DNA of 64,000 bases, taken from the NCBI GenBank assembly GCA_009103225.1, contig RHPI01002090.1, forward strand, positions 892,414 through 956,413, written 5' to 3'. Numbering within the stretch: position 1 is the stretch's first letter; every line of letters starts with the position of its first letter. The notes under the pieces are model-generated. The model had not been told where the DNA came from. It ran no database searches and was given only the letters and a program-made list of their open reading frames with translations. The position numbers and the translations under genes are program-made. Positions 1 through 64,000 of the stretch are shown here, one piece after another. Source of the DNA: Chlorokybus atmophyticus. Its lineage: Eukaryota > Plantae > Mesostigma and Chlorokybus algae.

Positions 1-933
1 ACTGGCAGTTTGACATGGATGACTTGAAGATAGCAGGGAAGTCGGTCGGCGTGTGCAAGGGTCGCCGAGGTGGTTGCGCCGCAATCGCGGACACAGGCAC
101 TTCATTGCTGGTCGGACCCTCTATCATTGTGGCGGAGATCAACAAGCAGATCGGAGCTCGCAGCCTTGTCGCCCAGGAATGCCGTGATTACGTCGACACG
201 TACGCTGCTCAGATCCTGGATGCCCTAGACAAGGACGTGGACCCAGAGAAAGTAAGGATAGATCTGGGATCCACGCTGCAACGGTTTTGTGATGGATGCA
301 TGCTTTGTGATGGCCATGCAGCTATTGTACTATTGTGTTCTTGGCTGTGGTTTGACTGGTTCTGATAGCTCCGCACGCTGCATTTGAAACAGGTGTGCGA
401 TGAGATTGGCCTCTGTCCCGCTGCACGTATCATCCGCTTGCGTACCGCTGTAGTGGGTCATGACGACCGCAAGTGCGCAATGTGCGAGGCAGCAGTCCAG
501 TTCCTGAAGGTCAAGCTGGACGACAACTACACCCGCGAGGAGATGCTGGTTATGCTGGATGGCTACTGCGACTCGCTTCCCAGTCCCGGCGGCCAGGCCG
601 TCGTGGACTGCGCCAAGATTCCGCAGATGCCGGGCATCGCGTTCACGCTGGGCGGCCGGGACTTCAACCTGACAGCCGATCAGTATGTGCTGCAGCTGTC
701 GGCGTTTGGGCAAACGCAGTGCATAAGCGGGTTCATTGGACTGGACATTCCACCTCCCGCTGGGCCTTTGTGGATTCTTGGTGATGGTAAGTTCAAGCTG
801 GTGCAGTTTCATTGCCACTGCATTGCTACAAGGTGCATGCTAACTGTTGTGGTTTGGTGCAGTGTTCCTTGGTGCGTACCATTCTGTTTTTGACTTTGGC
901 AACCTGCGCGTGGGCTTTGCCAAGGCCGCTTAG
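1..933 (+). CDS. Phytepsin-type A1 aspartic protease with saposin-like plant-specific insert, 3' part (gene starts before window)
   Basis: Exons ~1-251, 393-786, 863-933 with GT-AG introns. WQFDMDD, second catalytic motif IADTGTSLL, PSI (QECRDYV..CDEIGLC..CAMCEAAV..YCDSLP), [28 protein letters not shown]. Confidence 0.95.
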
Positions 934-1884
934 ATTGCAGCTGTTGCGACCACACTTCTCTGTACCATAGAAAAGGCTCAAAAGGACAGCATGTAAATGG
1001 TTTGCGTGTAGCATTAGTAGGCGACATGTGGTTGCTGTGTCTGTAAACCAGCGCTTTTTGCGTAAGCACTTTTTTGCTGCAAGTGGACTTTGCAGCCGAC
1101 TGGCTGTTCACCAATGCATGAATGTTGTACCCACAACATGTACCACAGTGTTTGCACAACTCGGCATACCTTCATCAGCAACAGTGGCTTTCGCAAGAGG
1201 TCGTATGAGAGGTTTGTATTGCAGTCTTACAAACGGGCCCCTTGGTAATAATTGAGGTCGCAGGCAGTTTGGTCTCTGCTGGCATCTTTACCTAGCCGCC
1301 AAGCTTGCATGTGTACTATGTTGGATTCATATTCATACGCAAAGCATGATGTATGTGCTTTGTACGTGATTGCCAAAAACATGGTGGAAGAGTCATCTTC
1401 ATGTAGGACAGTTGTTCGCAGACACAGGTGAGATGGGATCAAGACGTCCATGCCAAGCACTATGCATAGTAGCCGGCAGAGTTGTATTCGTGATGCCGCA
1501 CGCAAGTGACATATGCCAACTTTTCTCAAAGCGCTAGCTTGGTGAGCAGATGTCCAAAAGTTTATCGGCAGTATTTGTGCTGAGATCGTCACACTCTTGA
1601 CGTGAATCGTGAATCCTACGGATGGCCGTTGCTGCAAGGCAAGTTGCATCACCTTTGTAAAATATCTCGGAGCCAACCACGACTACCTCGCAATGCACAG
1701 CAGTGCATCACTGCGCCAGTCGAGGTCAGAGGCAGCCTGTCCTTTGGGATGGCAGACACACCAAAGGATCCAGCCATGTTGCAAACAAGCCCTTACTGCT
1801 CGCACTTGTTGACACAAGTGTTGTTCAAGATTATCATACATCACATGTACATGTGAGACAACCCGGCTAGCTGCAGTCAGTAGT

Positions 1885-3129
1885 TTATTGCTCAATCATA
1901 GTAGAGGGGCGGGTCGATTCAGCAGCGAAGGCGCGCGCAGCCAGCATGGACGCGTCCACCCCGGCGCCATCCTCGGGTTCCTCCTCCAGCATCACAACCG
2001 TCTCTTCCCGCAGCAGCTGCTCCCACCGCGTGCGTGCCCCTTCATCTCGCAGCGCTGACTCGTTCATCACCCGCTGAATGGTTGCAACTGCCACAATTTT
2101 ATTAGCAGCAATGGATCAACGCACACACCAACATTGCAACAAACACTCCACTCACTGAGTGTATGGCTCTCCTTCAAGGCTGCACCGAGGGCAGTATCCC
2201 CGCCCGGGCAGTTGTTGACCAACGCATTGATGTCTAAACGGTCAACGTGTCGCTGCAGGTCCTGCACATGCGCGCGTCAAGGGGTTGGCAACGCATGTGG
2301 CAAGGGAAGGAGACAGTTTATACAGCTATGACACCACCACAAAACACGCTTACCGCATACTGCCGGTATCGCTCTTTGGCAGCGCGCGCTTCCGCCGTCA
2401 CTGCCTCAACCCTTGAGCGCAACTCAGCATACCTGGTGCAACATGGGGAGTAACCTCCAAACGCGTCAATATAACATTTGACGACAACAACAACAACAAC
2501 AACAGTAGCAGTCCTGACGCTCACACCTCGAGCGCTTAGCTGCCGTGGCGGGATTGTTGTGCGGCCACTCTGCAGGGAATTGCTCGACAGACAGCCTGCA
2601 AGCCAAACAGCAACGATGAGCCAACAACAACAGCCATCAACACATGGAAAACCAGTGAGGCACTGACTGTGCTGCCGGCGGCAATCGAGGAGAGGTTGTT
2701 GTAGTTGCTGTTGTTGTTGTCGCTTCTCCTCTTTCTCGGGCAGCTGCGTGCTCCTCATACAGATCCCTAAGATCCCTCAGCACCGCGCGCTGAGAGGTCC
2801 GCCCAAGAAACCGCTGCCTCTCCCTCGCCCCCACCTCATGCACTTCACGCAGAGACAGTGAGTCACTGCACAATCGAGTGCGAGACACGCAACAGCATGT
2901 GAGACTCACAACATCCCGCACCTTGCTTGAGTGCGTGGAGTAGGTCCGCCCGCGACAGTGTTCGTAGTATGCGTCGGCGGTCGTGGTCCGAACCGCAGCG
3001 GCGGAGAGCCTCCTCGGGGGTGAGCTCCTGAGATGCTACGCGCGCAGCACGAGAGACAAGGGACTCGTCCGAAGCCGCGAGCTGTTGGGCTGTGGCACCG
3101 CCAAGCAAAGAGTCTCTTGGCTCAGACAT
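1885..3129 (-). CDS. Coiled-coil protein resembling kinetochore CCAN subunit Fta4/Nkp1
   Basis: Splicable model of ~5 exons (3129-2922, ~2845-2668, 2432-2354, ~2261-2156, ~2087-1885). LVSRAARVASQELTP..LLHALKQVHEVGARERQRF..QRAVLRDLRDLYEEH..YAELRSRVEAV..KERYRQYADLQRHVDRL..NALVNN..DTALGAALKESHTLIATI follows the remembered FTA4 family pattern in order. Two junctions are uncertain. Confidence 0.55.
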
Positions 3130-3651
3130 TCACCTTCCTCGCGCATGCAGCAGCACTGTGTGCGCAAAGTCAGCAGCGCAGCATGAGCACCAGGGGGGCG
3201 GCTGCTCTACAGTAGTTCAAATTAGACGAATACAAACGGCTGTAGTGTTGTTGTTGTTGTTGTGGTGGTGGTTGGCAGCAGCATGCAACAGAAGCGCGAC
3301 TTTGTGTGATGTTACCATGGGCAGTGCAGGCGAGGCAAGCGTAGGCCAACATGCATTGCTCCGCTGCTCATCTCCGCTCGCAAGCAACGTTGCTTGCATG
3401 CAGACGCAAAGCACGCAGATGACAAAGGTATGCAGTCAGCTGACGCGGAGGACAGCAGCGCATACCGTCAACAACACTCTCGGCATGCAACACAACATGG
3501 GCTCCACCAGCCAACATGATGTGTCACGCAGCACAGCACCGTCGCTGCTGCAGCCCGCTGTGCACGCCCACCAGCGGCAACTCCCCACCTCGGCTGACCC
3601 TACTCGCCACAAACCGACCGCCCCCGGTAAGCCCGACCCCCACTCGCCGTC

Positions 3652-3685
<34 letters not shown>

Positions 3686-3899
3686 CGCCCGAGCACACAG
3701 GCGGCTAGTCGCCAGGCCTGGATCCGGTTCCTCGCAGACGAGACGAGAGAGTGGCGAGAGAGAAATGGCGCGCGCGGGAAAATGCAAGACAAGCACAGTG
3801 GGATGTGAGAGGGCGTTGGTGCTGTGGCGGCGGCGGCGGCGGCGGTGGCGTAGGAGGAGCAGGAGGAGGAGGAGGCGGAGCCGGAGACGCCATTCGGAT

Positions 3900-5730
3900 A
3901 TGGCGGCGGTTGTGGTGGCGTCGCCGGCTGGGGCGGTCAAGCGGGTGCAGGCAGTCAAGCGCAAGCCGCAGGTGGGGAGGGTTGCCGGGGACGGGATCCG
4001 TCAACGGATCTTGCAAATGGCAATGCAATGCATCTGCCAAGTACACTGCCCCCGATGTTTGCCATGACATGGGCAGCTCAGCTCGCATGGATGCCGACGC
4101 ATGTGTCACGCAATAGGGACAGTGCATGCTCTCTTCTTGCGTTGTGTCGTGCTTTACAAATGCGCGTTGTACACAACATGCACCACCTTGCAACATCAGT
4201 TGGCACAGAGGCCGCACGCACATCTCAATGCACGTCGCAACGATCGCAACCATGCCGTGCCAGCCATGTACAGTACCACCAGTTTACAGCGCCACCACCA
4301 CCACCACCACTTCAACATCAATAATACATAACGACGTATGTTTATGTGTGCTGTGTGCAGGCGTACTACGATGAGCTTGTGTGCGGTCGGTGCCAGCGCG
4401 GTGACGACGAGGAGTGGATGCTCGTCTGCGATGGCTGCGACGCCGGCCGCCACACCTTCTGCCTCACCCCTCTGCTCCCCCGCGTGCCCTCCGGCCCCTG
4501 GCTCTGCCCCTCATGCTGCTCACCCTCATCCAACCCACCCTCCTCCTCCTCCTCCTCCTCATTATCATCAACATCATCTCATTATCCAACTCCACCTCCT
4601 CCGCTCAAGCAAAGCCACATATACGACTTCTTTCGGATCACACGCCCACGTCACAAGGTAGACCACTGTGGCTGCAGCGACGATGTTGGTGATGCGCGAG
4701 GCGTGTCCACATCAACACAGGACGACGACGAGAAGATCGACACGTGTGGGAGGAAGTTGGGGATGAGGAAGAGGAGGAGGAGGTCCTCGCTGTTGACGGT
4801 GATGAAGAAGAGGCGTGCGCTGGTGTTGCACAGGCCGACGGCGGATGATGGTAGAAGGCTTGCGCAGATGGCGTCGCTGGCGAGGGCGCTGCAGGCCGTG
4901 GGCGCGCGCTACATCCACGACGACATATACTGTGATGACGGCCTCGACGGCACTGCCAACCTTGCATCGCGCGCGGACAACAGGCCTGAACGAGAGATTG
5001 GAGGCATGCAGGTGGGAATGTGTGTCGCATATTGGTGATGCTGGTGGTGGTGGTGGTGGCGTGTGTATGTTGGTGTCTTTGGCTGAAATGTCTTTGTGGG
5101 TTTTGGGCACGCTTTACAGGTGATGAGCAGAGATGATGCGCACACGTTTGAGAGGTTCAGGGAGCTGCACAGAGAAGGAAAGATGACACCACTGATAGTC
5201 ACGCACGATGCTCGCGAAGGGTAAGAGCGCGCATGCTGTTGGGCTACACCTACGCGCACTTAGCAGATCAATCACTCCTTCAAAAAGTCATCAAGCCGAG
5301 TACTGGTGTCTCATATGAACCGACTAACATTGCCTGATTTGTGCTTGCGCTTGGCAGGTATGTTGTACAGGCGGACGCGCACATAGCGGACATGACGATA
5401 GTGGCGCAGTACGTTGGTGAGGTGGACGTGCTCAAGCGGCGCAAGTACGACGAGGGCGACAGCATGATGGACCTATTGAGGACGGGCAGCGAGTCCACGA
5501 GCCTGGTGGTGTGCGCCAACAGGCACTGCGGCGTGGCGCGCTTCATCAGCGGCATCAACAACACTTGCAGGGACGCCCGCAGGAAGATCAACCTGCGCAG
5601 CGCCAGGTTCAATGTCGGGGGAAGGGCGATCGTGCTGCTGATTGCCATCAGGGACATCGCGCAGGGCGAACGGCTGTATTATGATTACAATGCACTCGTG
5701 TCGGAGTACCCAACACAGCACTTTGTATGA
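3900..5730 (+). CDS. ATXR5/6: ATXR5/ATXR6-type H3K27 monomethyltransferase (PHD + PIP box + SET)
   Basis: Exons 3900-3971, 4361-5011, 5120-5220, 5358-5730. PHD finger CGRCQRGDDEEWMLVCDGCDAGRHTFC..WLCPSC, PIP box QSHIYDFF, SET domain ARFISGINN..LYYDYN..YPTQHFV*. Confidence 0.93.
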
Positions 5731-6859
5731 TAGGCACTGCACAGTAGCAGCATTGATTATTATCATTGATGCACCTATAGACAGCAGAGCGCATTTCCTG
5801 ACGTGTGACGTTCTTATACTTGTAGTAAAAATATACCTGCCTTGCACCACAGCATGTATTACGTGCAGTGTATCTGCGACTTTGTCACGCCGCACATGGT
5901 ATTGCACGACTTCACAATGTTTGTGCGGGAAGCAGTGTCTGAAGCATGGATTCGGCACTGCCAAAATGGTTGTGTTGTTGTTGAATTACAGACTTGCGCC
6001 AGACATGTTCGTGCACATGTACTCTGTCGTATTGCTCATTTACATAGGCAAGACTGAGTGACTGACTGACTAACACGCTCAGTCAACTAATGCCGCTGAC
6101 AACACAGGTGGTGTGTGTGCTGTGCGGGTGGAGGAGGTGGGAATGCTTATGTACATGTTAAACATACAGAAGTGGTCTCACTTCTGCTCATACCTTGTTG
6201 TTATGCTCTTGCACTTGTGCCCACTGGAACAGGCAGTGTGATACGTACCTATGGGAGCACCTCACAGGCTTTGAATTAAGACATCGCACACGTAATGCCC
6301 AGTACTTGTACACTACAACCTTCTGATGTCACAATACGCTGGGAACAAAGCACCTTTCTCCCAGTGCACTGGCAGAGGAGCTGGTGAAGTGCAAACCGGA
6401 CTTTGATTGTGGCCCTAAGTCGTTGCAATAGAGCAATGTTGCTGCGCCAGCATGGCGTGCATCCACTGCGCCAGCCGGATGCCCTGGGCCTTACTTAAGA
6501 ATCCCAATCGGACAGCCAAGCTACCTACAGACTGAGCGATGCATCTTTGCAGAAACCATCATCTGCTATGCACGTCCACCTCAACTTTTCTTGGGCTAGA
6601 GACACTGCTTCACGCACAAGCCAGGCTCCAGCAGGGTGTCTCAAACCGTCCACCAACTGGAAAATCGATACACCTGCATGCACCAAAGTCGTCAGTTTAT
6701 GTCGCCAACAAACACAAGCCAAGCTCCACGCAACGCAACAAGCCATTGAAGTGCTGCAGACGAAGTGCTTACTTGAGTGCTGCTTTGGAGCAGCATGCAT
6801 GCCTCCCAGCATAGGCGACAATCTCTGCCAGCGCTGCTGCTTGCAAGGACAAACGGGAA

Positions 6860-9621
6860 CTACTGCTTCTTCACCTTGCGCTTCAGCGACTTCACCAACT
6901 CACTCAACTCAGTCTTCTGCGTACGAGTTGAAGGCTGCACTGCCTCCGTGCTGCGGGGCTGCACGGGCAGAGTAGGCTCCTCTGTTGGCGCGGCACGCTT
7001 CTTTTTTTCATGCAGGATCGCTAACTGGCCGCGCGTCTTAGTGAACTGCGGGTTGGTCGGATCCAGCGAGAAATGATGAGAAGAGAATAGGGAGGCAAAG
7101 CGAGGATCAGCAACGTCAACGTTGAAGTCATCTTTGGCAGCCTCATCGTCGGCACGCTTTCCGTTTGCGTCTTTCTTCTTGCGCTGCTTGTCCCTCTTCA
7201 GGTTGTACCCCTTCACTCCGTCACCGCCAGCAGCCTCATCCAGCATGAGGAGTTCCAGCTCTGCGCGCTGCTTGGCAGCTGCCTCCTTCTCCTCCCGCGC
7301 AACCCCCTTCTTCTTTCTCTTTGGCTCTGTGGGCTTCTTTGCTCGAGGGGCCTCCTCATCCTCAACATCTGCAGTGTCAACAGAGGTGAAGAAGGGGTCG
7401 TCAAATGGATCGCCTCCAGTTGCCTCGGCAGCTGGCGCATCAGCGTCCTCATCCGAGACGTCATCTACAGCCTGGCCCTGCTTTCTCAGCTTCTTCTTTT
7501 CTTTCCGTTTCCGCAAGTACGCATCCCACACAGTCTCTGTGGCCTGCCGCTCTTTCTCCTGCTGCTTCTTAGCGACTCGTTCTGCCAGCTCGTCCAGCCC
7601 TGTGTTAAAAGTAATTTCCACATCCTCTTTTTCATCTGCGCTGTCGCCATCATCGGCGTTGTCGCCCTTCAACAGCAAGGCTCGGTACTTCTCCGCTAGA
7701 CCACTGTTGCCTGTGGAAGGCTCTGCAGCCTCCGGATCTTCAGGAGCCTCATCATCGCTGCTGGAAGCAAGATAGGCATTCACGTCCATGTCGTTCAACT
7801 GCGGACAACCAATACATGAGGACCGTTTCATCTGACAATCTGCTATTCAGAACCTGGAGGCTTGCATTGACTAAGCAACTTGCAGAGCCTGAATACCTGT
7901 TCTTCTGTCAGCTTGCGCCGAAAGACTTGCGAGCGCTGCGCGTCATCCTGATCCCAGGTGAGCTTTACTTTGTTGTGCTGGAGGGCGCGTGTAAAAAACT
8001 GAGGCGCTTGGTAGTTGGCAGGCAGCTCAGTTGCTGTATCGCGGGGTGTCCGCTCGAACGCCAAGTCCTCGGGCACGTAGCGCAGGTCTAGCACATTGGA
8101 TGACCGTTCGAACTCTCGGCCATCGCACTCCCTGTACAACGTGCTCCCAGTCTCTACTGAATCGCACTCCACAACAGCAAAGTAGTACCGCATTTTCTGC
8201 TTCTCATATGCTCGCAACCGCTCATTGTCCAACCCATCGTCTTCAGTGTTTTTTCCAGGCACAGCTTGATCGTCGTCATGATCGCCATCATCATTGTCAT
8301 CATCATCATCATCATCATCGTCACTGGAGGTCTGTTCTTCGCCATCAAAGACAGCTTGAGGTCCATGTAACTCTTCCTCTTTCATCCGCTGTGCCCCAAA
8401 CTCAGACGGGTACACTGTCACGGACTGTATATGGCCGCCTTTTGGCACAAATGATCTAAGCACTGCAAAGATGTCGACGGCCTGTGTAACAAATGCCACA
8501 CTGAGGTGACATAACTAACTGGCGACATCAGCAACCTCCCATGCCCATGCCAAAGCGGTGACAACGTACCCGAATGTGATCCCAGTCAAGGTTGACAACA
8601 GCCAGGCGATGAGTAGCATCAATCTCAGGAATGCTGCCAGGTTCTTCAGACTGCACAAAAGCGTGTCATGGCTGTAAATGGACGGTGGTCTCATCAGGCG
8701 ATCCCATAGTTCATCTTGCAAGGCTGCTTTAAACAAAACCAGTAGCGTGCAACGCAGTGACAGCACGCTGGCAACCAAACAACGTAATGCGAGCGGTAGT
8801 ATCAGCCTTGATGTACAACTTGTTTTAAACGTACATGACAAGGTAATGGACGACTTGTTCATCTTGCAGCGTTTCCCTGTGCGCTCAAGTGCATGCCTAA
8901 CATAATTGCATGCATGCGTGACATGAAGCCATGCATGCCTGCAGAATTGCATGAGTATATATATGGTTGACTGACATGTATGCATGCATGCATACATGTC
9001 AATCAACCTGGGGTGCATTTTCTCACATGAATTACCAATGTGCACAACTCGCTTGCATCCCAGTAGCAAGCTCACCTCCCCAGGCGTAGCTGCCTCAGCT
9101 ACATCCTCGTCCTCCTCTTCTGACGACGACGACTCTGCATTCCACTCAGCACCGAGCTTAGCCCAGCGCTGCTGCAGCATGTCCTCATTCGGAGCGTCGA
9201 CAGCACGCCTCGCCTTGTTTTTGATTGCAGGCCTTACGCTCTCATCAGGAGAAGCGATATCCTCGTCCTTGGCCGCAATGTCTTTCTTCTCATCCTCCTC
9301 CTCGTCCTCCTCCCTGATCTTATAGTACCGTCGCAGGTTTTCCCCTTTGCTTGCGGCAGCTTGCTTCCGACCTCGCTTGTCCACAGCAAACTTGGGCTGG
9401 AATTTGGAATCCTTGAACATGCCGGCGAAGCGCTCATCCACCTGCAGCTTGCTCCTGTTCTTGGGAAACCGCTGGAAGCGGGGGTCCGTGTGCACCCGCT
9501 TAAACCGCTCGTCCTGCACGAGCTCAGCACTCCTTGCTCCCCCCCCTCCGTCGCCATCCTCCCTGTCCCTCTTTCTCCTCCGACCAACAACCCTCCCCCC
9601 GGCCTCCGCACCCTCCGTCAT
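6860..9621 (-). CDS. ESF1: Pre-rRNA-processing protein ESF1 homolog
   Basis: Exons 9621-9076, 8650-8570, 8481-7897, 7798-6860. N-terminal DERF..TDPRF, THRLAVVNLDWDHIRAVD, YPSEFG, YYFAVVECDS, LDLRYVP, and C-terminal NUC153 motif DPRFASLFSSHHFSLDPTNPQF. Confidence 0.95.
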
Positions 9622-10568
9622 GCCGCCACCTTTCCCTCCTCCTCCTCCTCCTCCTCCTCCTCCACCGCCGCCGCCGCACAGTCACCAAGCTTGCCGCGGC
9701 ATACAATGCTTCGCATGCAAGCTGACGGCGCAGCGCGGTACGGGAGACTTTTGTCCAATGTGCCGTGCCTATCGTCCTGCCTGTGCTGCCTGTGTGTCAG
9801 ACCAATCTTCCCGCCGTCGCGCTTTCCAGCTGGAGGGACCGCGGGCTGGACCCGGTGCATCGTGACCGTCGGGCATCAAGGCACAAATGCTGCAGCCGTC
9901 GATGATGTGTGGTGTCCGATCAGCATGCCATGCCACGGCACCCCCTTGTTGAAATTGGTCTCGACCTGCTCGACTTGATTGATGTGGTACGTGAACTAAT
10001 CAGTCCATGCACTTTGATCTAGGTGATTCACCCGCCCCACAGTGCCTCAATTAGGTTGATTCTGAACAAGTCTCAGTTTTGCGCGAACTTCTATTGTTGC
10101 CGAACATGTTCGCTCCAACAGCAGCACAATAACTTCAGTTAGAGTCGCAGAGTTGTTAGCGAATCAAGACATTTGAGACTGCAATAGTCCGGGGGACAGC
10201 CCTGCCGGCAATGCGGTTCTCTCCTCTCGCGCATGTGTGTGTGTGCAGCGCAGGGTGGCATTAGGGTGGGTGGTAGGTAGGCGTAGGTGCTGGCAGCAGC
10301 AGCCTCTGTGGGTACAGTGTGTATGTGTGTGAGTGCGAGCACTGCGGCGGTAACAACTGCTTGAAGCCGAGACTGTGTGTGCCTTGGGGCTGGTGTTATG
10401 CTGCTTGGCTTGATTGCTGTTGTGGGATGCGGCCTGGGGGCGGCTGTGGTTGTTGTTGAAAAGGTTGCAGCCGAGATTCTGCTTGTTGCTGGGTGGCTGG
10501 TGTGCTAGGCTGGTTTTGTGGGCCGAGGAGTGCATGGTACACACCTTGTGGAGTCGGCATTGCTGAAG

Positions 10569-12780
10569 ATGGCTGCAGCGGCTGTAGCTTCCGCAGGAGG
10601 CGACGATGGCCAGGGCACCAAGCCTCAGGCGTCGGAAGCGCAGCCGCAGCCACAGCCCGTACTGCCTCAGTATTCCTCTCCACCTGCTTCCTCTGCGACG
10701 CCCGAGCGGGTGGACAAGGGCCCTGACGCTGTCAAGCTCTTTGTCGGACAGCTGCCCAAAACGATGGTGGAGCGCCAGATCTTCGAGCTGTTCCAGCAGT
10801 GCGGCCAGATCGCTGACCTCAGCATCATCCGAGATCGCGCCACAGGCGTGTCGAGGGGTAGGTCTAAGCTCTGTGCCATTCAGTGTTTAGCTCTCAATAA
10901 CCTGAAGTTGTCTGTCTTGAGTGTAGTGCATTGCGTGCCGTTCTAGCTGGCACTGGTTGCATGTCGAAGGAGATGTAAGTCAGTGCGCTTGTGCAGTGGA
11001 CGCACAATTGGCTACGTTGAGAGATTGACATCTTAATCGCAGGGTGTTGCTTCCTGACATTCACGACCAAAGCGGCTGCAGATCAAGCCATTGCGCTGTT
11101 TCACAACAAACACAAAGTTCTGCCGGTACAACGTCTGTTTGCAGTATCTGTTACCATGTGCATGCCGCCGTACGCACGTTGGGTCTGCTCAGGTAGCATT
11201 CTCACTGCATGCAGATGAGCCAAGCAATGCAAGTGAAGTATGCTGATGGCGAGCTGGAGAAGTTAGAGCACAAGATTTTTGTGGGCATGCTTCCCAAAAC
11301 AGCAACCGAAGACCAGATCATGGAGTTGTTTCGACCGTTTGGGAGAGTACTTGAACTGTCTGTATTGAAAGGTCCCCAGAATGTCAGCAGAGGTACCATC
11401 ACAGCGCTCAACTGTCAACTGCATGCATTGGCTTTGACTCATGGATGCAAGGTTCAATGCAGGTTGTGCTTTTGTAAAATACGAGACCAAAGAGCAAGCA
11501 CAGAGTGCCATCTCAAACATGAATGGATGCAGGCGCATTGAGGTGCTAGTTACACACTGTGTCATACTGCCTGTGCCGCATGCACTCAGCACAGTGCTAA
11601 TAACCGGTTGCACATAGGGCGCTACTTCTGCCATTGTTGTAAAATGGGCTGACACACCACGAGAAAAAGAGCAGCGGCGCATGCAGAAGGCGACAGAAGC
11701 AGCTGCGGCTGTTGTGCACCCGGGGCCAGGGTTTGGACAGCTTAACATGGGTTTTCCGGGCTACCCTTACCCGGCGCAGTCGTTTCCTCCGTTTCCCTTT
11801 CCCCAGGTGTGCACTCCATTCTTGTTTGCATGTGCGAGTTACCTGTAAGCATGCCAAATGACGGTTGATGCTTGATGCTGGCGTGTTGGCACATTTAACT
11901 GAATCGTGTTGTTCTTTTTCTCATGTCAATGGCGTTTTCCTAGGTACCGCCAAACTCTATCAGGCGGATGGCATGCACTGAATTGTTTGAGTCTTGTTCG
12001 TTTGCAAGCGCATGTTCTCAAGTCTGTTGTTTGTATTTGCCTCATTTGTTAAACAGGACTTTCAGATGATGGTGCCTCAGCAACTGCCATCGGGAGCTTT
12101 TACCATGGTACCAGCATCGATCCCTGGTGTGTCAAGTATGCCTGGCATGGCGCAGATGTCTGCACTAAGCTCGCAGCCAGGAGGCATGGTATCACCAGGA
12201 CACGGGATGCTTTCACCTGCACATGGCATGCTGTCACCTGGACATGCGCCAAATTCCCCTTACAACCCGTATGGCACTTACCCTGGCATGTCCCCATCTG
12301 CCCCAGCTGCAGTTAGAGTCCCTCAACTTGAAGGTCTGTGCGCATTGTATGCTCATGTCATGCAAACCTGCTTCCCACATGCTTCCTGTAGTGAAGCGTG
12401 ACTGCATTCAACAGGACCGCCTGGCTGCAACCTGTTCGTGTACCACTTGCCCGCTGAGTTTCAAGATCGGGACCTGACCGTGACATTCTCACCGTTTGGG
12501 AATGTCATCAGTGCCAAGGTGTACATTGACAAAGTTACCGGATTGAGCAAGTGCTTCGGTGAGTGCCCTACACTGTCAGCTTGCTGAGCTCGCAACCCAT
12601 ACTGCGGTGTATGTGCTGCGCTTACCAGGGTTGCCTTGCCCTGCAGGGTTTGTCAGCTTTGACTCGCCGGCATCAGCACAGGCTGCTATTCAAACAATGA
12701 ATGGGTTCACGTTGGGGGGCAAACGCTTGAAAGTTCAGTTGAAGCGCGGCGGTAACGCTGATCAAACAAGACCGTACTGA
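10569..12780 (+). CDS. CELF/Bruno-like (BRN-type) RNA-binding protein with three RRMs
   Basis: RRM1 [18 protein letters not shown]2 [14 protein letters not shown]3 [42 protein letters not shown]. About 8-9 exons. Confidence 0.92.
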
Positions 12781-14875
12781 CAGGCATCTCAAGATACTGT
12801 TCCCACCGTTGTATTGCACTCCTGCATTGGTTTGCGGCAACACACGCTGAAGGCCCCTTGGACTTCTGCAAAATTGAATGGTGTAGCATCCCGATACAGC
12901 ACGCAGACTCCCGGCAAATTGGGATCATCGGCTGTGCCATTGTCTATTGCACCTTGGGTAGGTAACCTACCTTGTCTATGCGCATATAGGGGTAGGCTCA
13001 TGTGCATGCTGCTGAACAGCTGCATGTGGGCGTAGACATGTATGTAACTTAGGTTGTGGAGATTGTGCGTTGTATTGCTGTACCGTGCCTGATGCTCGTG
13101 TTGTGGTGTTCGTTGTATGGATGGGCTTGACGTGCACGTTGGTATGTCTAGTACTGCACCAAACAGGTCTGTTGTTGTTGTCAAGACAACCGCATTATGC
13201 GGACCGTGAGCGTGCTCCTTGTGTTGAGCTGGTTTGCCAGCTCACTTTAGCTGTGAAGTTGGGTGCTTCGTAACTTCAGGTTGGTGATTTCAGTGTCTGT
13301 ACACTGCAGAGTCGCGGGAACAGTTCTGACCTGCTGGTTTGCTGTGCAGGGAGCTGGCGCCTTCTGTGCTAGTGTACATAAGCCAAGACGGAATTGCATT
13401 GCACCGCAAGGTACAGCATTGCTGGGCTTGCGCAAGGTGAGTGTGGCCTTCAGAGCGCAGAGCTACTCATGCCCACCCTGAGCTGGAAGGGTCTCTCTGT
13501 TGCATGCTGCGAGTGCTGCAGAGTCCAGACCTACAGCTTTCTGTGGTCGTAACTTGATACTGTCCTGGGCATGTAGTGCTTGCAGCCACCTTGATGCACC
13601 TGACCACTTCTCTGTATCTTTCTGCTGGGGTTCCTTCCCTGCACCTTACCCCTACAAGTTACATCTACTGGGAAGTGGCATGTACTCCCAGCTGCGGTTG
13701 ACCAGGTACTGGCTTTGAGGCCGAGTGTACAGGGCCAACATCATCATGGCGGGCATCCCGCTATGCAAGTTATGCCAGCACATGCAACCGATTACAGATG
13801 AGCTCGCTGTCGGAGGAAGCGCAATATTGTACACATTGTTTGCATCACAACAGTTAGAAAAGCCGCTTGCATAAAGTTACTATTGGAACTGCACATCAAT
13901 TTGCTTGCAACATGTTGTGCTTGTAATGAATTTGCTGTGTGCGAAATGCGATGGCCTTGCCAAGCCGGCCGCTGTAAGCAAGCTTGACTATTATCATGAT
14001 GTTGTGACCTCTGGAGCCTTGTAGTTGGACAAGTGAGCAGCTTGACGAAGGTAGTTTTGTCAATTGCTTTGCATGCATAGGTGCGGTGCATGCGTTCAAG
14101 ACTGTAAGCATCAGTTCAACAGCGTGTGTAAAACATTGTCGTCTGCAACCAATGTCTTGAGCCTGGTGTTCTTGAATTGCTTCGATGCTCTACAAAGGCA
14201 TGTTAACAAACTCGGCAGTTGGTGGGTTGTCCAGCAGCTTCCTATCAGCTGTCATGCATGATTGGTTGGACAAGTGTGCTCTGACCTTGGGCTGACCGAT
14301 GTCACCGATGCAAGCACGCAAGCACACGCACACCGTATGTGTAGTTGTGCTGGTATGCTGCATCTGGTTCCTTGACAGTCTTGTGTTGATGCTTGTGTAG
14401 ATTGCGACCACTAGTGTGCACGCTGAAAGACAACAGCAAGTGTTCAGCGGAGGTACACAACGTAATGACAGTGAAACCAGAGATGGCAGATCAACATAGC
14501 ACCCCGCAACTGAACTCACAGCATTGCCAAACTTCGCAGTCACGCAGGGTCTTGAGCATCATGCTGACGAGCCAGAGTCCTGGAACCCTTGTACAACTGT
14601 GCACAGTGGGTGCATTGAATACTGTATGTAGTTGACAAATTGACCTGTTCTTAGCTAGAGTACTAGGCATGCGGGTGAATGGCGTGCGTTGCTGACCACT
14701 ATGTGGCATTGTTGTTTCGACTGTGGCATTGCTTGCGCACCATCTGTGTCACGCTGTGGCACGGTTTGGCCAGAGCAGCGTTGTTGCATGTCAATTTTAG
14801 GGCTGAGTATGGTACTGAAACTGATGTGGAGAGGTAGTCAGTCTGTGAAATGCAGTCAGTTCTTTCACAGGTGCA

Positions 14876-17226
14876 TCAGATGGCCGCCGCCAGAAGCGCC
14901 TTTGTCTCACGCACAAGGAATGTCAGCCCTCTGATACCATGCCATCAGCTTATCAGTACACAGCGCATCGCGTACTCAACGCAAGACCACCAGTGAATGC
15001 TTACCCGGGTCCTTGGCTGCTTGCAGTGGCAACAATGCGGCTGAACTCTGGGCTTGGTGGCACCAGCTGTGACATACATCAAGTTGGGATGGCTTGTGAC
15101 TGCAATGCGACCCCAATGACTGAACATACTTGCGTCAAGTTACCTGAGCGCTTCTCACAGATAAGCTAGTGGGTTGCATGAAAACATGCAGCTCATGAAC
15201 AATTGGAGAGGCCACTGGGCGTTGAATGACGTTGCTTCGTGGAGCCACGTGAGATGTTAACTGAAGGCTGACGGAATCCTCTGCTATTTCCAGTATGCTG
15301 ACTCCAGATATCGTGCTGATGAACTGGATCATTTCCTTGTACCTAGCAAAGACAGCGACACGTTTAGTAGCTTTGCTTAAGCGTTGCAAGAACTTGCAAA
15401 GGAGCATTGCAGCAATCTTTCAAACAGTCCAGTACCATGTCAGTGTCGAAGCAGTGTGCACGTCAGCCTCAGCGCGAGCCCTGCTCTGCGCTCGTTTGGC
15501 TTCCGCAGTTGCCACCGCTTCCCTAAGTATGGCAACCTGTCAGGGCACACCTCACAAGTCAGCGGATGAAGAGGAGAAATAAACATGCAGACATCAAAGT
15601 CAACGGATGAAGAGAGGCCACAACAACATTGCATTTGCTGCTGGTAGCTAGTCACTGAGCATACCAACCTCTGTCGTGAGCTGAGGCAGCAGGGCCTTGA
15701 TGTGCTTCAATTGTGACTCTTGCTGTTGATGTGATTTAACAACTTTCTGCATGTTGGTTGTCTAGCAGCCAGAACACTGCAGTGTCAGTTACGTGCAGCA
15801 TTCTAACACGCTTTGTGCAAAAGAGTACTGTGCATTACCTCTTCTAACAGCTGGGCTTGTGCTCGTGCCTCTTCCTGAGAAATGCACACAGTTGCAGTGG
15901 TTCAAACAAAGCCAAGATTGTGCAGTCTGCATTGCAGCGCTACATCTAAATACCTCGTGAAGCTGCTTAGCTGCAGTGCTGGTGTCTGCATCCTGAAGGT
16001 AGCAAGCCAAAGGTTGTCTGCCAGTCGCATTTCGCATAGCACCAAACCAGCTCTTTCAGAACACAGCTTAGATCAGGTACCAGCTCTGTACCTTGTCAAG
16101 CTGATCCAGCTCGCGATGCAGCGTCTTGCACTGCTCGTGAAAGGCTTGTACGCCTTACGCAATGCATGATACGTTAGCAAGCGCACAGGCAAAGCAGAGC
16201 TACTGTAGCTAACAGCAGTGCAGCAGTTACCCGCAGCGATGGTGTTGATCAGGTTTGAAATTTGCCTCTTGATGTTGGCATTGTCGTGCTTCACCTGCTT
16301 GATCGCCCGCTTGCCTTCCTGTAGCTGCTTGTCTGCATACATGGGTTAGCTTGGAGGTGCAAGCATGAGTGCAGCAAGGTGCAAACAACAGCATTAGGCA
16401 GGATCAGAATACCCAAGTCTGCATTGGATGATGGCCTCGTAGAGTAGCCGTCATCCGCGACAAACTGAAGGAAGTTCTCCTTGGCTTCAAGATCAATGTA
16501 GCTGGACTTCAGGCGGCTGAAACGCTCCTGCAGTCAAGTTGCATAAGTATGCAAGCGAGACAGCTAGGTAAGTGTGTTAATCAAACACATGTTTATTACT
16601 TGCACATTGTCACTTACATGCAGCCCTTTGATTTCGGCTTCACTCTTGCCGTCCATCTGCTCCGCCGCAGCGGCTTTCACATGGTCGAAGCGCTCATTCG
16701 TGCCTTGCAGCTCCTTCAAAGCCCTGCGCACGAATGTGACTTTGCGCCCTCTAGAACCAACGAAGTAAAGCGTGTTGACACTCTGCATGCTCACGCAATG
16801 TGGCCAGCCGTATAGGCTGCAACTACTGAACAGCCTGACCATGCAGTGCTGCAGTTTCAATAATTAGCTGGAAGGCTACAGCTACTTCGACTTGACGTGT
16901 GAACGCTTGCAAGGGCTCCATGCTGAGTTTAACAAGCAGCATTGCTGAACTCAGCACGGACAGCTTTTGGGTCATGGTTTGCGCTTCAATTGCCGATCAA
17001 AAGATTATAAACAGCTGCGACACGCATAAGTGATATTCCATCAGCACCTGCGGAGGGAAGACACGGTGGTAAGGTCGGCCGGCGCATCAGCGCTCCGCAG
17101 CCCCACCCCCCGCTGCGCTTCCGGCGTTAGCATCGCCACGTCGCCGAACGACAAGCGCTTCGCCACTATCACACCTACTCCACCCCCTGCCCCTCCACCA
17201 GCCGCCCCCACCGCCGCCGCCGCCAT
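14876..17226 (-). CDS. Coiled-coil kinetochore protein, Sos7/Kre28/Zwint-like
   Basis: Spliced model from MAAAAVGAAGG (17226). Exon ~16527-16413 reads ERFSRLKSSYIDLEAKENFLQFV (Sos7-type motif), followed by a coiled coil and an RWD-like C-terminus (EMIQFISTISGVSILEIAEDSVSLQL..LTFLVRETKALL). Some internal exons are unresolved. Confidence 0.55.
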
Positions 17227-17382
17227 GCCGCCCACCGCCCACACCAACGCCGAGCAGAAAGCTGCCAATGCTCGCAACCGTTGCAAAGGCTTTCAAATGT
17301 TCAAACACTGCAATGTATTGATGGGCATTTTTGCTACTTGACCAGAAAACTGCAGGACAACTCCTCCAGCATAGCTTTGGGC

Positions 17383-19577
17383 ATGGCGGCGAGGGGCGGG
17401 GCGCCGGTGGCGCTGGCGGGTGCGGCGGCGGTGGCGGCAGTCGGCGCTGCGGCCGGGGTGCTGCTGCTCGGATGGCATAGGGACGGCAACCGCGCGGGCG
17501 GCGGCGACGGGTTGGAGGCTAGTAGCGAGCCTGGCGGGAAGCTGCAGTGGGTGGCTGGGCTGCGCAACGCCGGCAACAACTGCTTTCTCAACGTCGTCCT
17601 GCAGGTGGACATAAAGTTTATTATGTGCCGTGTGTTGGAATGGGCGTATAGTCTATGAGGATAGCCATCCTCGCAAGATGTCGGCCATTGAAATGGGGGA
17701 CTCCAAACGCTGCTGATTGAAAGTCTTACGATGTTGTTTGTGCTCGCAGGCTCTGTCCAGCTGTGGTTCAGTGCTGCGCATGCTTGAAGAGCATGCTTTC
17801 TACACCGAGAAGACGCCGCTGCTGGACGCTTTGGGTTTCACACTGGCTGGTATGCACAAGTCATGCTCATATGCTCACATTCTTTGTGGCTACAATGAAT
17901 ATGACGTGCATGCGGTAGATACGTGCGTGGTGTTGTGGCCATGCACTCTGTTGTATGCTAAGTAGTACCCATAGTACTCACTACTCACAGCCTCATGTTT
18001 AGTCCAGATCGCCATGTTCAATGTGTGTCTTTGTGAGTGACTACCTGTATAGCCATGCAGAGCTCGCGAGGCCTGTCAAGCACGGGACCGTGATCAGCCC
18101 GAAGCAGGTGATGAAGGCGCTCGCAGCGTACGTGCCACACTTTGAGCTACACCACCAGCAGGTGACGCTCACTGCTGCATGCATCTTACAAACCGCTTGG
18201 CTTGGTTGCTTGGTTAACAACTGATATTGCTTGCTTCTTTGCAGGATGCAGCAGAAGCGCTAACGCATCTCATCACTGCCATGCGCTGTGAGCTTGACGA
18301 GCAACTGCAAACACAGACAGCGACAGCAAACAGGCGCCTGTCCATTGCATCATTGACCACACCAGCGGATGGTTATGACGGTTCATGCAATGGCGTGAGG
18401 CAGCTTCACTTCAAGGAGTCTGTCTCTCGTGCGCTTGACCTTGCAACTGAGTCTAGCAGTAGCATACAACAGCTTTGCAAATATGACGAGGAGGTGGAAG
18501 CGGCGAATAATGTGCAGAGGAGTGTAACGGGCACGCTTGCAAGCACAACTTCTGCAGGTGCAGCCATGAGCAGAGATTGGTTCAAACTCAAACGGCAGGC
18601 AACCCTTTCGCCATTGCAGGGTTTGCTAGCCAACTCTCTGTCGTGTTTTTGCGGGCACGAGTATGTCACTCAGTTCTCGCCATTCAGTGTGCTGCCTCTG
18701 CATATTCCACTTGATCCGCGTACGGGTGATGTCAAGCTCGGTACGACGCTGCTGGACTGCTTGCAGCGCTTCACGGCAACCGAGGTTGTTGAGGGTGTAG
18801 CGTGCACACACTGCTCGCATCTAGCCACTGCCCGCGCGCTGGCATCCAATGAAGAAGCCAAGCTTCAGCACAACCAGGTAGTGTGCTCTTGTGTGCCTGT
18901 TGCCACCTATGTACTGCAATACAAGCAAACTGTGTAAGAGTTGATCCCTTGCAGCAGACACACTGTTATTGCAGGTGTTGAAGACCCTTCTTTGGTGCAG
19001 AGTTGCACAGGGGTGTGACTGCCAGCGAGTTGTTCACCAAGCGGGCCTGCCGTGGCACAGCGTCGGTGCCAAAGCATGCAAAAAGATGACGGTCGGGAGG
19101 TTTCCCCCAGTCTTGTGTCTGCAGCTCCAGCGGTCAACTGTGTCCCCAGCAGGAAGGCTGCACAAAGCTGCTGGCCATGTCTCATTCCCGGCAACGCTCA
19201 ATGCGGGACAGCTCCTCGCCCACAGTTTTGAGACATTACCGAATCAAGCTCTAGTGGGACTGGACACAGCCGCAGCAGCCATGTTGACGGGCCAAGCGGC
19301 TCGATCGCTGCTTCTCCGGCAGATGTTGCAAACTGGCAGCATGCCCGGAGCCAACCACGCGCCAACCCACTTGTATAATCTTGTAGCTGTTGTGGTGCAT
19401 TTCGGAACGAGGCAGTCAGGACACTACACAGTGTTTCGCACGCTGAAGGCCGTGGGCAAGGAACAGCAGCAGCAGTGGTTCTCAGTTTCAGATACGCGTG
19501 TCAGACAAGTTACCTTTCAAGAGGTGGAAGCAGCAGAAGCTTCACTGCTACTCTATGAGGCCAAAAGGTGGCGGTAA
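17383..19577 (+). CDS. Ubiquitin-specific protease (C19), USP30/UBP27-like with N-terminal membrane anchor
   Basis: Hydrophobic N-terminus, Cys box GLRNAGNNCFLNVVLQ, HQQDAAEAL, PLQGLLANSLSC, His box AVVVHFGTRQSGHYTVFR, WFSVSDTRV, ASLLLYE. Confidence 0.92.
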
Positions 19578-20499
19578 ACACTAGGCAGGTGAAGTGCTGT
19601 TTGCTTACCGCAAGGTTGTGCGTGTTGCCAAAGGGATGACAGCAGTGCTTTGCTGCTCTGTTGTGCTACTCATGTGTGCTCCTTCACCGCGTGGCGGTGA
19701 CACGATCACCTATCGGTTAATGCATGTGACCCGTCACACATTGCCACATAAGATCACAAGATATGAAACATGCACTGGTGCGGCAAATATCATGAGCAAT
19801 GTCATGGCTTCATACAATTGTGCTGATGTGAACGAACTGCAGGCCTGGCCACACTGATGGGGCAGGTTTTGCAGGCTAAGACTACCCACCCTCTACCTGA
19901 TCACACTCTGTATACATACATACATGATTGTTTGTAGCGTGCAATGCTCTACCTCATAGTAATGCACACCCACACGCATCACGCACATTACCATCTACCT
20001 GCACTGTGAGTACTGGTGGTGGCTGGCTGCTTGTCGGCTGGAAGCTTCTGGTGTTGACTTGGTTAGCAACTTACTTACCATGATTACTGCTCGGTTCATG
20101 TACATGATGATTGTCTCAAACCATCCGGTAAACATTCCATGTTGGGTTTACCAACCATTTGAGTGTCCCGCAATTGCAGGTGGTTGTGACAGCATAATTT
20201 CTCCGCATCTGAATGCTCTTGTTGCGCGACAGGAACGCAGCATTTGTTTGGGCAACACTTACAAGCGCGATTGTTGGTGAGCGTCACTTGGTCCAATACA
20301 TACACCTGCAAAGCACCGTATGCAACCGTCTCGCGTGCCCCTCATAACCATAGGTGCCAATGTGGATTAGAAGTTGACAAGACTACAGATAAGCAGCCTG
20401 CAGCCTGTTTGCGTGCAGCACCTAGCAAAGCAACTTGAAATGCCTCACATCTGTACACATTGAACTCAGCTGTTGGCATGCTTTATATACTACATTACG

Positions 20500-21826
20500 T
20501 TACACCAATGTACAAGGGCATTGTGCTGGTGGGCATACTTTGCCATGGCGGAGCTGGCAGCTCCGCCGAAGCCAATCATGGCCCATTAACCCAGTCCTGT
20601 ACTTTTTGCATACCTGCATCCATCATTCCTCAATCAAGTTTCAGCTATGCAGAAGCATCTGACCATGAAGTGCACCTGTTGCGAGCAGGCTTGAGAGCGC
20701 TGTGGAGATAGTTGCAAGCTCCTTCGAGTAACGCCGTAGGAGGTCGTCCTATGCAATATTACATATTACATAATACATATTACATCAGAACAGTGTCGCA
20801 GTGTGATCTAAGTTGAATCTCCAGCAAGGAGAGGACTCTTGCTCGTCACGCATGCTTACAAGCTCTTTTTGTCCAAAGGATAGGACAGCTTCAATTTGCG
20901 CCATATGCTGGGACAGAAGCGGTGTAATCACCGAGTCAAACACCACTTGGGCGCCCTGCATGTCCTTGATCAGTGGAGGTACAGCTAGAAGCGCATCAGT
21001 CCACAAGAAAGCATGTACAGGTGACCAGGCCATTACATCAAAATACGGAAGTTGCAGCCACAGAAGGAACAACAGCCTTGCTTGTGCGTAGAATGGTATG
21101 CTGCAAGAAAACGACCGTTGAGCATAGTATCTCCCGTCAGTTGATAACACCAGTGACATGCTTACCAGTACAGCAGGCGGCCGCTAAGTCTCTCCGCAAA
21201 CAAGACACACCCGTACACTGCAACAAGTGCATTTCAGCAAGTATGAGAGTGGTTGCAATAGCACAGCATAACGGCATGGCATGGGACCTTGCATGGCGAC
21301 AACATCCAAAACGTCATTACGTGCTATGCACTGTCATTCTGGCTGCTAATGGCGCCGGGCGATGATGACATGCATTTGATGTTCATCACATCAGGACCAT
21401 GCGACAATGGCTGTACCTGACCAGTAGGTAAGCCACTTCTTGTGCTCACGATGCCGCTGCTTTGATTGCAAGACTTTGCTGCTGGCCAGAACCGGGTAAA
21501 GCTCCACTGCCGCACTGCAGCGCAAGAAAGCGATTGCTGCTGAGAGTCTCAGTGCCAATTTGCTATGCGGCCGGTCGTAATGCAGCATAGCTCACCCCAC
21601 GGTCCTGGTTATCACATGCGAAGCTGCAGCGGGCACAAGGAGCAGGCCAAGTCCCACCTGTTGTTGAACCATTGAGTCTAATGACCCATGCGACCTTCTG
21701 GCTGTATCCCTCGCTTACCAGCGCTGTGCCTTTGTTGCCGAGGCTGCATTCGCTGGTATCCGCAGCCGCATTATACCGCTGTGGCTTCGTCGCCGCCTCC
21801 TCAGGCTCAGCTGGCCCGCCGCCCAT
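20500..21826 (-). CDS. HVA22/REEP (TB2/DP1) family membrane protein
   Basis: LYPVLASSKVL..KKWLTYW, PFYAQARLLFLLWLQLP..GAQVVFDSVITPLL. Start codon and last exon are uncertain. Confidence 0.8.
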
Positions 21827-22091
21827 GATCACAATGTCGCTATCTTTGTTCAGAAGCATGCCCACTTGAAACAGCCAAGGCAAGCACTCGGGTCACCGCC
21901 GCCTCCGCCTCCTCCACTGTGTGCAAGCATGCAGCTTGTCTGTTGAACTGCTGGTAGCTTAACCAGGACAGTGCCGTGCTAACCACGTAATTGGCGTATT
22001 TGGCGATCAATGGCTAACCGTAGTTGCGTTTTTAGTTGACCACATAGCACACTTGCTATCAGCCACAACCTAGTAGCTGAGGTGGACGTGG

Positions 22092-25000
22092 ATGATGGCG
22101 GCGACGGCGGCGGGGCGCAGGGCGGGGCTGCTGGCTGGGCAGCTCAATCCTCCCCCGGGCTGCGAAGAGCTGCTTGAGCGAGCGGAGCTGCTTCTGGGTG
22201 GCGAGGAAGCTGCGGGTCCAACTGGCGCCGTCTTCGCCCAGGCCACTTCGTCCTCCGGCCGCTTCGAAGGCGCTCCTGGGTCCAGCAAATGGAAGAACTG
22301 GGCTGGGAACGCCTCTTGCACGCCACGCTACTATCATGAGCCGCAGTCAAAGGTGCGATGGTTAATCACTTACACATGCTTGTGCCTGTCTCTAATCCTT
22401 GTTCGCTACTGTTGACGCTATGATGAGTGCAGCATTTTTCCTTTAGTTTTTTTCAAGTGTTTGAAGAAACCTGATTTAATGGCAGGACATCTGACCTGTA
22501 ATTTGGTAACAGCTACTATGAACCTAATCATGGTAGCTGTTACCGATTCTGTGTTCTTACGTGTTCCTAAACACCTTGATAGTATCAACTGAAAACCGCA
22601 GGTAGCATGTTTCAAACTGTTCGGGACAGCCTGTCCCTTCTGTGGCCACCAAGAGTTGTGACTCTCATCTATCTATGTATACCAGGAAGAGGTGATTGAC
22701 ATACTGAAGCGCGCAGCCGAAGCCGGGGAGAAAGTGGTAGTGGTACGTTGAGATTGTGTAGACTGTGACTGTGTGAATGTGTTAACGGCATGCACACAAC
22801 GTACTTGGTGTTGCACTGTCAAGCTGCCTAGTTCTGTACGTCCTGCATCATGTACGTAGTGCACTGGTGCAGGACGCACAGTTCAGATTTTCAAGCAGAA
22901 TGTATGTTCATGCAAACATACATTGCCTGCTGCCGTCTGCTGCAGGTTGGAGATGGCCACTCCAATAACGACATAGCTTGCACCAGCGACCACATGCTGT
23001 CACTTGATCGGTGTGATAGAGTGATCACTGTGGACGATAAGGCACTCACAGTCACGGTTCAGGTACGTTTCAACCATCTATTATCGACATTGTTATGGTG
23101 GCGGGTTTTGACGCTTCATGTGCTTGGTGGCAGGGTGGTGTTCGGCTCAAACAGCTCAACGAGTTTCTTCCTCTTCATGGCATGGCAATGGCCAATCTGG
23201 GGTCCATATCGGAGCAGAGCATTGCAGGAGCAATATCGACAGCTGTGCATGGCACGGGGATGCGCTATGGCACATTGTCCACGCGCGTGTTGGAGTTGGA
23301 GCTGATCACAGCGACAGGCCAAGTCCTTTCGTGCAGTCGGCAGCAGAACGAACGGGTCTTCATGGCGGCGCTGTGCGGGCTAGGAGCTCTTGGAGTGATT
23401 TCCTCGCTGAAAATTCAGTGCGAGAAGGCGTTCAAGCTGCGATCCGTGGAGGTTTGTTCGCATTGTGTGCTTACGGGTCATGCTTGTCTTTCTGTTGGTT
23501 TTCCAAGTGAAGTTGCCCTATGAAGAGAAATAGCGTCATGAGGCCAGGCTGGTGCTTGTCGCCGCCGGCTATGCTTGTTTACACGTATCAGATCAGAAGG
23601 GCTATATGTGGGCTATATGTCGAATGGTCGTTAGGCAGTTGCGCACTAAGTAGCGCCCTACGATTACAACCATATATCAGTGAGGTACCCACCGGTGAGA
23701 GCTGAATGTACTAAGTTTATGATGGGCGCGGCATAATCACGTGCTTGTGAGCATGCAGGTCAACTGTGTTGCTTAACCTAGCAGTTAACCAAATATCTGG
23801 CTTATTTCTTGCAGATTCCATCAACACTGACAGACACATTGGAGCACCTCGACAAGTATACCTCAGACGCTGAACACTTCCGTTTCTGGTATATGTTGTG
23901 CGGCGCACCCTGTCATCCGTATGCGTTGCTGCATGGCACCGCAGTTAACCAGCAACATCCACTTGTCAGGTACTTTCCTCACACAGAGAGAACTGTTGTT
24001 TGGCGGGCTGAACGCACGACAGAACCCAATACCCCTGAGGACACTTCCAAGTTGGGGTGGTTCAAGGTGCTCTTGCAATGCTTGTCTGTGCAGCTACTTT
24101 GAATGACTTGTGTATAGTTGGTAGATGCGGCTGTTGTCGCTGGCATGTACATTTGCATTTGACAAGGAGTTTGGCGGAGCTTACTATGTGATACGTGAGT
24201 GCGGACATTTAGCTTCCTCATTGATGTGCTGATGTGCAGAACACGGTTATTGGGTACCACCTCTTGGAGCTTTTGTACTACCTTGCTGGATATGCTCCAT
24301 CTGCCGTCCCTATCATCAACCGGTTTTATCGCAAGCTGCTCTTCAATGAGGAGAAGGTGTGTTGCTGGAGGTAGCACACATTGCCATATTGTTACAAGTT
24401 GCATAGCAAGGTGGCGCAACCTGTCCAGGTGAAAATTGGCCGCAGCGACCTGGTGTTCAACTTCGACTGCCTGTTCAGACAACATGTGAATGAATGGGCC
24501 ATTCCCCAGGAGAACTGTGGCAAGGCGCTCATGGGTTTGAAAAAGCTCATTGAGGAGAATCAATTCAAAGTCCATTATCCTGTTGAGGTGCTTTGCTCGA
24601 GCCTTGCATGACCTGTGGACCCTAATGCGTTGGGTTTGGTGAGGTTCTGTGTACACAAATGTTGATCCCTATAGGTTCGATTTGTTGCTGCGGACGATGT
24701 GTGGCTGAGCCCATGCTATGGACGCGAAACCTGTTACATTGGTGTTATCATGTACAGACCCTTTGGCGCGGACGTGCCATCTGCGGAGTAAGTTGTGCAT
24801 GTTGGTGCTGCGCACAACCCCAAGCGCATTGCAGGATTGTATTGAATGTGCTTCATGACACCTTGTCAGGTATGTCAAGAAGTACTTTGACAAGTATGAG
24901 GCTTTGATGCTGTCGCTTGACGGAAGGCCTCATTGGGCCAAACCGCACTCGCTGCGAAAACCGGACTTTCAAAAGTCGTATCCCAAGGTGCGCGTGTCTT

Positions 25001-25175
25001 GTGTTTGGCTCTCACACAGCCTGATGAGAGAGTGGAGCATGTGACGATGCAAGCAGACTTGTGCGTACTAAGTTGTGCTGCATGCCAGTTTGACGACTTC
25101 CTTGAAGTCCGTAGCGAGCTGGATCCTCACCACTTATTCAGCAACAAGTACCTTCAGCGGGTGTTAGATGATTGA
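22092..25175 (+). CDS. GULO: L-gulono-1,4-lactone oxidase / D-arabinono-1,4-lactone oxidase (GULO/ALO type)
   Basis: About 10 exons. WKNWAG, VGDGHS (covalent FAD His), [91 protein letters not shown]. Confidence 0.9.
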
Positions 25176-26222
25176 GTCGTTCACTGTATTGCCAGATGCC
25201 TATATTACCAAACATGCCTACAACATTGGAGCTCCTTCTCGTTTGTCATGTGCTCGTATTGCTGCCAGCGTTGTTGGGATCACTGGCATTCATTTGTTTG
25301 GAGTTGGTACCAGATACGGCTGAGTTGCGCTCAGCGCATTGGCACGAGGACACAATACTAGTTGTGGTCCTGGCATAGATGCCTGTACTGTTCAGCTCTG
25401 CTCGTTAAAGTGCCGCTTGCAAGCTAGAGAACTGGAGACTACCTTTATGCAGAGGTTATGGGCAGTGCTTAGCTAACAAGTGAACTGTCAAACTTGATAT
25501 GGCACCTGTGTATTTGGCTTGATGAAAGAATTCGGCCATCATGTATGGGTGTGCTGTTTACTGTGTACCGGGTATCTGAGTGGCAGATGCATAGCATCGG
25601 GCACAGCAGCAAGGCACATGCAGGGGGGAGAACTTTTATTCCACCAGGGGCTTACACGCTAACTATGTGCCAACTAAGTGCACGTGAGTGGGGCGGAGGG
25701 ATGGGCGAGGCAGGGCAGGGCAAGATGGCAAAGCAACCGTGTACAAACCTGTAGCAACAGGTGCCATACATTCTCTTGGTTGATTTCCGTAAGTTTTGGG
25801 CACGCCTTGTTGATGCTGTTGTTCAATGCTTTCCCAGACATATGGCGCACTATACAATAATGTCACCTTTCTTTTGTACAATGAGCTTGGTGCAATTTTA
25901 CATTCGTATATGCACAGCAACAGGGTGTTGTGTGTAACAGCAGCATGCCTGCACATGTTCAACAACACCCCGAGTCTTTGTACACCAACGCAGTTTCTGT
26001 AGGCATACATCCACTATCTGATTGTTGCTATACACTCACCCTATGTCACTTTGCTACACTGTTAGACTACACTTCACAATGATACAAAGGATGCAAGGCA
26101 CTCCAGCCCGGCATGCTGATGAGCTCAGAGCGCATCCCGCCAACGGCAACGTCTGGTTTGGGGATGCGCTCTTCATGGAGCCGGAGGAGAACACCTCATC
26201 AAGTTAATGAATGTCTCCCTCA

Positions 26223-26670
26223 TTAGTTCTTCCAGACGAACCACCACAACAGCAGCGCTACCGCGCACACGTTGAATAGCAGAATTGGCCACACGTACTG
26301 CCTGGAAAGGAGGTGAGCTTCAAAGCAAAAGAGACCATGCACTGCAGCGGCTAAGCATGCAGCACCAGCCTTACCAGTATCATCTGAACTCCGCCCAGCA
26401 ATACTGCCAGCTGCAAGTGGCTGTGGTTGCGTCGTCTTCATCCTATTATTCGGGTGCAGCACAACGCTTGCTCAGAGCTTGTGCGTGATAACAACAAAGC
26501 AGTTTCAAGCTTCATATCTTGCTCAAGTGTCTTGCTGACGAAACGCATGGCATGCAAGCACAAAGGCACCATCACACCTGCACGTCAATTCGGACGTCGA
26601 CACTGTCGTCAGCGTCGCCATGCGGGCGCTGCGGCGGCAACAGCTTCGCCGTCTCGTCCCTTTGCTCCAT
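26223..26670 (-). CDS. Possible small tail-anchored membrane protein (unresolved model)
   Basis: ATG at 26670 follows a GGC-rich leader. A downstream frame ends in a TM-like tail YVWPILLFNVCAVALLLWWFVWKN*. I could not join the parts with a clean splice model. Confidence 0.25.
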
Positions 26671-26696
26671 ATAGACCAGGAGGCGCTCCTGCTTCC

Positions 26697-26728
<32 letters not shown>

Positions 26729-27529
26729 TCCACCTACTTGTTGTGGAACAGCGCACTGAGCCAGACTATGTCCGTCTGCGGGGCGGCGGCAGAGGCGTCG
26801 GCGGTGGCAACGGGATCAGCTGGTATTTGCGGTAGCGAGCGCTTCCGTGCGGCGATTGAAGGTGAGTGCAGTGTGTTTGAGAGCACTGTGTAGGCGGACT
26901 AGTCCACGGCACCAGCCTCTTGCGTGAGGCTGGTGCAGTGCGCCATCGCATGCTGCGACTGGTCTGGAGTGCAACGGGCACAGTGACTCACGGGTCATGC
27001 GTGAATGACGCCTGTGCCACATTTTGCGCAAAGTGCGGCTGTTTGTTGACGCGTGACGGAGGCAGGCTACGCTGCACAGCTGCATGGTGGGGGTGGGGGT
27101 GGGGGTGTAGCAGTGGGTGGGGGTGGGTGCGTGCGCGCGTGTGTGTGTGTGCGTGCGCATAGCACAACTGTGTGTGACGTCTCGCTCTCGTTTCCTGTCT
27201 CATTGCCAACGACTCAAGCAGCAGCGTGATGTGTGTATTGAGCATGGCCTGTCGACTGAACTGCATGGACGTGAAGTGCTACGCACACATTGACAGCTTC
27301 AATCTCAGCGCCAATAGTGCCGGTTGTGATCTTATACAATATGAGCATTGCACGCACAAGCACCACGCACGTGTACACACGCATATATTCGCATGTGTGC
27401 ATGCTTGCGTGCGTGTGTGCTTGCACGCGTGTGACTACATAAGCTCACGCATGCGTGTGTGATGTCGCCAACGCAGGCCCAGGCTAGGTCAAATAAAAAG
27501 GCAGCACACAGGAGCGCGACTCACCGCCA

Positions 27530-28786
27530 ATGGCTGCTTCCATCCTTAGCCGGCTATCACTGAGGCACAGGCTTGCTCGTAGCGTATGCACTGCAGCAGC
27601 AGCTTCAGGCAGTTACGGGCAGACCCGGGCTCTGCTCATTGCCAACTCCACGCTTTACGGCGGCACATACTTCGGCCACTGCGGCGAAACCATCCAGAAC
27701 TTCTTGAAAGGGTGTGAGAGCGCAGCTCGTGTACCCCGTAACTCTGCGTGCTTGCTTGTTGGCTTTCTGTACACAAGTAGGCCTGTACTGCCTGCAGTTG
27801 GGTGATTGTGTGACCTCATTCAGAGGTGGCGTCGAGAGCGTGCTCTTCGTGCCGTACGCATTGCACGATTACGACAAGTACTTTGGCAATCCGGGTGCGA
27901 TCAAGTATGATGCTTTGGGCCAGCCCATTGACCACACTGGCCGGCCGAAAGCTCGGTTGCAGGAGCTTGGCTTTGACTGCACGTCCATACACCATGCAAA
28001 GGACCCGGTACTCAGCACATCATAGCTGTGCTGTTGTTATATGTGTGTGCAAACAGCGACAGTGACCAGTGATGTTTTGCCACAATTGTACGCAGTTGAA
28101 GGCAGTGCAAGATGCAACGGCGATATTCATTGGAGGAGGCAACAGCTTCATGCTACTCAACAAGTTGTACACTTTGCGCCTTGTCACGGCAATAAGGGAC
28201 AGGGTGCGTGCTGGGGAACTGCTGTACATGGGTTCGTCGGCAGGAAGCACGTGCGCTGGTGAGTGCCACGCAACACAAGCATTGGCTGACAGCAGCATCA
28301 ATGATAGACATGGCATTGACGCGCACGCGTGTAGGTCAGACCATCAACGCTTCCATCTGCATGCCCATTGTGTACCCGCCAACATTTGATGCTCTCGGCC
28401 TTGTCCCTTTCAACATCAGCCCGCACTATGCTGATCCTGAACCCAAAGCCAAGTAAGGAGGGATATGCTTAGCACCATGCTCATTTGCACCTTCACCACC
28501 ATCATGAACAACAACATAACCTTGTGCACGTCGTGTTAGGCTGGCAGAGGCCGGGTTTACCGTGAGCATGGAGGAGAACAGGGAGCAGCGCATCCAGCAG
28601 TATACGGATGAAGAGCCTGGAGCGCATGTTGTGGTCGGGTTGCGTGAAGGCACGCTGTTGGAGGTTAACCATGGCACTGTGACCCTCCATGGCAAGCGCA
28701 ATTGCCGGGTTTTCCGCCCAAAACAAGCCCCTGAGGAAGTTGCGCCTGGCAGCACTAGTCTTGAAGGCCTGCTCGGCTCGAGATAA
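27530..28786 (+). CDS. pepE: Dipeptidase E (peptidase S51) with predicted organellar transit peptide
   Basis: [35 protein letters not shown], nucleophile motif [46 protein letters not shown]. Arg/Ser/Ala-rich N-terminus. About 6 exons. Confidence 0.92.
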
Positions 28787-29225
28787 CGGACATTCCAATG
28801 ACATGGTGTGTGGAACATGGTGAGTGAAAGCATGCAGTAGCTGCTCTCACACTCCTCGCATTCATGAGAGAGCATGCTGCAATTGGAACCAACTCAACTT
28901 GTCGCCACCATAGTGATAGTCGTATAACACCTCAGTTGTATCAATACGCAACCAATTGACAGAGTTGGCCAACTTGTTGCATCTGCACCGTCTGTGACGG
29001 TCAGCAAACCAATGGCGACTGCGACTACAGTAGATGCAGTATCTCAGTTTCACTGCATCAAGTTTGCACCGTTTGCAGATGCTTTACCCCCAGTAGCAAA
29101 TAGCATGCGTGATGGATGTTTGGTGTAATGGATGAACATTGCATGTGTGCTGCTTTCCTTTGGTTCTTGTAACACGTGCACATGCAGGGTTGATATAATA
29201 TTACCTACCTCGGCGCCCTCTACAT

Positions 29226-30650
29226 GTGGTGCGTTGTTTGTTTAGAAGTGCGGGCGTAAATAAGATCCCTCTGCAAGCCATGCTGGAGCTGGACGGTGAC
29301 CGATGCATTGCCGCCGGTGTCGCGACAACGCTGAAGCGGAGGGCGCACACCACAGGCTGTGTGGCTACGCTAAGAGCTTGGGGCTGCGTACCATACAACT
29401 CTAACGACAGCATCACAATGGCTGACCAGAGCGTACAAGGCTCTGGCACCCATTGCGGATGTCGGTTGGGTGAGTTGTTCACCGTAGCCGGCATTCAAAC
29501 AGGCTCAACACACTCAAATCGTGAAGGATGACGTTGGCCTCAAGCGTGGGACAGACACATTTACCAGAACAACCACACAGTCTGTCAAGCAAGCAGCGCC
29601 TACACACTTACAACCGTTGGATTTCACAACTTTCCATACAAAGACTGACTTACAACAGTTGAAGTCAAGAATGGCACGGTTCGTACAGATGATGTTTACA
29701 CGCCAGCAGCGTATCACCAGTTTGACATACACGAAAATTTCTGTTGAGCAACACAAGACAAAGGTGCAACGGTATAACACACCCCCAGAACACAAGCCTC
29801 GAGCCAGAGTGTTTGCCGCAGTAACCCTCACAAAAATACTAAATTTTGCAATTAATAACTTGTTTGTGCGAGGTGCACTTGATGCCTTGTTCAAACAAGT
29901 TATTAGTATTCCCATGGGTAACAGTGCGGGTGTGAACTTGGCAAACAGCTTGCTGTACACTTTTAAGTATGAGTATTTTATGATGCGTTTGACTGCAACA
30001 GGCCAAGCAGATTTCGTAATAATGTACGCTAACAACATTCTCCGCTTTGAACATGCTGTAACATGTCACGCGGGTAGATCCCCCCCGCTAGCACCGTGCG
30101 TGTGACACCCTCCCCCATGTACATGACTTGCTGGTTGTCAACATACCAAACTTTCAGCAAGTCATGTACATGGGGGAGGGTGTCACACGCACGGTGCTAG
30201 CGGGGGGGATCTACCCGCGTGACATGTTACAGCTTGTTCAAACTCAATCGGCAACTCAAGTGCCGTTTATAAATATACTCGTGTCCAAGCACCCAACAGT
30301 GGGACTATGTACTAAGCTGTACTCCAAGCTGTCATTGCCCAAGTTCTCAAACATCCATATCCATGCAGCCCCTCACCCGTTGTCAGATCTATCCAAGCAC
30401 TGTAAACTAGGAGTGGTTTGATCACAGTGTCTGCGCGTTCAACATGTGTTCCCTTTCATGCACGTCTTCCTGCATGCCATTTGTTCATTGCTCAAGCGGA
30501 TGTATCAAGAAGGTCATAGCAAGCGCCAGCTGTTGGAGCTATTGCGCAAAAGATGTTTACTTTTCAAACCAGTTGTGGTATGGCAAAACCGCTCAGTTCA
30601 TATATCATGCTATCATGCGTGCGTCGACATGAGGGGAGCACGCAAGTGCC
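29226..30650 (+). mobile_element. Degenerate Penelope-like retroelement reverse transcriptase
   Basis: Ordered PLE-RT motifs across broken frames: DRCIAAG..TTLK, PLDFTTFHT..QLKSRM, FKQVISIPMGNSAGVNLANSLLY, decayed (Y)xDD as HVHDLLVVNIPNF, GIYP, TKLYSK, KLGVV*SQ, L..EGH. Stops and frameshifts are present. No endonuclease was seen. Confidence 0.75.
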
Positions 30651-32682
30651 CTCATGCATGTTACTGTCAGTTATGCTTGCTTGCATGCATTTCTGTTCTC
30701 AGTGCAAGCAATGTTAGGCTAACATTGCTTGCAGGCTGCTAATCTAGCATGGTGTTTGCATAAACATCACTCATTTTGGACTAACGGTCACACTAGACAA
30801 TTGCATTTATCAATGCATGTGACTGTGCATGCCCATTTGTGAGTGGCGCGCATAAAACCCTCATTCGCGGCATACAAGTAGGAAGCCGGCCACAGTGTCA
30901 AGTTGCCCCTTTGGCAACTTGCTCACTGTGGCGCTCTGGGTGTAGGTGAGCCCATGTTCCTACCACTTGACGATGTTGCTGCTTTTAAATGTTGGGGGCT
31001 CAACACATGTATCATATTTGCCTTGCCGATGTTGCTGTTGCTTGCTGCATGCTGCTACTAGCAGCAAGTTAGCGTTGGGCTTGGTAAGCCTAACGCTAAC
31101 TTGTACCTTTGAACGGACTAAGCGGGAAGCTAGTACTGTGTGTTCAGCCGTTGTTGTACAGTGTGTTGCTTTGATACCATTGTACTGTTATTGCCTATAC
31201 TTGTGCGCGCAATTGGCTTGACGACGGCATGGGACAGCTTGGCACTGCCTGAGGTATTTGAACGTATATTGTTTATCACTGCATGCGGACCGGGCTTGTA
31301 GTATTTGCTTTCATACTTGATTTCATATTGGGCTGTCTTATTACGTATTTACTTGTTATATTATATGTAAGTCATGCAGTTCGCGTGGCGTGTGCGTCTT
31401 ATTTGCCGGTCAACAAATGTTGTGTACAATGTATAATGTTGTTGCAAACCTTTCAAGGGGGCTTGCTGTTAATGGTTCGTGCTTATGCTGAATGTTGCTC
31501 ATGAGCTCGCTAAATTATCGAAAATACAATCATGTCCATAATAATGTAGCTAGCGTTGTATCTAATACACTGGACTGTACAAACAACATTAGTATACATC
31601 ACATTAACATGTGTCTGTGATAAGGACAAGTGCCCATCTACGTTTTATATACACTACAACATCAAGCACACTCACACATATTTATTTCAACCAAGATATA
31701 CACGCGACTTGCAGTGATACGCACAAGCTGTTATTAAGTAACATACATGCAGCGCAGCACAGCACTCTCCACACTGCCTCCGCCCATGCTCTGCTGTCTT
31801 CATAACAACAAGTTGCTGCTGCTGCTGCTGTCTTACTGCTTTTCGGAAGGGCTGCTACTTGTCTAACTTCTGGCATTGCATGACCACAGGTGGTTCACTG
31901 CTGATTGCTGCCTGACCTGCCGTGTCTGCCTGCTGAACCGCCCTCAACCCCGCCCTTTGCACTCACATAAGTACAGCACCTAGCTATGCCCCTGCCAACC
32001 GTATTTCTATTGCCTGCTTGCTTGCTGTTGTGCTTGTGGTGCTTGCATATGCCTTAATCTCTATTCGGAGTTTTGAGTGTCGGATGCGCTTTGGATAAGC
32101 ATCACTTAAAATTGAAAAACTTATATAAAACTCATAAATATTATTGCTAATGCACTTTGCAAAGAGCATATATGGTTTTGCCATAAACACGTAACAATAG
32201 GCTTGGCCTTCATACGTGGGATAGACTGTTCCCCCCAACCTTCCAAGGTCTGATCCAGTCTGGCTCATCGAAGGGCAATTGTTAATTGGCTGCCAAGCAG
32301 TCATTAGCATGCAGCTCCCGTGCCATTGAAACCACACCTGACCTGTAACCTCGTCTTGGGGGTGTATCATCAATTGCATGACATCGCATGATCAGTTGCC
32401 AATGATCGGTTCGTGATGGCTCACTTCACTTTTGCGCACTTTTTAGGTTAGGAGCCCTGCACAGCTGGCGACTCTGGCAGGCTGCGTAGTGATACTGTTC
32501 AGGTCTAAAGTTCCTGTCTCCCCATAAAGTTCCCTTGTCCCCGCTTTCCATCGCTCTGCCCAAGTTGCAGGCAGCCTGCAACCTCTGCATGCATTGGCGC
32601 TACGAAACTGCCAGCAAAAAGTGCAGAAGCGCTTGTAGCGTTAGGCCTGCCGCAGTGCGGTGGGCGGAGCTCGCCGTTCGGC

Positions 32683-35600
32683 ATGCCGTTGGCGTCATCA
32701 CAAGGGAGCGTTGTCGGAGCAGCGCTGAGCTTTTCGTCGTTGCTGCGGGCTTCAGCGTTGTGCTTTGGGAGAGGCGCAAGGGGCAGCGGCAGGCCTTTGG
32801 TCAGGCGCTGCGAAGGGCGGAGTGGGGTGTGGGCGCCTCAGTCTAGGGCAGCAGTAGGCCTAGCAGGCGGCGCTGGTGGGTGGTTGCACAGGCGCAGTGT
32901 GTTCGCTGCCGCACGGCCGGCCATGGCTTCAGCTACAGACGCGTCTGGGAGGGACAGTGGCAGCAGTGCGCCCGCCGGCGATCCTGCTCAGCATGTCAAT
33001 CGGCTTGCAAAGCAACAGAGCCCATACCTGCTGCAGGTGCGGTTGGTGCACTGCGTTGTTCATGCGGTTCACACCTCCGGTTATAGGTGCATGCCTAGCT
33101 GGTAGCACGGTGTGTACTTTTACGCTGTCGTTACGTTTGTATCTGGCATGCTCTGCATGGCAGGCATGTAGCTGTGATGTCTGAGTGTGGCATTGTTTCA
33201 AGGTCGTTTGCTAAACGCGACGCATCTTCTTGCTTGCAGCATGCTCACAATCCCGTGGACTGGTATCCATGGGGTGAGGAAGCTTTTGCTAAGGCACGAT
33301 CAGAGCGAAAACCCATCTTCCTCTCTGTTGGCTACTCGACGTGTCACTGGTAAGTGCTGCTTGGGGCAATTTCACGTGCCATATCTTTGCCACATCAACT
33401 GGCCACCTTTGAGTCATGCACGCTCATGCGCTAGCCACATTCGCACTTGCAGCACGGAGTGTTTGCAGGTGCCATGTCATGGAACACGAGTCCTTTGAGA
33501 GTGAAGCGGTCGCAGATATCATGAACCGTTTCTTTGTGAACATCAAGGTAATAATGGACTTGCACATGGCTCTTAGTGGCAACTGTCTGATTACTGTGGT
33601 TGCCAGCGCTCATGAGCGTCTCCTTAGGTGGATAGAGAGGAGCGGCCTGATGTGGACAAAGTGTATATGACATATGTTCAAGCGACTCAGGGAGGCGGCG
33701 GTTGGCCAATGAGTGTGTTCCTTACGCCTTCCTTGCAGCCCTTCCTGGGCGGCACGTACTTCCCTCCTGAGGATGCTTATGGGCGTCCTGGGTTCAAGAC
33801 ACTGTTGCAGTAAGGGGATGTGCGTGTTGTGCAAGTGTGTGGGTGTCAGACTGTTGACCAGTAGTTTTGACTTACAAGTTGTGCATGGGCAGACGCGTCG
33901 CTCAAGTTTGGCACGCGAAAGCTCCTGAAATTCAGGCTGGAGGCGAACAGGCATGTGCTTGCCGCTCTATTACCTGCTTCAGCTTCGTGCCCTGCTTGGT
34001 ATTCTTGTTCAAGAGTTTTGTGTAAGTGCAGGCCATTGCTCAATTGGCTGAGGCTACCAGCACTGTATCCACCTCTGAAACCTTATCAGAGAGTTTTGCA
34101 GAAGAGGCTGTTGCAAACTGCTGCCGCCAGGTATGGAACGTTGGGGATTGCAAGACATAACAAGTCATTACAGCGATTGACAATAACCTGACATTGTTGC
34201 AGCTGGATGAGCGGTTCGACCCGAAAGAAGGTGGATTTGGTACTGCTCCCAAATTTCCCAGACCATCGGAGTTGAATGTGTTGATGAGGTATCATGTAAA
34301 AAGGAAATCAAGCCATGACGCAAAGGGCAAGGCTACAGCCACAACGAAGCATACTCCACTTCATATGGCGCTGTTGTCCCTGAACAAGATGGCAGCGGGC
34401 GGCATTCACGACCACATTGGTGGTGGCTTTCATCGGTACAGCGTAGACGAGTATTGGCACGGTACGGTTCCCCATTCTGGCATTTACCCATCAATCAATG
34501 TTGCAATGTCATGGATGAAACTAGTGCGAATTGCTGACAACATGTGGTTTCGACGGCACAGTTCCACACTTTGAGAAGATGATGTATGATCAAGGCCAGC
34601 TGGCCTGCGCATACTTGGACGCCTACACCATTGTCAAGGAAGACCGGTTTGCAATCATGGCTCAGGACATTCTAGACTACATCTTGCGCGACATGACAGC
34701 ACCCAATGGTGGCATATATTCCGCTGAAGACGCAGACTCGGCACCAGAAGGTGGTGGACCCAAGAAGGAAGGCTTGTTTTACCTCTGGACTGCACAGGAG
34801 GTGTGTGCACTGACATATTGTGGTGGTCATGCGCTTGCATGGCAGCATTATAGGTTGGGAGTTGCCGTGCTTGCTGGTCACCTATACAATCATTTTGCAG
34901 ATCAATGAAGTACTGGGCAGTGGGCCGGCCGCTCAGATTTTCTCTGCGCATTACGCTATCACAGAGGCCGGCAACTGCAACCTGTCTGCTCAGAGTGATC
35001 CACATCGAGAGTTTGTCGGCATGAACGTGCCGATCGTGCGAGGGTCAGTGGAGCAGACCGCCGCACAGTTTGGGATGAGCGAAGAGCGCTGCCAACAGTT
35101 GCTCGCAGAATGCCGTGAGGTGTTGCACAAGCGGAGAGGCATGCGGCCTCACCCCCATTTAGATGACAAGGTAAGGTTGCAAGAAGTATGCTTGCTACAT
35201 CAAGTTCTACTAGACAAACAAGGCCGGCAGGGAAGGTGACTGCACATGGTGTTGGGTGTGCAGATCATCACTGCATGGAATGGCCTTGCCATCTCTGCAC
35301 TCTCGCGAGCTTCACGCATCTTGCGCACGATGCAGCAGCCCGCAGTGCAGCGCTCTTTCCCAGTTGAAGGACGTGATGTAAGTAAACAATGTGGTGTATC
35401 AGAGTTGTTATCTGCTATTTAGGTAAGTGTTTTTTGTGTGTGGGGGGAGGGGGGGGAGGGGGGGGGATGTGTGCGCTTCTGGCTATAGCAGACATTTAGT
35501 TGTATGGCTGTGAATAATACTCCTGAGACCTTTGCTGATCGCAGCCAAAGGACTACCTCACAGCCGCCACACGAGCTGCCCTGTTCATCAGGGACAGCAT

Positions 35601-36683
35601 GTACGACTCAAGGACTGGTGTGCTTTACCGGAGCTTCCGGGAAAGCCTCTCAAGCACACCAGGGTTCCTGGATGACTATGCCTGCCTCATAATGGGGTTG
35701 TTGGACTTGTATGAAGGGACAGGCAACACTGACTGGGTCGATTGGGCTTTGAGGCTGCAAGTAACACAGGTAAGCGCCATTTCTAAATACTCTGTTACTT
35801 CATGTGTCCTGTTTGCGGCCGTTACATCATCATCATGTTGCTGCTTCTTACGCTGGCCCTGGCAGCTTGAATTGGTACCCACTGGCATACATTCATGCAG
35901 GATCAATTGTTCTGGGACGCATCAGGTGGCGGTTATTTCAACACGGCCAGTGGCGACCCTTCCATTCTGTTGCGCATGAAAGAGGATTATGATGGCGCAG
36001 AGCCGAGTGGAAACTCTATAGCAGCCGTGAACCTGCTGCGCTTCGCTGCCATGTTTGGTATGCAGGTGACGGACGGAATGTCGTTTCAGGCACGTGCGGA
36101 GCAGACAATGGTAAGTACATGCAGGCATGCTGCTTTACAAAGCGTTATGTCTCTGCCCCCAGTCTTGCAGCGTCAGGGTGGCACCCGTCTGTCCCACTGC
36201 AGGCATTGTGTGAAGGCAGATTAAAGGACGTGCCTCTTGCGCTTCCCCAAATGTGCTGTGCCCTCCTTCAGCTGGCTTCTCCTACCAAGCGACAGGTGAT
36301 AGGCGCTTGTACTGCGTTGCATAGAAGTGCGTTGCATTCGTCAGTCATAACAAGCTTTGGTTGAGCAGATTGTAGTCGTTGGGAGTCCTCAAGATGAGGG
36401 TGTGCTAGCACTGCTGGATGCTGCACATTCCGTATTTGAACCAGACCGCAGCATTATCGTTGTTGACACTGCACATGAGCCCACGGTGAACTTCTGGAAG
36501 GAGCGGAATCCGCACGTCATCAGCATGGCCAAGCAAGTCGATGGGCAAGCCACTGCATACGTGTGCCAGAACTTTGCGTGCCAGGCACCCGTGACTAGTC
36601 CTGACAAGCTGCGAAGGTTGCTTGTGCAAGCAGGAGGCACGCCATCTGTTCAAGCATTTGATGTCAGTGATATCACGAGCTAG
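32683..36683 (+). CDS. SPATA20: SPATA20/YyaL homolog (thioredoxin-like + alpha/alpha-barrel) with N-terminal targeting extension
   Basis: [126 protein letters not shown]. Confidence 0.95.
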
Positions 36684-37977
36684 AAGTAAAGGGTTGGGCA
36701 GATGACATGGTAATGCTTGCCGCGGTGCTGCCCTTTTGCCATGGCAGTCCCGCTGAAGTTGAACTTCCCGGCAATGCAACACGAATTGCAGCCCTGTGTT
36801 GGCACAACACAAAGACAATCAGTCAGTTTGGTAAACTGTGTAGCTCTGTGTAGCTGATGTGGTAAACAAGGCGTTTATCGGCACAATCTTTGTGTGCAGC
36901 AACTTATCACAGTCAACTATCTGGAGATGCTTTGCTGCTTGCTGCTTTATGCTTGCAGCGTAGCATCATGTTATTGGTGTCAACCAGTATACCCTGCAGT
37001 TGTATGTACTACTAAACCAGGTACACTTTTGACACAGCAGCGACACAGCGCACGTCAGAACTGCAAACACCTATCGCACTGTGCCTCTGACGCAAGCAAA
37101 CGAGCTGCGACTGCTGGCGAACAGGGTTTGGGACAGAGCCAACGAGAGGATGGTGGTGGAGAGGGAGGAGAAAAAGGCGGGGGAAGTCCTGTTGGGCTGC
37201 ATGTGCGTGGATGACTGAGCTTGGAGCTGCAAGACTGATGTTAAGCACCTTGTGTACAGGTATTGCAGTGAGTATGTGCTGCTCACAAGGGGCTGTGCAT
37301 GCTAGGGGTAGATGTGTTAGATGAGAGAGCATATAGCCTGGTGGTGATAATCTTGAGTTGTTGTGACTGTGGATGGATTGCGCTGCTACATGTGGCTGTG
37401 CAAAGCTGTAACATTAAGCATGTTATGTGTGATGGAGTACCCCGTACACAGCCCAGTGCAGCAAACAAGAAAGCAAATCCTAACAGCAGCAAGATAGCAC
37501 ACTCCAACAGCAACATCAAATTGCGTCACACAAGTTACAGCAAGCTTATACAGCAATCTTGACCACCATCCCCAGCCCTCTCCCCTGTTGTGCAGACCTG
37601 CAGAACCCTGATGCATACTATACTGCTAATGAGCCTGTCCTGGTCAACGGTTGTTGGCCTGATAGCAGAGGAAACAAATTAAGCAATGACAAGGCGATAA
37701 ACGCCTTACCACCAGTGCAGAAACAACACAAAGCATGTGCTGATCACGTCAGCAGCGCCAGCTTGGCAGGTTGACGACTTTGAGAGCGTTGCTCACTTGA
37801 CAGACAGAATTTTTCATGGAGTCTGCTACAAACGACAATCTTGATAAGTGTCGATTCAAAATACAAACCTTGAATGCAATCACAAACGCAGGCAGGTACC
37901 TGATGAGGGTGACACGCCATGCCACTGAGAACACCAGCCGTGGACATGCCGTGTAGCACACAGTCGCCTTGGAACCT

Positions 37978-40256
37978 TCACCGTGAAGGTAGCACCTTGG
38001 CGTATAAGTACAAGTGGACCTTGCGGGTGAAGAGCTTCTCAAGCTGCAACCTTGCCGCAGAGCCAATGCCCCTGTATTACCCACGCAGTCTTGGCACGTT
38101 GTTTCTCATACCACACGTGTATGCCATCCAAACCATGGTGATGACCGCAACCAGACCACTGCACCTGCGCTGCATGATTCGTCACAACCCACTCTTACTG
38201 ACCTGATCACATCCCCGTTGCGACCAACAAGAATCATGCGCTGCGATTCACTACTGACATAAGCAGCCACCTCCAGCTTTAGATCGCCATTCCGAAAATC
38301 TTCCCACTCGAGCAGCTTCAGCTGCACGAGGTACGGAACCTCCTGCAACAGCCAATGCAATCTACCATGATAACCCATGCCGGCATTGTTGCGCGCATGA
38401 CCGTATCCTTCAGCAGAGCAACAGAAAACGCAACTAGTACTTCACTAAAAGCACAATGCCAAATTCTACGTAATGTTGTGCAAGTGCTGGCTCAGAACGA
38501 TTGTGAACTTGACAAGGAATCATGCGCGCTCAACAGCCCAAACGATTCAACCCTTCGATGACGAAATGTCAGTGCCAAAGCACCACAAAACCAATACGAT
38601 GACAATGCAACATTGCTCAACAATACCCGACGCACCTGATGGAGCTGTGTGTAAATGTACTCTCGGATGACCTCCAGAACTAGCTCATCATCTGCCTGAG
38701 CGGTTTTCGCCTCGGGGGGAAACTCCCATGGCCGGTTAGCCGCCTGGATCAACATGCGCTGGACATGAGTGTCCGCGCCAAGAAACAAACCGTGCTGGAC
38801 AACTCCATGATCATGCGCAGATGTCAACGGAGCTGTCATGAGACAAGCGTACCAGACTGAACAAATGCTGCTTCAGTTCCTCAACGCCAGAGCCATTTAT
38901 TGCTGATATCATGAAGCAACTGCGTGAGCAAATATTATTAATTAGTGCATGCAAAGCTGACACTTTCGAAGCAAAAGAAACGGAGCATGCACAGCCTATA
39001 AACTTACTGGCTGAACGTGTTCTGCTGCATCAACGCCTCTGCGAGAGGCAAAAGCAGCTTCTTATTCTTGGCTCCCAGCAAATCCACCTTGTTGAGAACA
39101 AGAACAGCTGGAGGAAGATCTTCATAAAGTGTGTTCAACAACCGCTCTACGCGTGGATCTGGACTGAAAACCAACAATCAGGTACAGCATGGGTTCTCTA
39201 AACCAGTCATGAAGTGCGCTACCTGCACACACATGCTGCACCACATGCCAGCACGTTTATACAAACATTCTGCACAACACTAGCACTGAGTATAAACTCA
39301 CTGCAAGGCCTGGCGATGAGCATCGACCAGCATCATGAGCACATCGCATCTTTCAGCAGTGCTCCATGCAGAGGACACGGCCGATGGGGACGGCCACTTC
39401 ATGGAATGCCCTGGCCGCGGTTTACTCACGCCGGGTGTGTCATACAACAACTGCGGGGTGCGGTCACCATGGTGAGTAGCATGCTCGCCTAACATCACGC
39501 TGACTGCCACAATTGAGACGCGCCAACACAAATGCATATTGACTGCTTACCAGCTGCACATCACCAGTGGTGGAAACACCAACTATCTCCTTTCGTGTGG
39601 TACCCGTTTTGGGGGACACTGCGGTAATCTTATTGCCAACCTGCATATGCAGAGTGCGTTGAGGCAGGTGACGCATGGTTATTGCGCATGTGTTGCCAGG
39701 TGGGCAGGCGGGGACACGCTTTGCATGCGCGACACTGACACTCAACCGAGAACCAAGCTTATGCAAACATTGATTTTGCTCTGCTGTATACCCGCTTGGC
39801 TGCCAAACGACAAGACCATCAGATTACCAGCTTGTTGGTAAGCTCCGACTTGCCGGCGTTGGGGGCTCCCATGATGCCTGCTCTGAGCAGCTTCTGCTGC
39901 TCCAGGGGCGGGATGACCGCATCCTCGCCCTCCTCCTCCCCGAAACCATGGTGGTGTTGCCCGTCAACGCTCTCCTCCGCTACAACCGAACCGCCTGAAG
40001 ACGAAGCAAACAGCTGAGCCGAAACTGCCTCCGCCACTGAAGCACTCCAATTGAGCTTGCAACAGAAGCTAAGACGCAGGTAACCAACATAAGCTGCCTT
40101 GCAGCTGTTACCTGTTACGACATTGGTGTGAAATACTGAGTGATGAGCTAAAGACGCTGCAAGACCTGGCCCAAGTTTAAGTGCTCTGCTGCCTCCTCCT
40201 GTAAGCCAAGACCGACAGGCGACACCCTGGCGGAACAGCGTTCCGAGCCGACGCAT
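37978..40256 (-). CDS. ERA: Era-like GTPase (likely mitochondrial ERG/ERAL1 type)
   Basis: Presequence-like MRRLGTLFRQG, G1 GAPNAGKSEL, G2 TTR, G3 DTPG, EVIREYIY..EVPY, KH-domain SQRMILVGRNGDVIRGIGSAARLQLEKLFTRKVHLYLYAKV*. Confidence 0.9.
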
Positions 40257-40592
40257 CAAGTAAGGCTGGCCTAGCTTGTCCAAGCATCACCAGGCTGTCC
40301 GACTCTCAACCAGCCAGTCCAATTGCTGCTGCAAAGCACAATTGAACAGTACGACTGCGTCCACTAACCGCTCTGGGCCACCACCGCCGCGGCCGCCGCT
40401 GGCACCGCCGCCGCTGCAGAGAAATGCACGAGCTTGATAGCCGCGTGCAGCGATGTATGTGGAAAGGCAGCTTGATATCGGTGCTGTGACATGCGACGTC
40501 CAACCCTGGACACTTGGCGTGGTAAGCGGTGAGCCGTGGCGAGGTGTGGGTGTGGGTGTGGGTGTGGGTGGTGGTGGTGGTGGTGCGCTGCC

Positions 40593-42680
40593 ATGGGGGC
40601 TGCGATCAGCAGGCGGCGAGGCGACCGCCGTCGCCGCAGGTCGTCGCGCGGCGTGAGCGGCGATCAGGCGCAGCAGGCGGGCGGCACGGTCCCAGGGGGC
40701 AATAATAATGGTGCGACGCTGGCACAGGCTCAGCAGCTCCAGCTGCAGGTGCCTGGCTTGAGTATGATGACTCGTCTTCTCTTGACTTGTAGTGCTTGCA
40801 GTAGCTGCTCGTATATACTGAAACTGGTGCCCTTGCCCGCCCGCCTGGCCCGGCCGGCCTGCGAACGTTGCTGCAACGTAATTGCAGATTTCTGTTTTGA
40901 CCCGCAGCTCATGGCAAGCAATGTGCTGCGCTCCGCTGGCGTGACCCTAGTTGGTATCAATGGAGAGCGTTTGCAGGTTAGGAACGATCACGGCATGTAG
41001 TTTTGCGTTTGTGTTGTGCGTTTTCTACAAGGTTGATGCCTGTACAAACTCACCATCTTGCGTGCTTTCATGAAATAGTCTTGGACTTGCTAAGCGCTCT
41101 GTCCTTGCACAGCTGCCTCAGATGCCACAAGCTGAGATGCGGCGGACGTGCACCATACGCAACGAGGTCAATCTCAAAAAGAAAACATTGCGCATAGTGC
41201 GAGATGAGGGTGCACCAGACACTTGTCGGGTAGCATTCACACTAGACGCGGCTTGTCCTTGCAGGTGCATTCCTGTGCTACGCGGAACGCACTCAACTTC
41301 CAACGACACGCAGCTAAACCAGTGTTTCTTGCAGGGTTTCGGTAATGTTTATGGCCATGGAGTCTTCTGCAGAATCAGATGCACCGGCAACGTACGTGTG
41401 CTTTCTCTTGTTACTCTAATTGACATGCAATCATACTCTGTCGCAACTGCAATACTGAAAGACGGTGCCTGCTTGCTGCCCAGCAGAATAACCCCTCGTG
41501 ACACATCAGCAACCAGTCCACCCATTCGCTATGAGGCAGGCCTTGGCCAGAGTTACATCCAACAGCCGTTGCATGGATTAAAGCTTTCTCAGCATACGGT
41601 GAGTTTCTGAAGGTATTCATCTGGTGGGTGTGCTGTTATGTATACAACCCTTTATACAGCATGGTGGTCGCAAGAGCACTGCTTGCATGTCTGCAGCTCT
41701 ACATGTTGCTGTTGCTGGTTTGCAGGAGGAGGAACTAACCTACAGTGGAGGCAATACATACCCTGTTGTGGTTCGGTTGGAAACTGAGGCAAGGGTACAA
41801 CTGCAACACTGAGCGTTTTCTTGGCTGGTTTGCCTCAATGTGGTTGATCAATGCCTCAGTTATGCAAATCCGCTTCACTTGACGCTCTGCTGCTGCAGGA
41901 AGCTGCAGGAACCAATGGCCAAAACCAGACCACATTTGCTACATTCGCTCGTAACGTAAGTGGTGCTTGCTGCCATTTGTGGCAATCCATGCCAGCAGCA
42001 CTGCTATGTTAGCTTGGATTTCTCCCGTTCCTGTGCGCATCGCCTCGTAACAGCTGTGGCCATGCTGCAGTCAGACGGAGACTGGGTGCTGAATACATTA
42101 AAGCAGAAAATCTGGATTGACAGTGTGACTTATGAGCTGCAAGAAATCTACGGAATAGAGCAGAATGGGGAACAGACCGAGCTGGATGGGCTGGACAGTG
42201 GCAAGGTGTGTGTCCAGTGCACCCTTGGAACACTCAACATGATGTCACTGATGCATACCCGTCCTCGCATGCTTCCAATCTGTAGGAGTGCGTCATTTGC
42301 CTCGCTGCGCCGCGCGATACTACTGTACTTCCTTGCCGGCACATGTGCATGTGTACAGACTGCGCACGCGCTTTGAGCTATCAGACCAACAAGTGCCCTA
42401 TCTGGTAAGTGCTATTATAATTGGGGGATGCAGAAAACACTTGTGCAATTGGTTGACGCTGCTCCCGTGCAGCCGCTGCATGGTGGAGCAGCTTTTGCAA
42501 ATAAAGAGCAGGAGGCCAGATGACGAGGTCAGCAACATGCAGAACAGAAGTGACGCAGGTTCCACAGCTCCGGCAACCGCTGGTGACGGTGGCTTGCAGC
42601 CTGTGCTTGGCTCTACTGAGAGTTCAAGATCCAAAATGCCAAGCATACCAGAGCCAGGTTTGGATGTCAAGCCCACGTGA
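40593..42680 (+). CDS. LOG2/LUL (MGRN1/RNF157-like) RING E3 ubiquitin ligase
   Basis: N-terminal MG (myristoylation-type), [35 protein letters not shown]3HC4 [36 protein letters not shown]. Confidence 0.92.
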
Positions 42681-44164
42681 GAGCGCTGTTAAGTACACAT
42701 TGTGCATAGGTATGATAGTGGATGCTATGGTATTGATTGGTGGTGTATCAACTTAATGTATCGTACTTGGGTTTGTCTTGGAGACTGACACCGACAGTCG
42801 CGCACATGATACTCACCGTCTCAAACATAGACCTGCGGCTGGTACAATTAGTCCAACGGCATTCTTTGAGAGAGAGACAAGACCAATGAGTATTCCGGTA
42901 TACAACCATAGCCCGTGAGGTGCAATGCTAGGTGTAGTTCAGAGGGTAGAGGGTGCCCACTTACAATCGCAAGAGAGGGCAGATCAATAGTGAATGAAAA
43001 CGTCATAATGCATGTGGGCGCACTTGCAGCCGAGTGGGCTTAATATTAATTGCCCCTATTGATTGTCTGCCCCCCTGCAGTACTACTCACTCTGCAATAG
43101 CTGCAGGCGTTTGCAAATATGATGTAATGACACATATCTGTACCCCTGTGCTAGGGTTAGTGGGCTTCTCTTAAGGGCCCGGGCCAGCCCATAGTTCTTG
43201 CTCTTGCTGTTGTTGCTTGCATACGTGCTTGTAACTGCTGTGCTCTTGTGTGATTTTACTGCTGCTGAATGTTCACACACTTGCTTGCTACTTGTCCATG
43301 TATACGGGGTGCTGCATTGCACATGCTGGCATATGCGCACTCGGTTGCTGCACATGCTACAGTCACATGCACACGCACAAAGCATTCACCATGATCATCA
43401 TATTTACACCACCACCGCCAGGCTATGTGCTCTACCTACTTAGCTACCCTCTACATGTACAGCCCCAAACAAGCACATAGTCAGTTAACATACCTGCGCA
43501 CATGGGCCATGTATGCAAAAACCAATTATAACATAAAGTGCACCACAATGCATGTGGCACTCGCTATTGCCGTGTGCTCGCACTATCCGCCCAATGTCGC
43601 GTCCTCCTCTGTCGTCAGCGATACCGGGTGCAGGCATCTCCAGCCGTCGGCTGGCAGCCGGGCATCACCTCCATCGCCGTTCCTCATTAGAGAATCTCTC
43701 TTGCCTGCGCTCGCTACAGTGTGCACGCCTTGCACTGTTGCAAGAGTGCGACGAAGCTGCTCAAACTACGCCTGGGCAGCGTTGAATCATACACGGCCTT
43801 GTGCGGGACATATTGAAGAGGGCGACGGCGGTAGGGATGGCATTGGGGATGGCGGCTGTGGCAACGCCACGATGCTAATCATGATAGTCATCTTAATTAA
43901 ATTAAAACGCCGTATCGAACTTGTTACATATGCTTAATGCACCCCTCCACCCTTGAGTACCCTTCCTCTCTATCACATTAACATGCAATCATTGGGTTAT
44001 CAGCGCTGCTACCACGTCTAACACACATGCACGCCGTTGTACGCTACACACCACATGCACGGGTACTACTCTACATGAATGATGCGTTTGCCTCAGTTGT
44101 TGAGGGACCTTGTGTCACCAGTGCATCGCTGTTGCAGTCGATGCTTTTCTCCATGAATGTTATG

Positions 44165-44530
44165 GCATGCGCGCTTTAGCGCGCAGCGTGCGCCTAGCTT
44201 ACAAGCTACACGCACCAAGTGCTTCAAGCATCGATGCTCCGCCCCTTGTACCGTTATGTGGCGGGCGCACAGACGGAGAACATGCTGAGAGTGCTCCTCG
44301 AGCGTGCCGTGCATCTCCATTGCAAGGCGCCCTAAGCATCGATGTCGAACTTGATGCTTCTTGCTCCACAAGTGCCATGGCCTGCGCACGCTTCAGCACG
44401 CAACGTGCGCTTAGCTTGCAGGCTAGACGTAAGAAGTGCATCAAATATCGATGCTCCACCCCTCGTACCGTTATGGAACGCGCGCACAGACGGAGAACGT
44501 GCTGAAAGTATGAGCATGCCGTGCGTAGCA
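44165..44530. repeat. Diverged direct duplication (~150 bp units, ~215 bp period)
   Basis: Shared blocks, e.g. atcgatgctcc-ccc-tgtaccgttatg and cgcacagacggagaac-tgctga, occur at ~44230-44290 and ~44447-44506. Confidence 0.75.
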
Positions 44531-44851
44531 TGTATGAGCATGCCGTGCGTCCTCAACGCTAGCAAGTAAACAATGTCTCTGGGTTACCGTACTTGCGGCG
44601 TGTAACAAAGGGGGTTCCAACTGCTAGGCTATGATAGCAAAAGTTGTTACCATGAGGCATGTGACAAGTTATACCAAATCCGTTACATGGCTTTTGATTG
44701 CGTTGGCCGCACGTACCGTTAAGCCCACCCGCTCTCTACACGATGTGACAGTAACGCCAAGTATCATCTTTATATTGCGACTGGGTTTCGTTGCCACAAG
44801 TTCGAGGCCTTGCAACTCTCCTGCGCGGCATAAAACCAGACCGCTTGCGGC

Positions 44852-45877
44852 TGTAACGGAAAGGTACACCCAATCAGCACAAATCGACAGTAACAGCACC
44901 AAGTCCTTTATGGTCGAGTGGCTGTGACATTGGTCATTGGAGCTGGAAACCCGGGTACAACTTCTGCCTTGCACACAAATTCCGCGTTCGTTGTTTCTCG
45001 ATCCAGTAACATTGTAAATGGTCACTTCATACAGTCGAAGAGTCTGAGCAGCTTTCGTCGACTCATTTTGTCTTTGTTTTGACGCAATTTGACGCGCGGG
45101 TTCTGGATGCGTCGACATCGACTGTGGGTGATTGGACTTCGTGTGTCGATATCGTTTCGTGTGTTCGGTCTCTGTCAGTCGACGGCGACGTAGGTCTAAT
45201 TGTGATGGTCGCGAGCAGACCGATCCGCGATCGTTGATGACGACGGATGTACCACTGTTGGAAGCGTTTGCACTGCTTGGGCAGCATGATGCTGTTGGCG
45301 AACATTCAAATTGGGTGTGGCGTGCATAGCAGTCGGTGTGGTCTGGGAAATTTTACTGGCGGGAAACTATCGGCGGGAAAGCAAGACAAACCCTAACATG
45401 GGCAGCCATAGCCAACAGACGTCGACGACGACATAATGGCCGTATTAAATTCTGTCTAATTTTGTTTATATTGACATAACAGGTCGGATCGTCCTTCGAC
45501 GACAGCTAGAGCAGCTGCTGGGGCTCTCCGGCTGATTAAGTGCCATCATCGATGGGTCGCAACTTGCCTATATAACAGACGCGCCGACGTGCAGTAGGCG
45601 CGGCAGGACGCGACCTGCCTGTCGCAATGCGATATGTGAGGCCGGCAGTAACGCGCTCTGCGCGCGCGTTGACCGGTATGGGCCAAAATTAGCCGGTCCT
45701 TGGGCTGCGGGGCCGGTGATCGACTTTAACAAACCCCGGGATGATTCCCCAGCTGAGCATGGGCAGCTGCCGAGGACGTCAGCGTTCTTAAGGGGGGGGA
45801 TGTAACGGGAAGGTACGTTATAACCACAAATTGACAATAAAAGCACCAAGTCTTTTATCGTCGAGTGGGCTGTGACA
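44852..45877 (+). mobile_element. Miniature non-autonomous LTR retrotransposon (TRIM-like)
   Basis: Direct repeats 44852-44929 and 45801-45877, both TGTAACGG...TGTGACA. 5-bp TSD GCGGC on both sides. TGG-starting PBS-like site at 44931. Polypurine tract AAGGGGGGGGA abuts the 3' LTR. No coding capacity recognised. Confidence 0.85.
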
Positions 45878-47135
45878 GCGGCTCATAACAAAGCCAGCTT
45901 TGTAAGTGAACTCCTCGTCTTAAATCATGTCATGGGTGGCAGTGTGCGTCATAACCCACAGCGGAGCAATTGTGCGCCCCGATTGCATCGTCACCCCGCA
46001 CGTGCAGTGTAACACCTAGGCTGGTAACAAGATGCGACGATCAACGCATAGGTATCATGATACCCACCCACCTTGGGGAGTGCAACTCCCGCACAATATT
46101 GAGCTTCTGGGGATCGTATAATAAACAAAGCCCACATCCACTGTCACTCCAGGAGGGGAAGGGGGGGGGGCGGCACAAATATGGCATATTTTGCAGTGTT
46201 GGCCTATTGCGCTCACCATCGCCCAGACCTTTTATCATACGTTGATTACACCATCAGGGGCACAACAATGTCCAATGTTGCAACAACAGGCATACCTCCT
46301 ATCACAATTATATACATTATATAATATATATATATATATATATATTACATGCATGAAACAAATGAACGAACGTGGCACGCAGCGAGGCCCTTGCCCTATT
46401 TGCAATAAGCTATAGCACTACTCATTGCCAACCATAAGTGCGGGGGTATAAGGCTTGAAGCGGTAGCCATCGATATTATGTTACAAGTGGCCAGGCATCA
46501 CGTACAGCGCAATAAAGATTAAAAATGCTGGCGTACAGAGTGCATCACCCAATTATAGGAAATCGGTATAGAAACTCAATTGTGTATTTGGGGGAGGGAG
46601 AAAGCATTGCGTTATTAGTCACTTACATCCCTTGTCCGAGGACACCTTGCATAATGACATGCATTATAATGACCAAACATGCATGGTCTGACAGCATTGT
46701 GAACCCTCCATTTCGTACTTGAAGTTCACCTTTCTGCACATCAGTGCGAATAGTGATCACCCGCATATCACATCTTGTCTTTATCGCATGCTCAATACAG
46801 GCATAACCTTTACTTGGGTGCCGATTTCCCAATCTACTGCAACAACGTGACATCGAGCTTAGAACAACAAATTCAGGGCTTAGACAAGTTCTGATAGCCC
46901 ACTGGTCTCTCAAGGACGCAGCTGGAAGTAGTGAGGCACATTGCCACAATTTTGCCATTGTAATCAACCAGTGCTGTTCATTGCACACCTGCTAGACTGT
47001 GCTCAAAGTGCAACAGATCATCTTGCATGGTGCATGCTGAGCCTATATATAAACACCTTGCTGTTTGGGCAGTTCGGCACGGCACAAGATCATGCAAAGA
47101 ACTCAACTAGACTAGCAGCTTCAATGGAAGCACAC

Positions 47136-49164
<2,029 letters not shown>

Positions 49165-50744
49165 GATGATTGCAGACAGGGCAGTCAATCGCTCATCCCT
49201 CAATTGCGGCACACTCCCGGCACAGAGTCAGACACACAGAATGCTATAGAATAGTACATTAATACTACATTAACGCTTAATGTTACTGCTCCCTAATGGT
49301 TACGTCCTTCTGAGTCAGTACAGCCTACTGCTCTGCTCACTGTTCTCGCGCTGTGCCTACTCGCTCACGGACAAGCGGGAGTACGACGTTTGAGGGACGG
49401 ATGCTCGCCGTGGAAATGGTAGAGCTGCCCCTGGATGGCTCATCACACTGTGACAGCCGTACAGCTTGTGCCCTCGGCTCGCTAGCCGATGCGGGACGTT
49501 GCACGCGTTGCATGCCAGTGCGCGCTGATGAGCCATTCTGAACACGCAGGCAGCAGGGGGTAAAAGTGGATGCCGTGCTCCGGCTGGAAGTGACAGGCAA
49601 AAAACGAGACAACCTATGACTGCACCGCAATCATCAGCAGTCAGCACGAGCCTGGCTCGACACGAGGCCTGAAGTATCGTACCGCCCGAGATCTGAGGAT
49701 GCTGTACGGAGATACGGTCTCTGTCCACGATACATTGTGACCAACGTTAGACCGGCATCGCGTCGACCTAGCAGGGGCCTACCAGCCTATCGGAAAGCTC
49801 TATTTACGTTGTTTGATACGCGCAGATTGACAGGACCGTCCTGGTGATGCCTCCCCGCGAGGGGATGGCCCTCAGCTGCTTTTGGACGCTGCAGATCCAC
49901 TGGCGAATCCAGCAGCGAATCCAATGCACTCCATTTATGCACTTTTGAAAAGGATGCGGCGTGGCGAGGCTATCTTTTGTCTGCCATTAAGATTGACCAA
50001 TACCTTCTTGCATTGACGATATGCCAACTTGCGTATCCTTTTATGGCGCGCAGCTTTTCCGTTTCCTTTCCCTCGGTGTCTGTGTGGAATGATTGTACCT
50101 AGTACCAAGGACAGTGATGGGGCGTTAACTAGTAGACTACCAGTGGTTGTCGCTTCCAGTGACACAATCACACTAAACCTCAAAGGACCATTCAATGTCA
50201 ATGCGGAATCCACATTGACACATCGTGGATCACCAATGCTGCATTGGCAGTGCATGAATGGTGATTCACCAGGGGTGATTGACCGGGGGGCACTTTAAGA
50301 CTGCTAATTGAACGAGGTCAGGCTCACCAGTGTGTATCTCTGCTACAGGATGTCGTGTTTTCAGACAATGTAACGTTACAACACTTTGATTGTTGTGGCA
50401 TGCAATGCACATGCAAGGTACAGCTGAATCGACCTGGGTCATTGTAATGTATGCTTTGCAGTTGTCATGTTGCACATTATTCATCTCCCATTGCATTCAC
50501 ATGGCAATATGTGCGTTAATAGAAGTGGACACGCTTTGTCAATGAGGTTGTTACATAAGCATAGCATGGAAAGCTAAGTGACGCCCTTGGCGAACTATAT
50601 CAAGCAATAGCATCAACGATCATTACACGCATGAAGTTAGGTACCAACAATTAAGGTGGGAGCGGAGGCAAAAAAGTTGTAATATACAGAATAAGGTTGG
50701 CGAATACTTGTACGCTTGTTGTAATCCTTTGCTTAAAACATTTA

Positions 50745-51055
50745 TCTATGTATATATATATATATGTGTATACATGTGTATATAAATATACATGTGTGTA
50801 TATATATATATATTTATATATATGTTATAATATCTATATACATGTACATATATACATACCTTCGTGCACACACACACACATACACACACATGCATATACT
50901 TATACATGTATACATGTATATATACATGTATAATTATATATATGTATATATATGTTTATACATGTATATATATACATGCATATATGTATATACATATATA
51001 CATGTATATATATGTATGTGTGTGTGCGTGTGCGTGTGCGTGCGCGTGTATATGC
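50745..51055. repeat. Compound (TA)/(CA)/(TG) microsatellite, low complexity
   Basis: Alternating pyrimidine-purine runs: tatatatgtgtatacatg..., cacacaca, gtgtgcgtgtgc. Confidence 0.9.
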
Positions 51056-51308
51056 TGTTATAAGCATGCATGCTTGTATGATTGCTATTATTGCTGTGTA
51101 TACATGAGGTGCGTAACTACAATATGATACCTCAATTATACTATTTATTGTACGTTATTACTCATATTACAAAGCATAACGATTGTGCTTTTATTAACTG
51201 CTCATGTTTCACGTGCATGCACGTTATTAATATTTATGTTGGAATAGGTTGTCATACTTAACAGAATTATATACTTGTATAATATTTTATATGTGTCGTA
51301 GCTTAGTG

Positions 51309-51645
51309 TGTAACGGTGTGCTACCTCCATAGAGGTTCCCCGCCCTTGTTTAAGAGTAAATAAGGGTCCCAACGGGATTATACAGCCTATTAAGCCATAT
51401 TAGGGCCGTTAACCTATGTTAAGGCCTTAACTTAGTGTTACTTATCTGTAACACTGATATCGACATGAGACATGAGTCTCATGTCGATATCAGCCGCATG
51501 GCGGTGCTGCTAACGCAGCGGCCGCCATAGCCAGGGGATCTTCTGCTTCGGTGGTGGCCCTGGCGGCGGCGGTAGCGGCGTCATTGCTGGTGGCGGTGTT
51601 GGGGTAGGGGATTAAAGGGAGGAGGGAGCACAACCCCCCCTTTCA
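51309..51645 (+). repeat. 5' LTR (TG...CA, 337 bp)
   Basis: Matches 57870-58221 with roughly 15 substitutions (counted by eye) plus one indel block. Confidence 0.95.
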
Positions 51646-51646
51646 T

Positions 51647-51658
51647 TGGTATCGGAGC
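51647..51658 (+). promoter_or_regulatory. Primer-binding site for initiator tRNA-Met
   Basis: TGGTATCGGAGC one base after the LTR. The canonical iMet PBS is TGGTATCAGAGC. Confidence 0.9.
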
Positions 51659-52535
51659 GCGGGCGGCGAGGGGCCTGTGGGAGGGGCGGCGGCAGGCGGC
51701 AGCGACTGCGGCGGCAGGCGGCAGCACTGACCAGTGGCGGCAGGCGGCAGCGACTGCAGCGGCGGCGGCAGCTAGCAGCCGCTACCCACCAGGGTGGGTA
51801 GTGGCGGTTGTTAGCTAGTTGTTGTTGTTGTTGTTGTTGTTGTTATTGTAGTTATAGTTGATGCTGGTGCTTAGCCTAGCTTAGCCTAGTTTGCATGCCT
51901 TGCCCTGCCTTGCCTACCCAGGCTTGTTAGCTTGCTTGAAGGGGAGGCGGCCACTCAGGCAGCCCATCCCCCAAGCATTGCATGCCCAGCACATCACTTG
52001 TATCACATTATTGTGATAACATTACTGTAATTGTGCTTGTGTGCTTGCCACCACGTAAATATCGTGGTGGTGTCAAGGGTGTGAAAGTATTCACAAAACC
52101 CTTGTGAGGCAGTCCGGTGGCAACATTGGCTGCCGTTACCGCCAGTCAGTGCGGTGAGGGTTAGAGTCACTCCATGCGGCCGATATCGAATTCACAACTC
52201 ACAACTCGCTGATATCAGCCTATAGGGTTGATTCAACGAGATTCTGGCACTCTGTGTGTCAATTACAATTGTGGGTTGAGCTGAGTTGTACAAAGTGAGA
52301 ACTTTGACAAGTTGTAACTTGTGAACCGCCGCGTGGATTTGCGTGCGGTTTGTTTCAAAGTGAGTGTCTAGTTGAAAGGTGTGCGGAGAGCTCTTATTTG
52401 AGCTGAATACTCCACGTTAAGCACTTGAAACTTGACGAGACAAAATCTATAAATTTCGACACTTTTGCAGTGCACAACTTGTGTGTTTTGTACACTTGCA
52501 CACTTCTACTATTGACGGCTTGCATTCTTGGGCAG

Positions 52536-53987
52536 ATGTCTGACCCAGGAGGGGATGATGTGGAGAAGTCCACATCATATGAGCCATCGAGTGAAGAGGA
52601 AGTGAACTACTCTGACACGAGTGAAAGCTATAGACTTACTGACAGTGAGAAGGAAGGAGCTAAGCAAGACAGCAAAGCTTCTCCCAACCAATCTTCTCGA
52701 AGTGGACCAGCTGCAGTGGACACACAGAGTGTCATTGGCGGGGCCATTGAGAAGTATGCCTTAGAGCGTAAAGCTCTACTTGCTGCCCACCCTCAGTTTC
52801 GTCAGGAAACGTGGGATGCATGGGCGCAGACGGTTCGTAATGGCTATGAGACAGACTTCGCCACACTCCCTCGTGCAAGCAAGGAGATGGTGATCCGCAT
52901 GCTCGAGCATGAGCTGACGAACAACATCCCGCCGCTCGTGCGAGGTGATCCAAACGTGGCTGCTATTATGACAGTATATGATAAGCCTCTGCCTTACCAA
53001 TGCAAGCGAATGGCGTTTGAGGCTTTGGCCAACTTGGGAGTGGAAACCTCATTGCGTTGCAAGGATGTGTTCTGGTACTTGGGACTCAACTTGGAAGACA
53101 AGTTGGCTGGCCGAGTGCAGTTGACGGCACGCCTCGATGCTATGCAGGCTGAGTTGGTGGCGCTGTGCCAACAGGTGGCGAGTGCTACTTCAGCAGCTGG
53201 TACATCAGCGGGGCTGCCGGTTACAGCGCTGAACAAGCCTGAAAAGTTCAAGCCTGACGGCAGCGTCAGCATTCACGATTGGGTGGTCACTGTCGAGCAC
53301 TACTTGACGGCACTCAAGCGCCCGGTTAATGAGCACATTGCTGTTGCTGCGTTGCTCATGCTATCTTCTGCTCTTGCCGAATGGGCGAGGCAGATGGAAA
53401 ATGGTGCTGCTAAGCCAGTGGAGGCACTTTACCAGTGCCTGATGGAACGCTATGGTGGCATGGACCCGGCTACTCAGACTCGCAACAAGCTCAGCAAGTT
53501 GCGCCAGAATGGTCGGGCGGCCTCAGCATATCTGCAGAACTTGTTTCAGGCATTGGTGGGTCGTGCAAACAGCGGCCTCATGCCCATGGACAAGGCCGAG
53601 CAATTTTAGTTGTACAAGCGCGGATCGGATGCGCGTATACGTGATTAGCTGCAGTATAACACGGCAACGGGACTTCCTTGGGTTCCAGAGGACTTGGCCA
53701 AGCTGCAGAAGCTGAGCGTGTACCTGTACAACGATGACACGGCGGTGCAAAACAAGTCACATGTGGCAGTTTTGGCCAAGCCGCCGGGGGTGGGAGGAAA
53801 GCGTTTCTCTCATCCGAGTGCACACCTGGCAAAGAAGGCGAAGACATTTGGTGCTTCTACCAGTGGCGCACCTGCTGGTGGTGCCATGCCTGCTGCTGCT
53901 CGCACCTGTTACGTCTGTCATCAGCCTGGCCACATTGCAAGGAACTGCCCAACCAAGGGGAAGGGCAAGGCCAAGAAGGTTGAATAG
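52536..53987 (+). pseudogene. gag: gag (frameshifted) with CCHC zinc knuckle
   Basis: KPEKFKPDG..DWVVTVEHY, KLRQNG..AYLQ. A frameshift near 53.6 kb precedes CYVCHQPGHIARNC. Confidence 0.85.
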
Positions 53988-56900
53988 GATTTTGCCGTGA
54001 CTGATGTAGAAGTGGTTGATAACCAGTTGCTTGTACTAGTAGCAAACTGGTTTGATGAGCTGTTCCAAGTGCATGTAATGACGCATGCATGGCGAGCACA
54101 TAGCAGATTGCCGTTTTTTAATGTTGAAAAGGTGGAAGAGAATGCTTGTGTGTTGGTACATGTGAAGCTTAATCTGCTTACCAATGTGTTGCACACTTTG
54201 ACCGAGTTGCAAAGTAAGCACCGAACCTTAAGTGTGGTAGGGATGGTGCCCAAATATCATGGCCCAAGGTTGAAACACATTCGAGGGGGAACTGTGTTGA
54301 AGCAATTTAGCAAACGTGAAACAGGGACAGTGCGATTGTCAGCAATTTTACTCAACCCTCGCATTAGTCACGGACTCTTGGCTACATTTCAAAGACGGGT
54401 AGTACCTCTGTTGTGGACATTTAATGGCACAATGCAAGGTGTAAACAGTTCGTTCTTGATTGACACTGGTGTAACACACAATTTTGTTGAGGAACAATGG
54501 GTTGTGCGCAACAAGCGTGTAAATAATAGCGTGTAAACCCTCTGCATTTTCAGCTGCCGGTGCGGGGGGTGCGTTGCCAGTGAAAGGGGAAATATAAATG
54601 AAATAAAGATTGGTAATTATCATGCCACTCTTACTTTCATAGTGGTATCCATCGACATATCAGGTGTTGATGTGGTATTAAGACAGGAATGGCAGGAGAA
54701 TGTAAAAATGACATTGGATACTGGCGCACGCTTGTGCACAGTAAAGAAAGGTGGTAAGCGTGTAACATTGTCTGTGAAAGGGTCACATAGCTTGGACCAC
54801 AAGCAACCCGACCTTACGCTACTCACTGCACTGCAAGTGAAACGTGCGTTGCGCAAAAACACACCGGCTTTTCTGGTACACTTGACGTCGTCGGACGACT
54901 TTGTGTCGGGAAGTACAGAAGGTGTTGCAGACATCATTGAGAAATATCCAGATGTGTTCTCAGATGAGTTGCCATGCTTACCTCCTAATCGAGGTGTCGA
55001 GCACATAATACTACTCATTCCTGATAGTGAGCCTCCGTTTCGGCCTATATATAGGCTGAGCCCCCGAGAGAGGGGGGAAATGGAAACTCAAATCAAAGAG
55101 TTATTAGAAAAGGGGTTGATTGAACCGAGTTCTTCACCCTTTGGCGCGCCCATCTTGTTTGTGATGAAAAAGAATGGAAAGCTGCGCATGTGTGTGGATT
55201 ACCGTGCTTTGAACAAGATCACGGTAAAGAATCGATACCCGTTGCCTCGGATTGATGATGTGTTTGATAAACTGTTGGGTAATGTGTACTTTAGTACGTT
55301 GGAGTTGACAAGTGGGTATCATCAAATCCGGATTCATCCTTCTGATGTTTACAAGACAGCATTTAGAACACCCTCGGGTCATTATCAATACAAAGTGTTA
55401 CCTTTTGGATTGATAATGCGCCCGCAGTGTTTCAGAAGGAAATGAATAAGATTTTTGGTGGCATACTTGGTAAGTATATGATGGTTTACTTGGATGACAT
55501 CATTGTCTTTAGTAAAACCAAGGAAGAGCATAAGCAGCACTTGGAAGCGGTGTTCGCCTTGCTGCGTACACATCGCTTGTTTGCCAATGTTGCGAAGTGT
55601 GACTTCTGCAAGACGGAGTTGCCATTCTTGCGGCACATCGTGAGCGGTGCGGGTGTCAAATCTGACCCTCGCAAAGTGCAAGTGGTAAAAGATTGGCCTC
55701 AACTTAAGAATATCCATCAGTTAAGATAATTCTTGAGGTTGGCAAACTACTTTCGCAAGTTTATAATGGGGTACTCTACAGTTGTGGTGCCTTTGACAAA
55801 ACTGTTGCGAAAGGATGCCCCATTCTCTTGGACAGCAGCACAAGAAGCTGCTATGCAACAAGTGAAGCTGGCTTTGACTTCGGCACCAGTATTGGCATTG
55901 CCAAATTGGGATAAACACTTCATTGTGATTAGCGATGCCTCCACCCTTGGGTGTGGTGCAGTATTGCTACAAGATGGCCGACCATGTGCTTATGAGAGTA
56001 GGAAATTCATCCCAGCAGAGGTGAACTACACTACCACTGAGCAGAAATTGCTTGGTATAGTGCATGCTCTTAAAACATGGCGATGTTACTTGGAGGGAGT
56101 TCAGTTCACAGTGGTAACTGATCACAACCCGTTGGTGTACTTCTCAACACAGCTAAACTTGTCGCGTAGGCAAGCTTGCCGGAATGAGTTCCTGTCGCGA
56201 TTTACCTTTAAATGGGTATACCGGCCTGGCAGAACCAACATGGCAGATCCTCTGGATCGCTGTCCGTCATTGTTGACAGTTATGCGTGCGCAGTTGCTTG
56301 CAACGCATGGTACATTGCCTCCTGATGAGTTTGTGCAAGCCGTTTTACAAGGGTATGCATTAGACCCATGGTTCCCTATACAAGAAAGTGTACAACACAT
56401 TGACAAAAGAGACAACTTGTATTATATGAGCGCCAGCTTGGTGATACCTGACCATGCTGGTTTGCGCATAATGCATAGCTAAAGTACACGATCCACCGTA
56501 TGCTGGGCACTTTGGGGGTCGTAAGACTACTAAAGCAGCGCAACAATTGTACTGGTGGCATCGTTGCCTGTTGACGTGAAGCATTATGTTGACACGTGTG
56601 GCAAATGTCCGCGTGACAAGCCGTTACGTCAAATTCCCGCTGGGTTGCTGCGACCTTTGCCTGTTCCTGATGGCAAGTGGGAAAGTGTCAGTATGGACCT
56701 AGTTACTGAGCTCCCGGAGACAGCATTAGGGCACACGGTGGTTGCAGTTTTTGTGGACTGTTTAACAAAAATGGTTCACATTGTCCCTTGCCGCACAGAA
56801 ATAAGCTCCCGTGAGTTAGCGATGGTTTTTGTCACCTCTGTGTTTAAGTTATATGGCTTGCATCGTAACTTCGTGTCTGATCGCGATTTGTAGCTCATTT

Positions 56901-57720
56901 CTGGAAGTCGCTGTGCAGCTTCTTACATATTCAACAGAACATGAGCACAGCTTACCATCCACAGACGGATGGTCAAACAGAGCGCGCCAACCAAGTTATT
57001 GAGGAAACCATCCGGCATTATGTGAGTCCGAACCAATCTGATTGGGATGTTTATCTCCCAATGGCTGAGTTCGCGATTAACAATGCATGGCAAAAGAGTG
57101 TGCAGGAAATTCCGTTTTTCTTGAATTATGAGTCCACTGAGTCCTGCAAACATTAAGTTGCCCGCTACCGACATAACTCGCGTACCTGCAGCGCGCGAGA
57201 TGGCTTCGGCCATGCAAGATAGGTTAGCGTTGGCAAAAACCTGTTTGCGCGCAGCGCAAAACAGACAAAAAGCCCATGCTGATACGCATCGTAGAGAGGC
57301 CAACTACGATGTGGGCTGTTCGGTGCTTCTCAGCACCAAAAACATATCTATCAAGGGAGTGGGTACCCGCAAGTTTTTCCCTCGCTAAATAGGCCGTGTT
57401 AAAAGTGCTTGATCGGGTCGGCACTCACGTGTATCGTTTGGACTTGCCAAAATCGATACGCATTCACAAGTGTTTCATGTAAGTGTACTGAAACCGCACC
57501 GTTCTGACGGTCGGGTTCAACCTCCTCCACCCCCCGTTGCAGTGGATGGCGACGATAATTTCGAGTATGAGGTGGAAGAAATCCTGAGTCATCGTAAGCC
57601 TCAACGCGGACGCGCGCCGTCTTAGTTTGTGAAATGGAAAGGGTATGATGTTGAGCACAATACATGGGAGCCCGAAAGGAATCTTACCAATTGCCAGGAA
57701 ATTCTTCGGGGGTAATGGAG
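53988..57720 (+). pseudogene. pol: pol: protease, RT, RNase H, integrase, chromodomain (disrupted)
   Basis: FLIDTGVTHNF; [30 protein letters not shown]; SDASTLGCGAV..YTTTEQKLL..TDHNPL; LLRPLPVP..WESVSMDL, STAYHPQTDGQTER; chromodomain EYEVEEILSHR..VKWKGYDVEHNTWEPERNL. Confidence 0.93.
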
Positions 57721-57854
57721 TATTGTGTCCACATGCGGACGGTAAAAGAGTGCTGGCAGACATCTTTACCGCTTCGGCCCTGATTCTCTTACTACTTTCG
57801 TTCCTTTACTCGTGGTGGGGCTTTGCGAACCCTTCAATGAGGACATTAAAACCT

Positions 57855-57867
57855 AAGTGGGGGGGAA
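57855..57867 (+). promoter_or_regulatory. Polypurine tract
   Basis: AAGTGGGGGGGAA just upstream of the 3' LTR. Confidence 0.85.
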
Positions 57868-57869
57868 TA

Positions 57870-58221
57870 AGTAACGGTATGCTACCGCCATAGAGGTTCC
57901 CCGCCCTTGTTTAAGAGTAAATAAGGGTCCCAACGGGATTATACAGCCTATTAAGCCATATTAGGGCCGTTAACCTATGTTAAGGCCCTAATATGGCTTG
58001 GGTTAATGTAATGTTAGTTATCTGTAACACTAATATCGACATGAGACATGAGTCTCATGTGGATATCAGCCGCATGGCGGCGCTGCTAACGCAGCGGCCG
58101 TCATAGCCAGGGGATCTTCTGCTTCGGCAGTGGCCTTGGCGGCGGCGGTAGCGGCGGCGTGGCTGGTGGCGGTGTTGGGGTAGGGGATTAAAGGGAGGAG
58201 GGAGCACAGCCCCCCCTTACA
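57870..58221 (+). repeat. 3' LTR (352 bp)
   Basis: Copy of the 5' LTR with the first base mutated (AGTAAC). Ends TTACA, followed by TSD TAGTG. Confidence 0.95.
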
Positions 58222-60215
58222 TAGTGTAATTCATCATGTTTATGGTAGTTGAGCAGTTAGACCACGCAATAACTAGCTCTTTTATTTACTTAATGATTTA
58301 ACTCATTCATAAACAATAAAATAATAGCGAAAAGTCTTTAAGTTTTTACTCCTAGCCTTGATTTTAAGACGTATACTGCAAGTGGTATAGGCATCAATGA
58401 AATCAAACCACTTTTAGGGTAAAGGATCATTGAATTGCGTAACCACGCCGTTTGTCGTTTAGTAGATTGCTCGAAGACATGTAATAATAATCCGTTAACT
58501 ATGCAAATGACCGAGAACAATCGTTAATCCGGTTGAGATGCATAGGTTGTGCTGGCGCACACTGCAAAGCGTGGCTCTCTCTCTCTCTCTAATATTGCAA
58601 GTGAACTGTACACTTAGCGCAGATGTTCGCACAAGTATTGCAAGCGTTACAGGCATCAACAAATCAAACCACTTTGTAAGTGGAAAAACCATATATGTCC
58701 CAAAGTACGTAGTTCATAATAACATAATCTACCCAAAACAAAATGTAACAATGATACATCAACAACCACTTGAAAAACCACTCGAAAAACCACAACCACT
58801 TCGGATTTACAGCTCCACAAAGGCATAAGGACTCATTGCTGAACTTCATTGTTTGAAGCTACCATGTGCAATGCGACACATCTCACAACACTTCACACCT
58901 GCATAATCAACCACAAATGTCAATTGTGTACACAGCCAAGTACGCAGCTGTAAGAGGAGCCCTTTGCTTACCTCCTTGTGACTCACTCGGACGGCAAATG
59001 GTCAGTTAGTTCACTCAAAAACTTAGCCACTTCATTTTCTTGCCGAATGACTTCACTCGGCGATCCCCAATCCGGACTAGGGCACCTTCGCCAATTTCTA
59101 ATCTATTCGCGACGTCGCATATTCCCCGCCGAGGTCTATCTCGGCCTCAATTTCTCCAATCCGATAGTTCACTTTGCGCCTTTGCAAAGTGAACTAAGAC
59201 TATCCTTGCCGCGAAACTATTGACTCCGGTTAAGGACGGCGTTGAAGCACCTAGTAGTGCGAAAGAAAAGGAGAACTACCAGCCAATTCGGCTTTTAATT
59301 AACCCCAACCTCACAATGGATTGAACTCGCTCGACTTGATCAAGCGAGGTGGCGTGTTTTAAACTGGCCGCCAAACCCACATGACTTTTTAATTTGTCCA
59401 ATTCTACTTGCGGTAGGAGTCGGCGGCTACCTTGGGCTACGTGCAAGTAGAATTGAACAAGCCAATCATTAACAAACTCATACGATATCGTAACTAAGTG
59501 CGCTTAAGTGCGTGATAAGTGGGGAATGAGAGACTCATGAATATTTGCAACTTACCGAAGCTAGCCTTGCTCACATGCCCTCTCTCTTATGGCCGCGGAT
59601 TTCCCTCATAACCGCAAGGGGGACTTCGTGATTCCAACTACTCGGCCCCTAGATAATAATCATTGACTGATTCATGTTGAATTAACATATGATGCAGTTA
59701 GACTCGCGTCTTTGGAAACATTGTGTATATATATACAGCGGTACAAATGTTAGTCTTAAATCCTTGGAAGAATCCTTTGCTGACTCCTTCCAACAATTTC
59801 GCGACATGAAGCTTGTATATATGTGCTATGCTTGCAAAAGCGCGATTGCTTATATGTGCCAAAAACAATATCACCCGATGCAGAGCTTTTGTAACGATAC
59901 CACTACTTACTTGCTGGTCGGGGCTTGGCAACCTTACGCACAAGCACTAAGAACTTCCAGCAGATCTCCCACCAGCACCACGGTGCAGTGGAATTTGCAG
60001 CAGCGCACCAACGGAGGAGAGGATGTCCACTAGCCTTTCACACAGCTTCAGCCCCAGGCACACCCACATGCACACACACAACACCACACTCCACAAGGGA
60101 TGAGGGGGAGAGCCCCTTCAACAGCTACAACCAGGCACCCCACACACAAGTGGCCCTAAAATGGTGAACACACTCTGATCCCTACTCAAGGTTGCTAATA
60201 AGCCTTGATACCACT

Positions 60216-60735
60216 TGCCGCTCTCCCGTCCTGGCACATAGGATGTCCAAGACTCAAGGCCTTGTTACTGTGTGCTGACCCATTGGCACAAGGTGATATT
60301 AAACTCCCTCGGTTTTTCGTAGGAATAACAATCCAACCTCCGAATCATAACATAGGCTCTTCTAATACAGTTGTACTTGCGTATTGCCCACATGCATTAC
60401 TTAGCCTTGCGTCTATCACTTCCGTGGCAAATCGCCCCACTACAGTATGACCCTATGGTTTGCCAACTTGGCTTTCTTTCTTGGAGTTGTCACATATTGT
60501 GGCAACTAATTGGTTTAGGCCAAAGGCCTCGGGCATTGACCAGCTCTGTGCTAGCCCTCATCGATGCCTTATGTAGTTCATTACACGAAGGGCCATTTAT
60601 GCTCAAGAGTAGACCTTCATGAGAGCACACCTCACAAGCACTACACATGCTCATGAGTTGAAAAATCCCATTGAATCTCTTCTTACTTACATAAGTAAGA
60701 GACAGAGAATGACTGCCAGCCTTATAGGCGTGACA
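60216..60735 (-). repeat. Probable 3' LTR of second Gypsy element (distal boundary uncertain)
   Basis: On the minus strand, PPT AAGTAGGGAGGAA is followed directly by TGTCAC at 60735. Candidate CA ends at 60263, 60216 or 59890. Confidence 0.55.
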
Positions 60736-63700
60736 TTCCTCCCTACTTGCGTTGCAACGTCCACATTGCAAAAGATGGAACACCAGTCCCGTACATACCA
60801 CAAGCAAGGTTGGCCAACCCGCCGAAAAGGCTGTGCTTCACGCATGAAAGTAGTGCAAGTCGTGGGAGTGACAGAACCAACTGTGATACCAAGAATCAAT
60901 GTGCACTGTGTTGGTATGTCACATGAAGAGGTTGCATGCACGTGTTCATGCTCTTGCAACTGAGCACAAGCTCTGAGCACACGCTCTCTTAAGTGGCACC
61001 TGTGGATTTGAGCTCATTCTTAAACTCCTTTAGCTTGGCAGCACAGTTTGCCGAGTTGAAAATAAGCTCCAAAATGTTATGCTCTTCGCCATAACCAAGC
61101 CACTTCACCAAGTATTGGGTTCAAAAGACTTTCTTGTACTTTTCGAACCGTGCGCCAACAATGACCTCACCCTCATACTCAAGGTTGCCCTCCACCTCAA
61201 CTGGAGGAGGAGGTGGCTGCATTGGACCGTCACTTCTGTACGGTTTTAACAGTGCTACATGAAACACATCATGTACACGCATGCTCTTTGGCAACTCTAG
61301 CCGAAAGGCACGCTCACCAACACTGTCAGTGATGCGGAATGGACCCAACCATCTTGGTAGCAACTTGCGTACCCCGCTTGTTTTGAGTCGAGTGTTCTTT
61401 GAACTCAACAACACTTGGTCCCCAACTTGGAGATCATCTCCAGGCCTTCGTTGCCTGTTGGCATACGTCTTTTGCATGTCTTGTGCTGCTCTCAGGCAGT
61501 GTTTCGCATGTGCCAACGCGGCATGCATGCTCTCAATGAAGTCTCTGGCGACAGGCACTTTGCTGAACGGCTCAACATTCAAAGACATTATGTCTATCAT
61601 AGGTGTCAACACATAACGATCGTAGTTCGAATAGACCGGAGTGCTACATAGCGACTCATGCCATGCATTGTTCACAGCGAACTCAGCTAACGGCAAGTAC
61701 ACATCCCAATCATCGAACCTGGGTGACGTGCAGTGGCGCAGCACATCTTCAAGCACCTGGTTGACGCGCTCCGTCTATCTATCACTCTGTGGATGGTAAG
61801 CAGTGCTCGAGCTCTGCTTAGTCCCCAAGTACCGGCACACAGCCTGCCAGAACTGGCTCACAATCTTGGGGTCACGGTTTGATACCAACTCTTTGAGTAG
61901 ATCGTGTGATCTGAACACCGAGTTCAGAAAGATAAACGCAACTCTTGCGCATCAATGTCCGTGCGACACGGCTCAAATCTGACAATCTTAGTCAAGCGAT
62001 TAACAAAGATAATAACATCACTGTACCATCTTTGTTTCAGGTAGATATGTGATCAGATCCATGCTCACACTTTCCCACTGATAGTTGGGAACAGCTAAGG
62101 GCTTCAGCAACCCTGCTAGCTTCTTGCGAGGCTTTGTCTCCCAGACAAGTGTCACAACATGCGACATACTTTGATGCATCAGCACACAAGCTTGGCCACC
62201 AATACAGTCTCTACAATTGCTTGATGGTCTTTGTCATTCCCATGTGCCCACTGTACACGGAATTGTGTGCCTCAAACAGACACGCTAGCCTCAAGCCGAG
62301 TGCATCTGGCACTATTACCTTGCCCTCACGATACCATAGGCCCTTGTGACAAGTGATCATGTCGTCTGCTTGCTTTATAATTTAATAAACCATGTGTCAA
62401 GTGCATAAGCATCAGGCAAACGCTGTATGATGTCCTTCACAACGGCCATTGGGTCCTCCCCACTTGGCTCGTGAGCTGCCAACGGTGCTTCACAGTCTGC
62501 TCTCTCGAGCGCAGTTAGCATCTCACTGGTCTCTGTTGCCACTGCTGTCTCACTAGCAGCTGGCTCATGCTCATGTGGCAACTCAGAAATACTGGCATTA
62601 CTTGCTTGTGCCCATCCTTGGCTTCGTGCACGTGCACGTTTTGTCACTACCAATAGCAGCGGCGAACGGCTCAACGGTTCTGCCACATTCACTCTCCCCG
62701 ATCTGTAAACCCAGGTGAAGTTGAATCTCGACAAGTACTCAGCCCACCTTGCTTGTCTTCTTGACAAGGTTGGTTGGGTCTGAAAGAAAACAAGGGGGTT
62801 GTGGTCCGTGATCACACAAAACCCGCCTTCTACCCCCTTTAGATAGCAACGACACTCCTGTAGCGCATGGACTACCCCCAACAGCTCTTGCTCAATTATT
62901 GTACGGTTTCTCTCAGCTGGAGAGAACTTCTTGCTAACATAAGCAAGGGGGTGCCCACTCTGGACCAACACAGCACCACTGCCCTCAACAGATGCATCAC
63001 ACATCACCTTAAAGCGCTTGGTGAAGTCCGGCCGCTCAAGACAGGCGCTGTCACCAAAGCCTCTTTAATGGAATCAAAAGGTTCTTGCTGCCTCTGTGAC
63101 CACCTCCACACCACCTTGTCATGCAACAGATTAGTGAGAGGGGCAACACGGGACGAATAATCCAAGATATACTTGCGGAAGTAGTTGCTCAATCTCAAGA
63201 ATGCGCGCAGCTTATGCACATTTGGAGGGCTCGGCCAATCCTTGACCTTGGCAACCTTCTATGGGCCAGGGCGCACGCCCTCTTTGCTTGCAATGTGGCC
63301 GTGGAACTTTAGTTTCTTCATGCCAAACTCGCACTTGGGCATGTAAGCACAAAAACGTTGCCCACGCAAGGTTCCCAACACCTCGCGCACATGTGCGACA
63401 TGCAAGTCATTCTTGCTGAGCACAAGTATATCATCACGATATACAAGCACTGTCTTCCTCATTAGCTTGTGAAACACACGGTTCATCATAGCTTGAAAGG
63501 TGGCGGGCGCATTCGTCAGTCCAAAAGGGAGCACCTTGTACTGTAAGTGGCCCACATGCGTTCTGAACGCTGTCTTAGGCACATTATCCGGAGTGATACG
63601 TATCTGGTGGTACCCACTAATCAGATCCAAGGAATTGAACATTAAGGCACCGCTCAATTGGTCAAGCAAATCATCTATCCTTGGCAACAGATACCTGTTC

Positions 63701-64000
63701 TTGATGGTCAACTTGTTCAAGGCCGTGTAGTCTACGCACATGCGTAGCCTGCCGCCCTTCTTATGTACAAATGGGTGCTCCAAAGGGAGAGCTACTTGGC
63801 TCAATCATCCCTTCCCAAGCAAGGCCTTGATCTGCCCCTCCATGTCCACATACTCAACTGGACTCTGCCTATATACAGGTCTGAACGGAGGCTGTGCATC
63901 CGAATCTTAAGGAATCGTATGCTAGACGTCCCTCTCAGGTGGCAATGCAGGCAGTTCAGCTTGAAACATATCAGACAATTCAGACAACAGACCTTGAAGG
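60736..64000 (-). mobile_element. Second Ty3/Gypsy chromovirus, pol 3' part, decayed, continues beyond window
   Basis: RT (LRMCVDYTALNKLTIKNRYLLPRIDD, VLVYRDD), RNase H (CDASVEGSGAV..EQELLGVV..TDHNPL), integrase (FDDWDVYLPLAEFAVNN, KLLPRWLGPF), chromodomain (EYEGEVI..YLVKWLGY). Confidence 0.95.

Follow-up and report, generated by a model that had tools for sequence, protein, structure and literature searches.

Introduction

Chlorokybus atmophyticus is the only organism of the green lineage reported to end a plant-type vitamin C pathway with an H2O2-producing oxidase and not with GLDH, and hence serves as a living test case for the hypothesis that GULO was replaced by GLDH after plastid acquisition (Wheeler et al., 2015). 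Its transcriptome was found to contain GULO (transcript JO192417.1) together with the rest of the plant pathway including VTC2, but no GLDH (Wheeler et al., 2015, eLife, PMC4396506), a case that was repeated in a 2024 review (PMC11066809). Among early-branching Archaeplastida, Galdieria likewise possesses GULO without GLDH (PMC4396506). With regard to the enzymes themselves, the exchange A113G alone converts GalDH to an oxidase, and a substrate-site Asn (Asn363 of mGULO) permits the use of L-gulonolactone, a rule that was tested with G413N in a GalDH background and not in a GULO/ALO background (PMC11099136).

In the present study the genomic locus of the Chlorokybus enzyme was analyzed in a window of 64,000 nucleotides, the whole stretch of DNA under consideration (contig RHPI01002090.1, assembly GCA_009103225.1). 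A preliminary description of this DNA had proposed an animal/fungal-type GULO and had stated, correctly, that a GULO was reported from Chlorokybus (PMC4396506, PMC11066809). As Wheeler et al. (2015) described both this GULO and the lack of GLDH in the transcriptome, the main claim is already known, and the work presented here is a confirmation and not a discovery. It adds a verified genomic gene model, the formal exclusion of membership in GLDH and plant GULLO, a residue-based prediction of L-galactonolactone preference and a proposal for the site of H2O2 production. The leader, the PTS2-like motif and the substrate-site Gly are not discussed in the cited papers on Chlorokybus GULO.

Results

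Gene model, splicing and expression

The GULO/ALO gene of C. atmophyticus occupies positions 22092-25175 of the window on the + strand and consists of 11 exons and 10 introns. Its features and those of its neighbour are (window positions):

21563..21917, - strand: 5'-terminal part of the TB2/DP1/HVA22-family gene that lies head-to-head with GULO/ALO; one intron, ~21656-21716
22092..22352, + strand: exon 1, with the start codons (22095 being the annotated start), the N-terminal extension and the first part of the FAD domain (KWKNWAGN...)
22119..22145, + strand: codons of the PTS2-like nonapeptide RAGLLAGQL (P0166 residues 9-17), Arg before and NPPP after
22686..22742, + strand: exon 2, 19 codons; contig joints 22350/22684 and 22741/22945
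22946..23062, + strand: exon 3, VGDGHS at 22946-22963, His110 codon at 22958-22960; Pfam FAD_binding_4
23134..23451, + strand: exon 4, NLGS at 23194-23205, Gly167 codon at 23200-23202; FAD_binding_4, 49 bits
23815..23888, + strand: exon 5, ending in phase 2; gene model and spliced contigs
23970..24066, + strand: exon 6; gene model, Pfam and spliced contigs
24240..24356, + strand: exon 7; gene model, Pfam and spliced contigs
24429..24587, + strand: exon 8, last codon (24585-24587) being Glu399 of Glu-x-Arg; Pfam ALO, 53.8 bits
24675..24787, + strand: exon 9, Arg401 at 24678-24680 and substrate-site Gly422 at 24741-24743
24870..24987, + strand: exon 10, HWAK motif at 24931-24942
25089..25175, + strand: exon 11 and TGA stop; C-terminus ...VLDD, no PTS1
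25176..25518, + strand: 3' UTR as far as reached by spliced contigs (X2 to 25506; X1 to 25518, then adapter letters)

In the spliced gene model the reading frame is unbroken over 505 aa and all introns display GT..AG ends. The ATG at 22092 is adjacent to a second one at 22095, an in-frame TAG lies 5' of it at 22074-22076, and the TGA stop ends at 25175. The product corresponds to the EukProt/JGI model Chlat1 Chrsp26S04222 (P0166, EukProt EP00898 P003301) with 0 mismatches over 504 aa; P0166 starts at 22095, and the gene model thus differs from it only in having one additional Met, encoded by the ATG at 22092. All whole-protein searches were run with P0166.

Each of the ten introns was recovered as an exact joint without any mismatch in the spliced contigs of two runs, which belong to different studies (X1, 2021; X2, 2013) and are probable RNA, their RNA type being a guess. 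The gene is hereby confirmed as real and expressed, its spliced mRNA form being present in two probable RNA runs, and the native multi-intron structure claimed beforehand was borne out by the same joints. The spliced contigs begin at 22123/22124, within a GCG-rich stretch, and leave 22092-22122 including the ATG uncovered; this start presumably reflects an assembly break.

A short intergenic region is common to the GULO/ALO gene and its head-to-head TB2/DP1/HVA22 neighbour. For the latter, an X1 contig covers 21717-21917 with a joint at 21655/21717 and CT..AC ends, the Pfam match lying farther downstream in that gene. Rfam gave no match within the window.

Family assignment

The domains FAD_binding_4 (PF01565) and ALO cap (PF04030) follow one another colinearly, exon by exon, in Pfam searches, and both are also precomputed for P0166. 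The whole protein passes TIGR01678, the NCBIfam model for sugar-1,4-lactone oxidase, with 447.7 bits (cutoff 396.8) and scores lower, with 333 bits, in the bacterial model TIGR01679, while it fails the GLDH model TIGR01676 with 158.6 bits (cutoff 458.25). For comparison, TIGR01678 scores amounted to 452 for Galdieria GULO, 448 for Zancudomyces GULO and 709 for hamster GULO, and these three proteins and that of Chlorokybus rank the four TIGR models in similar order. It is extremely improbable that the gene encodes a FAD oxidoreductase of the plant GULLO type (TIGR01677), secreted or located in the cell wall: FAD_binding_4 and ALO domains are indeed common to both families, but TIGR01677 reaches only 110.1 bits against a cutoff of 383.1 and matches the N-terminal half only, a score which contradicts this identity, and plant GULLO is absent among the best 120 relatives listed.

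In a careful ML tree the Chlorokybus protein was found inside the eukaryote GULO/ALO clade, which comprises 52 rows and received 100/99 support. The sister group consists of 11 rows, ten of which were scanned, and all ten fail TIGR01678 and pass only TIGR01679. The tree was built with a TIGR01679-type outgroup and without GLDH, GULLO or alditol oxidase rows, and the exclusion of GLDH and GULLO is based on HMM cutoffs, pairwise scores and PDB alignments. In a search with exon 4, GLDH scored about 60-69 bits, compared with 88.7 bits for the lowest among the best 150 representative matches; against the protein atlas, exon 4 retrieved generic FAD_binding_4 fragment clusters only, and exon 8 alone had no PDB match. 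The nearest named relatives among the matches listed are the Galdieria GULOs (49-51% identity, 504-527 bits), followed by early fungi and animals (41-48% identity). The AlphaFold model has a mean pLDDT of 89.3, and in structural comparison GLDH and alditol oxidase matched it best (TM 0.79-0.84).

Taken from curated HMM cutoffs, the tree and the alignment to sequences of GLDH crystal structures, an assignment as GULO/ALO-clade aldonolactone oxidase, neither GLDH nor plant GULLO, is supported, in agreement with the preliminary description.

The nearest named relatives are non-green and two cyanobacterial proteins fall inside the eukaryote GULO/ALO clade, which might speak for contamination, or for recent horizontal acquisition from a fungal or bacterial donor, in place of a native algal gene. 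Such an origin is contradicted by the splicing of ten spliceosomal introns in two independent runs and by the eukaryotic neighbour gene, head-to-head with it, in the contigs. Moreover, no relative exceeds 51% identity among the matches listed, and a clade of Chlorokybus with the red alga Galdieria, although absent from the best tree, was not rejected (AU p = 0.146). We regard a foreign origin as highly implausible.

Active-site residues and substrate

The His in VGDGHS and the Gly in NLGS are both encoded as claimed, by the codons given above. Opposite His110 the GLDH structure sequences have Leu; of the 65 rows aligned (64 homologues plus the model), 60 carry His at this flavin position. Gly167 aligns with the gatekeeper Ala113 of GLDH 8qmy and with the Gly of the A113G variant 8qnc, the conserved Glu399/Arg401 pair is recognizable from the alignment of PVEVRF with PIEQRW of GLDH, and Gly422 aligns with Gly413 of vGalDH. 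In the column of Gly422 all 13 animal rows display Asn, in contrast to Gly in Chlorokybus, Galdieria and fungi. Judged from these alignments, His110 is the predicted site of covalent FAD attachment (8-alpha-N1-histidyl) and Gly167 the predicted O2 gatekeeper Gly for oxidase use of O2, while Gly422 predicts an L-galactonolactone oxidase, a point that may be new and for which the residue evidence comprises one position.

The label 'animal/fungal-type' accordingly held for the clade but not for the animal type at the substrate site. Because of its Gly as opposed to the animal Asn, the protein is more aptly assigned to the fungal/protist kind within the GULO/ALO clade.

A GLDH-like dehydrogenase, which despite its clade would pass electrons to cytochrome c without producing H2O2, could be considered in view of the FAD half, 40-45% identical to GLDH, of the best PDB sequence matches, which are GLDH, and of Gly422, which is the GalDH state. 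However, GLDH at the top of the PDB matches tells little, since the PDB is without any GULO, and the failed TIGR01676 cutoff, His for Leu and Gly for the gatekeeper Ala all argue against it, as does the finding that A113G alone makes GalDH an oxidase (PMC11099136). This possibility is regarded as very unlikely.

Somewhat less remote, though still improbable, is a fungal-style D-arabinono-1,4-lactone oxidase leading to erythroascorbate and not to ascorbate. The His/Gly/Gly triad is shared with early fungal homologues (44-48% identity), which are named ALO in the sources. On the other hand, the plant L-galactose route has been kept, with VTC2 reported (PMC4396506), and enzymes of the clade generally accept L-GalL, the lactone used in vivo being a matter of supply.

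N-terminal extension and targeting

Homology to all relatives begins only near residue 65 and leaves the N-terminal ~60-66 aa unmatched, so the N-terminal extension of ~60 aa noted earlier is real. AlphaFold pLDDT falls below 50 at residues 1-21 and 35-54. The PTS2 consensus reads R-[LVIQ]-x-x-[LVIHQ]-[LSGAK]-x-[HQ]-[LAF], and RAGLLAGQL, which mostly lies within a predicted low-confidence helix (residues 2-16), fits five of its six constrained positions, position 2 being Ala. A PTS2-like pattern arises in 1.7% of shuffles of the extension. Canonical PTS2 occurs in four protist or metatranscriptome homologues (0.06 expected), and 45 of 212 homologues, the majority from early fungi, carry a PTS1; contigs encoding the PTS2-bearing homologue P0265 were found in JGI metatranscriptomes only. 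The PTS2-like motif and the canonical PTS2 and PTS1 of relatives together suggest possible peroxisomal targeting, a point that likewise may be new. A leader common to Chlorokybus and Galdieria was considered as well and rejected, their extensions being without sequence similarity.

Instead of a peroxisomal signal, the extension could represent a mitochondrial or plastid presequence or be without any targeting role, and we give this alternative a slightly better than even chance. The first 23 residues contain abundant Ala, Gly, Leu and Arg and no acidic residue, and their net charge is +2; GLDH as well as yeast ALO is mitochondrial; and at position 2 the PTS2-like motif does not fit the consensus. 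Against this alternative stand the presence of only two adjacent Arg residues, a modest helical moment of 0.28 over 18 residues, the strongly acidic residues 24-40 and the canonical PTS2 or PTS1 signals in relatives.

Discussion

Proposed function and its implications

Very probably, the gene encodes the ascorbate-making aldonolactone oxidase of C. atmophyticus, a two-domain VAO-family flavoenzyme of the eukaryote GULO/ALO clade. By analogy with the enzymology of the family, FAD would be covalently bound to His110 through an 8-alpha-N1-histidyl linkage, and the reduced flavin would be reoxidised by O2, yielding H2O2. Given Gly422, and given that the genome contains the plant L-galactose route (VTC2), the physiological substrate would most likely be L-galactono-1,4-lactone in preference to L-gulono-1,4-lactone; the enzyme would thus occupy the step that GLDH carries out in other green plants. 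The N-terminal extension of 66 residues may act as a flexible leader of targeting type, its destination being putative.

As to this destination, it is proposed, tentatively and as a rather doubtful possibility, that ascorbate of Chlorokybus is made in peroxisomes, into which a degenerate N-terminal PTS2 would import an H2O2-producing L-galactonolactone oxidase with the His/Gly/Gly triad, and that this is an instance of a wider rule, so far little noticed, by which non-animal GULO/ALO is peroxisomal. If true, the final reaction would have been relocated in the green lineage, from an oxidase in the peroxisome to GLDH in the mitochondrion, and the His/Gly oxidase pair would be older than the opisthokonts, against the wording of a 2024 ancestral-reconstruction study. 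In land plants GLDH is an assembly factor of mitochondrial complex I (PDB 7A24); if GLDH is truly missing in Chlorokybus, its complex I would be assembled without this factor.

Comparison with known systems

The locus is the same gene as the Chlorokybus GULO of Wheeler et al. (2015; PMC4396506), on the assumption that it gave rise to transcript JO192417.1. GLDH is alike in fold (TM 0.79-0.84), in the Glu-x-Arg pair and in the substrate-site Gly, and the Chlorokybus enzyme probably uses its physiological substrate as well, but GLDH has Leu for the flavinylation His and Ala for the gatekeeper Gly, with a structure-based identity of 24-30%. The trypanosome L-galactonolactone/D-arabinonolactone oxidase belongs to the same clade (PMC4396506) and is directed by a C-terminal SHL to the glycosome, a peroxisome-type organelle (PMC11505616), which provides a precedent for peroxisomal targeting in Chlorokybus; its signal is a C-terminal PTS1 as opposed to an N-terminal PTS2-like motif, the comparison with this enzyme being drawn from the literature.

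Vertebrate GULO (Cricetulus, P0253) resembles the Chlorokybus protein in the domain pair, the covalent-FAD His, the gatekeeper Gly and HWAK, at 43% identity overall, whereas animal GULO carries Asn where Chlorokybus has Gly and is an ER-membrane enzyme without leader (PMC4396506, PMC11505616). The C-terminal half had been said to track vertebrate GULO closely; this amounts to 44% identity with hamster GULO, and Galdieria GULO is closer, with 55% in the same half. The GULOs of Galdieria sulphuraria, G. yellowstonensis and G. phlegrea (P0169, P0172, P0264) also possess an N-terminal extension of ~60 aa, which in contrast is acidic and without a PTS2-like motif, and they share the His/Gly/Gly triad with Chlorokybus.

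Gene structure and transcripts

The oxidase gene of Chlorokybus atmophyticus (22092-25175, forward strand) was found to consist of 11 exons with introns all bordered by GT..AG and a reading frame unbroken over 505 codons plus TGA. Two adjacent ATG codons (22092 and 22095) follow an in-frame TAG at 22074, and the next in-frame ATG occurs only from residue 123 on, past the flavinylation histidine. Both motifs on which the preliminary description relied, the His in VGDGHS and the Gly in NLGS, could be assigned to codons.

Features of the oxidase gene and neighbouring loci
22092-22352, 22686-22742, 22946-23062, 23134-23451 (+): exons 1-4, sequence reading
23815-23888, 23970-24066, 24240-24356, 24429-24587 (+): exons 5-8, sequence reading
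24675-24787, 24870-24987, 25089-25175 (+): exons 9-11, sequence reading
22958-22960 (+): His codon of VGDGHS (motif opening exon 3), sequence reading
23200-23202 (+): Gly codon of NLGS, exon 4, sequence reading
20785-21917 (-): TB2/DP1/HVA22-family gene, head-to-head with the oxidase gene, spliced contigs
17281-19577 (+): ubiquitin carboxyl-terminal hydrolase of USP type (exons), Pfam UCH at 74.9 bits, Cys-box fragment 17281-17655
27530-28389 (+): peptidase S51 gene (dipeptidase E/cyanophycinase family), exons matched by Pfam at 64.4 bits

Single exons gave colinear Pfam matches, from positions 30-139 of FAD_binding_4 to positions 42-258 of ALO. The gene is already part of public annotation: P0166 (EukProt EP00898 Chlorokybus atmophyticus P003301, 'jgi/Chlat1/3972/Chrsp26S04222', 504 aa) shows 0 mismatches to our gene model from the second Met on and served as whole-protein reference for family and structure work.

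In X1 (2021) and X2 (2013), public runs that stem from separate studies, one contig of ~1.8 kb each lay on the oxidase exons with 0 mismatches, and both contigs skip all ten predicted introns at the exact GT..AG borders, which bears out the native multi-intron structure described before. The RNA nature of both runs was guessed by the tool; of the sampled words, the runs contain fractions of 0.40 and 0.36, close to the exon share and thus compatible with RNA. The contigs stop at 25506-25518, giving a 3' UTR of ~340 nt, and begin at 22123/22124 in a GCG-rich stretch downstream of the start codon, where we infer an assembly break. The transcript of the minus-strand neighbour ends at 21917, so that the 5' ends of both genes lie at most 206 bp apart, suggesting a common bidirectional promoter region. 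In X3, a DNA run labelled as a different organism (organism B), short low-depth contigs were identical to intronic/UTR parts of the oxidase locus (21892-21909, 22097-22114), and one further unrelated contig touched it in GCC/GCG repeats alone; the sample may contain Chlorokybus DNA.

Family assignment and phylogenetic position

A search of the representative library with exon 4 retrieved 4664 relatives with top identities of 54-63%; the full-length matches were aligned (A1), and a word search with this alignment led to P0166. Among its best 120 matches three Galdieria GULOs were closest (49-51% identity, 504-527 bits), followed by early-diverging fungi, unnamed protist/metatranscriptome proteins and animals (41-48%), with no further named member of Viridiplantae.

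Scores of P0166 on NCBIfam HMMs with curated cutoffs
TIGR01678, sugar-1,4-lactone oxidase: 447.7 bits, cutoff 396.8, passes
TIGR01679, bacterial FAD-linked oxidoreductase: 333 bits, cutoff 292.25, passes with lower score
TIGR01676, GLDH: 158.6 bits, cutoff 458.25, fails
TIGR01677, plant GULLO type: 110.1 bits, cutoff 383.1, fails

In the IQ-TREE analysis (careful setting, 63 rows, 462 columns, without GLDH or GULLO rows) the Chlorokybus protein was nested in a clade of 52 rows with support of 100/99, which includes animals, fungi, Galdieria, Naegleria, Stenamoeba and Nonionella. Its sister group comprises 11 rows; all ten that were scanned stayed below the TIGR01678 cutoff and passed TIGR01679 only. 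The GULO/ALO clade was recovered by phylogeny, and in place of a joint tree, pairwise alignments and the curated cutoffs served to judge grouping with GLDH or GULLO; together, cutoffs and clade placement uphold the earlier assignment to the GULO type and not to GLDH or plant GULLO. The backbone within the 52-row clade lacked resolution, as it did in Wheeler et al. (2015; PMC4396506): Chlorokybus formed the first branch with weak support (88/72), and a forced clade of Chlorokybus and Galdieria cost 8.9 log-likelihood units and was not rejected (AU p = 0.146). Two proteins of filamentous cyanobacteria, P0273 (Moorena bouillonii) and P0276 (Okeania sp.), 43-44% identical to the Chlorokybus enzyme, fell on a long common branch within this eukaryote-type clade and may reflect a transfer from a eukaryote to cyanobacteria.

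Catalytic and substrate-site residues

An AlphaFold2 model from a 54-row alignment reached a mean pLDDT of 89.3 and a pTM of 0.86, with pLDDT below 50 at residues 1-21 and 35-54; top Foldseek matches were GLDH (TM 0.77-0.84) and alditol oxidase. No GULO entry was found in the PDB, and the top sequence matches to P0166 were GLDH, headed by 8QNC, the A113G oxidase variant (187 bits). Aligned to these sequences, His110 stands opposite the Leu of VGSGLS, Gly167 opposite residue 113 (Ala in 8QMY, Gly in 8QNC), PVEVRF opposite PIEQRW and Gly422 (CYIGVIM) opposite Gly413 (SWVGIIM). Experiments have shown that Leu versus His determines non-covalent versus covalent FAD, Ala versus Gly at position 113 dehydrogenase versus oxidase activity, and Gly413 of GalDH versus Asn363 of animal GULO a strict preference for L-galactonolactone versus relaxed use of L-gulonolactone (Boverio et al., 2024; PMC11099136). 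The Glu-Arg pair of PIEQRW was placed in the active site by Leferink et al., as cited there.

In an alignment of 214 full-length relatives, the substrate-site column holds Asn in 13/13 animal rows and Gly in Chlorokybus, three Galdieria, all 12 labelled fungi, Naegleria, Willaertia, Stenamoeba and Nonionella. Asn was also seen in the holozoan Pigoraptor, the metatranscriptome protein P0266 and further unlabelled rows. Judged from the triad His110, Gly167 and Gly422, the Chlorokybus protein is predicted to be an oxidase with covalent flavin and a sugar pocket of the GalDH/non-animal kind. Of the 'animal/fungal-type GULO' proposed initially, the oxidase His/Gly pair therefore stands, but the substrate site is non-animal. 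VTC2 is reported from the Chlorokybus transcriptome (PMC4396506), and the predicted GalDH-like pocket would suit cells in which L-galactonolactone arises through the plant pathway.

N-terminal leader and targeting

Similarity to all relatives begins only at about residue 65, in agreement with the N-terminal extension of ~60 aa noted previously. Residues 1-23 of this leader are free of acidic residues, and residues 24-40 are acidic. RAGLLAGQL (residues 9-17), preceded by Arg and followed by NPPP, matches the PTS2 consensus save for Ala at position 2; the loose pattern arose in 1.7% of leader shuffles. A PTS1 is absent from the C-terminus, which ends in LDD.

Strict R[LI]x5HL was counted in 211 relatives that begin with Met and contain the NW anchor: four carry it in the N-terminal extension, with 0.06 expected by shuffling. 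These strict bearers (P0080, P0120, P0265, P0284) and three near-canonical ones (P0266, P0279, P0197) are protist/metatranscriptome proteins with the signal in the extension ahead of the FAD domain; near-canonical forms include that of the amoebozoan Stenamoeba, RRLNMLVGHF. A C-terminal [SA][KR][LM] (AKL, SKL, ARL or SRL) was present in 45/212 full-length relatives, mostly early-diverging fungi. The PTS1-bearing homologues belong mainly to Mucoromycota, Zoopagomycota, Glomeromycota and chytrids (P0153-P0262 and others), and a 2024 GULO review calls the localisation of fungal GULO unknown. Trypanosome enzymes are glycosomal by a C-terminal SHL (PMC11505616), and for mouse GULO a peroxisomal location has been observed (Braun, 1999, cited in PMC8919083). 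These signals and localisations strengthen the peroxisomal lead; the motif in Chlorokybus itself is doubly degenerate, which counts against it, and the leader may just as well be a short presequence for algal mitochondria or plastids. Peroxisomal targeting is therefore put forward only tentatively, as a rather doubtful reading of the leader; if it applied, the H2O2 source would adjoin peroxide-removing enzymes.

Comparison with known systems

The main finding is already known, since Wheeler et al. (2015; PMC4396506) reported GULO (JO192417.1), no GLDH and the remaining plant pathway in the Chlorokybus transcriptome, a 2024 review (PMC11066809) repeated the case, and the gene is publicly annotated; the preliminary description was thus right that GULO retention in Chlorokybus had been reported. 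The replacement hypothesis of Wheeler et al. rests partly on this case. No mention of the substrate-site Gly in the algal enzyme, of its PTS2-like leader or of the breadth of PTS1/PTS2 signals across the GULO/ALO family was found in the searchable literature. The origin of the His/Gly pair was set in the opisthokont ancestor in a 2024 study based on ancestral reconstruction that does not mention Chlorokybus or Galdieria (PMC11099136); in the alignment columns of residues 110 and 167 the pair was found in Archaeplastida, Heterolobosea, Amoebozoa and Rhizaria, and is thus not restricted to opisthokonts. On TIGR01678 the Chlorokybus protein scores about as high as the GULOs of Galdieria (452) and Zancudomyces (448), whereas hamster GULO reaches 709.
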